In this document: positions 1-64,000 of the stretch, piece after piece
Layout: every line of letters begins with the position of its first letter
Position numbering within the stretch: the first letter of the stretch is position 1
Assembly: GCA_963765205.1 (NCBI GenBank)
Contig: CAVXVB010000009.1
Coordinates: 1,248,001-1,312,000 of the forward strand
Length of the DNA stretch: 64,000 nucleotides
Direction of reading: 5' to 3'
Origin: an uncultured Verrucomicrobiae bacterium
Lineage (GTDB): Bacteria; Verrucomicrobiota; Verrucomicrobiia; Opitutales; JABDGR01
Made by a program: the position numbers and the translations under genes
Notes under the pieces: generated by a model
Seen by the model: only the letters and a program-made list of their open reading frames with translations
What the model was told of the DNA's origin: nothing
Database searches by the model: none

Positions 1-1
1 G

Positions 2-622
2 ATGTGGGTTTACGCACAATTGTATGGCTGGTGGTTTGGCGTGGGATTTGTGATTTTGATTTTCGTGCATGAATGCGGGCACTTGCTGGTGGCGAAATAC
101 TTCGGCCTGCGCGTGGGCGCGCCGATGTTCATTCCCTTCATGGGCGCCGTAATTCTGCTAAAGGAATCGCCGCGCAACGCGTGGGTGGAGGCGTGCGTAG
201 GCATCGGCGGGCCCATGCTTGGCACGGTGGGCGCGGGGGCGTGCGAAATGATTTATTTGCTGACGGGAAACCCGATGTATCGCGCGCTGGCATGGACCGG
301 ATTTTTCATCAACTTGTTCAACCTGGCGCCGGTCAGCCCGCTCGATGGTGGGCGCATTGTGACCGCGCTGTCGCCGTGGTTGTGGATCGTGGGCTATTTG
401 ATGATGGTGGCTTACTTAATCTACCAACCGAGTTTGCTGCTGATTATTATCCTGCTCATGGGCCTGCGCCGGCTGTTTTCGCTGTTTCGCAGCAGAACCG
501 CGGCGCAACAGCGCTACTTCGAGGTTGCCACCCCGCAGCGCTTTATCATGGCGGGGATGTATTTCGGGCTGATACTGGCGCTGCTGGTCGGGATGGATCT
601 GACGTTTATGTCCGGGAATTGA
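2..622 (+). CDS. Site-2 protease (peptidase M50), 5' end outside window
   Basis: HECGH zinc motif, NLAPVSPLDGG motif, several hydrophobic segments. Confidence 0.9.
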   Translation: MWVYAQLYGWWFGVGFVILIFVHECGHLLVAKYFGLRVGAPMFIPFMGAVILLKESPRNAWVEACVGIGGPMLGTVGAGACEMIYLLTGNPMYRALAWTGFFINLFNLAPVSPLDGGRIVTALSPWLWIVGYLMMVAYLIYQPSLLLIIILLMGLRRLFSLFRSRTAAQQRYFEVATPQRFIMAGMYFGLILALLVGMDLTFMSGN

Positions 623-1076
623 AGCATTGCGAAATTCCTACTCTCGGCCAGCTAATAAATCCATGCGCGAACTGGGTGGCCTTTTCATCGGGCCACGGCC
701 CGAGAAGTCCGCGCCTTAAAGGGAAAAATTTTCTCGCCAGCCGCCATTCTCGGCGCAAAGGCGGCGCTGAATCCAACCGCCGGGGTGCCGGAGCCTGCGT
801 CTCCGCGCTTTTAATCGCGATTTTTCCCTCGTAAAGTTGGGCGAGAGGGAAGACCAAATCAAAATCGTCCCAATGGAGCTGGCCGTCTTCGACGACAAAG
901 CGGGAAAAGTTCTCCTTTTTTAGATAACGGCGCAAATCGGGATGGCGGGACGCGCGCAGGAAAGGGCCAAAAGCCACCGTAGTAACCTTGCCGTCCGCGA
1001 ACTCCAGGCGCAGCTTGTGCGGGCCGGCCAGCGTGGCGCGGTCGAGCTGGATGACTGATGGGGCCGTGGCGTTCAT
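606..1076 (-). CDS. DUF2442-domain protein (putative antitoxin partner of DUF4160)
   Basis: KLRLEFADGK...GQLHWDDFDLVF pattern; directly downstream of the DUF4160 gene; C-terminal ~65 aa look like non-conserved extension. Confidence 0.7.
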   Translation of the reverse strand: MNATAPSVIQLDRATLAGPHKLRLEFADGKVTTVAFGPFLRASRHPDLRRYLKKENFSRFVVEDGQLHWDDFDLVFPLAQLYEGKIAIKSAETQAPAPRRLDSAPPLRREWRLARKFFPLRRGLLGPWPDEKATQFAHGFISWPRVGISQCFNSRT

Positions 1077-1379
1077 TTTAGACGACGCAGAATCTTAACG
1101 GGGGGTGACGTGAAGATGGAAGACGAAAAAGTCGGCCCATTTTTCTGAAATTTCTCCAACCCGGCTTTCCACCAGCAAACGAAAATCGGCCAGATCCTTC
1201 GGCGCCAAAGGCAACATTCCGGCCACTGCGGCCAAACGGATTTCGACAATCTTGCCATTAATGAAAATCAACTCCGCCTTCGATTCCCGGCCGGCTTTGA
1301 ATCCGTGGACATGCACGGGCAAATGCTCGTTTGCATAAAAGAAAACTCTCAGCCCGAAATATTCGTAAAGCTTCGGCAT
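1073..1379 (-). CDS. DUF4160-domain protein (putative toxin); as given it stops at 1095, probably from a 1-bp indel in the G6 run at 1100-1105
   Basis: MPKLYEYFGLRVFFYANEHLPVHVH motif; removing one base gives ...TPVKILRRLK* with an ATGA overlap onto the DUF2442 start. Confidence 0.75.
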
Positions 1380-1421
1380 GGCGGGTCTGGCCAGGAAGGT
1401 TCTGCCGTGGTTGTCGGGTGC

Positions 1422-2840
1422 TTATTCTTTGGGCCCGAGCATGTCTTCGGGGCGGACGAGGCGGTCGAAGGTGGCGGCGTCGAGGCCGCCGAGGGCGAGG
1501 GCGGCTTCCTTGAGCGTGGTGTGATGGTGGTGGGCGTGGTGCGCGATTTTGGCGGCCTGGTCGTAGCCGACGTGCGGGCTGAGGGCGGTGACGAGCATGA
1601 GCGAGCGTTCCATGTTTTGGTGGAGTTGCGCGATGTTCGGCTCTAGGCCGGCGATGCAATGGGTGGTGAAGCTGCGGCAGGAGTCGGCGAGCAGGCGCGT
1701 GCTGTGCAGGAAATTGTAAATCATCACGGGCTTGAAGACGTTCAGCTCGAAGTTGCCCTGCGTGCCGGCGAAGGCGATGGCGGCATCGTTGCCGAGAACT
1801 TGCACGCAGACCATGGTCAGCGCCTCGCATTGCGTGGGGTTGACCTTGCCGGGCATGATGGAGCTGCCGGGTTCGTTTTCGGGCAGGCTCAGCTCGCCGA
1901 GGCCGCAACGCGGGCCGGAACCCATCCAGCGGATGTCGTTGGCGATTTTCATGAGCGAGCAGGCGAGCGTGCGGGCCGCGCCGCTGGCGGCGACGACGGC
2001 ATCATGCGCAGCAAGCGCGGCGAATTTGTTTTCCGCTGAAACGAAGGGCAGTTTCGTTTCGCGGGCGATTTCGGCGCAGACGAGTTCGGCGAAGCGCGGG
2101 TGGGTGTTGAGGCCGGTGCCGACGGCGGTGCCCCCGATGGCTAGTTTACACAGGTCGGGCAGAACTTGGTCGAGGCGGCGCAGGTCGTCATCCAATTGGG
2201 CGACGTAGCCGGAGAATTCCTGGCCGAGGGTGATGGGCGTGGCGTCCATCAAATGGGTGCGGCCGGACTTGATGAGGTTGGCATACTGCTGGGCCTTGGC
2301 GGCGAGGGCCTCGCGCAACTCACTGACGGCGGGGCGCAGGCGGTGTTTCAAATCGAGCGCGGCGGCGACGTGCATCGCGGTGGGGAACGTGTCGTTCGAA
2401 GACTGTGACATGTTCACATGGTCGTTCGGGTGCACGGGCTTTTTCGAGCCGAGCAGACCGCCAGCCAGTTCGATGGCGCGGTTGGAGATGACCTCGTTGG
2501 CGTTCATATTCGACTGGGTGCCGCTGCCCGTCTGCCAAACGCTGAGGGGAAAATGGTCGTCTAATTCGCCGCGGATAACCTCGTCCGCGGCGGTGGTGAT
2601 GAATTTCGCGAGATCGAGCGGGAGCTTGCCGAGCTGCTGGTTGGCGAGCGCAGCAGCCTTTTTCAACGTGCCCATGGCGTGGACGACTTCGCGCGGCATG
2701 AGGTCGGCACCGATGGCGAAATAGATGAGGGAGCGGGCCGTCTGCGCGCCCCAATAGCGGTCGGCGGGCACGTCCATGGGGCCCATGCTGTCGGATTCGC
2801 GGCGGAGTTGGCCGGGTTTCGTGTTTGCAGGAATTTTCAT
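1422..2840 (-). CDS. fumC: Class II fumarate hydratase
   Basis: [15 protein letters not shown] signature, [29 protein letters not shown]. Confidence 0.97.
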
Positions 2841-2910
2841 GGGAAGGATGGGAAGAATGGGAGTAATGGGGTTGATAATGCGAAGAGGATACTTTTTCCA
2901 TCTTCCATTC
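2841..2910. repeat. Intergenic degenerate 9-mer/7-mer tandem repeats
   Basis: GGAAGGATG GGAAGAATG GGAGTAATG followed by TTTCCAT CTTCCAT. Confidence 0.5.
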
Positions 2911-2915
2911 TTTAA

Positions 2916-3884
2916 TTATGGATGATAATTGAAGATTTCTTCCGGCGTGGCGGTGGCGGTGCCGAATTTGCCGACGACGACGCCGGCGGCGGTGTTGGCG
3001 AAGTGGGCGGCGTCGGCAAGGCTCACGCCCGCAGCGAGGGCGAGGGTGAGCGCGGCGATGACGGTGTCGCCCGCGCCGGTGACGTCGAAGACTTCGCGCG
3101 CGTAGGTTTTGATGATCTTGTATTTCTCCCCGGGGGCACGGAGCAACATGCCTTTTTCACCGAGGGTGATGACCAGGTATTTCGGCATGTATTTGTGGTC
3201 AATGCGTTCGACCACGGCGTCGAAAGACGGCATGGTGGAGGGCGGGAGATCGGGGGAATAGCCGACCATTTCGAGCGCTTCCTTCCAGTTGGGGGTGAGC
3301 AAATCGAGGCCGCGCACTTCGAGCGGGCGGCGCGGCTTGGGGTCGAGCGCGACGAAGACGCCTTTTTTCTGCGCGGCTTGGGCCAGATGGGTCAGGAGTT
3401 CGGTGCTGAGCGCGCCTTTGGCGTAATCGGAAAAGATGAGGGCGGCAGCGCCAGTTAGCTTTTTCTCGATCCAGCCGGGTGCCGCACCGGCCAGTGCGTA
3501 GTGGGTGGTCGAGGATTCGCGGTCGAGGCGGCAGAGTTGCTGGTGGCCGGCAATAATGCGCGTTTTGACGATGGTGGGAGTTTCCGGGCGCGCGAAGCGG
3601 GCGTCGAAGGAGACCTTGGCCTCGGCCAGCTTGGCGCGCAATTTTTCGCCGGCGGCGTCCTGGCCGATCCAGCCGCACAATTCGGCTTTGGCGCCGAAGG
3701 AAACGAGGTTCAGAGCCACATTGGCCGAGCCGCCCGCGACGTAGGTCTCGCGCTCGACGGCGACGACGGGGACGGGCGCTTCGGGCGAGAGGCGGTGGGC
3801 GTGGCCCCAAATATACTCGTCGAGCATTACGTCGCCGACGACCACGGCGCGCAGGGCTGGAAATTTGGCGAGGAGGGGGCGCAT
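2916..3884 (-). CDS. rfaE1: D-glycero-beta-D-manno-heptose-7-phosphate kinase (PfkB family, HldE kinase domain)
   Basis: VVGDVMLDEY, SPEAPVPVV, SDYAKG, DVTGAGDT motifs; start set at ATG 3884 because the upstream extension is translated heptamer repeat. Confidence 0.88.
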   Translation of the reverse strand: MRPLLAKFPALRAVVVGDVMLDEYIWGHAHRLSPEAPVPVVAVERETYVAGGSANVALNLVSFGAKAELCGWIGQDAAGEKLRAKLAEAKVSFDARFARPETPTIVKTRIIAGHQQLCRLDRESSTTHYALAGAAPGWIEKKLTGAAALIFSDYAKGALSTELLTHLAQAAQKKGVFVALDPKPRRPLEVRGLDLLTPNWKEALEMVGYSPDLPPSTMPSFDAVVERIDHKYMPKYLVITLGEKGMLLRAPGEKYKIIKTYAREVFDVTGAGDTVIAALTLALAAGVSLADAAHFANTAAGVVVGKFGTATATPEEIFNYHP

Positions 3885-3899
3885 GGGGGTGGGGGAGTT

Positions 3900-4118
3900 C
3901 TGAATTCTGAATGCTGAATTCTGAATGCAGAGTGCTGTTTTCAAATTTCAGATTTGTGATTTCAGATTGCCTGGAATTGCCGGAAGGGTGGCAGGAAAAC
4001 AACCGGAAATGAAAAAGAATATAAAGGATAATTCAGTTTGGAATGGAGTTTGTTCAGCAATCAGCATTCAGCAATCAGAAATCTGCTTCGGGCATTCAGA
4101 ATTCAGCACGCAGCATTC
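3900..4118. repeat. Inverted pair of heptamer tandem arrays with a second heptamer family inside
   Basis: CTGAATT/CTGAATG x4 (3900-3927); TTCAAAT TTCAGAT TTGTGAT TTCAGAT (3940-3967); (A/T)TCAGCA and CATTCAG AATTCAG arrays (4053-4118). Confidence 0.8.
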
Positions 4119-4119
4119 T

Positions 4120-5298
4120 TCAGCGCAATTCCCAATTGTAGTCGTAATCCGAGAGCAGCCGGCAGCCGTCGTCGGTGATTTGGACGACGTCCTCGATGCG
4201 GCAGCCGCCGAGGCCGGGATAATACAGGCCCGGCTCAATGGTGATGATGGTGCCTTTGAGGAGGCGGCCGCCGGAGAGGTTGACGCGCGGCGGTTCGTGG
4301 ATGTCGAGGCCAAGGCCGTGGCCGGTGCCGTGGAAAAAGCCTTCGACGTGCGTGGGCTTGTACCGCGTTTCGTAGCCGAGCTTGGTGAAATATTTTTGCA
4401 CGGCCTGGTGGACTTTTTTGCCGGTGACGCCGGGGCGGAGTTTTTTGATCGCGATTTTTTGGGCGCGGCGCACGGCGTCCACCAACGCGCGCTGGGGTTC
4501 GCTGGCGCGGCCTTTGAGGAAGGTGCGCGTCATGTCGCCGAAGTAGCCGGATTCCATGACGCGCGGAAACACGTCCACGATGATCAAATCGCTGGCGCGC
4601 AAGGGGCCGGAGCCGCGGCAGTGCGGGTCGCAGGCCTGCTGGCCGCCAGCGACAATGGTGTTTTGCGCAACGGCGCCGTTTTCGAGGCAGGCGACATCCA
4701 CGAGAAAGCGCAGGGCTTCCGAGGTGAGGGACTTGCCTTCGAAGTAGAGTTCGCCGTTGCGCTTGGCGACGCTGCGGCGGAGGGCTTTTTCGGCCGCCCA
4801 GAGGCCGGCGGCACAGGCTTCACAACCTTCGCGCACGAGGGCGGCTTCTTCCTTGTTCTTGATGGCGCGTTCGGGGAAGAGCGGCCCGTCGCTGACTTCC
4901 ACGGGGATTTGCAGCGCGCGCAGTTTGGTCAGGAGGCCGGCGGGAAATTCCGGCGGCACGATGAAGCGGCGGACGCCGTATTCGCGCGCGAGGAGTTTGA
5001 CGATGTGCGCGATACCGGTATCGGGGCGGCGGAAAGTCTCGCGGGCTTTTTTCTGCCATTCGTCGAGGCGCAGGACGGTGTCGTAGCTGGATTCCTTGAG
5101 CGCGCGACCATATTCGAGCGGGTTCAGGACGGCGACGCGCTGGCCGCGTGGGCCAAAGGCGAGGTAGGCGTCGGGCGCGAAAAAGCGGCCGAAATAGTAT
5201 TGGTCGGCGTTGGTGTCGGACGCCGCGTAGAGCAGCGGGCAGGCGGGCGGCGTCCGCGGAGCGGGGCGGTGGGGGGCGGGTTTGCGCGCGCGGGCCAT
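4120..5298 (-). CDS. Xaa-Pro aminopeptidase (M24 family)
   Basis: DVFPR..YFGDMTRT, HGTGHGLGLDIHE, IEPGLY, GCRIEDVV metal-binding motifs; start codon uncertain. Confidence 0.92.
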   Translation of the reverse strand: MARARKPAPHRPAPRTPPACPLLYAASDTNADQYYFGRFFAPDAYLAFGPRGQRVAVLNPLEYGRALKESSYDTVLRLDEWQKKARETFRRPDTGIAHIVKLLAREYGVRRFIVPPEFPAGLLTKLRALQIPVEVSDGPLFPERAIKNKEEAALVREGCEACAAGLWAAEKALRRSVAKRNGELYFEGKSLTSEALRFLVDVACLENGAVAQNTIVAGGQQACDPHCRGSGPLRASDLIIVDVFPRVMESGYFGDMTRTFLKGRASEPQRALVDAVRRAQKIAIKKLRPGVTGKKVHQAVQKYFTKLGYETRYKPTHVEGFFHGTGHGLGLDIHEPPRVNLSGGRLLKGTIITIEPGLYYPGLGGCRIEDVVQITDDGCRLLSDYDYNWELR

Positions 5299-5581
5299 GG
5301 GCGGGTCGGGGAGGATTCGCGGGTTTGCGCCGAGCATGGCGGGCGCGGGCGGGCGGTGCAATACGGGAATGGCGGGGGTGGGTGAGCGCCTATCTAGCCT
5401 CGCGTCACCCGATCTCCAATCCCGGACAATCCTCAAAAAATAATCATGTTTAAGTCATTAAACAATAAATCGTTGCACAAGTCTCATAAAAAACCCCTCA
5501 AGTCGAGGCACGAAACGAGTATCATCTAGGGTGCGAAACACAACCCAACCGGCTTTATAAACATCAACACATCCGTCAAAA

Positions 5582-6208
5582 ATGCCAACTGCCAACGACC
5601 TTCGAACCCAAGTGCTAATTCCTGAGCAATGGATTCAAATAGATCCAGGTTATCCGCCTCAAGGTCACCCTCGACGCCGACGGGTTGCTGGTCAAGAAGA
5701 CTGGACGGTAATAGCACCACGCAAGCAAATAATAGACGAGGGTTTTATTGTCTATACCGTTCTAAACGACCCATATATTCTGACCATCGGCGAAGGGCTA
5801 GATGACCGCATGCCGCCATTGCCAAGGTCTTCGTGCAAGAAGCATACAAAGGCGTTTATTGTCGCCGTGGCTTGGTGCCTTTTTGAACCGCAAAACGGAA
5901 ATGAATACTGGTATCACCAATACCCATCAAAGACTGAGGCCAAACAAAAACAGGATCGACTTCACGGCGTCTATGGGAAGATGTATCTTCCTAACGAAGA
6001 TGGCGCTCCGACAACAAACGTTGAATTGTCCGTGGCTTCAATTTGGCTCTGGAATAAACTCAGGGAGGAGTTTAATCTAAACCCCAGTCCCGGATTGGCC
6101 GCGCAGATGGATTTGGTCATGCACGATGGCGATGTGCTGTCCGCTCTGCTTAAATTTTCGGAGTGGGCCGACGAGGCCAAAAGGCTGCTCAAAGGATATT
6201 ACAAATAA
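5582..6208 (+). CDS. Hypothetical protein, low GC, weak GIY-YIG-like motif
   Basis: 208-aa ORF in AT-richer DNA; IVY...TIGEG...R...EAKQKQ pattern. Confidence 0.6.
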   Translation: MPTANDLRTQVLIPEQWIQIDPGYPPQGHPRRRRVAGQEDWTVIAPRKQIIDEGFIVYTVLNDPYILTIGEGLDDRMPPLPRSSCKKHTKAFIVAVAWCLFEPQNGNEYWYHQYPSKTEAKQKQDRLHGVYGKMYLPNEDGAPTTNVELSVASIWLWNKLREEFNLNPSPGLAAQMDLVMHDGDVLSALLKFSEWADEAKRLLKGYYK

Positions 6209-6269
6209 AATCCTCGCACTGGTAGCTTAATTTTTCTATCCAATACTCTACTGTTAACCTCCTGCTCCC

Positions 6270-6650
6270 ATGCCAACGCCCATTGACTTATATGCCAAGA
6301 TCATCGGAAGAATGAATGCAGGCCAGTTGCTGAATGATTATAGAGAAGATGGCGGAGATGCAGTAAGGATTAGGATAATGTATGCACTCTGCGTGGCGAG
6401 CGAAAACGGCAATTTAAATATCGTAAATAGCCTATTAGGATTAGGAGTTCCATTCACCCCAAAAGAGTTAAACCAAGCTCTATGTGCAGCCTGCCTTTTT
6501 GGTCGAGCGGCTGTGATTCGTCGCCTTTTGGATGCAGAAGCAGAAGTTGCAGGACTAACTCTGAGTCATTTACTTGCATGTAAAGAACATTACCCAGAAC
6601 GCCCTTCTTTAGAGGCTGAATTGCTGAAAGAGACAATGAGGAAAAAATAG
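6270..6650 (+). CDS. Small ankyrin-repeat-like protein
   Basis: ALCVASENGNLNIVNSLLGLG and ALCAACLFGRAAVIRRLLDAEA match ankyrin repeat consensus. Confidence 0.7.
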   Translation: MPTPIDLYAKIIGRMNAGQLLNDYREDGGDAVRIRIMYALCVASENGNLNIVNSLLGLGVPFTPKELNQALCAACLFGRAAVIRRLLDAEAEVAGLTLSHLLACKEHYPERPSLEAELLKETMRKK

Positions 6651-6658
6651 AAACCAAA

Positions 6659-7093
6659 ATGATGAAACTTTATTTCGCCTACGGCTCGAACCTTTTCCGG
6701 GAGCAAATGGATGAGCGATGCCCCGGCAATGAACGCCGGGGCCGGGCGATCCTGCGCGGATATTTTTGGTATATCACCTCGCGGACCTATGCGAGCATCA
6801 GGAAATCCAAGCCGGATTATGTCGAGGGTTTTCTTTACCGGATTACCGATGAGAACGAGGAAGCATTGGATGAATTTGAGGGGGTCGAACGTGGGTTGTA
6901 TGTGAAGGATTATATCCCCGTGGAGCACAATGGGGAAATTATACCGGGGGTGCTGGTTTATATTGACCCGGAGACCAGAACAGGCAGACCGCAACAATGG
7001 TATATTGACGCAATCAACCGGGGGATTGTGGACGCGGAATTCTCGCCGGAATATGTCACGCGTTACATCAGGCCGTTTATTCCTGAAGAATAA
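6659..7093 (+). CDS. Gamma-glutamylcyclotransferase family protein
   Basis: LYFAYGSNL...QMDERCP and LDEFEG motifs. Confidence 0.9.
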   Translation: MMKLYFAYGSNLFREQMDERCPGNERRGRAILRGYFWYITSRTYASIRKSKPDYVEGFLYRITDENEEALDEFEGVERGLYVKDYIPVEHNGEIIPGVLVYIDPETRTGRPQQWYIDAINRGIVDAEFSPEYVTRYIRPFIPEE

Positions 7094-7113
7094 TACTCTT
7101 TCTCAATCGTTTG

Positions 7114-7146
7114 TGGACTATATGGACTGGATGGACCGTATGGAAC
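7114..7146. repeat. 9-mer tandem repeat
   Basis: TGGACTATA TGGACTGGA TGGACCGTA TGGAAC. Confidence 0.6.
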
Positions 7147-7231
7147 GGCTTCGAGGGAAGTCCAAAAGCGTCATGAAATGGGTATAAGGCCATTTGCTCC
7201 CCCACCCCCAAGCCCGGTAACCCCGCCGGCC

Positions 7232-7621
<390 letters not shown>

Positions 7622-7732
7622 CTAACGAGACCGCGTGGGTTTGGCAATTAAATTGCGGGAGGACGAGCCGTCACGTTGCTGTTTCCTTTCTTTACAATCG
7701 GCGGAAGGCTGCTAGGGTCAGGGATTTAAGGC

Positions 7733-9073
7733 ATGAAGCAACGCACCATTTTGCGCGAGGTCTCGACCAAGGGCACGTCGCTGCACACCGGGGAGGAAGT
7801 CCACCTCACCTTCAAACCCGCCGCCGAGGACCATGGGGTCGTCTTCCGGCGCATTGACCTTTATGGCAAGCCGGAGATTCGCGCGAACGTCGAGCACGTC
7901 ACGGAATTGGTGCGCTCGACGACGCTGTCGTCGGGCCACGCGAAAGTCCACACGGTCGAGCATGTGCTGAGCGCGCTGAGCGGGCTGGGGATTGATAATG
8001 TGCTGGTGGAGCTGGACGCAAGCGAGCCGCCGATCTTGGATGGCTCGGCCCGGCCGTTTGTCCTGCTGCTGCAACAGGCGGAGGCGGTGGAGCAGGCGAA
8101 GGACCGCAAATATTTTGTGCTGAAGGAGCCGGTGTGCATTTCGGAGGGCAACCGCTCGATCATCGCGATTCCGTATGATGGGTTGAAGATCACCTGCACG
8201 TCGGCCGACGACCGGGGCATCCACACGCAGCACCTGTCGCTCGATATTGACCCGGACAGCTACGCGGCGCAAATCGCGCCCGCGCGCACATTCACCATTT
8301 ACGAGGACATCGAGGAGCTGCTCAAGCTCGGCAAAATCCAGGGCGGGAGCCTCGACTCGGCCATCGTGATCAAGGGCGATAAAATCATTTCGAAGGAGCC
8401 GCTGCGCTTCAAGGAGGAGTTCGTGCGGCACAAGATCCTTGACATCGTGGGCGACATTGCGCTGCTGGGGCTGCCGCTGAAGGCGCACATCATCGCGGTG
8501 CGGCCGGGCCACGCGCTCAACGCGCGGCTGACGCAGGCGCTGCATCTGGCGATGACCGAGGCGAAGGAAGGGAAAAAGCCCGCGAAAATTGACGCGAAAA
8601 AAATCGTCGCGCCGGATGCGAAGACGCTGGACGTGCGCCAGATTCTCGACCTGCTGCCGCACCGCTACCCGTTCATCATGATTGACCGCGTCACGCAAAT
8701 CCTCAGCGAGGACGAACTGATCGCGGTGAAGAACGTGACGATCAACGAGCCGTATTTCATGGGGCATTTTCCCGGCCACCCGGTGATGCCGGGCGTGCTC
8801 CAGCTCGAGGCGATGGCGCAGGCGGCGGGGATTCTCATGCTGCGGCGGGTGTCGGCGGAGGGCAAAATCGCGTTTTTCATGAGCGCGGACAAAATCAAGT
8901 TCCGCCAGGCGGTGGTGCCGGGCGACCAGTTGGAGGTGCAGGTGAAGCTGGTCAAGCATCGCGGGCTGAAAATCGCCGTGGCCGAAGGGGTCTGCAAAGT
9001 GGAGGGCAAGGTCGTGTCCTCGGCGGAATTGATGTTCGCGCTGGTGGACGCGGCGGAGGAGGCGGGGGCGTGA
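7733..9073 (+). CDS. lpxC: Bifunctional UDP-3-O-acyl-GlcNAc deacetylase / 3-hydroxyacyl-ACP dehydratase (LpxC-FabZ)
   Basis: [26 protein letters not shown] (LpxC); [27 protein letters not shown] (FabZ). Confidence 0.96.
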
Positions 9074-9111
9074 GTGCGGAATGTGGAGTGCTGATTTCTG
9101 AATGCTGAATT
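9072..9111. repeat. Degenerate heptamer tandem array
   Basis: GAGTGCG GAATGTG GAGTGCT GATTTCT GAATGCT GAATT immediately after the lpxC-fabZ stop. Confidence 0.6.
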
Positions 9112-9127
9112 AAACATCTGCTGGACC

Positions 9128-9694
9128 ATGTCACTGCATCTTCGAGAGACACTGGACGTTGTTGTTCCACGTATCTATGTGGCGTTGCCCAAATCAGGCC
9201 CCGCCGATGTCACGCTGGCCCCTAATGATTCACCCGTGGAGCGAAAGTTGGTTGCTGATTTGATGATCTTTTACGCCTTCGATCTGGAAACGCATTTCCA
9301 AATAGTAGCCAATCGTGATTTGCTGCGGCTGGGCGTTTCCAAGGATGAGCTGCACGACCGGGCGTTGGATAACCTTCGGGCATTAAAGCTCGAAGTTCGG
9401 GCACATGAAGGCGCAAACGTCATTATGCTCACTGCTGGAGGAAATTATGAAGCCACCTTAATTCTGCTTCCGGAAATCTGGGAATCCATCGCCCCCATGG
9501 TTTCAGGCCAAATTGTTGCTTCCGTCCCTCCTCGAGATGTTGTCTTCGTTACGGGCGATTCGACGAACGAGAATCTCGGCGAATTACGGCGATGCACATC
9601 CAAGGCGATTGAACATGCGGATAAGCCGCTATCGCGATGTTTTCTCCGCTGGAACGGCACCCGTTGGGAAAAATACGAAGGCTTTGCGGCGTAA
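9128..9694 (+). CDS. DUF1444/YtpQ-like protein
   Basis: YAFD...LHDRALDNL...GGNYEATLILLPEIW...VASVPPRDVVFV pattern; lower GC than flanks. Confidence 0.7.
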   Translation: MSLHLRETLDVVVPRIYVALPKSGPADVTLAPNDSPVERKLVADLMIFYAFDLETHFQIVANRDLLRLGVSKDELHDRALDNLRALKLEVRAHEGANVIMLTAGGNYEATLILLPEIWESIAPMVSGQIVASVPPRDVVFVTGDSTNENLGELRRCTSKAIEHADKPLSRCFLRWNGTRWEKYEGFAA

Positions 9695-9725
9695 ACACAA
9701 GAGGCGCGTTGTCGCCAGCTATTTT

Positions 9726-10286
9726 TTATGCGCCGAAGACTTTATCGAGTTTGACGGAGAAGCCGGGCAGGAGCGGGGTGGTGAGGGTGTCGGCGAGTTC
9801 CAAATAGGCGACGGGGCGGTCGGCATTTTCCTTAAATCGGTAAATTTGCACTGAGCGCAATTCGGGATCAATCAACCACATTTCAAGGACGCCGGCGCGG
9901 GCATAGACGCGGCGTTTGGCGTCCTTGTCGAGTCGCGCGGTGCTGGGGGAGAGTACTTCGACCACGAGGTCGGGCGCGCCGTGGACGCCGTCATCAAGCA
10001 GGATTTTCTTTTCGCGGGCAGCGGCGACATAGAGGACGTCGGGCTGGTAAACGTTGTTGTCGTCCAGATACACGTCAAAGGGGGCAATCATCACCGCGCC
10101 CTTTCGACTGCGCTTCACATGCTCATGGAGCAAGATGAAAATCGTTCCGCCAATGTTTTGATGGGATTTGCGGGGGCTGGGGGCCATAAAAAAATCTCCC
10201 TCAATCAGTTGAATGCGCGGGCCGCCCTCGGGCAACAAGAGGTAGTCTGAGACACTCAGAAGATTGCTGGTGGCAGTGGCTGACAT
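9726..10286 (-). CDS. Uma2 family (DUF820) endonuclease-like protein
   Basis: QLIEG..MAPSP...QPDVLY...GAPDLVVEVLSPST...K...Y...GV.EMWLIDP. Confidence 0.92.
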   Translation of the reverse strand: MSATATSNLLSVSDYLLLPEGGPRIQLIEGDFFMAPSPRKSHQNIGGTIFILLHEHVKRSRKGAVMIAPFDVYLDDNNVYQPDVLYVAAAREKKILLDDGVHGAPDLVVEVLSPSTARLDKDAKRRVYARAGVLEMWLIDPELRSVQIYRFKENADRPVAYLELADTLTTPLLPGFSVKLDKVFGA

Positions 10287-10407
10287 GGGGGGGATTTTAG
10301 GTTGTTTTCGGAGGTTGGCAAGAGCGCGATGGCGGATGGAGGATGAGAAAAATGGGGGGCGGTCATTCGCTTGGCTTGGTCGCGGGCGGGTGAGCGATGC
10401 CCTCGCC

Positions 10408-10444
10408 CAACAAAAAGGCGAAGCCCGGGAGGGGGCTTCGCCTT
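10408..10444 (-). terminator. Rho-independent terminator of the RRM gene
   Basis: 12-bp stem AAGGCGAAGCCC/GGGCTTCGCCTT followed by TTTGTT on the minus strand, 40 bp after the stop. Confidence 0.8.
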
Positions 10445-10483
10445 GGTAAAAAACGAGGGGTTAGCTCGGATTTGGCAATGACT

Positions 10484-10861
10484 TTAGTAACGACGTTCGC
10501 GGCGTTCTCCGCCACGGTCGCCACCATAACCACCGCCGCCACCGCCGCCGCCGTAGGAGCGACCACCACCGCCGCCACCACCGCCGCCATAAGCGGGACG
10601 GTCGGAGCGTTCTTCGCGGGGACGGGCTTCGTTAACGGTCAGGTCACGGCTGCCGACTTTGGTGCCGTGGATGGCCGCAATGGCCGCCTTGGCTTCAGCG
10701 TCCGAACCCATGGTGACAAACGCAAAGCCGCGCGGGCGGCCCGTGAATTTATCCATGGCCATGAACACTTCAGACACAGCACCATGCTGGGCGAACAAGT
10801 CACGCAACTCGCCCTCCGAGGTGTTGAAGTCGAGATTACCGACATACAATTTAGAACTCAT
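10484..10861 (-). CDS. RRM RNA-binding protein with glycine-rich tail
   Basis: RNP2 KLYVGNL, RNP1 RGFAFVTM, LTVNEARPRE, Gly-rich C-terminus. Confidence 0.95.
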   Translation of the reverse strand: MSSKLYVGNLDFNTSEGELRDLFAQHGAVSEVFMAMDKFTGRPRGFAFVTMGSDAEAKAAIAAIHGTKVGSRDLTVNEARPREERSDRPAYGGGGGGGGGRSYGGGGGGGGYGGDRGGERRERRY

Positions 10862-11035
10862 ACTATTGATACTTTGATCTACCGGAAGCAAACGCTCTGT
10901 TCCCGAAATGCCGGGTTTCGAATCGTCACCGGGCCTTTAACCCGCCTGACAATCCACCAAATCGCGTAACTAACTATCAATCAAGCAGGCACCATGATTA
11001 ATGGATTCAGGGCCGAATGCAAGGATATTTTTTTG

Positions 11036-12118
11036 CTACCCGGTCTTGCGGGCCTGGTCGGATGCGGGCGGGGGAACGGCGACGGGGCCGGCGGGAGCGG
11101 CAGGACCGAGGCGCTGGCGGCGGCGGGCCAGTTCGCGCATGTCCACGGCCAAGTCGTCCTTCTCGAAAAATTCCGCGCCGAGGAGGTTCTCGAAAATGTC
11201 CTCCATCGAGACGACGCCGGCGAGGGAGCCGTATTCGTCCACCACGACGGCGATTTGCTGGTGGTTTTTGAGAAACTGCTGGAGGGTGGTCGCGGCGGTG
11301 GCGGTTTCGGGCACAAAGACGACGGGGTGCATTAGGGCGCCGACGGTGAGGTGGTCCTGGTCGGCGGCCTTGGCCTTGAGCAGGTCGCGCCGGCGGGCGA
11401 GGCCGACGATGTTGTCCGTTTTGCCGTCGTAAACGGGGAGACGGGCGAAGGGGATGTTGGGCAGCTCGCGGAAGACTTCGCCAATGGTGCGGGATTTTTC
11501 GATGGCAGTGACGACGATGCGTGGGGTCATGATGTCACGGATGTGGACCTCATCGAGCTTGAGGGCGTTGGCGATGAGCTTGCTTTCCTGGACGGTAATG
11601 TTGCCCTGCTGGGCCTCGCGCACGGCGAGGAAGGCGATTTCCTGCGAGGCGTCGCCTTCGATCTTGGTTTTGCCAAGAAAGCGGGTGAGCAGGGGGCGCA
11701 CGACCCACAGCAGCGGGCGGGTGGCGAGCCGCATGCCATAGAGCACCCAGACAAGGATGGGCCGCAGGCGGGCGCGGTGCAACACGCCGAGGTTTTTGGG
11801 CAGGATTTCGCCGAAAATGAGCAGGCCGACGGTCATGCCAGCGGCAAAGGCATAGCGCCACTCGGCAAAAATTTGCTGGGCCAATGCGCCGCAAACGAAG
11901 GAGCCGAGGGTGTTGGCGACGGTGTTAAAGGTCAGGATGGCGGAGATGCTTTCGTCAAGCCGTTCGCGGCATTGGGCCAGCAGCATTCCTGCGCGTGGCG
12001 AGTGGGACTTGAGGGCCTCAATTTCGCCCGCAGTCGTGCTCAACAGCATAGCCTCGATGGTCGAGCACAGGGCTGAAACCAGCACCGTGACAAGCACGGC
12101 GATGATGAGCATAGTCAT
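11036..12118 (-). CDS. CNNM (DUF21) + CBS domain protein (hemolysin/CorC-like)
   Basis: SALCSTIEA, FGEILPK, DIMTPR, RLPVYD, VVDEYG, SMEDIFE; start set at ATG 12118. Confidence 0.92.
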   Translation of the reverse strand: MTMLIIAVLVTVLVSALCSTIEAMLLSTTAGEIEALKSHSPRAGMLLAQCRERLDESISAILTFNTVANTLGSFVCGALAQQIFAEWRYAFAAGMTVGLLIFGEILPKNLGVLHRARLRPILVWVLYGMRLATRPLLWVVRPLLTRFLGKTKIEGDASQEIAFLAVREAQQGNITVQESKLIANALKLDEVHIRDIMTPRIVVTAIEKSRTIGEVFRELPNIPFARLPVYDGKTDNIVGLARRRDLLKAKAADQDHLTVGALMHPVVFVPETATAATTLQQFLKNHQQIAVVVDEYGSLAGVVSMEDIFENLLGAEFFEKDDLAVDMRELARRRQRLGPAAPAGPVAVPPPASDQARKTG

Positions 12119-12262
12119 GGCAGACAATGGGCTAGGTAAAACGCGAATGGACAGTTTATAACTTTTGCCATGCCGATACAAGCTGATTCCCGGCCATCGA
12201 AACATAAGTTCGCGCCTTGACACTTTGGGCATTTCATAGTCGTATGTGTTCCCACCCTTCCG

Positions 12263-13540
12263 ATGGCCTTGATTCTCTTGCGCGCTATTCCCGTCCCCTT
12301 TCGCCGGGCACCCCTCACTTTGGCCATGCTCTTGGCGGTCGCCCTTGCGGGCGCCGGCTGTGACAACACCTACCAGGTCACAACGAGCGCTTTTCATGGG
12401 CATGTCGAGGCACCGGATACAACGTTGAATGCGCCAGCCTCGCCGATTGACAATCCCCTTGCCGCAACGCCGAACTCGACCCAATCCTCGACAACCACCC
12501 CAAGCGCGCCCATCGCGCATACGCCGAATGCCGTGCTGGACAGCATGCGCCGGGCCGCCGATTGGCAACTGGCAAACCCCACTGTTGATCCGGAAAATGG
12601 GTGGGTTTACGCGGCCTTTTATGATGGAGCGCTGGCCCTGGCTAAAATCAACCAGGATCCAAAATACTACGACCTGATGATGGCGCAGGGCGTGAAGAAC
12701 CATTGGCAACTTGGAACCCACGATTACAATGCCGACGACCACGCCGTCGGGCAGTTGTATCTGGAGCTTTATGAACTAAAAAAAGACCCGGACATGGTCC
12801 AGCCGACCCGGCAGCGCTTTGACGAGATTCTCGATTACCCCAAGGACGACAACCTGGACTACAGCCGCTCCGACCGCAACGACCGCTGGTCGTGGTGCGA
12901 TGCGTTGTTCATGGATCCGCCGGTGTGGGCGCGCCTGAGCAAAGTGACGGGCGACCCGAAATACCTCGACTCGGCGGATCGGCGCTGGTGGGTGACCTCG
13001 AACTACCTTTATGACAAGGACGAGCACCTTTACTACCGCGACAGCACTTTTTTCACCCAACGGGAGCCGAATGGGGAAAAAATATTCTGGTCGCGCGGCA
13101 ATGGCTGGGTGATCGCCGGGCTGGCGCGCCTGCTGGACTATATGCCGGCGGACTACCCCAATCGCGCGAAATACGTCAAGCAATTCCACGACATGGCCGA
13201 CAAAATCAAATCGTTGCAGCAAGCGGATGGGCTGTGGCGGACGGGCCTGCTCGACCCGGCGTCGCACCCGCAAAAGGAAACCAGCGGCAGCGGCTTTTTC
13301 ACCTACGCGCTGGCGTGGGGCATCAACCAAGGTTTGCTTGACCGCGTGGAATATGAGCCGGTGGTGCTCAAGGGCTGGGACGCACTGATGGAAAGCGTGT
13401 TGCCCGATGGCGAACTGATCCATGTGCAGCCCGTCGGCGCCCAACCGAGCGGCTTCCCGGAGAACAGCAGCACGCCCTACGGCGTCGGGGCCTTTTTGCT
13501 GGCGGGCAGCGAGGTCTATAAGCTGGAGGGCGGGAAGTAG
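12263..13540 (+). CDS. GH105/GH88-family unsaturated glycuronyl hydrolase, probable lipoprotein
   Basis: NADDHAVG, WSWCDALFMDPP, FWSRGNGWV, ETSGSGFF, YGVGAFLLAG; lipobox LAGAGC (alternative start 12326). Confidence 0.9.
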   Translation: MALILLRAIPVPFRRAPLTLAMLLAVALAGAGCDNTYQVTTSAFHGHVEAPDTTLNAPASPIDNPLAATPNSTQSSTTTPSAPIAHTPNAVLDSMRRAADWQLANPTVDPENGWVYAAFYDGALALAKINQDPKYYDLMMAQGVKNHWQLGTHDYNADDHAVGQLYLELYELKKDPDMVQPTRQRFDEILDYPKDDNLDYSRSDRNDRWSWCDALFMDPPVWARLSKVTGDPKYLDSADRRWWVTSNYLYDKDEHLYYRDSTFFTQREPNGEKIFWSRGNGWVIAGLARLLDYMPADYPNRAKYVKQFHDMADKIKSLQQADGLWRTGLLDPASHPQKETSGSGFFTYALAWGINQGLLDRVEYEPVVLKGWDALMESVLPDGELIHVQPVGAQPSGFPENSSTPYGVGAFLLAGSEVYKLEGGK

Positions 13541-13548
13541 GGGGGCAA

Positions 13549-14535
13549 TTACTGCGCGACATCGGGATACGGCCCCAAAAACCGTTCGCCGTTAAAGTGG
13601 ATGAGATGATCAGGATTGTCGGCGATCCAGACTTCCGTTTCCCAAGAGATTTGGGTGAGGAAGCTGCGCATGGCTTCACGACTGGCAAAGGCAGTTACAA
13701 AAACCAACCCGGCCTTGCAGCCCGCGAATAGCACCTTCAATTCCTTCCGTCGTTTGCCATCCACGGGGCCGGCGCTCGTCACCGCTTCGATAAGGAGCAC
13801 CCAGTTTCGACGCGAATCGTGAATCACTACATCCGGCATGATGGCAGGCGCGGGAATAGCCACGCCCAAGCCCTCCAAATACGTCGTGTCCAGATGCAAA
13901 AACTTGTTTTCGGTGTCGCCGATGTAAACAACGATACCACCTGGAACAAAACGCGCACAAAATTCCTCGATGACCGTTTTGATGAGTGGATTTTGTCCGC
14001 CGGGAGATATTGAGATTGTCTTTCCCGAAGGTAATTTAACTGGAATCCGCGCCAACTGCCGGTCCCGCTGCAATTCGGCGCGGATTTTTTCCCTACTTTT
14101 CAGATAGACAGCCAGCTTTGGTTTCCAGTCCAAGCTATCAAAGGATGCCAAAAGTTCCAGCGCGTGTGGTTCGATCTGATAAACTGTTTTGCCGCTATTG
14201 GTGGGCCGGGCCGGATCATCCGGGTTGCGCAGGATCAGGCCGGCGTCGGCAAAGTGTTTGACCGCTTCATCGCGGATGGTCTCGCGGGTATTGGGCGCAT
14301 AGCGCAAGCCATAGGCCCGGTCCACGAATTCAATGATGGGCGTGATCCCGCGCAAGGGACTTTTCGCCTCGCTCCAAGGTTGCAACGACTCCAAATCCAG
14401 CAGCGCCAAAAGCGTGTAGCCGGCCACCTCGTTACTTTGCCGGCCCGTGAAATGAAGCGCCCGCAAAACTTCCACCGCTTCGGATAGTTTTTGGGCCCGT
14501 GCTTTCGCCAGGATGTTTTGTTTGGAGGCGGCCAT
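13549..14535 (-). CDS. BsuBI/PstI family type II restriction endonuclease
   Basis: YAPNTRETIR, NPDDPARPTNS, SPGGQN.LIK, MPDVVIHD..IEAVTSAGPVD, ISWETEVW, HLIHFNGERFLGPY. Confidence 0.93.
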   Translation of the reverse strand: MAASKQNILAKARAQKLSEAVEVLRALHFTGRQSNEVAGYTLLALLDLESLQPWSEAKSPLRGITPIIEFVDRAYGLRYAPNTRETIRDEAVKHFADAGLILRNPDDPARPTNSGKTVYQIEPHALELLASFDSLDWKPKLAVYLKSREKIRAELQRDRQLARIPVKLPSGKTISISPGGQNPLIKTVIEEFCARFVPGGIVVYIGDTENKFLHLDTTYLEGLGVAIPAPAIMPDVVIHDSRRNWVLLIEAVTSAGPVDGKRRKELKVLFAGCKAGLVFVTAFASREAMRSFLTQISWETEVWIADNPDHLIHFNGERFLGPYPDVAQ

Positions 14536-16025
14536 TAGAATAGTTCCTTCTCCAGGAAGTTGTCGAGTTGGTCTTGGGCCATCCCGGGGTCGGTAATTTT
14601 CCGCCCGAGCCGTTTCAGCGTTGCGGAAGAAGGGTAATTTAGCGAGCGAAGATCGGTGGCGTTCACCTGGGTATGGCCGCTGAATTGCCGGAAATACACA
14701 TCCACGACCGTAGAATTCAAGAACGCCGCCAAGCCCTTGGCCAAATCCAGCGACAGGCCGTGTCCGTTTACATGGAAATAATTAAGGTGATTTTCAAATC
14801 CCACCAAGGACGCAGGAATGCGTTGGGAGTCGTAGATGCAGGCTACGACCCGCCGCCGTTCCTCTTTGGCGGTGAATCGTTTGACCAGAACATATACACC
14901 TGCGGGCACGAGGAGATCGCGGGTGCGGGAATCGTTCAGGATGGCATTGGGCTTGCGCGAGGGCGCGAGGGGCCAATGCACGAATCCGCCGTTGAAATGA
15001 CAGGGATAAATGAGCGGCACAGTCTCTTTGCCGGGTTGCTCGCGCAGGTAGGACGTGGCGCGAAAATCCACCACGCGTCCGGTTGACACGCCGAGGCCCA
15101 GATCAGCAAGCGAGGCATCCAGTCCCGCCATGGCTGATTTTGCGTCGAAGTGCTTCTCGTCCACTTGCAGATGGATGAATTGCGCAGGATCGTTTGGGAG
15201 AACCACCTCGCCGAAATCCACTGGTCTCGAATTGACTGCGCCGTGCGGCTCGCCGCTGCTGGTTGAAATCGTCACTTGCCGTGCCTTCGGCACGCCTTTG
15301 ACCGCATGGACAATAATGTTTTCCTGGAGCACGTCGTCCTGGGAGAACGCCGCCGAACGCGAATCGAAGACGTGTAAGCGGCGCAAGGACATGGTTTTTA
15401 GGAAGTCCTCACGAAACGGCCTAAAGTAAGGCCCGTTGCAAAAACTTCGCGGGGTGATGGCAACCAGTTCCCCACCCTTGATCAGCAGTTTGGTGATGAG
15501 GGCGACGAAACCGGTGTAAAGGTTGCTCGTTTCGATCACGGCGGAGCGCAAGGCCTGGCGCGCCGGCGAATCGCTCCGAATTTTGCGGTATGGTGGATTG
15601 ACAATGGCGGCATTGAATTGCAAGGGTTGGCCCGAAAACAGATCTCCCGACACCATTGGCGCAGTGGTTTCGATAAAATCCTCGAAACGCAGCGTGGATG
15701 AGAAATCGATCCCGGCTCGGTTGCAGAGGCGCTTGCATTCCGCCATAGTGTTCCGCAACGGCTCGAACATGGCCGGATCCAACTCAAAAGCAGTGACCGC
15801 GATGCTCTTGGGTTTATGCCGCCCAACACATATTTGGCGCACGAGTGCAGCCGTCAATGCGCCAGCTCCGGCTCCTGCATCCAAAAGTTCCCAATGGCTC
15901 CATTGGGCCTCAAATAGCGATGCCATGAATTCCGCAACGTGGGTAGGGGTCAAAAACTGGCCCAACTCGTGGAGAGACGCCTGAGTTTTGCATTCAATCG
16001 CAGGCTGTGTTTCGAGAACTGGCAT
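14535..16025 (-). CDS. N6-adenine DNA methyltransferase (Eco57I/BsuBI-type) of the R-M pair
   Basis: LGQFLTP, LDAGAGAGAL (motif I), NPPY (motif IV), PRSFCNGPYF, FENHLN, SGHTQVNATDL; stop overlaps the REase start. Confidence 0.93.
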   Translation of the reverse strand: MPVLETQPAIECKTQASLHELGQFLTPTHVAEFMASLFEAQWSHWELLDAGAGAGALTAALVRQICVGRHKPKSIAVTAFELDPAMFEPLRNTMAECKRLCNRAGIDFSSTLRFEDFIETTAPMVSGDLFSGQPLQFNAAIVNPPYRKIRSDSPARQALRSAVIETSNLYTGFVALITKLLIKGGELVAITPRSFCNGPYFRPFREDFLKTMSLRRLHVFDSRSAAFSQDDVLQENIIVHAVKGVPKARQVTISTSSGEPHGAVNSRPVDFGEVVLPNDPAQFIHLQVDEKHFDAKSAMAGLDASLADLGLGVSTGRVVDFRATSYLREQPGKETVPLIYPCHFNGGFVHWPLAPSRKPNAILNDSRTRDLLVPAGVYVLVKRFTAKEERRRVVACIYDSQRIPASLVGFENHLNYFHVNGHGLSLDLAKGLAAFLNSTVVDVYFRQFSGHTQVNATDLRSLNYPSSATLKRLGRKITDPGMAQDQLDNFLEKELF

Positions 16026-16267
16026 TTTAGATGTTTAGGCCCGAGAGCCTACCAGCTAAGAATCGTCTTGCGAAGGGCCGTCGTCAAGCCTGCCTCGGTC
16101 TAGCTGGCTAATGCAGAGACACCCACTCTTCTTAACCTCCTCTACCCTATCACCTTGCCCATCCGCTTTTGCAGGCTTGAGGCCCGATTCCTGCGTTTTT
16201 TTGCATCTTAGGGTTGTTTTTCGGACGGCGGGCGGGCATCGTGGGGGTTGTTGCTTAACTCCCCCGC

Positions 16268-16909
16268 ATGAAGACTTCTGAAGTAATTGCCCGTCTCGCG
16301 CAGATGCGCGTGATTCCTGTCATTGTCCTGGAAAACGCCGGCGACGCCCAGCCGCTGGCCGAGGCCCTGTTGGCCGGGGGGTTGCCGTGCGCGGAGATCA
16401 CGTTCCGCACGGCGGCGGCGTTGGAGGCCATTCGCGCGATCGCGAAAATTCCCGGCATGTTGGTGGGCGCGGGCACGGTGCTCAAGCCGGAGCAGGCGCA
16501 GGCCGCCGCGGACGCCGGGGCGCAGTTTATTGTGACACCGGGTTTCAACCCGCGCGTGGTCGCCTATTGCGTAAGCCATGGCATCCCGATCACGCCGGGG
16601 GTCAGCGACCCGACGAGCATCGAAATGGCGCTGGAACATGGTCTCGACGTGGTCAAGTTTTTCCCCGCCGAAGCCTGCGGCGGGCTGAGTTACCTGAAGG
16701 CCATCGCCGCGCCGTATAGCATGATGCGCTTCATCCCGACCGGGGGCATTGAGCCGGGGAATTTGCGCGAGTATCTGGCGTTCCCGAAAATCGTCGCCTG
16801 CGGCGGCACCTGGATGGTGAAGGCCGATTTGCTGAAGAACCGCGACTGGGCGAAAATCACCACGCTCACGCGCGAGGCCGTGGCGCTCGCCCAAACGCCG
16901 CAAAGTTGA
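16268..16909 (+). CDS. eda: KDPG/KHG aldolase
   Basis: AEITFRT, GAGTVL, VKFFPAE, PTGGI. Confidence 0.95.
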   Translation: MKTSEVIARLAQMRVIPVIVLENAGDAQPLAEALLAGGLPCAEITFRTAAALEAIRAIAKIPGMLVGAGTVLKPEQAQAAADAGAQFIVTPGFNPRVVAYCVSHGIPITPGVSDPTSIEMALEHGLDVVKFFPAEACGGLSYLKAIAAPYSMMRFIPTGGIEPGNLREYLAFPKIVACGGTWMVKADLLKNRDWAKITTLTREAVALAQTPQS

Positions 16910-16941
16910 ACTGGCCACGTTGTTTTTTCCTTTGAATTTTT

Positions 16942-18312
16942 ATGCTCACGATTGACCCAACATTGGCCGCCGCTGACCTGCGCCCGGCGCTCGGGCGGTT
17001 CTGGCAACTGTCGGGTGAAAAAATCCGGTTGATCGAAAAGAAGTTCGACCCGGCGCGCGGCGCGCCCGTCTTCACCGCGGCCGGCGCCTACACGGCGCGG
17101 GGCTGGACGGAGTGGACGCAGGGCTTCCAATTCGGCTCCGCGATTTTGCAGTTTGACGCGACCGGCGACGAGGAATTCCTGCGCCTGGGCCGCGCGAACA
17201 CGGTGGCGCGGATGGCCCCGCACGTCTCGCACACGGGTGTGCACGACCACGGTTTCAACAATGTCTCGACCTACGGTAATTTGCGCCGGCTCATGCGTGA
17301 AAAGCGCATTCCCATGCAGGAGTGGGAATTGAATTTTTACGAATTAGCGCTGAAAATTTCCGGCGCGGTGCAGGCGGCGCGGTGGACGGAGCACGCGCGG
17401 GGCGGCTTCATTTACTCCTTCAACGGGCCGCATTCGCTGTTTGTGGACACGATTCGTTCGTGCCGCGCGCTGGCGCTGGGCCACGCGCTCGGCCACAGCC
17501 TCTGCGGCGAAGGCGACCGGCGCTCAAGCCTGCTCGAACGCGCGCTGGCGCACATCCGCTCGACCGCGGAGTTTTCGGTGTATTACGGCAAGGGGCGCGA
17601 TATTTACGACGTGCGCGGGCGGGTTGCGCATGAGTGTGTGTTCAACACCAACGACGGGGCGTTCCGCTGCCCGAATTCGCAGCAGGGCTACACCGGCTTT
17701 TCAACATGGACGCGCGGGCTGGCCTGGTCGCTGCTGGGTTTTGCCGAGGAGCTGGAATTTTTCGCCACGCGGCCCGATGCGGAATTAAAATCGCTGGGCG
17801 GACGGCGCGCACTGGAGGCGATGATGCTCAAGGCCGCGACGGCCACGGCGGACTTCTACATCGCCAACACGCCGACGGACGGCGTGCCGTATTGGGACGC
17901 CGGCGCACCGGGCTTGGTGCACCTCGGCGATTATCTGGACGAGTCGGCCGATCCGTTCAACGACCACGAACCGGTGGATAGTTCGGCGGCGGCCATTGCC
18001 GCGCAGGGGCTGTTGCGGCTCGGGCATTTTCTCGGCGCGCGCGGGCAAAAAAAATCCGGCGCACGCTACTGGCAGGCGGGACTGACAGTATTCCGCACCC
18101 TGCTGGGCGAGCCATACCTCAGCACGGAAAAGTCGCACCAGGGGCTGGTGCTGCACTCGATTTACCACCGGCCCAACGGGTGGGACTATGTGCCGCCCGG
18201 CGCACGCACGCCGCGCGGCGAGTCCTCGATGTGGGGTGACTACCACGCCCGCGAGTGCGCGCTGTATTTGGAGCGCATTATTGCGGACGGTCCTTATCAT
18301 ACGTTTTTTTAA
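16942..18312 (+). CDS. GH88-like unsaturated glucuronyl hydrolase
   Basis: WTEWTQGF, HDHGF, QQGY...TWTRGLAW, VPYWD, DSSAAAIAA, WGDY. Confidence 0.85.
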   Translation: MLTIDPTLAAADLRPALGRFWQLSGEKIRLIEKKFDPARGAPVFTAAGAYTARGWTEWTQGFQFGSAILQFDATGDEEFLRLGRANTVARMAPHVSHTGVHDHGFNNVSTYGNLRRLMREKRIPMQEWELNFYELALKISGAVQAARWTEHARGGFIYSFNGPHSLFVDTIRSCRALALGHALGHSLCGEGDRRSSLLERALAHIRSTAEFSVYYGKGRDIYDVRGRVAHECVFNTNDGAFRCPNSQQGYTGFSTWTRGLAWSLLGFAEELEFFATRPDAELKSLGGRRALEAMMLKAATATADFYIANTPTDGVPYWDAGAPGLVHLGDYLDESADPFNDHEPVDSSAAAIAAQGLLRLGHFLGARGQKKSGARYWQAGLTVFRTLLGEPYLSTEKSHQGLVLHSIYHRPNGWDYVPPGARTPRGESSMWGDYHARECALYLERIIADGPYHTFF

Positions 18313-18314
18313 GG

Positions 18315-18407
18315 ATGGAAAATGGAAGATGGAAAATGGAAAAATGAAAACCGGTCGAGCGAGCAATTGTTTCGTCTTTTTTCCATTTTCCATTTTCCAT
18401 CTTCCAT
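18315..18407. repeat. Inverted heptamer tandem arrays
   Basis: ATGGAA(A/G) x4-5 (18315-18350) facing (T/C)TTCCAT x4 (18380-18407). Confidence 0.85.
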
Positions 18408-18423
18408 TATATCCATTCTTTCC

Positions 18424-19254
18424 ATGCCCGCCGCTCCGCTGACTGATTTTTCCCGCCTGTGCCTGCACACGATTACGACCAAATCCTGGTCGCTGGACCA
18501 GGCGTGCCGGGAATACGCGCGCGCGGGTGTGAAAGGCATCAGCGTCTGGCGCGACACACTGGAAGGGCGCGATGCCACGATGGCGGGGCGGCGTTTGCGC
18601 GCGGCGGGCCTTGAGGTGGTTTCGCTGGTGCGCGGGGGATTTTTTGCGGCCACTGACGCGGCAGGCCGGCAAAAGGCGCTGGATGAAAACCGCCGCTGCA
18701 TTGATGAGGCGAAGGCGCTGGGCGCGCCGCTGATTGTGCTGGTTTGCGGCGCGGCGCTCGGGCAGCCGCTGGTAGAATCGCGCCGGCAGATTGCGGAGGG
18801 CATCGCCGCGATTTTGCCGCACGCGCGGGCAGCAGGCGTTAAGCTCGCCATCGAGCCGTTGCACCCGATGTATGCCGACACGCGCTCGGCCATCAACACG
18901 CTCCGGCAAGCCAACGACCTGGCGGCGCAGTTCGACGCCTCGGTGGGCGTCGCGGTGGATGTGTATCATTTGTGGTGGGACGACCAGTTGGAGGCGGAAA
19001 TCGCGCGCTGCGGCAAGCTCGGCAAATTGTTCGCCTATCATGTGTGCGACTGGCGCACGCCGACGGTGGACTTGCTCAACGACCGCGGCCTGATGGGCGA
19101 GGGCTGCATTCCGCTGCGCGAGATACGCGCCTGGGTCGAGGCCGCGGGCTTCCAAGGCTTTATCGAAGTCGAGATTTTTTCTAATCGCCTCTGGCAGACG
19201 GATCAGGTGGAATTCGTGCGCAAGATCCAGGCCGCCTACCTCCAGCACACCTAA
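18424..19254 (+). CDS. Sugar phosphate isomerase/epimerase (xylose isomerase-like TIM barrel)
   Basis: LAIEPLHPMY, DVYH, YHVCDW, DRGLMGEG, EVEIFS. Confidence 0.88.
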   Translation: MPAAPLTDFSRLCLHTITTKSWSLDQACREYARAGVKGISVWRDTLEGRDATMAGRRLRAAGLEVVSLVRGGFFAATDAAGRQKALDENRRCIDEAKALGAPLIVLVCGAALGQPLVESRRQIAEGIAAILPHARAAGVKLAIEPLHPMYADTRSAINTLRQANDLAAQFDASVGVAVDVYHLWWDDQLEAEIARCGKLGKLFAYHVCDWRTPTVDLLNDRGLMGEGCIPLREIRAWVEAAGFQGFIEVEIFSNRLWQTDQVEFVRKIQAAYLQHT

Positions 19255-19270
19255 CTACCCCTTATCCCCT

Positions 19271-20432
19271 ATGAGCAAAGACCTGAAAGTCCACCGTGTG
19301 GGCATCATTATGAACGGCGTGACGGGCCGCATGGGCACCAACCAGCACCTGCTGCGCTCGATCTCGGCCATCATGAAACAAGGCGGCGTGCGCGTCGGCC
19401 CGAACGAGGTTATTTTTCCCGATCCACTGCTGGTCGGGCGCAACGAGGACAAGCTGCGCAAACTGACCGAGATTTCGGAGGCCAAAAAATTCACGACTGA
19501 TCTGGCGGGCGCGCTCAAGGACCCGGCCTATTCGGTGTATTTTGACGCGCAGGGCACGCTGCAGCGCGCGGCGGCGGTGAAGGCCGCGGCGGCGGCGGGC
19601 AAGCATGTCTATTGCGAAAAGCCGACAGCGGTGACGACGGCGAAGGCGTTGGAACTCTACCATTTTTGCAAAAAGGCCGGGGTAAAAAACGGCGTGGTGC
19701 AGGACAAGCTCTGGCTACCCGGTTTTCTGAAATTGCGCAAGCTGATTGACGCTGGGTTTTTCGGAAAGATTCTCTCGGTGCGCGGCGAGTTCGGCTACTG
19801 GGTCTTCGAGGGCCACACGGTGGCGGCGCAGCGCCCGTCGTGGAACTACCGCAAGCAGCACGGCGGCGGCATCATTATTGATATGTTGTGCCATTGGCGC
19901 TATATGCTGGACCAGTTGTTCGGCCCGGTGCTGTCGCTCTCCTGCCTGGGCGCGACGCACATTCGCGAGCGGGTGGACGAGAGTGGCAAGCCCTACAAAT
20001 GCACGGCGGACGACGCCGCTTATGCGACGTTCGAGATCAAAGGCGGCATTATCGCGCACATCAACAGCTCGTGGTGCGTGCGCGTGCGGCGCGACGACCT
20101 GGTGGTCTTCCAGGTGGACGGCACGCAGGGCAGCGCGGTCGTCGGCCTGCGCAAGTGCTGGGTGCAAAGTTACCAGAACACGCCGCGCCCGGTGTGGAAC
20201 CCCAACGTCGAGCAGCCAATGAATTTTTTTGAAAACTGGGCCGAAGGTGCCCGATGCCGGAACTTATGAGAACGCCTTCAAAATCCAGTGGGAGCTGTTC
20301 CTCAAACACGTCGTGCTCGACACGCCGTTCCAATGGACGCTGCTCGAAGGGGCGAAAGGCGTGCAGCTCGCGGAGCTGGGCCTGAAGTCCTGGCAGAAGC
20401 GCGCGTGGGTGGATGTGCCGAAACTCAAGTAG
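19271..20432 (+). CDS. Gfo/Idh/MocA oxidoreductase, apparent +1 frameshift near 20246
   Basis: GKHVYCEKP, DMLCHW; removing one G gives WAEVPDAGTYENAFKIQWELF continuing to the stop at 20432. Confidence 0.85.
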
Positions 20433-20435
20433 GTG

Positions 20436-20537
20436 TTTTAGTTTCTAGTTTTTAGTTCTTAGTTGAAGAACTGAAGATTCCACCACCCATCGTTGCTAAA
20501 CCTTGAACTTAAAACCAAGAACTAGAAACTAAGAACT
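20436..20537. repeat. Inverted heptamer tandem arrays
   Basis: TTTTAGT TTCTAGT TTTTAGT TCTTAGT (20436-20463) facing AACTTAA AACCAAG AACTAGA AACTAAG AACT (20506-20537). Confidence 0.85.
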
Positions 20538-21311
20538 ATGCGTCGCATCGCATTAATCACGGGCGGGAGCCGGGGCATCGGCTATGGTTGCGCGGAGCAC
20601 CTGGCGCGCGCGGACTTTGACCTGGCCATCAACGGGGTGCGCGAGGAAAAGGAGGCTGCTCCGGCGCTTAAGGCGTTGCGCAAGCTCGGCGCGAAGGTCG
20701 TGTATTGCCGGGGCGACATCAGCTTGGCCAAGGAACGCACTGCGATTATCGAACGCGTGCGCGAGAAATTCGGGCGGCTGCATGTGTTCGTCAGCAACGC
20801 GGGGGTTGCGCCGAAAGTGCGCGCAGACGTGCTCGAAACCTCCGAGGCAAGCTGGGATCATGTCGTCGGGGCGAATTTGAAGGGCGGCTTTTTTCTCACG
20901 CAGGCGGCGGCGAAATGGCTGGTCGAGCAGAAGCAGGCCGACCCCAAGGGTTTTCACGGGTGCATTATCATTGTCAGCTCGATTTCGGCGACAGTCGTCT
21001 CGACCAACCGCGGCGAGTATTGCGTGTCGAAGGCCGGGCTGGCGATGGTCGCGGCCCTGTTCGCGGCGCGGCTGGGCGAATACGATATTCCGGTTTATGA
21101 ACTGCGCCCGGGCGTCATCAAGACCGACATGACGGCGGGCGTGACGGCGAAGTATGACAAGCTGCTCGGCGAAGGCCTCGCGGTCACGCGCCGCTGGGGC
21201 ACGCCGGACGACGTGGGCCGCGCGGCCGCCGCGCTCGCCCACGGCGACTTCCCCTACTCGACTGGCGCGGTCATCATGGTAGATGGGGGCTTGGTGATGC
21301 CGCGGTTGTGA
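20538..21311 (+). CDS. SDR family oxidoreductase (3-ketoacyl-ACP reductase-like)
   Basis: TGGSRGIG, NAG, YCVSK, PGVIKTDM. Confidence 0.9.
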   Translation: MRRIALITGGSRGIGYGCAEHLARADFDLAINGVREEKEAAPALKALRKLGAKVVYCRGDISLAKERTAIIERVREKFGRLHVFVSNAGVAPKVRADVLETSEASWDHVVGANLKGGFFLTQAAAKWLVEQKQADPKGFHGCIIIVSSISATVVSTNRGEYCVSKAGLAMVAALFAARLGEYDIPVYELRPGVIKTDMTAGVTAKYDKLLGEGLAVTRRWGTPDDVGRAAAALAHGDFPYSTGAVIMVDGGLVMPRL

Positions 21312-21344
21312 GGCAATTTATGGCCATCGAATACAAACGCAAAG

Positions 21345-21405
21345 GTGGGGACGCCTCTCCGAGGCGTCCGCGGATCCCGCCAAGGCGGGAGAGAAACGTC
21401 CCTAC
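21345..21405. repeat. GTRG-type REP palindrome with degenerate inverted partner
   Basis: GTGG-GGACGCCTC-TCC-GAGGCGTCC ... CGTCCCTAC. Confidence 0.65.
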
Positions 21406-21529
21406 CGCAATTGAAGAAAGCTGGAAACAAGAGATTCGCCGTCGTCTTGCCGAAATTCAAAGTGGCCGGGACACGGGCATCCCGGGTGAAGTGGTTTCCG
21501 CCCGCATCCGCAAAATTGTCGGTCGGTGA
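21406..21529 (+). pseudogene. C-terminal remnant of an addiction-module (antitoxin) component
   Basis: IEESWKQEIRRRLAEIQSG..GIPGEVVSARIR; N-terminus replaced by the REP, no toxin gene follows. Confidence 0.6.
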
Positions 21530-21939
21530 GTCGAACATTATTTGTATTCTATACGAATTTGCTCTTTGCGAAAGTTAGCCAGTTTTTGATCCTGTTGGCG
21601 CGGGACCATCGTTCAGTTTTATGCCAGTGAGTGAGGATTCCAATAAGTTTTGCGGATTCAGGAGACCAAACGTTTTTATTTCTTGCTACATTTAGTATCC
21701 AAACGCCTCCACCACTCATTCCTGGAGCGTCAGGCAGATCAACAAATTTGCGGGTAACGGTTTGCTATTTTTATGCAGGTTCCACTTCCAATTGCATCAA
21801 TTGCATTTCCGTTATGTGAAATAATGCAAACCGAAGTTCGTTTAAGGTACAAACTGAACGCATCAGCACTTTGACTCAAAATTTCAAAAGCCTTTGGATG
21901 AATTTCACGCATCCTCAGTAAAAGACAAGAAAATGCTAA

Positions 21940-22821
21940 GAGCTTATCCGTAAATAAAAGTTGTTCGTCTGCAAACAATAAGCGCGCTGGCGAGACAGAG
22001 CAAGGCTTCGTGGGAGGCGGCGGTTTTCTCAAACCGCACGAGGAGTTTGCGGTAGCGGTTGAGCCAGGAAGCGGTGCGTTCCACCACCCAGCGACGGGCT
22101 TGGCCGGTGGATCGGCGCGGGGCTGGTTTGGCTCCGCGGGCAGGCACATGCGGACGGTAGCCGTATTGGCGCATGGTGCGCAGGCCCGGTTTCCCCCAGT
22201 AACCCTTGTCGGCACACAAATGGGCCGTGCGCCGGTCGTGGCGCTGGCGCAACGTGCGGCGCACCAGCGTCACGTCGTGTTCATTGGCCCCGGCGACGAT
22301 GAGCGACAGCGGGACGCCACGGGCGTCCACCAGCACGCTGCGCTTGCTCCCATTTTTTTCCCCGGTCGGTGGGGTTGGCTCCCACCGCTTCGCGCGCCAG
22401 AGGGGCCTTGACCAGGGAGCCATCGATGCTTTGCCACCGCCACGCGATGCCCTCCAATTCATCGTAGTCGGCCAGACCGGCCCGCCACAACGCCTCGAAG
22501 AATCCGGCGGCGTGCCACTGCTGAAAGTATTTGTGCACGGAACTGGCGCTGCCATACCGGGCCTTGGACAGCGCTTTCCACTGGCAACCCGTGCGCAGCA
22601 CGTAAACCACCGCCTCGAAGATGCGTCGAGGCGCGAGGGCCTTGCGGCCCGCGCCTGCGGCGCGACGGTAGCGCCCGCCCGCCTTCCGGCCGGCGCGCGC
22701 GGGAACCAAAGGCTCGACTTTGGCCCAGAATTCATCAGAGATTTCCCAGGAGGATAGTCGCGGCATCCCCGCAGTTTATCCCGCCGCCTTCTCAACGCAA
22801 TCCTTATTTACGGATAAGCTC
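21940..22821 (-). mobile_element. IS5-family insertion sequence, copy 1 (882 bp)
   Basis: 18-bp terminal IRs GAGCTTATCCGTAAATAA, TAA direct repeats at 21937-21939 and 22822-22824. Confidence 0.95.
21944..22766 (-). CDS. IS5-family DDE transposase in two overlapping frames (probable programmed -1 frameshift)
   Basis: orfA ISDEFWAKVEPL..YVLRTGCQW..IDGSLVKAP; orfB GSKRSVLVDARG..ADKGY..RWVVERTASWL; GGGGAAAAAAA at the overlap (~22352-22362). Confidence 0.9.
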
Positions 22822-22946
22822 TAAGTGTAGCAACCTAAAAGCAGCTTGGTATTGGAAGAATGGTTGCTGAAAATCCATTTATTTCATATAAATCTTTCCC
22901 TTGCCGAGGGCGGATTATTGTTTCAACATAAGCGCTCTTTCACCCC

Positions 22947-23780
22947 ATGGAAATCATCCGCACGCACAGCCCCGAGGGTTTTAAGCAACTGGACACCGCC
23001 GCGCTGCGGCGCGACTTTCTTGTCGCCGGGCTGTTTGCGCCCGGCAAAATCGGGATGCGTTATTGGGAGGTGGACCGCACGATCATCGGGGGCGCCGCGC
23101 CGCTGGCCGAGGCGCTGGAATTGACAGCGACCAAGGAACTGCTGGCGGCGAATTATTTTTGCGAGCGGCGCGAGGTGGGCATCGTCAACCTCGGCGGGCC
23201 GGGCACAGTCGAGACCGACGGCACCGGTCATTTGTTGAACAAGCTTGATGCGCTCTACGTGGGCCGAGGCACGAAAGCCGTGAAGTTTTTCTCGAAGGAT
23301 GCCGCGAAGCCCGCGCAGTTTTACTTCGTAAGCTACCCGGCGCACGCGGCGCACCCGACCAAGCGCGTGCGCAAGGCCCAGGCCCAGGTGCTCGAACTCG
23401 GCGCGCCAGAGACGGCGAACCGCCGCAAGCTTTGCAAGTTAATCGTGCCGGGTTTGGTGGACACCTGCCAGTTGGTGCTGGGCGTGACGCTGCTGGAAAA
23501 GGGCAGCGTGTGGAACACGATGCCGTGCCACACGCACGAGCGCCGCTCGGAAGTCTATTTATATTTTGACGTGCCGCCGAAGGCGTTCGTCACGCACTAC
23601 CTGGGCCGGCCCCAGGAAACGCGCCATTTGATTGTGCGCGACCGCGAGGCGGCGCTGTCGCCGAGCTGGTCCATCCACTCCGGCTCGGGCACCTGCGCCT
23701 ACGGGTTCGTATGGTGCATGGGCGGGGAAAACCAGGAATTCACCGACATGGACGGCGTGGCGATGGAGGACTTGCGATGA
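22947..23780 (+). CDS. kduI: 5-dehydro-4-deoxy-D-glucuronate isomerase
   Basis: YFCERREVG, WNTMPCHTHERRSEVYLYF, SPSWSIHSG, MGGENQ. Confidence 0.96.
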   Translation: MEIIRTHSPEGFKQLDTAALRRDFLVAGLFAPGKIGMRYWEVDRTIIGGAAPLAEALELTATKELLAANYFCERREVGIVNLGGPGTVETDGTGHLLNKLDALYVGRGTKAVKFFSKDAAKPAQFYFVSYPAHAAHPTKRVRKAQAQVLELGAPETANRRKLCKLIVPGLVDTCQLVLGVTLLEKGSVWNTMPCHTHERRSEVYLYFDVPPKAFVTHYLGRPQETRHLIVRDREAALSPSWSIHSGSGTCAYGFVWCMGGENQEFTDMDGVAMEDLR

Positions 23781-24553
23781 ACGACATGCGCAAAGTTTTG
23801 GACACGTTCCGGCTCGACGGGCGGGTGGCGATTGTCACCGGCGCCTCGCGTGGGCTGGGCGCGGCGATGGCGAGCGCGCTGGCCGAGGCGGGCGCGAAGA
23901 TTGCGCTCGCGGCGCGCGGCGAGATGAAAGGCGTGGCCGCCGGCATCCGCGCGCGCGGCGGCGTGGGCGAAGAATTCCCCACCGACCTGGCCGACCGGGC
24001 TGCGCCGAAAAAATTGCTGGACGCCGTGGAGCAGCATTTCGGGGGCGCGGACATTCTGGTCAACAACGCCGGCATCATCCGCCGCGCGAATTTTATCGAG
24101 TATACCGACGAGGACTGGGACGCGGTCATGGACGTGAACATCCGCGCGGCGTTTGTTTTGAGCCGCGAATTTGCGAAGCGGCTGGCCGCGCGCAAAGCGC
24201 CGGGGCGCATCATCAACATCGCCTCGATGTTGTCATTCCAGGGCGGCATCCGGGTGGCGGCCTACACGGCGGCCAAGAGCGCACTGGCGGGGCTGACCAA
24301 GGCGATGGCGAACGAACTCGCGCCGCTGGGCATCTGCGTCAACGCCATCGCGCCGGGTTACATGGCCACGGACAACACGACGGCGCTGCGGGCCGATCCC
24401 GTGCGCAACAAATCCATCCTCGAACGCATCCCGGCCGGGCGCTGGGGCGAACCGACGGACCTCAATGGCGCGGTGGTTTTCCTCGCGTCGGACGCGGCGG
24501 CGTATGTCCACGGCATCACGCTGCCGGTGGATGGCGGCTGGCTGGCGCGTTGA
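23777..24553 (+). CDS. kduD: 2-dehydro-3-deoxy-D-gluconate 5-dehydrogenase
   Basis: NNAGIIRR, ASMLSFQGGIRV..YTAAK, NAIAPGYMATDNT, VDGGWLAR; ATGA overlap with kduI. Confidence 0.93.
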   Translation: MNDMRKVLDTFRLDGRVAIVTGASRGLGAAMASALAEAGAKIALAARGEMKGVAAGIRARGGVGEEFPTDLADRAAPKKLLDAVEQHFGGADILVNNAGIIRRANFIEYTDEDWDAVMDVNIRAAFVLSREFAKRLAARKAPGRIINIASMLSFQGGIRVAAYTAAKSALAGLTKAMANELAPLGICVNAIAPGYMATDNTTALRADPVRNKSILERIPAGRWGEPTDLNGAVVFLASDAAAYVHGITLPVDGGWLAR

Positions 24554-24601
24554 AGCGGCGCGATATTTTGCCGGCGAATTTTTGTCAACCCACCCCACCC
24601 C

Positions 24602-27121
24602 ATGAAATTGAGTGTGACGCGGATTTGCGCCGCCGGTGGAGCGGCGCTGGCGATGTTATTGCTGGCGTCCCTTTCCGCGCGCGCGGCGGAGGCCGCTCCC
24701 GCCGCGATTGCAGCCGCGCCCACTCCGGCAAAATTCAGCGGCGCGACGGCGGTGGAATGGTCCGCGCGCATGGCGGATTCGGAAGTGAAGCGGCAGGGCG
24801 GTGCGGCCAAGCCGAAATGGGACTACACCGACGCGTTGTTCGCGACCTCCCTCCTGCAACTGGGCGACGCGACGAACAAACCGGCTTACGGCGATTATGC
24901 GGCAGCATTGATTGGCGGATGTGTGGCCGCGGACGGAACGATTGCGGGTTACAAGGCGGGCAATCATACGCTGGATGACATCGCGCCTGCGCGCGTCCTT
25001 TTGGCGCTCGACCAGCGCAAGCAAGATCCGCGCTATGAACAGGCGGTGAAACTGGTTCGCGCGCAATTCAACGAGCAACCGCGCACGAGCGACGGCGGTT
25101 TTTGGCACAAGCAAATTTACGCCAACCAAATGTGGCTGGACGGCCTATATATGGGCGAGCCGTTCTACGCCGGCTATGCCCAGGCGTTCCACGAACCGGC
25201 GGATTTCGACGACATCACGAAGCAAATTCTTTTGGCGGACCAGCACACCTATGACGCGAAGACGGGCCTCTTTTACCACGGCTGGGAAGACACCCGGCTG
25301 CAAAGCTGGGCGGACCAGGCGACCGGCCACTCGCCGAGTTTTTGGGGCCGCGCGGTCGGCTGGTATGCGATGGCCATCGTGGACGTGCTGGATGATTTGC
25401 CTGCCGACCACCCGAACCGCGCCAAGGTGATTGGTGTGTTGCAACGGCTGGCCGACGGCGTCACGCGCTGCCAGGACGCGAAATCAGGCTTGTGGTGGCA
25501 GGTTTTGGACCGGGGTGGGCGCGAGGGAAACTATCTCGAAGCGTCGGCCTCGAGCATGTTTGTTTACGCACTGGCGAAAGGCGTGAACAAGGGCTATTTG
25601 CCCGCGGAAAAATATGCCCCCGTCATTACGCGCGGGTTTCAAGGCCTGTTGGATTATTTAGTCAAGATCAACGCGGACGGGACGGTCAGCTTGACGAATG
25701 TTTGCGTCACGGCCGGCCTCGGCAGTTCCGGCGGCACGAGCACGTATCGCGACGGCACCTATGATTATTACGTCAACCACACGCAGAAGGCCGATAACGA
25801 TTTGAAAGGCGTGGGCGCTTTTATTCTCGCCGGAATCGAAATGTCGCGGCTCGGCGCGCCAGCGGTGGCAGCCGACCTCACCCCTGAACAGGTTGCCAAA
25901 ATGGGCTGGGACGCGCTGCCGGTGATTTTGAAGCACATTAATGCACCGGTGTTTCCCGATAAAAATTTTCCCATAACGGATTATGGCGCGAAGGCCGATG
26001 GCAGGACGGATTGCACCGATGCCATTCGCCAAGCCATTGAGGCGTGCAACAAAGCCGGCGGCGGGCACGTCCTCGTCCCGAATGGCACATTTTTGACGGG
26101 CGGCATCCGGCTGTTGAGCAACGTGGATTTGCATTTGGCGGATAACGCGACGCTACAGTTCGTGGTGGATTTGAGTGAATATCCGAAGGTGCTGGTGCGG
26201 CACGAAGGCGTCGAGCACACGGATGTGGCGCCGCCGATTTACGCCTTCGAGCAGGAAAACATCGGCGTCACCGGCAAGGGCACCATTGACGGCGGCGGCG
26301 AGAACAACTGGGTGGCGCAGGTCGGCTCGAATTCGCGCCCGAATTTTGTGGTGCCGTTCCGCTGCAAAAACGTGCTGATCGAGGGCCTGACGGTGCATAA
26401 CTCACCGATGTGGGAAATTAATCCGGTGTATTGCACCAACGTCATCGTGCGCGGGTTGAACATTGACAGCCACCAGGCCAACAACGACGGGTGCGACCCG
26501 GACTCGTGCCGTTACGTCCTGATTGACAACTGCACCTTCGACACAGGTGACGACTGCATCGCCATCAAATGCGGCAAGGACGACGACGGCCGCCGCGTGA
26601 ATCTCCCGACGGAATTTGTCATTGTGCGCAACAGCACGATGAAGGCCGGGCACGGCGGAGTCACGCTGGGCAGCGAATGCACGCCCGCCATTCGCAACGT
26701 TTTTGTCGAAGACTGCAAAATGAGCAGCCCGCAACTCAACGCCTTTTTCCGTTTTAAGAACAGCCCGTCGCGCGGGGGCATCATCGAGAATGCGTATATG
26801 CGCAATGTGGACGTGGGCAGCGTGGCCAAGGGGAATTCCAACGCAGGCATCCTGATTCAATACAATTACCAGTCCTCGCAGGGGAATTACATTCCCATTT
26901 TGCGCAACGTGAATATCACCCATGTCACCGGGGCCAATATCCCGAAGCTGGTGCTGCTGCAAGCGGGCGCCACGGCCATCATCGAAAACATCCAGGTCAA
27001 GGATTGCACCTTCACCGGGCCGAATCCGGCCGAGCTGGAGCAGAACCCGGGCCAGATTACTTTTACCAACGTCACCATCACGGCGCCGGCTGACGCCGCT
27101 CCGCCGCCAGCGACGCCTTGA
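24602..27121 (+). CDS. Secreted GH105 (unsaturated rhamnogalacturonyl hydrolase) - GH28 (polygalacturonase-type) fusion
   Basis: Signal peptide; KWDY, HK..Y.NQMWLDGLYM, FWGRAVGW, YLEASASSM (GH105); NNDGCD, GDDCIAIK, GHGG, RFK (GH28). Confidence 0.9.
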   Translation: MKLSVTRICAAGGAALAMLLLASLSARAAEAAPAAIAAAPTPAKFSGATAVEWSARMADSEVKRQGGAAKPKWDYTDALFATSLLQLGDATNKPAYGDYAAALIGGCVAADGTIAGYKAGNHTLDDIAPARVLLALDQRKQDPRYEQAVKLVRAQFNEQPRTSDGGFWHKQIYANQMWLDGLYMGEPFYAGYAQAFHEPADFDDITKQILLADQHTYDAKTGLFYHGWEDTRLQSWADQATGHSPSFWGRAVGWYAMAIVDVLDDLPADHPNRAKVIGVLQRLADGVTRCQDAKSGLWWQVLDRGGREGNYLEASASSMFVYALAKGVNKGYLPAEKYAPVITRGFQGLLDYLVKINADGTVSLTNVCVTAGLGSSGGTSTYRDGTYDYYVNHTQKADNDLKGVGAFILAGIEMSRLGAPAVAADLTPEQVAKMGWDALPVILKHINAPVFPDKNFPITDYGAKADGRTDCTDAIRQAIEACNKAGGGHVLVPNGTFLTGGIRLLSNVDLHLADNATLQFVVDLSEYPKVLVRHEGVEHTDVAPPIYAFEQENIGVTGKGTIDGGGENNWVAQVGSNSRPNFVVPFRCKNVLIEGLTVHNSPMWEINPVYCTNVIVRGLNIDSHQANNDGCDPDSCRYVLIDNCTFDTGDDCIAIKCGKDDDGRRVNLPTEFVIVRNSTMKAGHGGVTLGSECTPAIRNVFVEDCKMSSPQLNAFFRFKNSPSRGGIIENAYMRNVDVGSVAKGNSNAGILIQYNYQSSQGNYIPILRNVNITHVTGANIPKLVLLQAGATAIIENIQVKDCTFTGPNPAELEQNPGQITFTNVTITAPADAAPPPATP

Positions 27122-27144
27122 CCTCCCATCCGGCGCGATTTTTT

Positions 27145-28615
27145 ATGCGTATGTTTTTTGGGCCTGAACGGCGAATCGCGCGGCTCCTCGCCGTCTTGCT
27201 GATTGGCGCGCCGGCGGCGGGCTGCGCCACTTCTTTCGCGCCCACCGGTTGGGACGCGGAACCGGCGATCCTTGCACGCATTCATGCGCCGGAGTTTCCG
27301 GAGCGGGATTTCCCGATCACGGATTTCGGCGCGAGGGCGGACGCCGCAACCGTTGACACGGACGCAATTCGCCAAGCCATCGCGGCCTGCCACGCGGTGG
27401 GTGGCGGGCGCGTCGTGGTGCCGGCGGGCGTGTTTCTCACGGGCGCGATTCATTTGCTCAGCAATGTCAACCTGCATCTAGAAGCTGGCGCGACACTCAA
27501 GTTCAGCGCCGACCCGGCGCGCTACCTGCCAGTGGTCTTCACGCGCTTTGAAGGAATCGAATGCCTGAATTATTCGCCGCTCATTTACGCTTTCGAGCAG
27601 GAGAACATCGCCGTCACCGGGGCGGGAGTACTCGACGGCTCGGCCGGGCCGGGCCAATGGTGGAACTGGCTGCGTGGGCCGGACGGGCAGAATTTGCCCG
27701 ATGCACCGCAAAACGCCGACTCGCGCCAACTCAACGCGCTGAGCGACCAGGGCGTGCCGCCCGCGCAACGCGTATTCGGGGCGGGGCATTTTTTGCGCCC
27801 GAATTTCATCCAGCCCTACCGTTGCCAAAACGTCCTCATCGAAGGGGTGACGATCCGCAATTCACCCATGTGGGAAATGAACCCGGTGCTGTGCACCAAC
27901 GTCATTGTGCGCGGCGTCAATGTGGATTGCCCCGCCGGCCCCAACAACGACGGCTGCGACCCGGAATGCAGCAAGGACGTATTGATCGAGGACTGCACCT
28001 TCCAGACCGGCGATGACTGCATCGCCATCAAATCGGGCCGCAACGATGATGGCCGCCGGGTCGGGGTGGCGGCGGAGGACATTATCGTGCGCCGCTGCAC
28101 GATGAAGAACGGGCATGGCGGCGTGGTCACCGGCAGCGAAATTGCCGGCGGCTGCCGCAATGTCTACCTCGAGGACTGCCGGATGGACAGCCCGAACTTG
28201 GAACGGGCACTGCGCTTCAAGAGCAACGCCGTGCGCGGTGGGATCATCGAAAATATTTTGGTGCGAAATCTTACCATCGGCCAGGTCAAAGAGGCGGTGG
28301 TGACGGTGGATTTTCTCTATGAGAAAGGCGCGCAAGGCCCGTATCGGCCGGTGCTGCGCAATGTGGAACTGCGGAACGTGACCTGCGCGTCCGCGCCGCG
28401 CGTTTTGCATGTGTTGGGCTTTCCCCGCGCGCAGATTGACGGGATTCAATTGTGTGGATTGCGCTTTCCAGGGGCTGACTGCGCCCGAGCTGGTTCTTGA
28501 CGCCGGGGCGATAACGTTTCAAAACACTCGTTTGGAGCCGAAGGAAATACCCCCGAGCCTGAGCACGCGACCCCATCCCACCATCCCTACCCCACCCCTC
28601 ACCCCCACCCCATGA
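27145..28615 (+). CDS. GH28 glycoside hydrolase, apparent frameshift near 28450
   Basis: NNDGCDPE, GDDCIAIKSG, GHGGVVTGSE, RFKSN; the alternative-frame tail VDCAFQGL.. ends in an ATGA overlap with the MFS start; start codon uncertain. Confidence 0.85.
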
Positions 28616-29928
28616 ATTCCACCCCCGTTGATACCCGTCCGGCCACCCGTTACCGCTGGATCATTTGCCTGCTGCTATTCTGGGTCACCACCGCCAATTA
28701 CATTGACCGCAGTGTTTTTGGCAATCTGGCGCCCGAGTTGCAAAAACACTTCGGCTGGTCGGACGGCACCTATTGGTATATGACCATGTGCTTCAGCGCG
28801 GCCTATGCGGTGAGCTTGCTGGTGATGGGCCGCGTAATTGACGTGATCGGCTTGCGCTGGGGCTTTGTGCTCGCCTGTGCGTTTTGGGGCCTCGCCTCGA
28901 TGAGCCACGCCTTGGTCACGAGCATCGCCGGATTTTTTCTGGTGCGCGTGTTGCTCGGGCTGGGCGAGGGCGGCAACTTTCCCGCCGCCATCAAGACCGT
29001 GGCGGAATGGTTTCCGAAAAACGAACGCGCCTTGGCCACCGGCTTGTTCAATTCCGGCTCCAACATTGGCGGAATTTTTGTGCCCATTGCGCTAACCGCG
29101 CTGATTCCGGTGCTCAACGGCCTCACCATCGCCGGCCATGTGGTGGGCTGGCGCGGCGCGTTTCTGGCCACCGGGATGATTGACCTGCTCTGGATCGTGG
29201 CCTGGCTGGCCTTTTACCGCAAGCCGGCGGAGCATCCAAGCGTGTCGCCGGCGGAACTGGCCCTGATTAACAGCGAGCCACCCGAGGCGACCGTCAAAGT
29301 TCCGTGGCGTCGGCTGTTCCAATATCGCCAAGCCTGGGCCTTTGTCGTCGGCAAAACCATGACGGACTGTTTCTGGTGGTTTTATCTCTTCGGGTCGCCC
29401 TCTTTCTTTCACGACCGCTTCGGCCTCGACCTCAAGGGCCGCACGGGGCCGGTGGCCACGATTTATGTGCTGGCGTCGGTCGGCAGCATTGCCGGCGGCT
29501 GGCTGTCGGGACATTTCATGAAGAAAGGGTGGACGACGAACAAGGCGCGCAAAATTACGATGCTGATTTGCGCGGCGCTGGTGCTGCCGGTGGTGTTTGC
29601 CACGGTTTCAGACAACCAGTGGATCGCGGTGGCGTTGATGGCAGTGGCGGCGTCCGCGCACCAGGCCTGGTCGGCCAATCTTTTCAGCCTTTCGTCCGAT
29701 ATGTTTCCACGCCGGATGGTGGGCTCCGTCACTGGTTTGGGCGGGATGGCCGGCTCGCTCGGCGGCATGGTGCTCTTTGCGCTGACCGGCTTCATTAAGA
29801 ACCGGGGTTACAGCTATGTCCCGATATTCATCGCGGCGGGCGGAGCCTATCTGTTGGCGTTGTTGTTCATCCACCTGCTCGTGCCGCGGCTCGAGCCGGC
29901 GAAGGTGGACGAAGTGCCCACCGCCTGA
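28612..29928 (+). CDS. MFS hexuronate transporter (ExuT-like)
   Basis: RYRWII, NYIDR, GEGGNFPAAIKTVAEWFP..ERALATGLFNSG, AHQAWSAN. Confidence 0.9.
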   Translation: MNSTPVDTRPATRYRWIICLLLFWVTTANYIDRSVFGNLAPELQKHFGWSDGTYWYMTMCFSAAYAVSLLVMGRVIDVIGLRWGFVLACAFWGLASMSHALVTSIAGFFLVRVLLGLGEGGNFPAAIKTVAEWFPKNERALATGLFNSGSNIGGIFVPIALTALIPVLNGLTIAGHVVGWRGAFLATGMIDLLWIVAWLAFYRKPAEHPSVSPAELALINSEPPEATVKVPWRRLFQYRQAWAFVVGKTMTDCFWWFYLFGSPSFFHDRFGLDLKGRTGPVATIYVLASVGSIAGGWLSGHFMKKGWTTNKARKITMLICAALVLPVVFATVSDNQWIAVALMAVAASAHQAWSANLFSLSSDMFPRRMVGSVTGLGGMAGSLGGMVLFALTGFIKNRGYSYVPIFIAAGGAYLLALLFIHLLVPRLEPAKVDEVPTA

Positions 29929-29951
29929 TTTTTGTCCGGAATTTTTGCGCC

Positions 29952-31652
29952 ATGACGAAAAGAATTCTTTGCGGCACGGTGTTAATGGCGGCGGCTTTTC
30001 GATTCGCGGCCGGGGCGGATACGTCTGTACTGCCCACCCCGCCAGCGGCATGGTCGCCGGATTTGGGCGATGGCACCTATAAAAACCCGATCATCTTCGC
30101 CGATTATTCCGACCCGGATGTGACGCGGGTGGGCGATGATTTTTATCTGGTGTCGTCGTCCTTCACCTGTGTGCCGGGTTTGCCGATCCTGCATTCAAAA
30201 GATTTGGTCAACTGGACAATCATCGGTCACGCGCTGCAGAAGCAAGTGCCCGAGGAGCATTTCAACGCAGTGCAGAGTGGCGGAGGGGTGTGGGCGCCGT
30301 CCATCCGCTTTCATGCGGGCAAGTTTTATATTTTTTATCCCGACCCGGATAACGGAATTTACATGGTTACCGCCACCGACCCGGCGGGCGCGTGGAGCAC
30401 GCCGGTGCTGGTGAAGGCAGGCAAGGGCCTGGAAGACCCCTGTCCATTGTGGGATGACGACGGGAAGGTCTGGCTCGTGCATGCCTGGGTTGGCTCGCGG
30501 GCGGGGCGCAACAACATCCTGACGCTGGTGCCGCTCAGCGACGACGACGCCAAAGCCACCGGGGACGGGCAGGACATCATCCTCGGTGCAGATTTTAAGG
30601 TCACCACGCTGGAAGGCCCGAAGTTTTACAAACTCAAGGGTTACTACTGGATTTTTGCGCCAGTAGGCGGCGTGGGCGGTGGCACCGAGGCTGTCTTCCG
30701 CTCGAAAAACGTGGCGGGGCCGTATGAAATGCGCATCGTCCTCGCGCAAGGCGGCACACCCGTCAACGGCCCGCATCAGGGTGGACTCGTGGACACGCCT
30801 GACGGCAAGCAGTGGTGGTTCATTCACTTTCAGGATCGGGCGGCAGCCACGCCAAAGGGAGCCGAAGGCCGCGTTGACCATCTGGAGCCAGTCGCCTGGC
30901 GCGAGGATGGCTGGCCGGTCATCGGCAACGACCCGAACAACACCGGAACAGGTGAGCCGGTGCTCACTTTTAAAAAGCCGGAGGTGGGTAAAACTTATCC
31001 CGCCGCCACGCCGCAGAGTTCGGACGAATTTAATTCACCCGCGCTCGGCCTACAATGGCAGTGGCTGGCGAACCCGCAGGCCCATTGGTTTTCGCTGACC
31101 GCGCAACCGGGCCGCCTGCGCCTCTATGCCCAGCCGGCCAACGCCAGCCTGGTGCGCCAGCCCAATTTGCTGTTACAAAAAATTCCCGCACCCGCGTTCA
31201 ATGTCGTCACCCGGATAAATTTCTCGCCCCTGGCGGAGGGGGAAACCGCCGGGTTGATCATTTATGGCTCGCCATGCGCATGGATTGGGTTGAAAAAAAC
31301 CGCCGGCGGCGACGGTTGGCGGGTAAGCCAGACAGTCAGTCGCCCAGGTGCGGCCAACGCACCCGACATCGTCGCGGAAGCGGCGGGCGCGGCGGTGAAC
31401 GCGAACTCGCTTTATCTCGCCTTCTCCATGACCGCCGATTCGCGCGCGCAGTTCAGCTACAGTGAAGATGGGCAGAACTACACCACACTCGGCGCACCCG
31501 TGGCCATCGCCGCCATCCGCAACAGTTGGATCGGCGCAAAATTCGGCCTGTTCGCCGTGAATTTCAGAACGCCCGGCGATTCAACCGCGGCCCCATCCGG
31601 CTATGCGGACTTTGCTTGGATCCACGTCGTGCCCGTCGGTAGCCAACCATGA
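29952..31652 (+). CDS. Secreted GH43 glycoside hydrolase with C-terminal ConA-like domain
   Basis: NPIIFADYSDPDV, WAPSIR, EDPCPLWDDDG, EGPKFYK, PHQGGLV, SDEFN. Confidence 0.92.
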   Translation: MTKRILCGTVLMAAAFRFAAGADTSVLPTPPAAWSPDLGDGTYKNPIIFADYSDPDVTRVGDDFYLVSSSFTCVPGLPILHSKDLVNWTIIGHALQKQVPEEHFNAVQSGGGVWAPSIRFHAGKFYIFYPDPDNGIYMVTATDPAGAWSTPVLVKAGKGLEDPCPLWDDDGKVWLVHAWVGSRAGRNNILTLVPLSDDDAKATGDGQDIILGADFKVTTLEGPKFYKLKGYYWIFAPVGGVGGGTEAVFRSKNVAGPYEMRIVLAQGGTPVNGPHQGGLVDTPDGKQWWFIHFQDRAAATPKGAEGRVDHLEPVAWREDGWPVIGNDPNNTGTGEPVLTFKKPEVGKTYPAATPQSSDEFNSPALGLQWQWLANPQAHWFSLTAQPGRLRLYAQPANASLVRQPNLLLQKIPAPAFNVVTRINFSPLAEGETAGLIIYGSPCAWIGLKKTAGGDGWRVSQTVSRPGAANAPDIVAEAAGAAVNANSLYLAFSMTADSRAQFSYSEDGQNYTTLGAPVAIAAIRNSWIGAKFGLFAVNFRTPGDSTAAPSGYADFAWIHVVPVGSQP

Positions 31653-31657
31653 CCACC

Positions 31658-34162
31658 TTAAGGGTTCGCAGTCGCCGGTTTGATGGGTGCGGTTCCGGTG
31701 GTAGTTGTGTCCGGTGCTGCCGGTGGATTGGACTCGGCGACTTTGGTGGCGCTGTCCGTCGGCGTTAACTGTTTGTCCAAGCTCAGCCAGTCCCCCATGA
31801 TCCGAAGGCTCTCACGCAATTGGATGTCATAATCCACCGGGGTGTTGGCGGGGTCGTCGTCATCGGACTTGAGGGCATCCAGGGTGAAGGCCGGCTGGCC
31901 ATCCTGCTGGCTTTTGGCGGCCTCGAGGAGGACATCGGTGGATTTGTAATTGTTCTTGGCCAGGGCCTCGAGGCTCTTCTTCAAATCGTCGCGGAAGGCG
32001 ATATCCTTGCGCCGTTCGGCCATGCGCGTGTCAAAATTAAGCGAAAAGTCTTTTTGCTGCTCGCGGGCTTTTTCCCAGTCAATGCGCTTCTGGAGCAGGG
32101 CAAACTCTTCCAAGCTGGTACGCCGGGCTTCGCTGGCGGCGCGCAACTTGGCCGCGAGGTCGTCGGTGACCAATGAACTGCGCCACGGCCCATCGCCTTG
32201 CAGGGTCAGCGAGAAGGGTTTGACACTGTCCCACGGGAGCGCGTGCTTGAGGTCACCTTCGCCAATGGGGAGAAAATCAATATCGGAGGGCAGTGGGATA
32301 TCGGCCTTGACACCCCGGGACTGGACGGAATTGCCGTCGGGCAAATACCATTTTTCCATGGTAATCTTGGCCGCGCCCTTTTCCGTCGGTTCGCGGATGC
32401 TGGTAAACGGATACATCTGTTGCACAGTGCCTTTGCCGTGGGTGGTTTGGTCGCCAACGATGAGCGCGCGGTGATAGTCTTGCAGAGCGCCGGCCATGAT
32501 CTCCGTGGCGGAGGCGCTTTGTTTGGATTCGAGCACGATCAACGGGCCGTCCCAGAGCGGAGTCGGTTCTTCGCTGGTCATGGGCCGGTCGAATCCGTTG
32601 ACGGTGCGCACGCCCAAAATCGGGCTGGGGGGGATGAAGAGACCGGCGAGGTCAATCGCCTCGGTGAGGAAACCACCGCCGTTGTCGCGCACGTCGAGCA
32701 CGAGGCCATGCACACCCGCGGCCTTGAGTTTGCCGATCAATTCGCTCACATCCTCCGTGGTGCTGAATTTATCGCCGTCGCTAACTTTGCCGTAAAAGGC
32801 CGGCAGATTGATCACGCCGATGGGCACGGTCTGGCTGCCGGAGGGCACCTCGATAATTTTGGCCTTGGCCAGGGAGGTGGTCATGGAGATTTTTTTCCGC
32901 TGGAGCGTAACGACTTTGGCGTCGGCGTCGCCACCGTCGGCGGGAATGATTTTCAGGCGCACGGACGTGTCTTCGGCGCCACGGATCAAGCTGACGGTTT
33001 TGTTCAGCTTGATGCCGTCCACTTCCACCAGGTCGCCGGTGGCCTGGCCAACCGCGACAATTTTGTCGCCGGGGTGGAGCAGTTTGGATTGTTCCGCGGG
33101 GCCGCCGGGGACCAATTGGCCGACGACGCAAAAATCGTCCTTGTCCTCCAACACGCAGCCAATGCCAATGAGCACGTTGCTCATCTGCGAGTCGAAGGCT
33201 TCCAAGCCATTATCCGTGAAGAAATTGCTGTGCGGGTCGTATTGGTCGGCCAGGGTGTTGAGGAAAATATCCTGAACTTCGAGCGCGTCGGTCTCATCCA
33301 TGACTTTTAACAGGCTGTTGTAGCGCTTGCGCACGGCGTCCTTGGCGGCGGTGACTTTTTCGGCGAAGGTCTTGGGCGCGGCGGGCTTGGCGTCGGCCGC
33401 CGGCTTGTCCGCCGGGGCGGGGGTGGCGGGAGCTTTATCGCTCGCGGCGGACGGGGCGGCCGCGGGTGGGTTCGCGGCATCGGCAGCCTTTTTATTGGCC
33501 TGGTCAATTTCGAGCGTCTCGGAGGCCAGCAATTCGTTGATCACATCGTAACGGATTTGCTTGTCCCAGAGTTGGTCGGCTTCAGCTTGGGTGGCCGGCC
33601 AGGGCACATTGGTGCCGCCAGTGCCGGAGTCGGGGGAGGCGCTTCCATCAATGGCAATATCCCCCTGCCCGGCGGTGTCGCTGCGGTCGGGACGGAAAGT
33701 GTCGTTGCCTTGCAGGTTAATGTCGCCGTCGAGAAATTTGTTGATCCAGTCCACGCGGGCGTGAAACACATCCCGGTATTTCTGGAAAATATCGTAGGCA
33801 GGCGTGAGGTCACCGAGGAGTTCGATGTCGGTTACCAGGACCGGCGCATACTTGTCTTCGAAGGCGGTGACATCGCTCTGGAGCAAAAAAAGGTGCCGGG
33901 AATCGAGGTTGGCCATATACTCGCGCAGCAACTCGCGCTGGTCCAACTGCGCCATCTTTTGTTGCGAATAATGGTCGGCTTCCAGGTATAAGACGGTGGA
34001 GCGCGTCTCTTTGGACATCTCCTCGGTGTCAACCAGCGGCGCGGGCGCCTTGGGCGCGGACTCCGGCGGCGTGGGGACGGCCCACAAAACGGGCGCCAGG
34101 GCGGCGGCCAGCGCGGCCCCTAAAATGGTCAAACGGCGGCGGGAGGGGAATATTCCATTCAT
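31658..34162 (-). CDS. Carboxy-terminal processing protease (S41, Prc/Tsp-like) with PDZ domain
   Basis: YDPHSN, GIG, LDVRDNGGG, SASATEIMAGALQDY, GKGTVQ; start set at ATG 34162. Confidence 0.92.
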   Translation of the reverse strand: MNGIFPSRRRLTILGAALAAALAPVLWAVPTPPESAPKAPAPLVDTEEMSKETRSTVLYLEADHYSQQKMAQLDQRELLREYMANLDSRHLFLLQSDVTAFEDKYAPVLVTDIELLGDLTPAYDIFQKYRDVFHARVDWINKFLDGDINLQGNDTFRPDRSDTAGQGDIAIDGSASPDSGTGGTNVPWPATQAEADQLWDKQIRYDVINELLASETLEIDQANKKAADAANPPAAAPSAASDKAPATPAPADKPAADAKPAAPKTFAEKVTAAKDAVRKRYNSLLKVMDETDALEVQDIFLNTLADQYDPHSNFFTDNGLEAFDSQMSNVLIGIGCVLEDKDDFCVVGQLVPGGPAEQSKLLHPGDKIVAVGQATGDLVEVDGIKLNKTVSLIRGAEDTSVRLKIIPADGGDADAKVVTLQRKKISMTTSLAKAKIIEVPSGSQTVPIGVINLPAFYGKVSDGDKFSTTEDVSELIGKLKAAGVHGLVLDVRDNGGGFLTEAIDLAGLFIPPSPILGVRTVNGFDRPMTSEEPTPLWDGPLIVLESKQSASATEIMAGALQDYHRALIVGDQTTHGKGTVQQMYPFTSIREPTEKGAAKITMEKWYLPDGNSVQSRGVKADIPLPSDIDFLPIGEGDLKHALPWDSVKPFSLTLQGDGPWRSSLVTDDLAAKLRAASEARRTSLEEFALLQKRIDWEKAREQQKDFSLNFDTRMAERRKDIAFRDDLKKSLEALAKNNYKSTDVLLEAAKSQQDGQPAFTLDALKSDDDDPANTPVDYDIQLRESLRIMGDWLSLDKQLTPTDSATKVAESNPPAAPDTTTTGTAPIKPATANP

Positions 34163-34325
34163 GGCAAGGATAATACTTAAGGAAGAAACAGAGTATGCAC
34201 ATTCCCGGCCCCTTGTCGAAGTCTCAATTTCAGGCAAAAATTCTTTTACAAATGCGGGGAAAGCGCAACCTCCGGCGGTGACGCGGGTGCCACCCTCCCC
34301 TTGGGCCGATGATTCCAATTTGTCA

Positions 34326-34406
34326 TTTCATGCTTCATCCGTCATCCCTCATCCGTCATCCTTTGCTCCCTCCTTCTTAATTCATAATTCTTACCTCTTA
34401 ATTCCT
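34326..34406. repeat. Two adjacent heptamer tandem arrays
   Basis: TTCATGC TTCATCC GTCATCC CTCATCC GTCATCC then TAATTCA TAATTCT TACCTCT TAATTCC. Confidence 0.75.
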
Positions 34407-34407
34407 C

Positions 34408-36165
34408 ATGCGCACTGTCTGGCGGGTTTCCAAATATATGCTGCGGTATCGCGGGCTGTTTCTGCTCACGATGCTGCTGGCCGTGCTGTCGGTGGGGGCA
34501 ATGATCGCCATCCCGAAGGTGGTGCAGCACATCCTGCAAAATGTAATCGCGCAGGCCGGGCCGCGCCAGCTTTGGCTTGGCGTCGGGGCAATCGCGCTGC
34601 TCTATGCCGTGCTCAGCTTCTTCAACAGTTTGCGCATCCGCGTCAACAACTCGCTCGAGCAAAAGGTGCTGCTCGATTTGCGCAGCGACGTGCATACGCG
34701 GCTGCTCGAGCTACCGGTGTCGTTCTACGATCAGCGCAAGTCGGGCGAGATTTCCTCGCGGGTGGTGGACGACGTGGCGAACGTCGAGCGCGTGTTGCTG
34801 GACGGCACCGAGCAGGGCCTGATCGCCGTGCTGACCATCGTGGGCATCAGCCTCATCCTCTGGCATGACAACCCGCTGCTGGCGCTGTGCGCGATTTCGC
34901 CGCTGCCGGTGCTCTACACCTGGGGCATCGAACACGCGCGGCGCTCGCACAAGCGCTGGAAGCGCGTGCGCGAAACCTCGAGCGACTTGAACAGCCTGCT
35001 GGTCGAGGACATCCAGGGCAACCGTCTCATCCAGACGTTCGGCCTGCAACAGCATGAGAGCCGCCGCTTCATGAAAAAAGCCCTGGCGATGCGCGCGGCC
35101 ACCCTCGACGCGATGTTCGCCTGGGCCACGTATGGGCCGGGCACGACGTTCGTCACCAACCTCGGCCTCGTCGCCATCATCGGCGTCGGTGGCTGGCTGA
35201 TGTCGGTTAACCCGGATTTGTTCAACTTTCCACAACTGGTCGCCTTCGTGATGTATGCGGGGCTGCTTTACGAACCGGTCGGCCAGTTGCACCAAATCAA
35301 CCAATGGATCAGCCAGGGGCGAGCCTCGGGCGAGCGCGTGTTCGAAATCCTCGACCACCCGATTGACATCGCCAGCCCGCGCACCCCCACCCCGCTGCCG
35401 CCCGGCCCGCTGGGTGCGCGTTTTGACCACGCTGCGTTTGCCTACACTGGCCGCCCGGCGGTGCTGGAGGATTTTTCGCTGGAGCTGCCCGCCGGGCGCG
35501 TGACGGCGCTCGTCGGCCACACTGGCGCGGGCAAAAGCACCGTCGCCAACCTCGTCATGCGCGCCTACGACGTGACCGGCGGGAGGGTATTGCTCGGCGG
35601 CGTGGACGTGCGCGAGTTGGATTTGCGCGAGCTGCACGCCAAGGTCGGCTTCGTCGCGCAAGACCCGTTTTTATTCGAGGGCACTGTCGCGGAAAACTTG
35701 GCGCTCGTGCGCCCGAACGTGGCCGAGGAAGCGATGCTGGCCGCGCTCGACGGGGCGGCGGCGCTCGACTTCGTCCTCGCCCTGCCCCAGGGCCTGCACA
35801 CCAACATCGGCGAAAAAGGCATCCGCCTCTCGCAGGGCGAAAAGCAGCGCCTGACCATCGCGCGCGTGCTGCTGAAAAACCCGCCCTTCGTCATCCTCGA
35901 CGAGGCGACCGCGAGCGTGGACACGATCACCGAGCGCCAAATCCAGCGCGCGCTGGACAATTTGATGCGCGAGCGCACCGTGCTCGTCATCGCCCACCGC
36001 CTCTCCACCGTGCGCAAGGCCGACAACATCGTCGTGCTGCACCATGGCCGTATCCTCGAGCAAGGCACCCACGACGAACTGCGCGCCGCCGGCGGCCGCT
36101 ACGCCAGCCTCTGGGACCACCAGGTGGACTTGATTGACGAGCGCGAGGAGTTGCCCGCGGGGTGA
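34408..36165 (+). CDS. ABC exporter, fused permease/ATPase (MsbA-like)
   Basis: N-terminal TM domain; GHTGAGKST, LSQGEKQRL, ILDEATASVD, IAHRLST. Confidence 0.93.
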   Translation: MRTVWRVSKYMLRYRGLFLLTMLLAVLSVGAMIAIPKVVQHILQNVIAQAGPRQLWLGVGAIALLYAVLSFFNSLRIRVNNSLEQKVLLDLRSDVHTRLLELPVSFYDQRKSGEISSRVVDDVANVERVLLDGTEQGLIAVLTIVGISLILWHDNPLLALCAISPLPVLYTWGIEHARRSHKRWKRVRETSSDLNSLLVEDIQGNRLIQTFGLQQHESRRFMKKALAMRAATLDAMFAWATYGPGTTFVTNLGLVAIIGVGGWLMSVNPDLFNFPQLVAFVMYAGLLYEPVGQLHQINQWISQGRASGERVFEILDHPIDIASPRTPTPLPPGPLGARFDHAAFAYTGRPAVLEDFSLELPAGRVTALVGHTGAGKSTVANLVMRAYDVTGGRVLLGGVDVRELDLRELHAKVGFVAQDPFLFEGTVAENLALVRPNVAEEAMLAALDGAAALDFVLALPQGLHTNIGEKGIRLSQGEKQRLTIARVLLKNPPFVILDEATASVDTITERQIQRALDNLMRERTVLVIAHRLSTVRKADNIVVLHHGRILEQGTHDELRAAGGRYASLWDHQVDLIDEREELPAG

Positions 36166-36229
36166 GTGGGGGTGATTTTTATACCCGTTATTTTGCTGAC
36201 CAAATCGCCCAATTGTGATATAGAAGTAT

Positions 36230-36739
36230 ATGGAAAACACTCAATCATCTTTCGGCGAACGACCCGAATACGAAAGTGTTCGACAGAAATATCACATTAC
36301 TGAAGCGAACGTTAAATCTTTTGGCTTGTTTACTCTCATGGCGGCGGCTCTTTGCTTTGTTTTAGCTGCGTCAAGGGCATATAGCGACACCCCCGAAGGT
36401 TTGATTAAGCCACCTTCGGTTGCTGAGTTTACGCTTTGGGGCATTTTTTCATTCATTACAGGCATTGGTCTAATACGGCTTTCTACTTGGGCAAGAATTC
36501 CTGCCATCGTATTTTCTTGTTTTGCCTTGGTTCATTTCCCCATGGGCACTTTGTTCGGCGCCCTAATGCTTTATGCGATTCTCAACCCTAAAGCGGCAAT
36601 GGTCTTTTCAGGCGAATACAAGCAAATCATTGCCAACACACCACAGGTAAGGCACCGTACATCTGCTTTTTGTTATATGCTTTTATTTCTATTCATTGTA
36701 TTCTTTATTTGGGTAGTCGTGCATGGGTTTAGCTCCTGA
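36230..36739 (+). CDS. Hypothetical membrane protein, low GC
   Basis: 169-aa hydrophobic ORF, FPMGTL...VFSGEYKQIIANTP; AT-rich relative to flanks. Confidence 0.7.
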   Translation: MENTQSSFGERPEYESVRQKYHITEANVKSFGLFTLMAAALCFVLAASRAYSDTPEGLIKPPSVAEFTLWGIFSFITGIGLIRLSTWARIPAIVFSCFALVHFPMGTLFGALMLYAILNPKAAMVFSGEYKQIIANTPQVRHRTSAFCYMLLFLFIVFFIWVVVHGFSS

Positions 36740-36798
36740 AGAAACTGTGTTTTAATCGCTAAAATACACTGCAAGTACAAATTCCATCCGTGTAATCC

Positions 36799-37233
36799 GT
36801 GGTTCACTCTTCTGAAAAACCCCTCTTTGTTCAGCAACGCGCCGTCGAGTTCCATGAGACCGACGCGGCGGGGCTGGTCCATTTCACCAACCTCTTCCGC
36901 TGGATGGAAGCCGCCGAGCTGGCGTTTCTGCACGAGCGCGACGTGGCGGTGCTGGCCGTGGACGCGGTAAGAAATTCCGGCTGGCCGCGCGCCGCCGTCC
37001 ACGCCGAGTTCCTCGCGCCGCTGCGCTTTGGCGACCAGGTCGAGACGCGCCTGTGGGTGCGCAAAATCGGGACGAGTAGCATCACCTACCGCTTTGAGGT
37101 CTGGCGCTTGAACGGCTGCGGCGGGCCGCACCTCTCCGCCACCGGTGAAATCACCAGTGTCCACGTCGCGCGCCTCAAGGGTAAAATCCGCCCCGCACCC
37201 CTGCCGGCAACGATAAAGAGAAAACTGAAGTAA
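36799..37233 (+). CDS. Acyl-CoA thioesterase (hotdog fold, 4HBT/YbgC-like)
   Basis: VEFHETDAAGLVHFTNLFRWME, FLAPLRFGD. Confidence 0.88.
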   Translation: MVHSSEKPLFVQQRAVEFHETDAAGLVHFTNLFRWMEAAELAFLHERDVAVLAVDAVRNSGWPRAAVHAEFLAPLRFGDQVETRLWVRKIGTSSITYRFEVWRLNGCGGPHLSATGEITSVHVARLKGKIRPAPLPATIKRKLK

Positions 37234-37323
37234 TGCACCGCAAAGGCGCAAAGAGCGCAAAGAGGGAATTCTGTTAATTCTGTCAAAAAAGCCTTTGCGC
37301 TCTTTGCGCCTTTGCGGTGCATT
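37232..37323. repeat. 31-bp perfect inverted repeat built of 9-mer units (GCGCAAAGR)
   Basis: AATGCACCGCAAAGGCGCAAAGAGCGCAAAG (37232-37262) and its exact reverse complement (37293-37323). Confidence 0.9.
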
Positions 37324-37334
37324 CAACTTCCCCT

Positions 37335-38075
37335 ATGAAATTCATCGCCCATCGCGGAGCCTCCGCCCTCGCTCCTGAGAACACTGTCGCCGCCGTACGC
37401 TTGGCCGCTGCGCTGGGCGCGGATGGCGTCGAGGTGGACGTGCGGCTGACCCGCGACTGCCAGCTCGCTGTGCTCCACGACACCGACACGCGCCGCGTCG
37501 CGCCGAACCAGCCGGTCTATACCGCCAAGCGCCGCCGGTTGAAAGAGTTGCAGTCGCTGGATGTTGGTTCCTGGAAAGACCCGAAATTCGCGGGCGAACG
37601 CGTGCCTGCGCTCGGCGAAGTATTGGCCGCGCTCGGCCCGGAGCAGGAAATTTTCATCGAACTGAAGTCGCGCGAATACGACGAGATTCTGGCCAAGCTC
37701 AACCGCCTGCTCGACCCGCAGGCGGCGACCGGCTTTCCCGCCGCTCGCGTCGTGTTGATGAGTTTTGACGGCACGCTTGTGCGCAAAATCAAAAAGGCGC
37801 GGCCCGCCTGGCGCGTCCTGCTGCTGCTCAACCACAAGCCCTCGCGCCACCTGTATGGGCAAATTTTGTCGGCAGTGCGCGCTAAGTTCATAGACGGCAT
37901 TGGCCAAAACCGCACCTGGGCGCTCAAGGACGAGGAATATGCCGAGTTGCGCGAGAACGGCGCAATTTTGTCGGTCTGGACGGTGGATAATCCAACGGAA
38001 GTGGCGGCGTGGAAGAAATGGGGGTTTGATTATTTGACGAGCAATCGGGCGGAAAGGATGAAGGTTGAGGGATGA
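37335..38075 (+). CDS. Glycerophosphodiester phosphodiesterase family protein
   Basis: IAHRGASALAPENT, EVDVRLTRD, LHD, IELK, WTVDN. Confidence 0.92.
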   Translation: MKFIAHRGASALAPENTVAAVRLAAALGADGVEVDVRLTRDCQLAVLHDTDTRRVAPNQPVYTAKRRRLKELQSLDVGSWKDPKFAGERVPALGEVLAALGPEQEIFIELKSREYDEILAKLNRLLDPQAATGFPAARVVLMSFDGTLVRKIKKARPAWRVLLLLNHKPSRHLYGQILSAVRAKFIDGIGQNRTWALKDEEYAELRENGAILSVWTVDNPTEVAAWKKWGFDYLTSNRAERMKVEG

Positions 38076-38201
38076 AGGATGAAATTCCTGAATGCTGAAT
38101 TCTGATTACTGAATGCTCTAAAATAATTGCCTGCTGCTACCCGCGCTCGGAATTGTTCGCCAGCATTCAGCAATCGGCCTTTCCGGATTCATCCTTCATC
38201 C
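38056..38201. repeat. Nested inverted heptamer arrays
   Basis: Outer GGATGAA-type x4 (38056-38083) / TTCATCC x2 (38188-38201); inner CTGAATK-type x4 (38088-38115) / CAGCATTCAGCAATC (38161-38175). Confidence 0.8.
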
Positions 38202-38206
38202 TTATT

Positions 38207-38701
38207 TTAGCCTCTGATAATCTGTTCTGTCACCACAGCCAGCGGCTCCCCCGGCGCACAATCCGCGCGAATCGCCACAAATCCGCCGCGGTGCTGATCA
38301 AACCACGGCCAGACGAGCACTTTATCCGTCGGCGGGATAGGCAGCGCGTCAATTTCCTCACGCGGGAAAAAGGCAAATTCGCCCTCGTCGCCCGTAGGCG
38401 GCAACGCCGGAAGCGTTTTTTTGCAATCGAACAAAAACATCAGCCAGTGCCCGCCGCCTTCGTAATTTTTTTCGGAGATGTAGCCGAACAGGTGCAAATC
38501 CTGTGCGGTGACGGCCAAGCCGACCTCCTCGGCGGTTTCGCGGATGGCGCACTCGAAGGGCGATTCGCCGCGGGCCATTTCCAGCTTGCCGCCGATGGGG
38601 CTCCAGCAGCCGAGGTTGGGCGCCTTGCGCCGCTTGATAAGCAGCAGCCGCCCACGCGCCTCGCGCAAAAACACCAGCACGCTGATTTTGAACGCGGTCA
38701 T
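38207..38701 (-). CDS. NUDIX hydrolase
   Basis: Nudix box GGKLEMARGESPFECAIRETAEEVG. Confidence 0.9.
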   Translation of the reverse strand: MTAFKISVLVFLREARGRLLLIKRRKAPNLGCWSPIGGKLEMARGESPFECAIRETAEEVGLAVTAQDLHLFGYISEKNYEGGGHWLMFLFDCKKTLPALPPTGDEGEFAFFPREEIDALPIPPTDKVLVWPWFDQHRGGFVAIRADCAPGEPLAVVTEQIIRG

Positions 38702-38838
38702 TCCTTTTTTTTGAGTGTTACTTTTAGCGCGCGAATTTGCAAACTATTCGTTGAAGATGCTGTTATACGGGTATTGTATCGGCGCTAAAGCATTGAGCAT
38801 CTCGCCATTAAAGCCCAGCAATGGCGAAGGCGGAAAAA

Positions 38839-39091
38839 CTGCGTCGCTCGAAGTTCATTACTCGGGTGAGACTTGCTTTGCGGAATACCGGAAGTAGTCG
38901 CGCAGGTTGGCCCGCTGGCCCGCGCCTTGTTTATTGGTTGGCGTATGGGATTATATTCGCAAGCGGAATCGGTTGGCCGGGTCTTGCCTGGCGGTTACCG
39001 ATCTCGCCTGGTTGACCCATTCACTGCCGACTCCGTAAGCAACCCCCCCTGCGATGTCATCGCCAGTGGAACGCCCCTCGGGATCGAATTT
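38839..39091 (+). pseudogene. Possible heavily decayed AAA-ATPase/DUF4143 gene remnant
   Basis: LRRSKFITRVRLALRN then (shifted) PEVVAQVGP resembles this family's pre-Walker A region; GTPLGIEF resembles its C-terminal motif. Confidence 0.3.
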
Positions 39092-39434
39092 GGTCCAAGG
39101 ATTCTGGCAGACACACGTCTTCGACAGTCAGTGGACCACCCCAGCCCTGATTTCGCTTTTTTACGAAATATCTTGCAACCCCCTTGTTTTTTACTGGTTT
39201 AGTGTCGTTGTTATCAGGTATAGTCACCTTTCACCTCCTTCCACCATGAACTGGTCCATACATCTAATCGCTACGGCGGTATTCCTTACCAGGGAATCCC
39301 GTCGAGGTTCGTTGTGCCCCAGAATTCAAGCCCGGCAGAGCGATAATCCAATGCCTAAAGATTATCTGCAAACCGCAAATATTGGTGCATCCGGAAGTGA
39401 CAGGTCTTGAGCGATCGCTATCGTTAGCTTCGCC

Positions 39435-39465
39435 AACCCACTTCCCGCACGGAGGTGGGTTTTTT
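39435..39465 (+). terminator. Rho-independent terminator-like hairpin
   Basis: AACCCACTTCC-cgcac-GGAGGTGGGTT plus T tract. Confidence 0.65.
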
Positions 39466-39652
39466 GTTGGTCCAATCCGCAACCCGCCTCCTTTGCCCGC
39501 TTGAATACGCTTCTTTTGCAAATCCTTTCCGTGGCTTCACCGCTGAGCCCAATTGAATCAGCCTGCGCCCGCGCCAAATCCCGCGGCCGTCCAATCCGTT
39601 TGGCTATGGCCAGGCGAGAGGGGCGACGGTGTGTGTTCTTTTGCGAAAATTG

Positions 39653-39682
39653 TCCGGGTCACGATTTTTATCGTGACCCGGA
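39653..39682. promoter_or_regulatory. Perfect 13-bp-arm palindrome upstream of the tRNA array (candidate operator/UAS)
   Basis: TCCGGGTCACGAT-TTTT-ATCGTGACCCGGA, ~90 bp before the first tRNA. Confidence 0.5.
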
Positions 39683-39771
39683 TCGCCAGCCGGCGGCGTT
39701 ACGCCGGTAGTAAAGCCTGCGCGGCGCGTCCCTGAACTTTTTAGATCAGGCATTAGCCCCGCTCGCTTTGC

Positions 39772-39845
39772 CGTCTCGTCGTCTAACCAGTGCAGGATTT
39801 CGGCTTTTCACGCTGAAGATGCGGGTGCAACTCCCGTCGGGACGT
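39772..39845 (+). tRNA. tRNA-Glu(TTC), non-canonical T-loop
   Basis: Acceptor CGTCTCG/CGGGACG; anticodon arm TCGGC-TTTTCAC-GCTGA; T arm GCGGG-TGCAACT-CCCGT. Confidence 0.85.
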
Positions 39846-39855
39846 TCATTTTTAA

Positions 39856-39926
39856 GCGTGCGTGGCGAAGCAGCAACGCAGCGGTCTGCCAGTCCGCAGT
39901 CCCGGGTGCGACTCCCGGCGCGCGCA
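39856..39926 (+). tRNA. tRNA-Gly(GCC), non-canonical elbow
   Basis: Acceptor GCGTGCG/CGCGCGC; loop CTGCCAG; T arm CCGGG-TGCGACT-CCCGG. Confidence 0.82.
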
Positions 39927-39932
39927 AGTTTT

Positions 39933-40005
39933 GCAGCCTTGGTGTCAATAGCAGCACAGCGGACTTTTAATCCGCAAGGTGTGGGTGCAAGTCCCACAGG
40001 CTGCA
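39933..40005 (+). tRNA. tRNA-Lys(TTT), non-canonical elbow
   Basis: Acceptor GCAGCCT/AGGCTGC; GCGGA-CTTTTAA-TCCGC; GTGGG-TGCAAGT-CCCAC. Confidence 0.9.
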
Positions 40006-40014
40006 CGACTTTTA

Positions 40015-40087
40015 CGCGACGTGCCCGAGCAGCAAAGGGGCTGGTCTGCAAAACCAGTGAGCGCGGGTGCAAGTCCCGTCGTCGCGT
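40015..40087 (+). tRNA. tRNA-Cys(GCA), non-canonical elbow
   Basis: Acceptor CGCGACG/CGTCGCG, U73 discriminator; CTGGT-CTGCAAA-ACCAG; GCGGG-TGCAAGT-CCCGT. Confidence 0.9.
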
Positions 40088-40096
40088 CTATTTTTA

Positions 40097-40169
40097 GGGG
40101 GCATGGTGTTCAACAGCAACATTCGATGTTCGCATGGTCGAGATGCGGGTGCAACTCCCGCTGCCTCCA
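40097..40169 (+). tRNA. tRNA-Ala(CGC), non-canonical elbow
   Basis: Acceptor GGGGGCA/TGCCTCC keeps G3:U70 and A73; loop TTCGCAT; GCGGG-TGCAACT-CCCGC. Confidence 0.85.
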
Positions 40170-40177
40170 CGCTTTAC

Positions 40178-40250
40178 ACGTCCGTAGTTCCAGGGAACTG
40201 CCCGGTCTCCAAAACCAGGCGGGCAGGTGCGACCCCTGCCGGGCGTGCCA
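40178..40250 (+). tRNA. tRNA-Trp(CCA), 4-nt D-loop, encoded CCA
   Basis: Acceptor ACGTCCG/CGGGCGT + GCCA; D arm GTTC-CAGG-GAAC; loop CTCCAAA; GCAGG-TGCGACC-CCTGC. Confidence 0.8.
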
Positions 40251-40256
40251 ATTTTG

Positions 40257-40332
40257 GGAGGCTAAGCTAATCTAGTGAAAGCGCGCGGCTGAAGCCCGCG
40301 AGAGCGCGGCGCAAAACCGCGAGCCTCCACCA
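40257..40332 (+). tRNA. tRNA-Phe(GAA), non-canonical elbow, encoded CCA
   Basis: Acceptor GGAGGCT/AGCCTCC + ACCA; CGCGG-CTGAAGC-CCGCG; CGCGG-CGCAAAA-CCGCG. Confidence 0.85.
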
Positions 40333-40337
40333 TTTTC

Positions 40338-40408
40338 CGCGGGCTGGGCGAGGTCCCCGCCTGGTCTCATAAGCCACGGCGTGGCCGGTGCAACTCCGGC
40401 GCCCGCCA
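40338..40408 (+). tRNA. tRNA-Met(CAT), initiator-like, reduced D arm
   Basis: Starts CGCGGG with a 1:72 mismatch (C:C); loop CTCATAA; GCCGG-TGCAACT-CCGGC. Confidence 0.72.
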
Positions 40409-40419
40409 TTTTTCTTTAT

Positions 40420-40491
40420 CAGGCCATGGCAGAGCAGCAATGCACTCCGTTCGGGACGGAGACAGCGCCGGTGCAAGTCCGGCTGGCCTGA
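40420..40491 (+). tRNA. tRNA-Pro(CGG), non-canonical elbow
   Basis: Acceptor CAGGCCA/TGGCCTG + A73; CTCCG-TTCGGGA-CGGAG; GCCGG-TGCAAGT-CCGGC. Confidence 0.9.
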
Positions 40492-40500
40492 CTTTATTAC

Positions 40501-40573
40501 GCAGCGGAAGACAAACAGCAGAGTCGCCACCTTGTCACGGTGGAGAGAGCGGGGGCAGCACCCGTCCGCCGCG
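40501..40573 (+). tRNA. tRNA-Asp(GTC), divergent T-loop
   Basis: Acceptor GCAGCGG/CCGCCGC (one mismatch) + G73; CCACC-TTGTCAC-GGTGG; GCGGG-GGCAGCA-CCCGT. Confidence 0.8.
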
Positions 40574-40584
40574 CCCTTTTCGAT

Positions 40585-40657
40585 CGAGGCGTCGCCAAGC
40601 AGCCAAGGCATCTGGCCTACACCCAGACACGCGGGGGTGAGAGTCCCTCCGCCTCGA
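40585..40657 (+). tRNA. tRNA-Val(TAC), C33 and divergent T-loop
   Basis: Acceptor CGAGGCG/CGCCTCG + A73; TCTGG-CCTACAC-CCAGA; GGGGG-TGAGAGT-CCCTC. Confidence 0.75.
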
Positions 40658-40666
40658 CCCTTTCCT

Positions 40667-40740
40667 TGCCGGGTAGCTCAACAGCAGAGTGTCCGGTTGT
40701 TACCCGGATGATGCAGGTGCGATTCCTGCCCCGGCAGCCA
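40667..40740 (+). tRNA. tRNA-Asn(GTT), non-canonical elbow, encoded CCA
   Basis: Acceptor TGCCGGG/CCCGGCA + GCCA; TCCGG-TTGTTAC-CCGGA; GCAGG-TGCGATT-CCTGC. Confidence 0.9.
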
Positions 40741-40743
40741 TTA

Positions 40744-40780
40744 GCGGGTGGTGGGACAGAAGCAAGAGCGCCGGCTCATA
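40744..40780 (+). pseudogene. 5' half of a 13th tRNA (CAT anticodon), truncated
   Basis: GCGGGTG..CAGAAGCA..GCCGG-CTCATA, then the sequence switches to the RAYT element end; no T arm follows. Confidence 0.55.
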
Positions 40781-40783
40781 GCA

Positions 40784-41822
40784 GGGGTCAGGCTGCACCT
40801 TATTACCTTGACAGAACCAACCTTCCCGCAAATTCTATCGATTATGCCGCGCAAACTACGCTTGGAATTCCCGGGAGCCGTTTACCACGTCATCAACCGG
40901 GGGAACTACCGCCACGACATTTTTGCCACCAGCGGGGCGCGGGCGGCTTTCATGAGTTGTGTCTGGGAGGCCTGCCAAAAATCGGGCTGGCGGCTGCACG
41001 CCTATGTGCTCATGCGCAACCATTACCACCTGGCGCTGGAAACCCCCAAAGGCAACCTGGTGGCGGGCATGCAATGGCTGCAGGCGACGTTTGCCAACCG
41101 CTTCAACCGGCTCCGCGGCGAGCGCGGGCATCTCTTTCAAGGACGCTACAAGGCTTTGCTGGTCGAACCCGGCGCGGCGCTGGGCCAGTTGTGCCACTAC
41201 ATCCACCTGAACCCCGTGCGCGCCAAAGTCGTGACCGTCGAGCGGTTGAGAAAATTCCGCGATTCCAGCTATTGGCAGCTTTGGCATCGGGCGGAACGTC
41301 CGCCTGCCCTGTGCGTGCAGACGGCGCTGCGGCAGGCGGGCGGCTTGGCCGACACCCCTGGCCGGGCATGCAGCCTACGAAAAATTTCTCGCCTGGCAGG
41401 CCGCGCACGGGCCGGTCGGGCGCAACCAGGCTTATGTGTCCCTGAGCCGGGGCTGGGTGCTGGGCAGCCCGACATTCAAGGAAAACCTGCTCAAGGAACA
41501 CTCCTTGGCCGCCGACACCCGCGCCTGGGAAACCAGCGGCAAAACCCACATCCGCCAGCGCGCATGGGACCCGCGCCCTGCGGGAGGGCTTGCACCGCTT
41601 GCGCCAGCCCGAAAAAAATCTCACCGCGGGCCACTTGGCGCAGCCGTGGAAGATTGCCTTGGCGCTGTTCTTGAAGCAAACCACCCAAGCCTCGAATCCC
41701 TGGCTCGCCCTTCATTTCGGCTCGCCCAGCCCCACCTACCTCAGCAAACTCATCTGCACCCACCGCCATGACCCCCAACTCCACCCCTTCCTCCAAAAAC
41801 TCAGGTAAAAAGGTGCAGCCTG
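40784..41822 (+). mobile_element. RAYT/Y1-type transposase element with short terminal inverted repeats
   Basis: GGGGTCAGGCTGCACCTT at left and AAGGTGCAGCCTG at right (13-bp perfect IR) flanking the transposase. Confidence 0.7.
40844..41808 (+). CDS. REP-associated tyrosine (HUH/Y1) transposase, apparent frameshifts near 41360 and 41570
   Basis: MPRKLRLEFPGAVYHVINRGN, AYVLMRNHYHL (HUH), GHLFQGRYKA, YIHLNPVRA, SSY. Confidence 0.85.
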
Positions 41823-41877
41823 GGCTTGCCCCTCTCTTCGGCCCCCAAACCGGTGGCGGCGCATTCAGCAGTCAAAC

Positions 41878-42497
41878 TTACTTCACCGCCACGCCGAGCG
41901 GCAGCACCGCCTTGCCGTAAACTTCATTCAGCACCTGGGCCAGGCCGACATACATCGCGGAGAGGCCGCACCCAATGCCTTCGTAGCCGGTGACGTGCTC
42001 GAAGCCTTCGCCCATGTCCGAAAACTTGCCGAGCGCGAGCATGATAAAGAGCACAGTCAGGGTGGCGAAGACAACTTGCAGGGCGCGGCTCAAGCGCAGG
42101 GTGCCGACGAAAAGAACCGCCGTGAACAACCCCCATATCGCCAGATAGAAGCCAAACGCGGGACCGGCAGGGCCCTCGACCAAGGCTGCCATGGTTCCCG
42201 GCGAGGTAGACCCAATTTTGGGGAGAAGAATCAAAGCCACGAGGGAAAGCCAGAACATGCCATAGGAAAGAAAAGCGGTGGTGGCAAACGTGTTGCCCTT
42301 CTTCCATTCCATGATGCCCGCGATGACCTGCGCGGTGCCGCCATAAAAAATTCCCATGGCGAGAATCATGCTGTTCATTTCGTAGTAGCCGGCATTGTGC
42401 AGGTTGAGCAGCACGGTGGTCATGCCAAAGGCGAGCAGGCCAGGGGAGCGGGGTTTGCGGTCGTGTCTTTGAGCTGGGTCGCGACGGGGTCGGGCAT
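41878..42497 (-). CDS. satP: Acetate uptake channel, GPR1/FUN34/YaaH family; 1-bp deletion near 42440
   Basis: ANPAPL[G][30 protein letters not shown]; adding one G restores NPAPLGL. Confidence 0.85.
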
Positions 42498-42723
42498 GGG
42501 ATGAGGGAGTTTGGGGTTAGGCAGGGGGGAGGCGGGAGGATTAACTTTCCGCAGCAGGCAAGTCAAGAACAGGTCAGATGGGATGCTGTTGGGGCGGGTC
42601 AAAGGGAACGGCGGGGCGGTATTTGGCCGCCCGGAGCCAGCCCATAATACCCTTGACGAAATCCGCCCAAAGGAGCAGTTTTCACCTGTTCAGATTCAAC
42701 CCCACCCCAATCGGAGAACAGCC

Positions 42724-44136
42724 ATGTCCACGACCCGTCGCGATTTCCTCGCCACCACCGCCACCGCTGCCGGTTTTGTCGCCACCTCCCGCTTTGCGCT
42801 CGGCCAAGCCGCGCTGGCGGCGACGCCCGCCGCCAGTCCCACGACAGCAACCCCCGCCGCCTTCACTCCCAAGTCGGCGGCCACCGCCGACTTTCTTAAA
42901 TTGATCGGTCCGGATCAATCCGCCGAACTGGTCAAACGCCTGCAGAAAACCAATTTGGATATCAAAACCAAGGGGCTGAAAACCATTGACGGACGCTCCG
43001 GCGCCGGCGGGGATTTTCTAACCGGCTATCCCTACACGGAATTCTATGACTGGGATTTATACTTTGAAAATCTTTATAATGGTTACTACGGTGTTTACCC
43101 GTATTGCTACACCAACATGAAGGAGTTCCTGAGCCGCCAGCAGGCGGACGGCTACATCAACCGCTCCCTGCACAAGCAACGTGACCGCCAGCACTTCAAG
43201 CCCTTCCTCGCCCAACTCACCGTATTGGGCGCCCTCCAGAGCAACAACGACTATGCCTGGCTGAACACTTCGCCCACGACCGCGACCGTCCCCGCAAACG
43301 GCACCTATTACAACCGGCTCAAAAAATATATTGATAAGTGGTTCAGTTACGATGGCGACGGCAACGGACTGCCGACCTGGAACTCCTGCGATGCCGCGGG
43401 CAACGACAACCAATGGAGCCGCGGCGGCCAACTCGGCGCCTTTATTGACGAAGGCGTGGATTTGGCCAGCTACCTCGTGCGCGAAATGCGGGCCATGGCC
43501 ATCATCGCCGACCACCTCGGCCAGAAAGACGACAGCAAGGCCTACACCGCCCACGCGGACCAGGTGTGCAAACTCATCAACAACGTCTTCTGGGACGAAA
43601 AGGACGGCATTTATTACGACCGCAACGAAAAGACAAAGGAGATGATCCGTGTCAAATCCGTCACCTGCTTTATGCCGCTGTTCTGCGGCGCGGCGACGCC
43701 CGAGCGCGCGAAACGCACCATCAACGAGCGGCTGCTCAATGAAAAGGAATTCTGGCTCGCCTACCCCGTCGCCAGCTACGCGAAGACGGAGCCGGACTAC
43801 TATCAAGGCTCCCACAACGAATGCAACTGGCGCGGTTCCACCTGGGCGCCCACCAACTACATGATCTTCCAGGGCCTCATCCGTTACGGCTACAAGGATG
43901 TCGCCAAGGAACTGGCCGCGCGCCTGTTCAACATGGCACTCGTGAAAAACACCGGCTTGTGCGAATACTACAATGCGGAAGACGGTTCCGGCCTCGGCCA
44001 TACGCAATTCTGGGGCTTCACCTCCCTCTATTATGTCATGCTGCTCGAATGGCACTTGAACTACGATATTTCCGACCTCGAAAAACCCTTCCGCCCCATC
44101 ATCCCCGACGAACTGGGCGTAAAATTCGACGTTTAG
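42724..44136 (+). CDS. Tat-exported (alpha/alpha)6 glycoside hydrolase (GH63/trehalase-like)
   Basis: TRRDFL twin-arginine signal; [26 protein letters not shown]. Confidence 0.82.
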
Positions 44137-44182
44137 CATCCATTCTTGTCCTCGGGCGGCGTTTTGCGGTAGGGTGGGTCGC

Positions 44183-45304
44183 ATGGGCAACATTTTCGGC
44201 AAGCTTTTCACCATTGCCACCTGGGGCGAGAGCCACGGCGGCGGCGTTGGCGTCGTCGTGGACGGCTGCCCGCCCAACCTGCCGCTCGCGCCCTCCGACA
44301 TCCAGGCCGACCTCGACCGCCGCCGCCCCGGCCAGAGCGACTTGACCACCACGCGCAAGGAAGCCGACACGGTCACCATCATCTCCGGCGTTTACGAGGG
44401 TTGCACCCTCGGCACGCCGATTGCCCTGCTAGTCGCAAACACCGACGCGCGGCCCGAGGCCTATGCGGAAATGCGCGAGAAATTCCGCCCCTCGCACGCC
44501 GATTACACGTATTTGGTGAAATTCGGCCTGCGCAACCACGAAGGCGGCGGGCGCTCATCCGCCCGCGAGACCATCGGGCGCGTCGCGGCCGGGGCCATCG
44601 CGAAAAAAATTCTCGCGCTGGGCGGCGGAGTGGAAATTCGCGCCTACGTCGAACAGGTGCAAAACATCATCCAGCCCGGGGCCGCGAAGCTAACCGCGGG
44701 CGAAGCCGTGCCCTTCCCCACCCTCGCGCAGGTCGAAGCAAACGCCGTGCGCTGCCCGGATGCAAAGACCGCGGAGAAGATGATTAAGCTTATTAAGACG
44801 ATGCGCGCGCAGGGCGATTCCGTCGGCGGCGTGATTGTGGGCCGCGTGCGCGGCCTGCCGCCGGGCCTGGGCGAACCAGTATTCGACCGTCTCGAGGCGG
44901 ATTTGGCGAAGGCCATGCTTTCGCTGCCGGCGACGAAGGGCTTTGAAATCGGCAGCGGCTTCGCCGGCACCAAACTGACCGGCTCGCAGCACAACGACGC
45001 CTTCGTGTCGAGCGGCGGCAAAGTGCGCACGCTCACGAACCGTTCCGGCGGCGTGCAAGGCGGCATCAGCAATGGCGAGGAACTTTTCTTCCGCGTCGCC
45101 TTCAAGCCCACCGCCACGATTTTGCAAAAACAAAAAACCGTGGACACGAAAGGCCACGCAACGGAACTCATGGGCCGCGGCCGCCACGACCCGTGCGTCC
45201 TCCCCCGCGCCGTCCCCATCGTCGAAGCCATGACCGCCCTCGTCCTCGTGGACCATTGGCTCCGGCAGCATGCGCAGAATGGGGTGTTTGAGTTTGAAAA
45301 GTAA
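44183..45304 (+). CDS. aroC: Chorismate synthase
   Basis: [47 protein letters not shown]. Confidence 0.97.
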
Positions 45305-45316
45305 AAGGCCGCTACC

Positions 45317-45455
45317 ATGATACCTAACGTATTTTTAAGTTCGACAATTCGCGACCTGCATCACTTAAGGGATGCTGTTCGTGAAGTCATTTCAGACCTT
45401 GGCTACTACCCAGTTATGAGTGAATATGGTGAAGTCAGTTATCTTTTCATACCGA
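45317..45455 (+). pseudogene. N-terminal stub of a DUF4062-domain gene
   Basis: MIPNVFLSSTIRDLHHLRDAV....LGYYPVMSE; AT-rich, runs into the stop of the convergent ABC-F gene. Confidence 0.7.
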
Positions 45456-47333
45456 CTACCCCGCCTTCTCCAGCTCCGCCAGCGTGCCGGCGGCTTTTTC
45501 CCAGGCGGCGGTGGCGGTTTGCAGCTGGTCCACGACGTGACTGAGTTCGCGGTTGAGGTGCTGGGGCTGGCCGGGCTGGGTGTAGGTCTCGGGGGCTTCG
45601 AGCGCGGTGGTGAGTTCGCTTTGCTGCGCCTCGAGTTTGGCCACGGCTTCCTCCAAATGCCCGACTTCGATGCGGAGTTGCCGGAGTTTGGCCTTCTGCG
45701 CGCGTTCCTCGTCTTTGTTGCGGGCGGTGGGCGCCGCGGGCCGGGCGACCGAGGGGGCTTGCACGGGGCGGGCGTCCTGAAAACCGGCAGTAAGCGCGGC
45801 GCGTTCGTTGGTGGCGCGGGATTTTTCCAGGTAATAATCGTAGTCGCCGGCGTAGGGCGTGAGGCGGCCGGAGTGGACGTGCAGCACCGTCTTGGCCAGC
45901 GCGCGGATGAAATACACGTCGTGGCTGATGAAGATGAACGTGCCTTCGTAGCCTTGCAGCGCGGTCACCAGCGCGTCAATCGAGGCGATGTCGAGGTGCG
46001 TCGTCGGCTCGTCCATCAGCAGCAGGTTGGGCGGGTTGACGAGCAGGCGCGCGAGGGCGAGGCGGGATTTTTCCCCGCCGGAGAGGACGGAGACTTTTTT
46101 GTAAACGTCGTCCTTGCGGAAGAGGAACGCGCCGAGAATCGCGCGCACGCTTTGCTCCGACAGCGGGTTCTCCGAGCTATGCAGCTCCATCACATTTTCC
46201 AATACGGTGGCGTTGGCGCGGAGGTTTTCCGCGCGATTCTGCGCGAAGTAGCCGGAGACGACGTTGCTGCCCAGCTCGAGCGTGCCGCCCTGGATGGGCA
46301 CGACGCCGGCGAGGATTTTCAGGAATGTGGATTTGCCCGCGCCGTTGGGGCCGACGAGCACCATGCGCTGGCCGCGCTCGGCGGCGAAGTTGAGGTCGCG
46401 GTAAACAACGTGGTCGCCATAGGCCTGCCGCACATGTTCGAGGGTGACGACCTTGAGGCCGGAGCGCGGAGTCTTCGAGAATTTGAAATAGATGCGCTTG
46501 AGGTCGTCCTCCGGCTCGTCCACCGCGACTTTTTCGAGGCGCTCGATTTGCTTTTCCTTGGATTTGGCGCGCGAGGCCATCGAGGCCTTGGCGCCGAAGC
46601 GGTCCACGAATTTTTGCAAATGGGCGATTTGGCGCTGCTGGTTTTTGAAAGCGGAGGCCTGCTGGTTCTTGCGCGCCTCCTTTTCGACCAGGTAATCGTC
46701 GTAATTGCCGGTATAACGGTTCAGCGCACCCCCGCGCAGTTCGAGAATGCCAGTGCAGAGCGTATTGAGAAACGTGCGGTCGTGCGAGATGACGACGAGG
46801 CCGCCGGCATAAGTGCGCAGGTAGTCCTGAAACCAGAGCAACGCTTCAAGATCCAAATGGTTGGTCGGCTCGTCGAGCAGAAGCAGGGCCGGTTCGCTCA
46901 CGAGCAGGCGGGCGATGTGCGCGCGCATGACCCAGCCTCCGGAAAAGGACTTGGCCTGGCGCAGGTGGTCTTCCTCGCGGAAGCCGAGGCCGGCCAGGAT
47001 TTTCTTGGCGCGCGGTTCGAGGGTGTAATCAATGTCGAAGTCCTCGTCGGAATCGGGGAGCAGTTTTTTCCCGCTGGTGGCGATTTCGAGGATGGTTTCC
47101 TCGCCGATGGGGGCGCTCTCCTGCGGCAGGTAGCCGAAATCGGCGCCGCGCTCCCACTCGATGGAACCCTCGTCCGGGGCGTCCAGGCCCAGGATCAGGT
47201 TGAAGAGCGTGGTCTTGCCCGCGCCGTTGGGGCCGACCAGGCCGTAGCGGTCGGAACGTGCAATAAAGAGCGACACCTCGCTGAAGAGTGAGCGGGTGGC
47301 GTAAGATTTGGAGACATCGGCAAGCGTGAGCAT
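45456..47333 (-). CDS. ABC-F family ATPase
   Basis: Two NBDs (GPNGAGKT/KS, FSGGW/LSGGEK, DEPTNHLD/DEPTTHLD), no TM segments, C-terminal coiled coil. Confidence 0.94.
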   Translation of the reverse strand: MLTLADVSKSYATRSLFSEVSLFIARSDRYGLVGPNGAGKTTLFNLILGLDAPDEGSIEWERGADFGYLPQESAPIGEETILEIATSGKKLLPDSDEDFDIDYTLEPRAKKILAGLGFREEDHLRQAKSFSGGWVMRAHIARLLVSEPALLLLDEPTNHLDLEALLWFQDYLRTYAGGLVVISHDRTFLNTLCTGILELRGGALNRYTGNYDDYLVEKEARKNQQASAFKNQQRQIAHLQKFVDRFGAKASMASRAKSKEKQIERLEKVAVDEPEDDLKRIYFKFSKTPRSGLKVVTLEHVRQAYGDHVVYRDLNFAAERGQRMVLVGPNGAGKSTFLKILAGVVPIQGGTLELGSNVVSGYFAQNRAENLRANATVLENVMELHSSENPLSEQSVRAILGAFLFRKDDVYKKVSVLSGGEKSRLALARLLVNPPNLLLMDEPTTHLDIASIDALVTALQGYEGTFIFISHDVYFIRALAKTVLHVHSGRLTPYAGDYDYYLEKSRATNERAALTAGFQDARPVQAPSVARPAAPTARNKDEERAQKAKLRQLRIEVGHLEEAVAKLEAQQSELTTALEAPETYTQPGQPQHLNRELSHVVDQLQTATAAWEKAAGTLAELEKAG

Positions 47334-47445
47334 CGTGAAGAGAACCGACTATCTGGACACAAAACGCCGCCGAGGTCAACGTTACAACGCTCGACGGTAG
47401 TGTCCGGTTTTGAGCAATGACTTTTTACAAATGGCGTTTCGGCCA

Positions 47446-47739
47446 TTACTTTTTCGCCTCGGACATGACGTAAGCTCGCACGGCAGTAAGCGGCGAGATG
47501 ACAGGCGGCAAATCTAGCACGGCAATCGTGTTGCTGCCCGTCTTGCCATCGTAGGCCCAAGCGTAGCACTTCTTGGCCTTGGGGTGGCCTATCAGGTCAA
47601 AGACTTCTACGTCACCTTCCCAGACTGTGCGCCCTTTGAACATCTCGCGCACAGCAACCGTCTCGACATGGCGAGAATCGGAGCCGTGGACAGCCTTAAT
47701 GGCCTTCTGCAAGTGCGCTAGATATTGCTCGCGCGTCAT
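47446..47739 (-). CDS. Hypothetical passenger protein (97 aa)
   Basis: MTREQYLAHLQKAI...VWEGDVEVFDLIGHPKAKKCYAW...PPVISPLTAVRA; ATGA overlap with the transposase stop. Confidence 0.75.
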   Translation of the reverse strand: MTREQYLAHLQKAIKAVHGSDSRHVETVAVREMFKGRTVWEGDVEVFDLIGHPKAKKCYAWAYDGKTGSNTIAVLDLPPVISPLTAVRAYVMSEAKK

Positions 47740-48032
47740 TGCTGGTAGGAGAAGAAAACGAGGTCTTGAACGGTTAGGGGCGAGCGTTCGACACCCGCCG
47801 CCATCGCCGGGGTGCAACGGATAGTGGAGTGAAACTTCACAAGGTTGTAATACGCGAAATGCAGCGCCACCGCAGCCTTAAAATTTTCCAGCTTTTTAGA
47901 GAACGCATTGGTGAGCCGGGAGAATCGGCGGCAGTGCATCCGCACAGTGTGGTTTTGCTTTTCAACGTAGGAGGTGGAGATTTTGCTTTCATCGGGCGCG
48001 CCGACGATCACGGTTTTCTCCGTGCTGATACC
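47736..48032 (-). pseudogene. C-terminal fragment of an IS1-family DDE transposase
   Basis: ISTSYVEKQNHTVRMHCRRFSRLTNAFSKKLEN..AAVALHFAYYN...TPAMAAG. Confidence 0.85.
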
Positions 48033-48278
48033 TGCACAAACTACGTCAAAGACCGTCATGTTTTGGCGGCAGCGATCAAATGCAAAGCTGAAATTATAGT
48101 GACATCCAATCTGCGCGACTTTCTTCCTACCGACTTACAACCGCTTGGGATTCGTGCCGTGCATCCTTCGCATTTTCTAATTGATTTATATGAGTTGGAT
48201 GCCGGGAATGTGGTCGCCAGACTTGGGGTAATAGCCAGTGAACGGAAAAAAGCCCCCCAGCAAATCCTCTCGAACTAA
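48033..48278 (+). pseudogene. PIN-domain gene fragment, 5' part deleted, IS5 inserted at its 3' end
   Basis: KDRHVLAAAIKCKAEIIVTSNLRDF; a plausible continuation (RKTVPEFSVFV) lies after the IS but in a shifted frame. Confidence 0.8.
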
Positions 48279-49160
48279 GAGCTTATCCGTAAATAAAAGT
48301 TGTTCGTCTGTAAACAATAAGCGCGCTGGCGAGACAGAGCAAGGCTTCGTGGGAGGCGGCGGTTTTCTCAAACCGCACGAGGAGTTTGCGGTAGCGGTTG
48401 AGCCAGGAAGCGGTGCGTTCCACCACCCAGCGACGGGCTTGGCCGGTGGATCGGCGCGGGGCTGGTTTGGCTCCGCGGGCAGGCACATGCGGACGGTAGC
48501 CGTATTGGCGCATGGTGCGCAGGCCCGGTTTCCCCCAGTAACCCTTGTCGGCACACAAATGGGCCGTGCGCCGGTCGTGGCGCTGGCGCAACGTGCGGCG
48601 CACCAGCGTCACGTCGTGTTCATTGGCCCCGGCGACGATGAGCGACAGCGGGACGCCACGGGCGTCCACCAGCACGCTGCGCTTGCTCCCATTTTTTTCC
48701 CCGGTCGGTGGGGTTGGCTCCCACCGCTTCGCGCGCCAGAGGGGCCTTGACCAGGGAGCCATCGATGCTTTGCCACCGCCACGCGATGCCCTCCAATTCA
48801 TCGTAGTCGGCCAGACCGGCCCGCCACAACGCCTCGAAGAATCCGGCGGCGTGCCACTGCTGAAAGTATTTGTGCACGGAACTGGCGCTGCCATACCGGG
48901 CCTTGGACAGCGCTTTCCACTGGCAACCCGTGCGCAGCACGTAAACCACCGCCTCGAAGATGCGTCGAGGCGCGAGGGCCTTGCGGCCCGCGCCTGCGGC
49001 GCGACGGTAGCGCCCGCCCGCCTTCCGGCCGGCGCGCGCGGGAACCAAAGGCTCGACTTTGGCCCAGAATTCATCAGAGATTTCCCAGGAGGATAGTCGC
49101 GGCATCCCCGCAGTTTATCCCGCCGCCTTCTCAACGCAATCCTTATTTACGGATAAGCTC
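48279..49160 (-). mobile_element. IS5-family insertion sequence, copy 2 (882 bp)
   Basis: Same IRs as copy 1; TAA repeats at 48276-48278 and 49161-49163. Confidence 0.95.
48283..49105 (-). CDS. IS5-family transposase in two frames (probable -1 frameshift)
   Basis: Identical to copy 1 except a C-terminal Cys/Tyr change. Confidence 0.9.
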
Positions 49161-49484
49161 TAAGGAAAACAGTCCCGGAATTTTCGGTATTTGTTGCTCG
49201 GGAATTAGGATGGGAACTTCCGCCCGCACAGAGTAACGTCAAAAAAACAGTCAATAGCCAGCCTGTGACATCAACCGCCTCTTACACTGAGCCAAGTGGT
49301 CAAATAAAGCACTCTTAGAGCGAGCGAGACGGTTCATTTGTAAAAAAGGCCCACCTCAAAACCGGACACTACCCGCTCGACGCCGCAAGATTGCACCGGG
49401 CGAAATAATCTCCACAATGCCGGAGCCTCCCCGCGCGGCTGGTTTGTTTGCAGCCAACCCGCCGGCGCGGTACTTTTTACCACC

Positions 49485-50990
49485 ATGGCCCTGCCGGGAC
49501 TAAAAACACTGCGAAGAATGTTTGGGTTGGACTGGCGCTCGCTGGCGCTCATGCGCATCGGCCTGGCCTTCGTCATCCTGTGCGACCTGTGGGTGAGCGC
49601 CCAAAGCCTGCGGGCTTTTTACAGCGACGACGGCGTGCTGCCGCGCCAGATGGTGCGGGATAATTTTGGGCCGAGTTTCTCCGTGCATATGCTGGGCGGG
49701 AGCGCGGGCTTCGAGGCCGCGCTGTTCGCGCTGGAAGCCGTCTTTGGAGTGATGATGCTGGTGGGCTACCACACGCGCCTGGCGACTGTCTGCTGCTGGT
49801 TCCTGCTGCTCTCGCGTCAAGCGCGCGACCCGCTGGCGTTGTTTGGCGCGGACATGATTGAACACAACGCCATGTTCTGGGCGATGTTTCTGCCGTTAAA
49901 CCGCCGTTTTTCCGTGGACGTTGCGCAAGGGCGCGTAACGCGGCCCGCCGAGCCGGCCTACTTCGGCATGGCGGGCGTCGGTGCCATCGCGCAGTTTTTG
50001 GTCATCTATATGATGAGTTCCGTCTTGAAGACCGGGGCAAATTGGGTGGACCACAGCGCGGTTTCGTTGGCGCTTTCCCTTGACATGTATGCCCGCCCGT
50101 TGGGCCAGTGGCTCAATCAATTCGACGGGCTAACCGCATTCCTGACGGTTTACACGGTCTATCTCGAATTTTACGGTCCCTTGTTGTGCCTTTGCCCGGT
50201 GGCGACGGGATGGGCACGGCTCCTGGCCTGCGCGCTGCTCTGCACGCTGCAATTGGGTTTTGGAATTTGCATGCAAATGGGCTTGTTCTGGGTCGCGATG
50301 AATGTCTTCACGCTCATGCTGCTCCCCGCGGAATTTTGGACGTGGATCGCCCGTCCCGCATGGGAGTTGGGCGCTAAACTTCTGAAAACATCCCCACCGC
50401 GAACGCCGGACGCGTTGCTTTCTCCACCCACGCCGTCTGCGCCGCCCCCTTCCTGGAAACGCGACGCCGCGCGCGGCCTGTGCCTGGCGCGGGATAACGC
50501 GCTGGCGGTGATCATCATCTTCATGATCTTGGACAACCTTAACTATCGCCCAGACAATATGCTGTGGGAACCCTCCGGCTGGCGGACCTTCGCCGCCCAA
50601 GTCGGCCTCGATGGCGGCTACACCATGTTTACGCCGAACCCGCAAACCGACGACGGCTGGTTTGTCCTCGCCGCCCAGTTGTCCAACGGGCGGAGCGTGA
50701 ACCTGCTCAACGGCGCCTCGCCCGCCGTGTTGGACAAACCGGCGGACGTGCCCGCGACTTATATGGACCAGCGCTGGGGCAGTTACTTCTTCAACTTCTT
50801 GTATTCGGACTACGAAAAATACCTCGAAGGCCTGGCGCTTTACGAGGAAAGGCAATGGGATGCGACCCACTCCGGCGGCGAACGATTGCAAAGTTTGCAA
50901 ATTATTTTCATGCACCAAGTCAACGGCCCGCATCACGCCAAGACGGACCCAGCCGCAGTCACCCTGTGGACGGAAAATTTTGGATCCTAG
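49485..50990 (+). CDS. HTTM-domain membrane protein
   Basis: DWRSLALMRIGL, FYSDDGVLPR, VGYHTR, FWAMFLPL..RFSVD, MFTPNP..DDGWFV. Confidence 0.8.
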   Translation: MALPGLKTLRRMFGLDWRSLALMRIGLAFVILCDLWVSAQSLRAFYSDDGVLPRQMVRDNFGPSFSVHMLGGSAGFEAALFALEAVFGVMMLVGYHTRLATVCCWFLLLSRQARDPLALFGADMIEHNAMFWAMFLPLNRRFSVDVAQGRVTRPAEPAYFGMAGVGAIAQFLVIYMMSSVLKTGANWVDHSAVSLALSLDMYARPLGQWLNQFDGLTAFLTVYTVYLEFYGPLLCLCPVATGWARLLACALLCTLQLGFGICMQMGLFWVAMNVFTLMLLPAEFWTWIARPAWELGAKLLKTSPPRTPDALLSPPTPSAPPPSWKRDAARGLCLARDNALAVIIIFMILDNLNYRPDNMLWEPSGWRTFAAQVGLDGGYTMFTPNPQTDDGWFVLAAQLSNGRSVNLLNGASPAVLDKPADVPATYMDQRWGSYFFNFLYSDYEKYLEGLALYEERQWDATHSGGERLQSLQIIFMHQVNGPHHAKTDPAAVTLWTENFGS

Positions 50991-51055
50991 CCGGGTAACG
51001 CGGCGCCCAAGCGGCCCACCCTTTTAAGTCAAAACCGGACATTACATTGTGTTTA

Positions 51056-51131
51056 ACCACGGAGCACGGAAGGCACCGTGGAAAATAATTTCAAATTGAA
51101 GCCCTCCCTATTCTCGGAGTCCTCGATGGTT
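51056..51131. repeat. Degenerate inverted CACGGA-type repeat
   Basis: ACCACGGAGCACGGAAGGCAC ... CTCGGAGTCCTCGATGGT; related units at 36786-36803 and 53369-53420. Confidence 0.45.
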
Positions 51132-51152
51132 CAATTTTCTTTCGTTGAGTGA

Positions 51153-52190
51153 TTACGCCTCCAGCGCAAACTTGATCGCCTCGATGATTTCCCCGGGCGA
51201 GTATTGGTCGAGGTTGCGGCGGCCAAACCCGTGGCGCGACTCATACCAGTGCCGACGCAGGGGCTTTTCCAGCACCCAGGAGTAATCGCCCAGGGGCGTC
51301 CAGCGCCGCGCGGAATTTTCCTGCTCGGGTTCGAGCATGAGGGTGACGGTCCGCGCGCCCATCCCGGCGGCAATGTGCGCCGGGCCGCTGTCGCGCCCGA
51401 AGACGACGGCGGCGTCGCGCAGCAAAAACGCGGTTTCCGCCAAGTCCGTCCTCCCGGCGAAATTATGAATCCTCGGCGCCACCGGCCCCGCATTGGCGAG
51501 GATGGCTGCGGCGGTCGCGTCATCCTTTTCCGCACAAACGAGCACGACTTGGAGCTGGCGCTCGGTGACGAGCCAGTGGGCGATGGGGATGAAATAGTCG
51601 GGCGGGAGGCGCGGCTTGTTGGCGTGCGCGCCGACGTGGAGCGCGGCATAAGCGCCCGCCGCCAAACCGGCGGGCATTTTTTGGGCGAGGCGGTCGAGCG
51701 CGTCGCCATCGGGGGTCAGGTGCGCCTCCAGCTTGGGCGGCGCGGGCACCTCGAGCAATTCGAGCAAATCAAAATTGAAATAGCCTTCGTGTTTGTCGCC
51801 AGTCTTCTTCAAATTCGGGAGCGACTCCGTCAGCCACTTGTCGCTCTTTTCGCGGAAGCCGATGCGGCGGGGAATCTCCGCTGCGGCGGCCGCCCACTCG
51901 ACCTCGGGGTCGGCATGGAGGTGGACAATACACTCTGCCTGCAGGCGGCGCAGTTGGGTGGCGAGCCATTCCATCCGGCGCACCGGATCCGCATGGGCCG
52001 AGGGGGCCAGAAAGCCGGAAAGGGCGGGATGCGAGCGAAACAATGGCTCCATGCGCGATTGCGCGAGCAGATGGATTTCCCACCCAGGCAGCGCCAGCTT
52101 GACCGGCAGGAAGCACGAACTGGTGATGACCACGTCCCCGATGCGGTCAGGTCGAGCTAAAATAATACGCCGTGGGCCGTTAGATTCCAT
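51153..52190 (-). CDS. Glycosyltransferase family 9 (heptosyltransferase-like)
   Basis: RPDRIGDVV, IPRRIGF, AGRTDL, DSGPAHIAAG. Confidence 0.9.
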   Translation of the reverse strand: MESNGPRRIILARPDRIGDVVITSSCFLPVKLALPGWEIHLLAQSRMEPLFRSHPALSGFLAPSAHADPVRRMEWLATQLRRLQAECIVHLHADPEVEWAAAAAEIPRRIGFREKSDKWLTESLPNLKKTGDKHEGYFNFDLLELLEVPAPPKLEAHLTPDGDALDRLAQKMPAGLAAGAYAALHVGAHANKPRLPPDYFIPIAHWLVTERQLQVVLVCAEKDDATAAAILANAGPVAPRIHNFAGRTDLAETAFLLRDAAVVFGRDSGPAHIAAGMGARTVTLMLEPEQENSARRWTPLGDYSWVLEKPLRRHWYESRHGFGRRNLDQYSPGEIIEAIKFALEA

Positions 52191-52402
52191 ATTCAATCCG
52201 GGGTGTTTACCCTATTAAAGCGCGGATGGCCTGCCGACGCAAGAACGGAGCGGTAAAATATGTATGAATATTGGCCTTTAATTCTTATTCAAAAGCCGTT
52301 TGGCGCCAAAGGTTTTGTACCGACGGACGGGATACTTGGCGCGGAAGATGAGCTGCCGGCAACATCCAGGTCATCCCGGCCACCGCGAATTAACTCGGCA
52401 AT

Positions 52403-53362
52403 TCACTTTGCTGGAAATACCGGTGATTGCCTCAAAAACGCAGCGATTTCATCAAGCGACTGGCGGGCTTCGGGAAGGAAGGGGATGAAGGCCTGCCAGA
52501 TATGCGGCAGGCCGGGCCAGACTTTGAGTTGCACCGGCACGCCGGCAGCCTGGGCCTTCGCGGCGAAGCGCACGCTGTCGTCCCGCACAATTTCATGGTC
52601 GCTGGCGTGAATGATCAGCGGGGGCAGGCCGCGCAAATCCGCATAGAGCGGCGAAGCGATGGGGTGCGTCGGTGGCTGGCCGCCGAGATAGAGTCGCGCA
52701 GCGATGGGGAGGCTTTCGCCGTAAAACCAAACATCCGTCAGCGTGTTGCTGAGAATGGACGCCCCGGTGCCCGCCAAATCCGTCCATGGCGACATCAGTG
52801 CGGCCGCGGCGGGCAACGCCTCGCCGGCGTCGCGCAACGTCAGAAGCATGGACAAGAGCAAGCCCCCGCCGGCGGAATCTCCGGCGGCCACAATTTCTTC
52901 CGCCGCGATGCCTTGGTGGCGCAGCCAGCGATAGGCCGCGAGCGCGTCCTCCAAGCCCGCGGGGAAGGGGTGTTCAGGCGCAAGGCGGTAATCAGGGACG
53001 CACACGCGCGCAGGCAGGTGCCGCGCGAAAAACGTGGTGATGGTGCGGTGCGTGCGCGGTGAACAGAGCAGATAGCCGCCGCCATGCAGGTAGAGCATCG
53101 TCAAGCGCGGGTGGGCGCCGAGCGGCTCGATCCATTCTGCCGGGACCGGCGCGCCCGCCGCTCTTGTGATACGCAGTCCCACGCGGCGATGCGGCAGAAG
53201 AGGGTCGAGGCCGCGGGTGAAAATCCGCAGTCCTTTGACATAAATCCCGGCGCCGGCCAAGCGGTCTATCGCGGTGTGCCGGCGCTTGCAGGAGCGCAGG
53301 ACAAAGGAAAGGGCGCGGGCCTGCCAACTGGCCTGGTGCGGTGGGGCGGAAGCGTGAGCCAT
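52403..53362 (-). CDS. Alpha/beta hydrolase (HSL-type esterase)
   Basis: HGGGY, DYRLAPEHPFPA, GDSAGG, SPWTD. Confidence 0.92.
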   Translation of the reverse strand: MAHASAPPHQASWQARALSFVLRSCKRRHTAIDRLAGAGIYVKGLRIFTRGLDPLLPHRRVGLRITRAAGAPVPAEWIEPLGAHPRLTMLYLHGGGYLLCSPRTHRTITTFFARHLPARVCVPDYRLAPEHPFPAGLEDALAAYRWLRHQGIAAEEIVAAGDSAGGGLLLSMLLTLRDAGEALPAAAALMSPWTDLAGTGASILSNTLTDVWFYGESLPIAARLYLGGQPPTHPIASPLYADLRGLPPLIIHASDHEIVRDDSVRFAAKAQAAGVPVQLKVWPGLPHIWQAFIPFLPEARQSLDEIAAFLRQSPVFPAK

Positions 53363-53456
53363 TTTTTACCACGGATTATACGCTGGCAAACGGCTGGTGC
53401 AATCCGTGCTATCCATGGTTGGCTTGGACGCCTGGCCTCGCCCCAAAGAAAGATGC

Positions 53457-54653
53457 TTACAACTTCCGTACCGCGTAGGCCATCGCCTCGGCGATTTTGG
53501 CGAGATCCTCCTCCGTATGGCAGGCGGAGATGGCGGTGCGGACGAGGTCCTTGCCGGGGGGCACGGCGGGGGCGATAGACATCACGGTGAAAACACCGCG
53601 CTCCATCAGGTGTTGCCAGAACCGGTAGGCGCGCTCCTTGGTGCCGAGTACGATGGGGACGGCGGGGGTTTCGCTGCCCCAGGTGTCGAGTTTAAGCTCG
53701 TGGAGGATTTGCTTGTAGCGGCGGGTGTTGTGCCAGAGGCGGAGCAGGTGCTCCGGTTCGTCGCGCAAGAGTTCGAGCGCAGTTTCAGCGGCGTAGGCTT
53801 GGGCGGGCGCAAGGGCGGCGCTAAAGATGGTCTGCTTGGAATGGGAGCGCAGGTATTCGATGACCTCGCGGGAACCGGCCACAAAGCCGCCCGTGCTGGC
53901 GAGGGCTTTGGAAAAACTGCCGGCCATGAGGTCCACCGCATCCGTCACGCCGAAATGATTGGCGGTGCCGCGGCCTTCCTGGCCGAGGACGCCAAAGCCA
54001 TGGGCGTCATCCATGACGAGGAAGCAATTTTGGTCCTGGCTGGCGGCGATGATTTCGGGGATGGGCGCAATGTGGCCCTCCATCGAGTAAACGCCCTCAA
54101 AGGCGATGATCTTGGGCGTTTCGGGGGCTTCGTAGGAAAGTAATTCGCGGAGGCTGGCGGGGTTGTTGTGGGCGAAGCGCTCGGCGCGCGCCTGCGTCAG
54201 CCCGATGCCCGCCCAAATCGAGGAATGGAGGTTTTTGTCGCCGAGGACGACGTCGCCCTTTTGGGCAAAGGCCTGGATGGCGGACATGCAGGAGATGTAG
54301 CCGGCGACGGAAATATGGCAGGCCTCCTTGCCGAGGAAGGCGGCGAGCTTTTCCTCGATGCGCTGGTGGTAGGAGCGACTGCCATTGGACAGGCGGGCGC
54401 CGGTGCTGCTGGTGCCCCATTCGGCGAGGGCGCGCTGGGCGGCGGCGATGACTTTGGGATGGTGCGTGAGGCCGAGGTAATCGTTGCTGCTGAGCATGAT
54501 CATCTCCCGCCCGTCGAGCCACACATGGGTGCCCACCTGGCGGTCAAACGTGTGATAATACGGCTTGTAGCGCAGGCGCAGGCGCGTGGCCTCGTCCTCG
54601 CGGCAGCGGTTGGCAATGGCGTTGCCGGTGTAGGCGGTAAACAAGGAGATCAT
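53457..54653 (-). CDS. PLP-dependent alpha-oxoamine synthase (serine palmitoyltransferase/BioF family)
   Basis: SSNDYLGL, GARLSNG, EGVYSMEG, DDAHGFGVLG, GSFSKALAS. Confidence 0.88.
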   Translation of the reverse strand: MISLFTAYTGNAIANRCREDEATRLRLRYKPYYHTFDRQVGTHVWLDGREMIMLSSNDYLGLTHHPKVIAAAQRALAEWGTSSTGARLSNGSRSYHQRIEEKLAAFLGKEACHISVAGYISCMSAIQAFAQKGDVVLGDKNLHSSIWAGIGLTQARAERFAHNNPASLRELLSYEAPETPKIIAFEGVYSMEGHIAPIPEIIAASQDQNCFLVMDDAHGFGVLGQEGRGTANHFGVTDAVDLMAGSFSKALASTGGFVAGSREVIEYLRSHSKQTIFSAALAPAQAYAAETALELLRDEPEHLLRLWHNTRRYKQILHELKLDTWGSETPAVPIVLGTKERAYRFWQHLMERGVFTVMSIAPAVPPGKDLVRTAISACHTEEDLAKIAEAMAYAVRKL

Positions 54654-55032
54654 GGAACATGGCATCCCCAGTCGGGTGAAAGAGGAAGCGATTTAACCAA
54701 GCGCATATAAACGATTTCCCGATTTGCGTGAAGCTAATTTTTTGGCGGGGAAGTGACGGTGGTTTGCGCCATTATAGCAAGGCGCGTTCCAAAATTCCAA
54801 TTTCGGTCTGGGTAAACGCGGTCGGTGACAATGAACCCACCGGAATTAGATGACATGGGGCGGTCAACGTGAGGTACGAAACCTGCACATTGACCGCCCC
54901 ATGTCATCTTTTGGCCGCTTTTTGCCCCTTCTCTCGAATGGCGCACTGTTTGCGCGCAATAATTCTTCTTGAGCTTAACCGGCAAATTGCCTCCAATGAT
55001 TTCGTCCGACAGACCAGCCTAAAAAAATTGGC

Positions 55033-55047
55033 TGGCACAACCATTGT
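55033..55047 (+). promoter_or_regulatory. Possible sigma-54 promoter
   Basis: TGGCAC-AACCA-TTGT versus consensus TGGCAC-N5-TTGC, 18 bp before ATG 55066. Confidence 0.35.
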
Positions 55048-55065
55048 CGGACAAAACCAAAGACC

Positions 55066-55332
55066 ATGAAAACAATAGCACTAAAAAACGGAATGGTGAT
55101 CTTCGTTGAGCAGATTGCCTTCATTCACATCCAACCCTCTGCCGCCAAAGAAGGGATTGCGACACTAGAAATCCATGTTCACTTCTCCGCAGCGTTGAAC
55201 GGACCAAAGGGCAGCCGATCCATGCGGGCAGTCATCGGCGCAGATTACACCCAGGATTTCATTGACCAACTTGAAAAATATGGCGTGGATTGCAGCCATA
55301 TGCGTCGCTGTCTGTCAGGCTCGAAAAAATAA
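55066..55332 (+). CDS. Small hypothetical protein
   Basis: 88-aa ATG ORF with protein-like composition in a long intergenic gap. Confidence 0.55.
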   Translation: MKTIALKNGMVIFVEQIAFIHIQPSAAKEGIATLEIHVHFSAALNGPKGSRSMRAVIGADYTQDFIDQLEKYGVDCSHMRRCLSGSKK

Positions 55333-55624
55333 TTTCACTACAAAATGCCGTTTTACTACTGAACCGAAAGAGGGGCTAGCAGAGGTCAGGTTTCAAGTTA
55401 TGTATTTGATTGGACGGGCTTCGCCACTCCCTTTCGCAGCCCGGCACCCCCAAAAAGCTCAACTGAGATCAGTTTGCCGGCCGCAAGGTTGAGAATGGCC
55501 AAACTTCTTGGAACTTTCAGTCCCTTACCCCGGTTTAACCGTTTGATTAACCGCCGAGGCGACCCGGCGGGGTGCCGTGGTTAGCCGCTTGCCAGCGAAC
55601 CATTTCCCACTATCGTCCTGACTT

Positions 55625-58369
55625 ATGGATCACCTGCGCACGGGCCACCCCACCCTGCCCACGCCGCGATTACGCCGGCTGGCGGTGGCTATTCTAAGCC
55701 TCGCCCTGCTCGCAGCGCCGGCCTTGCGCGCGGACCCCGCGGATGACGCCGAAAAGAAATTGCTCGCGGGGGATTACGCCGGAGCCGCTGCCGACGCCCA
55801 AAAGGCCATCAAGTCCTCCTACGCTTCCGAGGCCCTGGCGCGGGTCGAGGTCGAGGCGCTTCTCACCGAAGGCCACTACAACGAAGCCTACTCGGCGGCG
55901 AAAGCAGGCATCGAATACGCGCCGCAGAGCATCCGCCTGCACCTGCTCCTGCACGAGGCCTGCCTCTATACAGACAAGCCCAACGAGGCCGCGCAGGCGC
56001 TGACGGCGATTGACGACATCCTCAACACCCTCGCCAACCAGCAGCAATACTCGCCCACCCCGTTGCCCGCGCAAATCCTCGCCGACGCGGGCGCGGCGGC
56101 CCTGGTGCAGATGAATGACCCGCAGCAAAAGCTCGACCCGAAAGTCATTCTCGAACGCTTCCTCGACCCCGCGCAACAGGCCACCCCGCCCGTGCGCGAC
56201 GCCTTTCTGGCCGCGGGCCAACTCGAATTGGACAAGCATGATTATGACCTGGCCTCGCAAAGTTTTGGGAACGGCTTGAAGGCCTTCCCCAACGATCCGG
56301 ACATGCTCGCGGGCCTGGCCGCTGCTTTCCGGGACAGCGACCGCGAGCAGTTCGCCGACAACGCCACGAAGGCGCTCGCGGCTAACCCGAATCATGTCCC
56401 CACCCTGTTGCTGGAGGCGGAAAACCTGATTGACGCCGAGTCCTTCGACCAGGCGGGCGACACGCTCGACCACATCCTCTCCATCAACCCCAACCAGTCC
56501 GAGGCGCTCGCGCTCAAGGCCGTCATCGCTTACCTGCATAACCCGCCCGACCAGGCCACCACCAACGCCGAAGCCTACCGCGACAAGGCGCTGGCCCTGT
56601 GGAAAACCAACCCGCAGGTGGATTACATCATCGGCCAGAAACTCTCGCAAAATTACCGTTTCACCCTCGGCGCCGAACACGAAAAGCTCGCGCTCGCCAA
56701 CGACCCGCAGTTCACGCCCGCCCGCGTGCAACTCGCGCAGGACTTGCTGCGGCTGGGCCGGGAGGACGAAGGCTGGACCATGGCCGCGCAGGCGCACCAG
56801 GACGACGGCTACGATATCGAGGCCTTCAACCTCGTCACCCTGCACGACGAAATCGCCCAATATACGACCATCACCACCAACCCCCATTTCCGGCTCGTGA
56901 TGGAGCCGCAGGAGGCGAGCGTGTATGGCGCCAAGGTGCTCGACCTGCTCGAACGCGCGCGCGCGACCGTGGCCAAAAAATACGGCCTCGACCTGAACTT
57001 CCCCGTGCTCGTCGAAATTTTTCCCAACACGGCCGATTTTTCCGTGCGCACCTTCGGGATGCCCGACATTGGCGAATTCCTCGGCGTCACCTTCGGCCCC
57101 GTCGTCACCCTCAACGCCCCGAATGCCGGCCAGGGCAATTGGGAGGATGTGCTCTGGCATGAATTCACCCACGTCGTCTCCCTCACGATCACCAAAAATC
57201 AAATGCCGCGCTGGCTCAGCGAGGGCATTTCGGTTTACGAGGAAGGCCAGGCCAGCCCGGCTTGGGGCGAGCACCTGACGCCGGACGCGCGCGAGCGTAT
57301 CCTCGCCGGCAAGATGCAGCCCATCAGCAACATGAGCGCCGCGTTCCTCCAGGCCAAGGACATGCATGACACCGAGTTCGCCTATTTCGAGTCCATGCTG
57401 GTCGTGCAATTTCTCATCGAGCACTACGGCTTCGACCACCTTGTCGCACTGCTGCACTCCATCGGCGACGGGATACTCATCAACGACGCTTTCGAGAAAA
57501 ATTTCGCCCCGCTCAATCAACTTGACGTCCAATTCGCCCAATACGCCACCGACCTGGCGAAAAAATACGCCCCGGATTGGGACTTCACGCCGCCCAATGC
57601 GGACGCAGGAGCCTTGGCCGGGCTGGCAAACCTCCTGCCGCCTGACATTGCGAACAAGCTCACCGCTCCGACCGCAACCACGCCAGCCGCGCCCAAATCT
57701 GCGGCATCCAACTCGAAGAATTTCTTCACGCGCCTGCAACAAGTCCAAGACTTGGTGGACCAGGAGGAGTGGGCGAAGGCACGCGACCAGCTCAAGGAAC
57801 TGAGCGCCTCCGATTTCTATTTGCCCGGGCCGGACAATCCCTACCTCTTGCTGGCCCAGGTCTGCGGCAAACTCAATGACACCGCCGGCGAGAAGGCGGC
57901 ACTGCTCACGGTCGCCGCGCATGAAGGCGATTCGATGCCCGCCGCCAGCCGCCTGCTCGAAATCGCCCAGAGCGAGAAAGACTGGCCCAATGTCGTCAAG
58001 TGGGGCGAAGCCACCCTCGCCATCCATCCCCTGGCGCCCACCGCCTGGCGCGCGCTCCTCGACGCGCATGAGCAACGCGGCGAAAATGCCGCCGGCATTG
58101 AAGCCGGCCTGGCCTTGATCGCCCTCGAACAGCCCGACCTGGCCTCGTTGAATTTCCGCGTCGCCAAAATGATGCAGCCGACGGACGTTGACAACGCGCG
58201 CCGCCATGTGTTGCAGGTGCTGGAAGACGCCCCGCGCTTCCGCGCCGCTTATGATTTGCTTGCCGCGCTGCCACCCACGCCGTCCGCCGTGCCCGCGCCC
58301 AGCCCCGCGCCCACACCAGCGCCTGCGGCAACTTCCACCACCCCTCCTTCCACCCCCGCCGCGCCATGA
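55625..58369 (+). CDS. Secreted TPR protein with zincin (peptidase MA-like) domain
   Basis: Signal peptide, TPR-like helices, HEFTH...PRWLSEG motif. Confidence 0.85.
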   Translation: MDHLRTGHPTLPTPRLRRLAVAILSLALLAAPALRADPADDAEKKLLAGDYAGAAADAQKAIKSSYASEALARVEVEALLTEGHYNEAYSAAKAGIEYAPQSIRLHLLLHEACLYTDKPNEAAQALTAIDDILNTLANQQQYSPTPLPAQILADAGAAALVQMNDPQQKLDPKVILERFLDPAQQATPPVRDAFLAAGQLELDKHDYDLASQSFGNGLKAFPNDPDMLAGLAAAFRDSDREQFADNATKALAANPNHVPTLLLEAENLIDAESFDQAGDTLDHILSINPNQSEALALKAVIAYLHNPPDQATTNAEAYRDKALALWKTNPQVDYIIGQKLSQNYRFTLGAEHEKLALANDPQFTPARVQLAQDLLRLGREDEGWTMAAQAHQDDGYDIEAFNLVTLHDEIAQYTTITTNPHFRLVMEPQEASVYGAKVLDLLERARATVAKKYGLDLNFPVLVEIFPNTADFSVRTFGMPDIGEFLGVTFGPVVTLNAPNAGQGNWEDVLWHEFTHVVSLTITKNQMPRWLSEGISVYEEGQASPAWGEHLTPDARERILAGKMQPISNMSAAFLQAKDMHDTEFAYFESMLVVQFLIEHYGFDHLVALLHSIGDGILINDAFEKNFAPLNQLDVQFAQYATDLAKKYAPDWDFTPPNADAGALAGLANLLPPDIANKLTAPTATTPAAPKSAASNSKNFFTRLQQVQDLVDQEEWAKARDQLKELSASDFYLPGPDNPYLLLAQVCGKLNDTAGEKAALLTVAAHEGDSMPAASRLLEIAQSEKDWPNVVKWGEATLAIHPLAPTAWRALLDAHEQRGENAAGIEAGLALIALEQPDLASLNFRVAKMMQPTDVDNARRHVLQVLEDAPRFRAAYDLLAALPPTPSAVPAPSPAPTPAPAATSTTPPSTPAAP

Positions 58370-59376
58370 AAACCCACCTGCGCCACTTTTTTGCCGGCTT
58401 GCTTGCGCTGCTGTTGCTGCCGCTGGGGGCCCATGCGCAACCACCGCCCCCTCCGATCAACCCGGGTGGGAATTTTGGCGGGAATTTTGGCGGGCGCCGC
58501 GGCGGCGGCGCGGGTGGCCTTGGCGGCGGCTTTGGTGGCCGCCGGGGTGGAGGTGGCGGAGGACTGGGCGGAGGAGGATTCGGCGGTGCCGGGGGCAACC
58601 GCGCCTACACCATCCGCGACCCGGCCGATCTCCAACTCATCGAAGACATGGAAAAGGCGCTCGACCCCGCCTTCGTTAATGACGTGTTCACTTTCTCGCG
58701 CCTCAAGTATAATTACGAAAACATGGGTCGCGGGCGTTATTGGGACGACGATTCGCCGGACGCGGACCTAAACCTCGAGTTCCGCCTCTTCCAAGCCACC
58801 AGCCTCAAGATGCATCCGGGCTACAATTACATTGATATTGACCCGAAGCAGTTGGCGAAAAATCCCTTTGTGTATATGACGCTGACGCGCGGCATGGCGC
58901 TGTCGGACGACGATGTCAAAGTCCTGCACGACTACCTGATGAACGGCGGCTTCCTGATGGCGGAGGATTTTTGGGGCGACTCGATGTGGCAATTCGTCCA
59001 GCAGCAGTTCAAACGGATTTTCCCCGACCAGGATCTGGCCGACCAGGAACTGCCCCTGGCCCACCCGATTTTCCATGTGGTCTTCGATTTCAAATACCTG
59101 CCACAAATGCCCAGCGCCGGCTTCGGTTACCAGGGTCTGCCCTATGACAACGCGGACTATTACCCCAGCGCCGCCTTCCCCGAGGGCGACCACTACCCCC
59201 ACTACTACGCGCTGTATGACGACCACGACCGCATCGTGGCGCTCATCTGCCGCAACAACCACTACGGCGACGGCTGGGAGCACGAGGGCGACAACCACGA
59301 ATACTTTGACCGTTTCTCCATGCCCCAGGCCTACCCGATGTTTATAAACATTTTGTATTATGCGATAACGAACTGA
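58366..59376 (+). CDS. DUF4159-domain secreted protein
   Basis: FTFSRLKY, PFVYM, YLMNGGFLMAEDFWG, HPIFH, GDGWE, INILYYA; Gly-rich N-terminal linker. Confidence 0.85.
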   Translation: MKTHLRHFFAGLLALLLLPLGAHAQPPPPPINPGGNFGGNFGGRRGGGAGGLGGGFGGRRGGGGGGLGGGGFGGAGGNRAYTIRDPADLQLIEDMEKALDPAFVNDVFTFSRLKYNYENMGRGRYWDDDSPDADLNLEFRLFQATSLKMHPGYNYIDIDPKQLAKNPFVYMTLTRGMALSDDDVKVLHDYLMNGGFLMAEDFWGDSMWQFVQQQFKRIFPDQDLADQELPLAHPIFHVVFDFKYLPQMPSAGFGYQGLPYDNADYYPSAAFPEGDHYPHYYALYDDHDRIVALICRNNHYGDGWEHEGDNHEYFDRFSMPQAYPMFINILYYAITN

Positions 59377-59442
59377 TTCCGTCCGGCCAAACCCAACCCA
59401 CTCAACCTCCCGCCCAACCCCTACCCCCTCAACCCAACCACC

Positions 59443-60444
59443 GTGGATACCTCCAATATCTCCTCCGAACAAGCCGCGTTTGAAAGCCTGCAAAAGGGCC
59501 GCGCACGCCTCGAAACCGAACTCGGCAAGGTCGTCATCGGCCAGCGCGATGTGATCGAGCAACTGCTCCTGGCGATGATCGCCGGCGGCCACTGCCTCAT
59601 CACCGGCGCGCCCGGCCTGGCCAAGACGCTCCTCGTCAAGACCATCGCCGGCGCCTTCCAACTCCAATTCCAGCGCATCCAGTTCACGCCCGACCTGATG
59701 CCCGCCGACATCACCGGCACGGAGATTTTGACCGAGACCGACCAGGGCCGCAAACTCACCTTCGTCCCCGGCCCGATTTTCGGCAATATAATTCTGGCCG
59801 ACGAAATCAACCGCACCCCGCCCAAGACCCAGGCCGCCCTCCTTGAGGCGATGCAGGAACACCAGGTGACCGCCGCCGGCGTGCGCCACGCCTTGAGCGA
59901 GCCGTTCTTCGTCCTCGCCACGCAAAATCCGGTCGAGATGGAGGGCACCTACCCGTTGCCCGAAGCGCAGCTCGACCGCTTCCTTTTTAATGTGCTGATT
60001 GATTACCTGCCCGAGAAGGACGAAGTCGCCGTCGTGCAGCAGACGACCTCGCGCGCGGCGCAGGCCGTGCAGGGCGTGTTCAGCGGCGCGGACGTGCTGC
60101 GGTTCCAGGAACTCGTCCGCCGCGTGCCCGTGGCGGAGGACGTGATTCGCTACGCCGTGAAACTCACCGCCAGTTCGCGCCCGAAAGCCGCCGGCGCGCC
60201 GGACTTTGTGAAGAACTGGATCAACTGGGGCGCGGGTACCCGCGCGGCGCAGGCCCTCGTCATCGGCGCGAAGGCCCGCGTGCTCTGGCGCGGCGCCACC
60301 CACGTCACCGGCGACGACATCCGCGCGCTGGCCGCCCCCGTCTTCCGCCACCGCCTCCTCCTGAACTACCGCGCCGAAGCCGACGGCGTCTCCGTCGAGC
60401 AGGTCATCCAGAAACTCGTGGAGGCATTACCGAAAAGTGTGTGA
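59443..60444 (+). CDS. MoxR family AAA+ ATPase
   Basis: GAPGLAKT, RIQFTPDLMPADITG, ADEINRTPPKTQAALLEAMQE, ATQNP, EGTYPLPEAQLDRF. Confidence 0.95.
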   Translation: MDTSNISSEQAAFESLQKGRARLETELGKVVIGQRDVIEQLLLAMIAGGHCLITGAPGLAKTLLVKTIAGAFQLQFQRIQFTPDLMPADITGTEILTETDQGRKLTFVPGPIFGNIILADEINRTPPKTQAALLEAMQEHQVTAAGVRHALSEPFFVLATQNPVEMEGTYPLPEAQLDRFLFNVLIDYLPEKDEVAVVQQTTSRAAQAVQGVFSGADVLRFQELVRRVPVAEDVIRYAVKLTASSRPKAAGAPDFVKNWINWGAGTRAAQALVIGAKARVLWRGATHVTGDDIRALAAPVFRHRLLLNYRAEADGVSVEQVIQKLVEALPKSV

Positions 60445-60450
60445 TTTAAC

Positions 60451-60746
60451 ATGAATTCACAGATTCAAATGAGTCCTTCATTTCGACTCGTACCGAGTAT
60501 GTCGTACTTGTTTTTGGACTATCTTTGATTTCTTTCCTGGTGAGTCTGCTGCCTGTCGTTTTTCCAAGACAGTTTTCAATTTACCATATGGATCAGCAAG
60601 TCTTTGGGTTTTCAGAATCTGATATAAAAAATTCTGAGCCATCTATTGCGTTATTTTTCTTCTTTCTTGTGACAATAAGCGGACTAGCGCTCTTGATTGT
60701 CTCTCTTATTCGAAAGCGATCTCTCAAAACCGCTACTAAAAGATAA
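60451..60746 (+). other. AT-rich insert containing a short hydrophobic ORF (60525-60746)
   Basis: Abrupt GC drop between moxR and DUF58; ORF has two hydrophobic stretches. Confidence 0.5.
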
Positions 60747-60750
60747 ATTT

Positions 60751-61683
60751 ATGGTCGCCGACTATCAGTTGCCCGCGCAGGGCCTCGACCCCATGGCCCT
60801 GTTTGCCATTCAGGACCTGGAGTTGCGCGCGCGCGTGGTGGTCGAGGGGCTGTGGTCGGGCCTGCACCGCAGCCCGTATGCCGGATTTTCCGTTGAGTTC
60901 ACGGAATACCGCCAATACAGCCCGGGCGACGACTTGCGCTACCTAGACTGGAAATTGCTCGCGCGCAGCGACCGCTCCTACATCAAAAAATTCGAGGACG
61001 AAACGAACCTGCGCTGCCTCATCCTGGTGGACACCAGCCGCTCGATGCTCTTCGGCTCGCGGGGCTGGAGCAAGGCGGCCTATGCCCGCACGCTCGCGGC
61101 GACCTTTGCCTATTTCCTCGGCCAGCAGCGCAACGTCGTCGGCCTCGCGCTCTTTGACCGCAAAGTGCATGAGTATCTGCCGCCGCGCTGGAAACCCGGC
61201 CACATCCGCCACATGATGGCATTGCTCGAACGCGAGCCGGAGGGCCGCGAATCGCGCCTGAGCGACGCGCTCGACGAAGTGGCGATGCTCTGCCGCAGGC
61301 GCAGCCTCGTGCTGATCCTGTCGGATTTCCTCGCGCCAGTCAGCGAATGGGAGCCGGCGCTCGCGCGGCTCTCGGTCGCGCGGCATGACGTGCGCGCGCT
61401 CCAAGTGCTCGACCCGGCGGAAGTGGACCTCGATTTCGGCCAGACTGCGGTGTGGGAGGACATGGAGACCAGCCGCCGCGTTTACGTGGACCCCGAGCAG
61501 GCGCGCACCGGCTACCGCCAGCGGTTTGGCGCGCACCAAGCCGAGTTGAAGGCCGCGCTCGAAAAACGTGGCATCATCCACCAAATCGCCGTCACCAACC
61601 AGCCACTCGATTTCGTGCTGCTCGAATTGCTCCAAGCCAGCCACACGCGCCGCGCCGACGCGCGCCGGAGGACCCAGCTATGA
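60751..61683 (+). CDS. DUF58 (vWA-like) protein
   Basis: GLHRSPYAGFSVEFTEYRQYSPGDDLRYLDWK, DTSRSM, LSDF. Confidence 0.93.
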   Translation: MVADYQLPAQGLDPMALFAIQDLELRARVVVEGLWSGLHRSPYAGFSVEFTEYRQYSPGDDLRYLDWKLLARSDRSYIKKFEDETNLRCLILVDTSRSMLFGSRGWSKAAYARTLAATFAYFLGQQRNVVGLALFDRKVHEYLPPRWKPGHIRHMMALLEREPEGRESRLSDALDEVAMLCRRRSLVLILSDFLAPVSEWEPALARLSVARHDVRALQVLDPAEVDLDFGQTAVWEDMETSRRVYVDPEQARTGYRQRFGAHQAELKAALEKRGIIHQIAVTNQPLDFVLLELLQASHTRRADARRRTQL

Positions 61684-63752
61684 ATTTCCTGTCCCCCTGG
61701 TTCCTCCTCGGCGCGGCGTTGATTGCCGGGCCGATTATCGCGCACCTCATCCGGCAGGTGACGCGCAAGAAAATCACGTTCAGCGCGACGCGCTTCCTCA
61801 ACCCCTCGCCGCCGCAAATGGACCGGCGCAACCGCCTCGAGCACCCATGGCTGCTGTTGTTGCGCTGCCTCATCGTCCTCGCGCTGGCGTTTGCTTTTGC
61901 GCGGCCGTATATGAAGCACGACCTGCCGGTGATCATCGCGCCGACCCCGCCGCAGAGCGTGAGCGCGGTGCTCGATCAAAGCGCCTCGATGCAGCGCGCG
62001 GGCCTCTGGGACGCGGCTTGCAAAAAAATCGAGGAGGCCGCGGACGCCCTCGGCCCGAACGACCAATTCGCGCTCTTCGGCGTCTCGGGTGACGTGAAGG
62101 AACTCATCAGCCATGAACGCTGGCTGGCCACGCCCGTGCCCAATCGCGGCGCCCTCGTGCGCAGCGTCCTCGCCGACCAAAAACCTGGCTGGGGGCCGAA
62201 GAACCTCGACACCGCCATCGAAGCTGCCGCCGGCGAATGGGAGGCCATGACCGAAGCCGCCAACAACGCGACCCGCAAGAAAATCGTCGTCGCGTCCGAC
62301 TTTGCCCAAGGCGGGCGCGTCTCCGGCCTGGCGGGCATGAACTGGCCCCAGGGGTGCGAAGTGAATTTGCAGCCCGTCACCCCCGACCATCCCGGCGACG
62401 CGGGGCTGCACTGGCTAAGCTGGTCGGACACGGACAACGGCCCGACTCTGCGCGTGCTCGTGTCGCAAAGCGCGAAAAGCACGGCGACCGCGCTCAGTTT
62501 GCAATTGCGCGACGCGCAGACCAACGCACCCATCGGCGACCCACAGAAGCTGACCATCGAGGCCAAAGACCAGCAAATCGCCATTTTCCAAGTGCCACCG
62601 GACGCGGCGGATAAACCACTGCGCGTGGACCTCACGGGCGACGAGGAAAATTTCGACAACACGGTGTGGGCCGTGCATCCCACGCCGCGCGCGATGGCGC
62701 TCGTATATTACGGCGGCCACGCGTCCAACGACATCAAGCATGCGCGCTTTTACCTCGAACGCGCCGTCGCTGGCTGGAAGGACCCCGTCGTCCATCTCGT
62801 GACCGAGCCGGACGCCGCCGCCAAGCCCGGCGCGGAGTTCTTTTTCGTGGCCGGCCCGATTGACGCCGCGGCGACGGACGCCCTGCGCAAAAAACTCGCC
62901 GCCGGCGATTTCGCCATCGTCTTGCTCAACGACCCAGCCATGGTCGCCACCGCCGCCGCCGTGGTCGGCGAAACCGGCTGGGCGCCGATCACGCCTGCGC
63001 AAAAAAATCCCCTGTTCGGACAGATTGATTTCCAACACCCGCTTTTTTCGCTGTTCGCCGATCCCCATTATAGCGACTTCACGCACATCCAGTTCTGGCA
63101 GTCGCAATCGGTCAAGCTGCCGGACAAGACGGCGGCGGTCATTGCGGCGAAATTTGACGATGGCTCGCCTGCGGTGCTCGAAGCGCCGGTGGGCAAGGGC
63201 CGCGTGGTCATCTGGGGCGGCGATTGGGCGACGGCCGCGGGTTCGTGGGTGCTGTCCACCAAGTTCGTGCCCTGGTTGCAGGCGCTGTTCGAGCGCGAAG
63301 CGGGCGGTGCCCTGCGTCCCTCGGTCGCCGAAATCGGCGACACCGCGCGGCTGCTCGGCGGCGAGCCGGCCAAATGGCGCGCGCTGGACGCCCCGGCAGG
63401 CACCTTTGTCGAAACCACCCCCACCCTACCCGGGGTTTATCAAGTGCAACAGGACGACACCACCCGCTGGGTCGCCCTGGAAGTGCCCGCCGCCGCCAGC
63501 AACATCGAACCGATGACCACCGAAGCATGGGAAAAATTGGGTGTGCCCCTCCACGCCTCCCCCTTGACCGCCGCCACGCCCATCGCCGCGCCGGTCGGGC
63601 AGGATCAAACTGCCGACGCCCTCGAAGCGCGCCAAAAACTGTGGCGCTGGACGCTGCTGGGGGCTGTTTTTCTGCTGGCTTTCGAGAGCATCTATTCTCT
63701 CGCCCTTTCCCGCCGACGTGAGCAAAATACTGCTGCTGAGGCTTCCACCTGA
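61680..63752 (+). CDS. BatA-domain/vWA membrane protein
   Basis: MNFLSPWFLLG...PIIAHL, LLLLRCL...AFARP, DQSASM MIDAS, C-terminal LWRW TM; ATGA overlap with DUF58. Confidence 0.9.
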   Translation: MNFLSPWFLLGAALIAGPIIAHLIRQVTRKKITFSATRFLNPSPPQMDRRNRLEHPWLLLLRCLIVLALAFAFARPYMKHDLPVIIAPTPPQSVSAVLDQSASMQRAGLWDAACKKIEEAADALGPNDQFALFGVSGDVKELISHERWLATPVPNRGALVRSVLADQKPGWGPKNLDTAIEAAAGEWEAMTEAANNATRKKIVVASDFAQGGRVSGLAGMNWPQGCEVNLQPVTPDHPGDAGLHWLSWSDTDNGPTLRVLVSQSAKSTATALSLQLRDAQTNAPIGDPQKLTIEAKDQQIAIFQVPPDAADKPLRVDLTGDEENFDNTVWAVHPTPRAMALVYYGGHASNDIKHARFYLERAVAGWKDPVVHLVTEPDAAAKPGAEFFFVAGPIDAAATDALRKKLAAGDFAIVLLNDPAMVATAAAVVGETGWAPITPAQKNPLFGQIDFQHPLFSLFADPHYSDFTHIQFWQSQSVKLPDKTAAVIAAKFDDGSPAVLEAPVGKGRVVIWGGDWATAAGSWVLSTKFVPWLQALFEREAGGALRPSVAEIGDTARLLGGEPAKWRALDAPAGTFVETTPTLPGVYQVQQDDTTRWVALEVPAAASNIEPMTTEAWEKLGVPLHASPLTAATPIAAPVGQDQTADALEARQKLWRWTLLGAVFLLAFESIYSLALSRRREQNTAAEAST

Positions 63753-63760
63753 ACACCGCC

Positions 63761-64000
63761 ATGAAAACCGAACCTCCTCCTGCCATTCAATCTGAGTTGG
63801 GTTATTTGTTGAGCGGTGTTGCGCGCGAGCTGCGCGCCCTGCGCCTGCACCGGCGTGGCATCCGGCGCTGGGCCGTGGTTGCGGTGGCCGCGTTTGTCCT
63901 GCTCCAAGTGAAAGACGATGTCGCTGCGTTCGCCCCCTACTCCCTGCCGGTTCTGGGACTGTTGCTGGTCGCCGCCATTTTCCGCAGCATCCAGGTTGCG
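63761..64000 (+). CDS. Next operon gene (membrane protein), runs off the window end
   Basis: ATG 8 bp after the BatA stop; open to the end with hydrophobic segments. Confidence 0.7.
   Translation, partial: MKTEPPPAIQSELGYLLSGVARELRALRLHRRGIRRWAVVAVAAFVLLQVKDDVAAFAPYSLPVLGLLLVAAIFRSIQVA

What the first reader, a model, noticed from the sequence alone, without database searches (positions are those of the whole stretch)
39772..40740. tRNA array with a coordinated non-canonical elbow (G55 in every T-loop, AG replacing D-loop GG)
Seen: 12 consecutive cloverleafs with well-paired stems. T-loops read TGCAACT, TGCGACT, TGCAAGT, TGCAAGT, TGCAACT, TGCGACC, CGCAAAA, TGCAACT, TGCAAGT, GGCAGCA, TGAGAGT, TGCGATT, so all 12 have G at 55 and none has TTC. 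Ten D-loops carry AG(C/T) instead of GG; the other two are 4-nt loops. Known: G18 pairs with pseudouridine-55 in the elbow and both are near-invariant; TruB and TrmH modify these positions, and RNase P, T-boxes and the ribosomal L1 stalk contact the elbow. Inference: the same double change in 12 different isotypes, with stems and identity elements kept (Ala G3:U70, Cys U73, Asp/Asn/Trp G73), indicates selection rather than decay. It suggests a second, structurally distinct tRNA set, e.g. a stress-induced backup pool that needs no elbow modification or evades tRNA-cleaving toxins or phage nucleases. Bacterial tRNA arrays are known; I cannot confirm whether this elbow variant has been described.
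Basis: partly seen in the sequence, partly recalled or inferred. Interest (0 to 1): 0.88.

Follow-up and report, generated by a model that had tools for sequence, protein, structure and literature searches.

The report
Truncated spare tRNA array, rewired elbow
This is the front half of a mobile array of extra tRNA genes in which the near-universal elbow contact G18-U55 is replaced by A18-G55; the same redesign is common in phage tRNA sets and I did not find it described in print.

Summary
Window 39772-40740 (+) carries 12 head-to-tail cloverleafs for 12 amino acids. All 12 have G at T-loop position 55 and none has TTC. Ten have A-G in place of the D-loop GG. All 48 tRNAs elsewhere in the genome read TTC.

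It is a 3'-truncated, partly eroded copy of a mobile long tRNA array. A same-family genome (G008) has the same gene order and carries on with at least 10 more tRNAs. Here the array stops at Asn, next to a genome repeat and an IS200-like transposase gene.

Stems are kept by compensatory changes: against G008, 20 changed pairs still pair and 7 are broken in one genome only.

A pattern that fixes only the T arm found the same elbow in arrays of many phyla and in phage contigs. Position 18 then covaries almost perfectly with 55 (A/G 552, G/U 201, mixed 4).

UGCRA plus an intercalating A is the generic T-loop design of riboswitches. A published defence nuclease cuts tRNA at U54-U55, so nuclease escape is a plausible but untested purpose.

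Expression could not be tested. Earlier agents of this scan reported the same elbow on other DNA. Seven literature searches found no description of it.

The parts
39772..39845 (+). tRNA-Glu(UUC), T loop TGCAACT, D loop with AGT
   Evidence: ARAGORN; Rfam tRNA 44.1 bits; cloverleaf parse; 93% identical to the G008 ortholog
39856..39926 (+). tRNA-Gly(GCC), T loop TGCGACT, D loop AGCAGCA
   Evidence: (51.9 bits); 96% to G008
39933..40005 (+). tRNA-Lys(UUU), T loop TGCAAGT
   Evidence: (57.9 bits); 89% to G008
40015..40087 (+). tRNA-Cys(GCA), U73, T loop TGCAAGT
   Evidence: (56.6 bits); 88% to G008
40097..40169 (+). tRNA-Ala(CGC) with G3:U70; G31.G39 mismatch specific to this genome
   Evidence: Rfam only 18.5 bits; the G008 ortholog (UGC anticodon) is paired at that position
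40178..40247 (+). tRNA-Trp(CCA), 4-nt D loop CAGG, irregular anticodon stem, encoded CCA
   Evidence: ARAGORN; 94% to G008
40257..40329 (+). tRNA-Phe(GAA), T loop CGCAAAA (C54), encoded CCA
   Evidence: the same T loop is kept in G008, with a compensatory 7:66 change
40338..40408 (+). tRNA-Met(CAU)-like unit; C1.C72 and C27.C43 mismatches, weak D stem
   Evidence: a diverged ortholog in G008 shows 6 compensatory pair changes
40420..40491 (+). tRNA-Pro(CGG), D loop AGCAGCA; no unit at this place in G008
   Evidence: (52.4 bits)
40501..40573 (+). tRNA-Asp(GUC), eroded: T loop GGCAGCA (G54, G58) and A3.C70
   Evidence: the G008 ortholog has TGCAACA and A3:U70
40585..40657 (+). tRNA-Val(UAC) with C33 (also in G008); T loop TGAGAGT (C56 to A, this genome only)
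   Evidence: Rfam 45.9 bits
40667..40737 (+). tRNA-Asn(GUU), last unit, encoded CCA
   Evidence: (61.7 bits); 98.6% to G008
39528..39648 (+). conserved non-coding leader upstream of the array
   Evidence: nhmmer and BLAST: 93% to G008 and 78% to an Opitutus-titled MAG, each just upstream of the array's first tRNA; predicted hairpins; no Rfam match
39654..39681 (+). hairpin between leader and first tRNA, kept by compensatory changes in three genomes
   Evidence: columns 152-176; 4 pairs with changes on both sides
40773..40811 (+). short repeat at the broken 3' end of the array
   Evidence: 100% copy at C9:900246-900284 and weaker copies on C7 and C8
40844..41674 (+). IS200-like (Y1_Tnp) transposase-like gene directly after the array
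   Evidence: Pfam PF01797, E 8.7e-12; multi-copy in same-genus genomes

Best explanation
The region is the 5' half of a horizontally mobile long tRNA gene array of the L-array kind. It sits among housekeeping genes of a genome whose closest array relatives are MAGs titled Opitutus or Verrucomicrobi-. Its 12 tRNA genes duplicate anticodons the host already has. Their elbow is built differently. The T loop is U54-G55-C56-R57-A58, and the D loop offers A18-G19 in place of G18-G19. That is the generic T-loop design (YGNRA plus an intercalating adenosine) used by riboswitches and also seen in the tymovirus tRNA-like structure. The G19:C56 pair, whose outer face the ribosome, RNase P and T-boxes read, is kept in 11 of 12 units. 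The design was inherited with the array, and the same one is common in phage tRNA clusters. Inferred working: the array is transcribed as one precursor from the conserved leader and cut by RNase P and a 3' endonuclease. CCA is added where it is not encoded, and host synthetases charge the tRNAs through the retained identity elements. Because G55 cannot become pseudouridine and A18 cannot become Gm18, the set needs no elbow modification. It is also predicted to resist nucleases that need U54-U55 in the T loop, so it would act as a spare, attack-proof tRNA pool. In this genome the element is past its prime. It is cut off after Asn beside an IS200-like gene and a repeat, and four or five units carry lineage-specific damage, so at most part of it still works.
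For: SHOWN. (1) There are 12 cloverleafs with the stated loops; 7 reach the Rfam tRNA threshold. (2) Housekeeping tRNAs are canonical: 48/48 TTC, 47/48 GG. All 12 array anticodons recur among them, and array tRNAs are only 57-72% identical to the host isoacceptor. (3) G008 has the same order, Glu-Gly-Lys-Cys-Ala-Trp-Phe-Met-Asp-Val-Asn, at 85-99% identity for 10 units; the Met unit is too diverged for a BLAST hit. Its array then continues with Pro, Gln, Lys, Met, Thr, Leu, Thr, Arg, Arg, Ile. An Opitutus-titled MAG has the same order and more. (4) Over 210 stem pairs compared with G008: 180 are identical, 13 changed on both sides and still pair, 7 changed on one side and still pair, 4 are broken only here, 3 only in G008, and 3 are mismatched in both. 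The tRNAs (85-99%) are better conserved than the adjoining 503-nt block (78%). (5) Distribution is patchy: 3 of 101 relatives and 10 of 401 genomes of the phylum sample, with 0 in the reversed-pattern control. The array is not found in 4 same-genus genomes that hold the flanking GDPD and NUDIX genes. In G008 the leader plus array lies on contigs other than those flanks. Among unambiguous assignments in those loci, 18/55 reads A/G 252, G/U 60, A/U 0, G/G 2 (bacterial) and A/G 300, G/U 141, A/U 2, G/G 0 (viral). Mixed arrays keep the rule unit by unit. Close homologs switch both positions together, for example Leu-GAG at 89% identity. (7) One viral contig places a 21-tRNA set, 17 of them reading TGC at 54-56, beside a head protease, a major head protein and RtcB. 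(8) The Rfam tymovirus TLS consensus has the T loop UGCAACU and a CCAGU D loop. FROM PAPERS. FMN/Cbl riboswitch T loops are YGNRA with a near-universal intercalating A, and tRNA differs at position 2 (10.1101/2022.12.26.521914, passages). The Schlafen nuclease CbCash cuts 5' of U55, targets UUC, and single U54 or U55 mutations abolish cleavage; whether phage tRNAs are targets is stated to be open (PMC13462974, passages and Discussion). L-arrays are supernumerary, spread by HGT, occur in Verrucomicrobia among other phyla, and in Anabaena are induced by translational stress (PMC8421152, abstract and sections 18 and 26).
Against: There is no evidence of transcription, processing or charging. Damage specific to this copy: Ala G31.G39, Asp A3.C70 with G54 and G58, Val A56, Met C27.C43. 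Only 3 of 12 units still encode CCA, whereas the Opitutus-titled relative encodes it almost throughout. Five of 12 units fall below the Rfam threshold. The partner genes seen beside relatives (HNH, Ro60/TROVE, RtcB) are not found next to the array or in this 92%-complete genome. No Schlafen-type domain is found in this genome either. Nuclease resistance of G55 tRNAs is an inference from mutations made in a canonical tRNA, not a measurement. The loci were picked by their T arms, so the share of variant tRNAs is not a population frequency, and related sequences inflate the counts. The three cultured phages I inspected had only canonical elbows.
Confidence: 0.6

Rival explanations
1. It is a dead relic. 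The array arrived by horizontal transfer, lost its 3' half and its regulation, and is now a row of tRNA pseudogenes that contribute nothing. The unusual elbow is only a fossil of its phage-like source.
For: Truncation at Asn beside a repeat and a Y1 transposase-like gene. Lineage-specific defects in Ala, Asp, Val and Met. Encoded CCA is lost in 9 of 12 units. Five of 12 are below the Rfam threshold. Companion genes are absent. The published view is that most L-arrays are poorly expressed (PMC8421152, section 26).
Against: Against G008, pair-keeping changes outnumber pair-breaking ones 20 to 7, and only 4 breaks are on this genome's side. Seven units still score 44-62 bits as tRNA. The leader and its hairpin are conserved. 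tRNA units are more conserved than the flank. Loss of encoded CCA is harmless here, because 22 of 48 housekeeping tRNAs also lack it.
Confidence: 0.3
2. The RNAs are made but are not used for decoding. They would serve as decoys or sponges for tRNA-targeting nucleases, or as substrates or partners of an RNA repair and quality-control module (Ro60, Y RNA, RtcB).
For: In relatives, variant arrays lie next to TROVE/Ro60 genes (10 loci) and RtcB (5 loci). A sub-threshold YrlA match (39.7 bits against a threshold of 69) sits between array and Ro60 gene in the Opitutus-titled MAG. C33 in Val is conserved in two genomes.
Against: The sets cover nearly all amino acids with proper anticodon loops and isotype-specific identity elements, which decoys would not need. 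Discriminator bases match the host isoacceptor in at least 9 of 12. This genome has no Ro60 or RtcB.
Confidence: 0.08
3. It is an artefact: chance hairpins, a REP-type repeat family, or a chimeric assembly that joins phage DNA to a bacterial contig.
For: The genome is a draft of 12 contigs, and REP-like repeats and Y1 transposase-like genes are abundant in the genus.
Against: There are 12 different anticodons in full cloverleafs. Syntenic orthologs occur in two other genomes. The array lies inside a 1.5-Mb contig between housekeeping genes. Reversed-pattern controls gave 0.
Confidence: 0.02

Closest known systems
L-arrays: long, horizontally spread tRNA gene arrays such as the trn operon of Anabaena sp. 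PCC 7120 (PMC8421152); 'tRNA array units' of Tran et al. (PMC4758250)
   Same: Co-oriented, tightly packed tRNA genes of many isotypes. They are supernumerary to a complete housekeeping set, patchily distributed, and found in Verrucomicrobia among other phyla. Relatives carry HNH endonuclease genes.
   Different: Only 12 genes survive here and no HNH gene lies beside them. The altered elbow is not mentioned in either paper: 0 occurrences of T-loop, D-loop, elbow, G18, U55 or G55 in PMC8421152, and the single occurrence of 'loop' in PMC4758250 refers to the anticodon loop.
Phage tRNA clusters, including those proposed to evade tRNA-targeting defences (PMC10264068, seen in a search listing only)
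   Same: The same A18/G55 design fills near-complete tRNA sets on large viral contigs, with HNH and RtcB genes interspersed.
   Different: The described evasion works through anticodon-loop changes; an elbow change is not described. This array is chromosomal, with no phage genes nearby. No close phage homolog of these 12 tRNAs was found.
Generic T-loop / T-loop-receptor modules of FMN and cobalamin riboswitches (10.1101/2022.12.26.521914)
   Same: T-loop consensus YGNRA with UGHAA favoured, plus an adenosine that intercalates between positions 4 and 5. Eleven of 12 loops here fit YGNRA (Asp does not), and 10 D loops offer A before G19.
   Different: Those are intramolecular contacts of mRNA leaders. 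Here the module sits in a tRNA elbow, where U/Psi at position 2 and G as intercalator were thought to be the rule.
Tymovirus tRNA-like structure (Rfam RF00233)
   Same: The family consensus has the same T loop (UGCAACU) and a CCAGU D loop. A review states its D/T-loop association is nearly identical to that of tRNA (PMC4810234, passage).
   Different: It is a 3' UTR element of plant RNA viruses. Matches here are sub-threshold (21.2 and 19.2 bits against 40) and reflect the shared elbow only.
Ro60 (Rsr) / Y RNA / RtcB RNA-repair loci of bacteria (PMC4201824, search listing only; operon details recalled)
   Same: Relatives of this array are adjacent to TROVE/Ro60 and RtcB genes and to a weak YrlA-like match.
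   Different: None of these genes was found in this genome. A tie between such loci and tRNA arrays was not found described.

Membership tests
tRNA (Rfam RF00005) | Cloverleaf with 7-bp acceptor stem, D arm, anticodon arm with 7-nt loop, and T arm of 5 bp plus 7 nt | tested here: met
   12 of 12 by explicit parse. 7 of 12 reach the gathering score. 7 of 12 are called by ARAGORN.
tRNA (Rfam RF00005) | Conserved elbow nucleotides G18, G19, U54, U55, C56, A58 | tested here: not met
   U55: 0 of 12. A stands before G19 in 10 of 12. G19/C56 is kept in 11 of 12. U54 is kept in 10 of 12 and A58 in 11 of 12.
L-array / tRNA array unit | Many co-oriented tRNA genes at high density (Tran et al.: at least 20 genes, at least 2 per kb) | tested here: inconclusive
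   The density of 12 genes in 0.97 kb is met. The number is not met in this genome, but syntenic relatives continue with at least 10 more units, so this copy is truncated.
L-array / tRNA array unit | Supernumerary genes that add isodecoders, not new anticodons | tested here: met
   All 12 anticodons also occur among the 48 housekeeping tRNAs.
L-array / tRNA array unit | Patchy distribution consistent with horizontal transfer | tested here: met
   3 of 101 relatives and 10 of 401 genomes of the phylum sample. Absent from 4 same-genus genomes that have the flanks, and in a different context in G008.
L-array / tRNA array unit | Neighbouring HNH homing endonuclease gene | tested here: not met
   No HNH match among the 6 ORFs nearest the array. 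HNH genes are present beside or inside related arrays.
L-array / tRNA array unit | Induction under translational stress | not testable with these tools
   No RNA run holds the locus.
Generic T-loop motif (YGNRA with intercalating A) | Loop sequence Y-G-N-R-A followed by two bulged nucleotides | tested here: met
   11 of 12 loops fit; Asp (GGCAG) does not. Consensus from 10.1101/2022.12.26.521914.
Generic T-loop motif (YGNRA with intercalating A) | Adenosine from the partner loop stacked between positions 4 and 5 | not testable with these tools
   Only sequence covariation is available: A18 with G55 in 552 of 558 unambiguous G55 cases.
Tymovirus tRNA-like structure (RF00233) | Score above the family threshold | tested here: not met
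   21.2, 19.2 and 18.4 bits against a threshold of 40.

The most novel reading that the evidence does not exclude
The A18/G55 elbow is a counter-defence design. Phages, and the mobile arrays derived from them, rebuilt the tRNA elbow with the generic T-loop so that their tRNAs lack the U54-U55 site read by T-loop-cutting defence nucleases (Schlafen/Cash type). They also need no TruB or TrmH. Bacteria then kept such arrays, often beside Ro60 and RtcB, as a translation set that survives their own or a rival's tRNA attack. That would make two structurally distinct, mutually insulated tRNA pools in one cell.
Probability: 0.3. Interest if true: 0.85.

Novelty: new variant of a known kind. Interest (0 to 1): 0.68.

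Why it matters
G18-Psi55 is taught as a near-invariant tertiary contact of all tRNAs (reviews PMC7912444 and PMC4810234). Here several hundred natural tRNAs of nearly all isotypes, in phages and mobile bacterial arrays, replace it in a concerted way with A18-G55 while keeping everything else. This gives a natural test set for several questions. What do the elbow modifications (Psi55, Gm18) and the identity of the 18/55 pair really contribute? How do RNase P, RNase Z, the CCA-adding enzyme, EF-Tu and the ribosome tolerate a different elbow? It also bears on a question stated as open in 2026: do phage tRNAs escape T-loop-cutting defence nucleases? On the practical side, tRNA finders under-call these genes (7 of 12 here), so extra tRNA sets are being missed in annotation. 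The design may also be useful for orthogonal or nuclease-resistant tRNAs.

Tried and rejected
1. Expression: the look-up of sequencing runs listed no RNA holder, so nothing can be said either way.
2. Schlafen domain PF04326, TROVE PF05731 and RtcB PF01139 in the window's own genome: no match in a 92%-complete assembly. This does not show absence.
3. Looking for a cultured phage with this elbow. BLAST of viral arrays and of this array against named phages led to Gordonia phage Octobien14 (6 tRNAs), Mycobacterium phage Alice (19) and Tunturiibacter phage Tunturi_5 (16). None has G55, so no named experimental system was found.
4. A 13th, truncated tRNA after Asn (40738-40830): no significant similarity to any of 1281 tRNAs. 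Dropped.
5. Eukaryote-like T-run terminators after each unit: 11 of 12 units have TTT within 12 nt, but so do 38 of 48 housekeeping tRNAs. This is ordinary for this genome.
6. Upstream ORF 39054-39410: conserved with G008, but it has no Pfam match and an implausible sequence. It is probably not a gene. Rfam finds nothing in 38700-39800.
7. A sigma-54-type promoter in the leader, checked by eye: not conserved between genomes. Dropped.
8. The TYMV structure paper (PMC4136544) is not held, so the atomic contacts of its A/G elbow were not checked.
9. Literature searches for a description of the variant found none. Subscription journals and supplements were not covered.
10. No covariance model was built. 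The 18/55 table rests on ARAGORN folds and a positional rule that leaves 466 of 1280 tRNAs ambiguous or unassigned.
Full report
WHAT IS THERE

Window 39772-40740 (+) holds 12 tRNA-shaped genes head to tail, with spacers of 6-11 nt. A scan for 5-bp stems closing 7-nt loops with G at the second loop position found 12 such T arms about 80 nt apart. Each T arm sits in a full cloverleaf with 6-7 of 7 acceptor pairs and 4-5 of 5 anticodon-stem pairs.

The anticodons, in order, are Glu-UUC, Gly-GCC, Lys-UUU, Cys-GCA, Ala-CGC, Trp-CCA, Phe-GAA, Met-CAU, Pro-CGG, Asp-GUC, Val-UAC and Asn-GUU. Ten D loops read A-G-(C/U) where tRNAs normally read G-G, typically AGCAGCA against the canonical AGCGGUA. Trp and Met have very short D loops.

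Standard finders see only part of the array. ARAGORN of 12. Rfam tRNA finds 5 in a whole-window scan and 7 in a local scan, at 44-62 bits; the Ala unit scores 18.5 bits.

THE REST OF THE GENOME IS NORMAL

The genome is 4.02 Mb in 12 contigs, and the window lies in a 1.5-Mb contig. It has 48 other ARAGORN tRNAs. All 48 read TTC at positions 54-56 and 47 have GG in the D loop.

Every one of the 12 array anticodons is also present in that housekeeping set. Array tRNAs are only 57-72% identical to the host isoacceptor. They share its discriminator base in at least 9 of 12 cases. The array is therefore an extra set of separate origin.

The neighbouring genes are ordinary: S41 peptidase, ABC transporter, thioesterase, GDPD and NUDIX upstream; an IS200-like Y1 transposase-like gene, a GPR1/YaaH-family gene, chorismate synthase and an ABC-F protein downstream. 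Pfam matches cover NUDIX, Y1_Tnp and GPR1/YaaH; the other names are my reading of the translations. There are no phage genes.

IT IS ONE COPY OF A MOBILE ARRAY FAMILY, AND IT IS TRUNCATED

A pattern that asks only for two such T arms 60-90 nt apart found arrays in 3 of 101 related genomes. The same pattern read backwards found none. In a sample of the phylum it found 10 of 401 genomes, again with 0 in the control.

G008 (same family, another genus) has the same order, Glu-Gly-Lys-Cys-Ala-Trp-Phe-Met-Asp-Val-Asn. Ten of these units are 85-99% identical to ours; the Met unit is too diverged for a BLAST hit. Its array then continues with Pro, Gln, Lys, Met, Thr, Leu, Thr, Arg, Arg and Ile. A MAG titled Opitutus has the same order and more, nearly all with encoded CCA.

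In our window the array ends at Asn. What follows is a 39-nt sequence repeated elsewhere in the genome (40773-40811) and the transposase-like gene (PF01797). Our Pro-CGG unit has no counterpart at that place in G008.

Four same-genus genomes hold the GDPD/NUDIX flank but have no array and no leader. In G008 the leader plus array lies on contigs other than those flank genes. So the block moves, or is lost, as a unit.

This fits the published L-arrays: long, supernumerary, spread horizontally, present in Verrucomicrobia among other phyla, and in Anabaena switched on by translational stress (PMC8421152; abstract and sections 18 and 26 read).

SELECTION OR DECAY? BOTH

I compared 10 orthologous units with G008, 210 stem pairs in all.
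- 180 pairs are identical.
- 13 changed on both sides and still pair.
- 7 changed on one side and still pair.
- 4 are broken only in our genome, 3 only in G008, and 3 are mismatched in both.

The tRNA units (85-99% identical) are better conserved than the adjoining 503-nt block (78%). That is the signature of purifying selection on the cloverleaf since the two genera split.

Two oddities are shared with G008 and are therefore features, not decay: C54 in the Phe T loop and C33 in Val.

Our copy also carries private damage: G31.G39 in Ala, A3.C70 plus G54 and G58 in Asp, C56 to A in Val, and C27.C43 in Met. Only 3 of 12 units still encode CCA. The loss of CCA is probably harmless, since 22 of 48 housekeeping tRNAs also lack it.

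THE ELBOW VARIANT IS WIDESPREAD AND COVARIES

The same T-arm-only pattern hit at least 132 stretches in one-genome-per-species bacterial contigs. Multi-hit clusters occur in records titled Verrucomicrobiota, Planctomycetota, Gemmatimonadaceae, Myxococcota, Acidobacteriota and others. It also hit at least 133 stretches in viral contigs.

ARAGORN found 560 and 721 distinct tRNAs in these loci. Classed by D-loop content and positions 55-56:
- Bacterial: AG with GC 278, GG with UC 227, GG with GC 22, AG with UC 2.
- Viral: AG with GC 304, GG with UC 334, GG with GC 49, AG with UC 3.

I then applied a positional rule for nucleotide 18. The unambiguous cases read as follows.
- Bacterial: A18/G55 252, G18/U55 60, A18/U55 0, G18/G55 2.
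- Viral: A18/G55 300, G18/U55 141, A18/U55 2, G18/G55 0.

The rule leaves 466 of 1280 tRNAs ambiguous or unassigned. Because the pattern constrained only the T arm, the D-loop state is an independent read-out. Relatedness still inflates the counts.

Arrays outside Verrucomicrobiota are mixtures of canonical and variant tRNAs, and the rule holds unit by unit within them. Close homologs differ at both positions at once, for example two Leu-GAG genes 89% identical with G-G/U-U-C in one and A-G/U-G-C in the other; there are 28 such cross-class pairs.

Large viral contigs (275, 160 and 131 kb) carry 23-31 tRNAs that are nearly all of the variant type. One 29-kb viral contig places 21 tRNAs, 17 of them reading TGC at 54-56, beside a head protease, a major head protein and RtcB. 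HNH endonuclease genes are interspersed in other viral arrays.

In mostly-variant sets the tRNAs that stay canonical are enriched for Met: in the viral sets, 8 of the 16 non-G55 tRNAs are Met.

HOW IT PROBABLY WORKS

U-G-C-R-A is not an arbitrary loop. A mutational and phylogenetic study of FMN and cobalamin riboswitches finds that their T loops follow YGNRA, with UGHAA best. The base that intercalates between loop positions 4 and 5 is almost always adenosine. The authors note that tRNA T loops differ from other T loops at position 2 (10.1101/2022.12.26.521914, passages).

The variant tRNAs thus use the general T-loop solution (G at position 2, A as intercalator) in place of the tRNA-specific one (Psi55 and G18). 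They keep G19:C56, the pair whose outer face is read by the ribosome, RNase P and T-boxes (review PMC4810234, passage).

A natural precedent is the tymovirus tRNA-like structure. Its Rfam consensus has the same T loop and a CCAGU D loop, and the review says its D/T-loop association is nearly identical to that of tRNA.

From established enzymology, G55 cannot be made into pseudouridine by TruB and A18 cannot be made into Gm18 by TrmH (substrate statements in PMC7912444).

WHY IT MIGHT BE SELECTED (INFERENCE)

A 2026 paper shows that a CRISPR-associated Schlafen nuclease cuts tRNAs in the T loop just 5' of U55 and targets the UUC motif. It loses activity on single U54 or U55 mutants. The authors state that whether phage tRNAs are targeted is open (PMC13462974, passages and Discussion).

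A G55 tRNA lacks that site. The abundance of the design in phages and mobile arrays would then make sense as protection of a spare tRNA pool. So would its frequent neighbours HNH, Ro60/TROVE (10 loci) and RtcB (5 loci), and a weak Y-RNA-like match between array and Ro60 gene.

None of this was measured. This genome itself shows no Schlafen, Ro60 or RtcB gene in a 92%-complete assembly.

WHAT IS NEW

tRNA arrays, their mobility and their possible backup role are known. I did not find the concerted A18/G55 elbow described. The two array papers do not discuss the elbow. Two reviews of the T loop and elbow treat U55 and G18 as conserved and contain neither G55 nor A18. Seven full-text searches gave nothing relevant. 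Subscription journals and supplements were not covered.

Earlier agents of this scan reported the same elbow on other DNA. My analysis reached it independently before I read those notes. It agrees with them, including the HNH and RtcB links.

LIMITS

- There are no RNA data.
- The 18/55 table depends on ARAGORN folds and a positional rule.
- Loci were chosen by their T arms, so the share of variant tRNAs is not a population frequency.
- No cultured phage with the variant was identified; three candidates checked were canonical.

Noticed in passing
window 39528-39648 and hairpin 39654-39681: A non-coding leader of about 120 nt directly upstream of the array is conserved in three genera (93% to G008, 78% to an Opitutus-titled MAG). 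It has several predicted hairpins, and the last hairpin is kept by compensatory changes. No Rfam family matches. It may be the promoter or regulatory region, or a small RNA of the array.
   Followed up: partly
window 39166-39520: The block conserved with G008 extends about 350 nt further upstream. It includes a terminator-like hairpin at 39435-39461 and an ORF (39054-39410) that is conserved but looks non-protein-like and has no Pfam match. Its nature is unknown.
   Followed up: partly
window 38043-38114: A short element of 30-60 nt between the GDPD and NUDIX genes is repeated dozens of times in same-genus genomes at 90-97% identity. It looks like a REP-type repeat, which fits the many Y1 (IS200-like) transposase-like genes in the genus.
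   Followed up: no
L027:2877-2942 (-) and L027:563-2053 (-): In the Opitutus-titled MAG the array is followed by a sub-threshold Y RNA-like (YrlA) match (39.7 bits against a threshold of 69) and a TROVE/Ro60 gene, and then by more tRNAs. TROVE genes flank variant arrays in 10 fetched loci and RtcB in 5.
   Followed up: partly
viral loci L168, L210, L222 and others: In phage tRNA sets that are almost wholly A18/G55, tRNA-Met tends to keep the canonical G18/U55 elbow (Met: 4 variant against 8 canonical). tRNA-Ser is rarely variant in any locus (3 against 15 bacterial, 3 against 36 viral). This suggests isotype-specific constraints on the elbow.
   Followed up: partly
bacterial and viral loci: About 4-6% of G55 T loops have A54 with U58 in place of U54 with A58, that is, the reverse-Hoogsteen pair is flipped.
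   Followed up: no
window 40585-40657 and G008 ortholog: The array tRNA-Val has C at position 33 (normally an invariant U) in both genomes.
   Followed up: no
L298 (Tunturiibacter phage Tunturi_5, PP885688.1 233401-247524): ARAGORN finds 16 tRNA genes in gaps of this record where no tRNA features are annotated, among RtcB, HNH, NUDIX and CCA-adding enzyme genes. All have canonical elbows.
   Followed up: no
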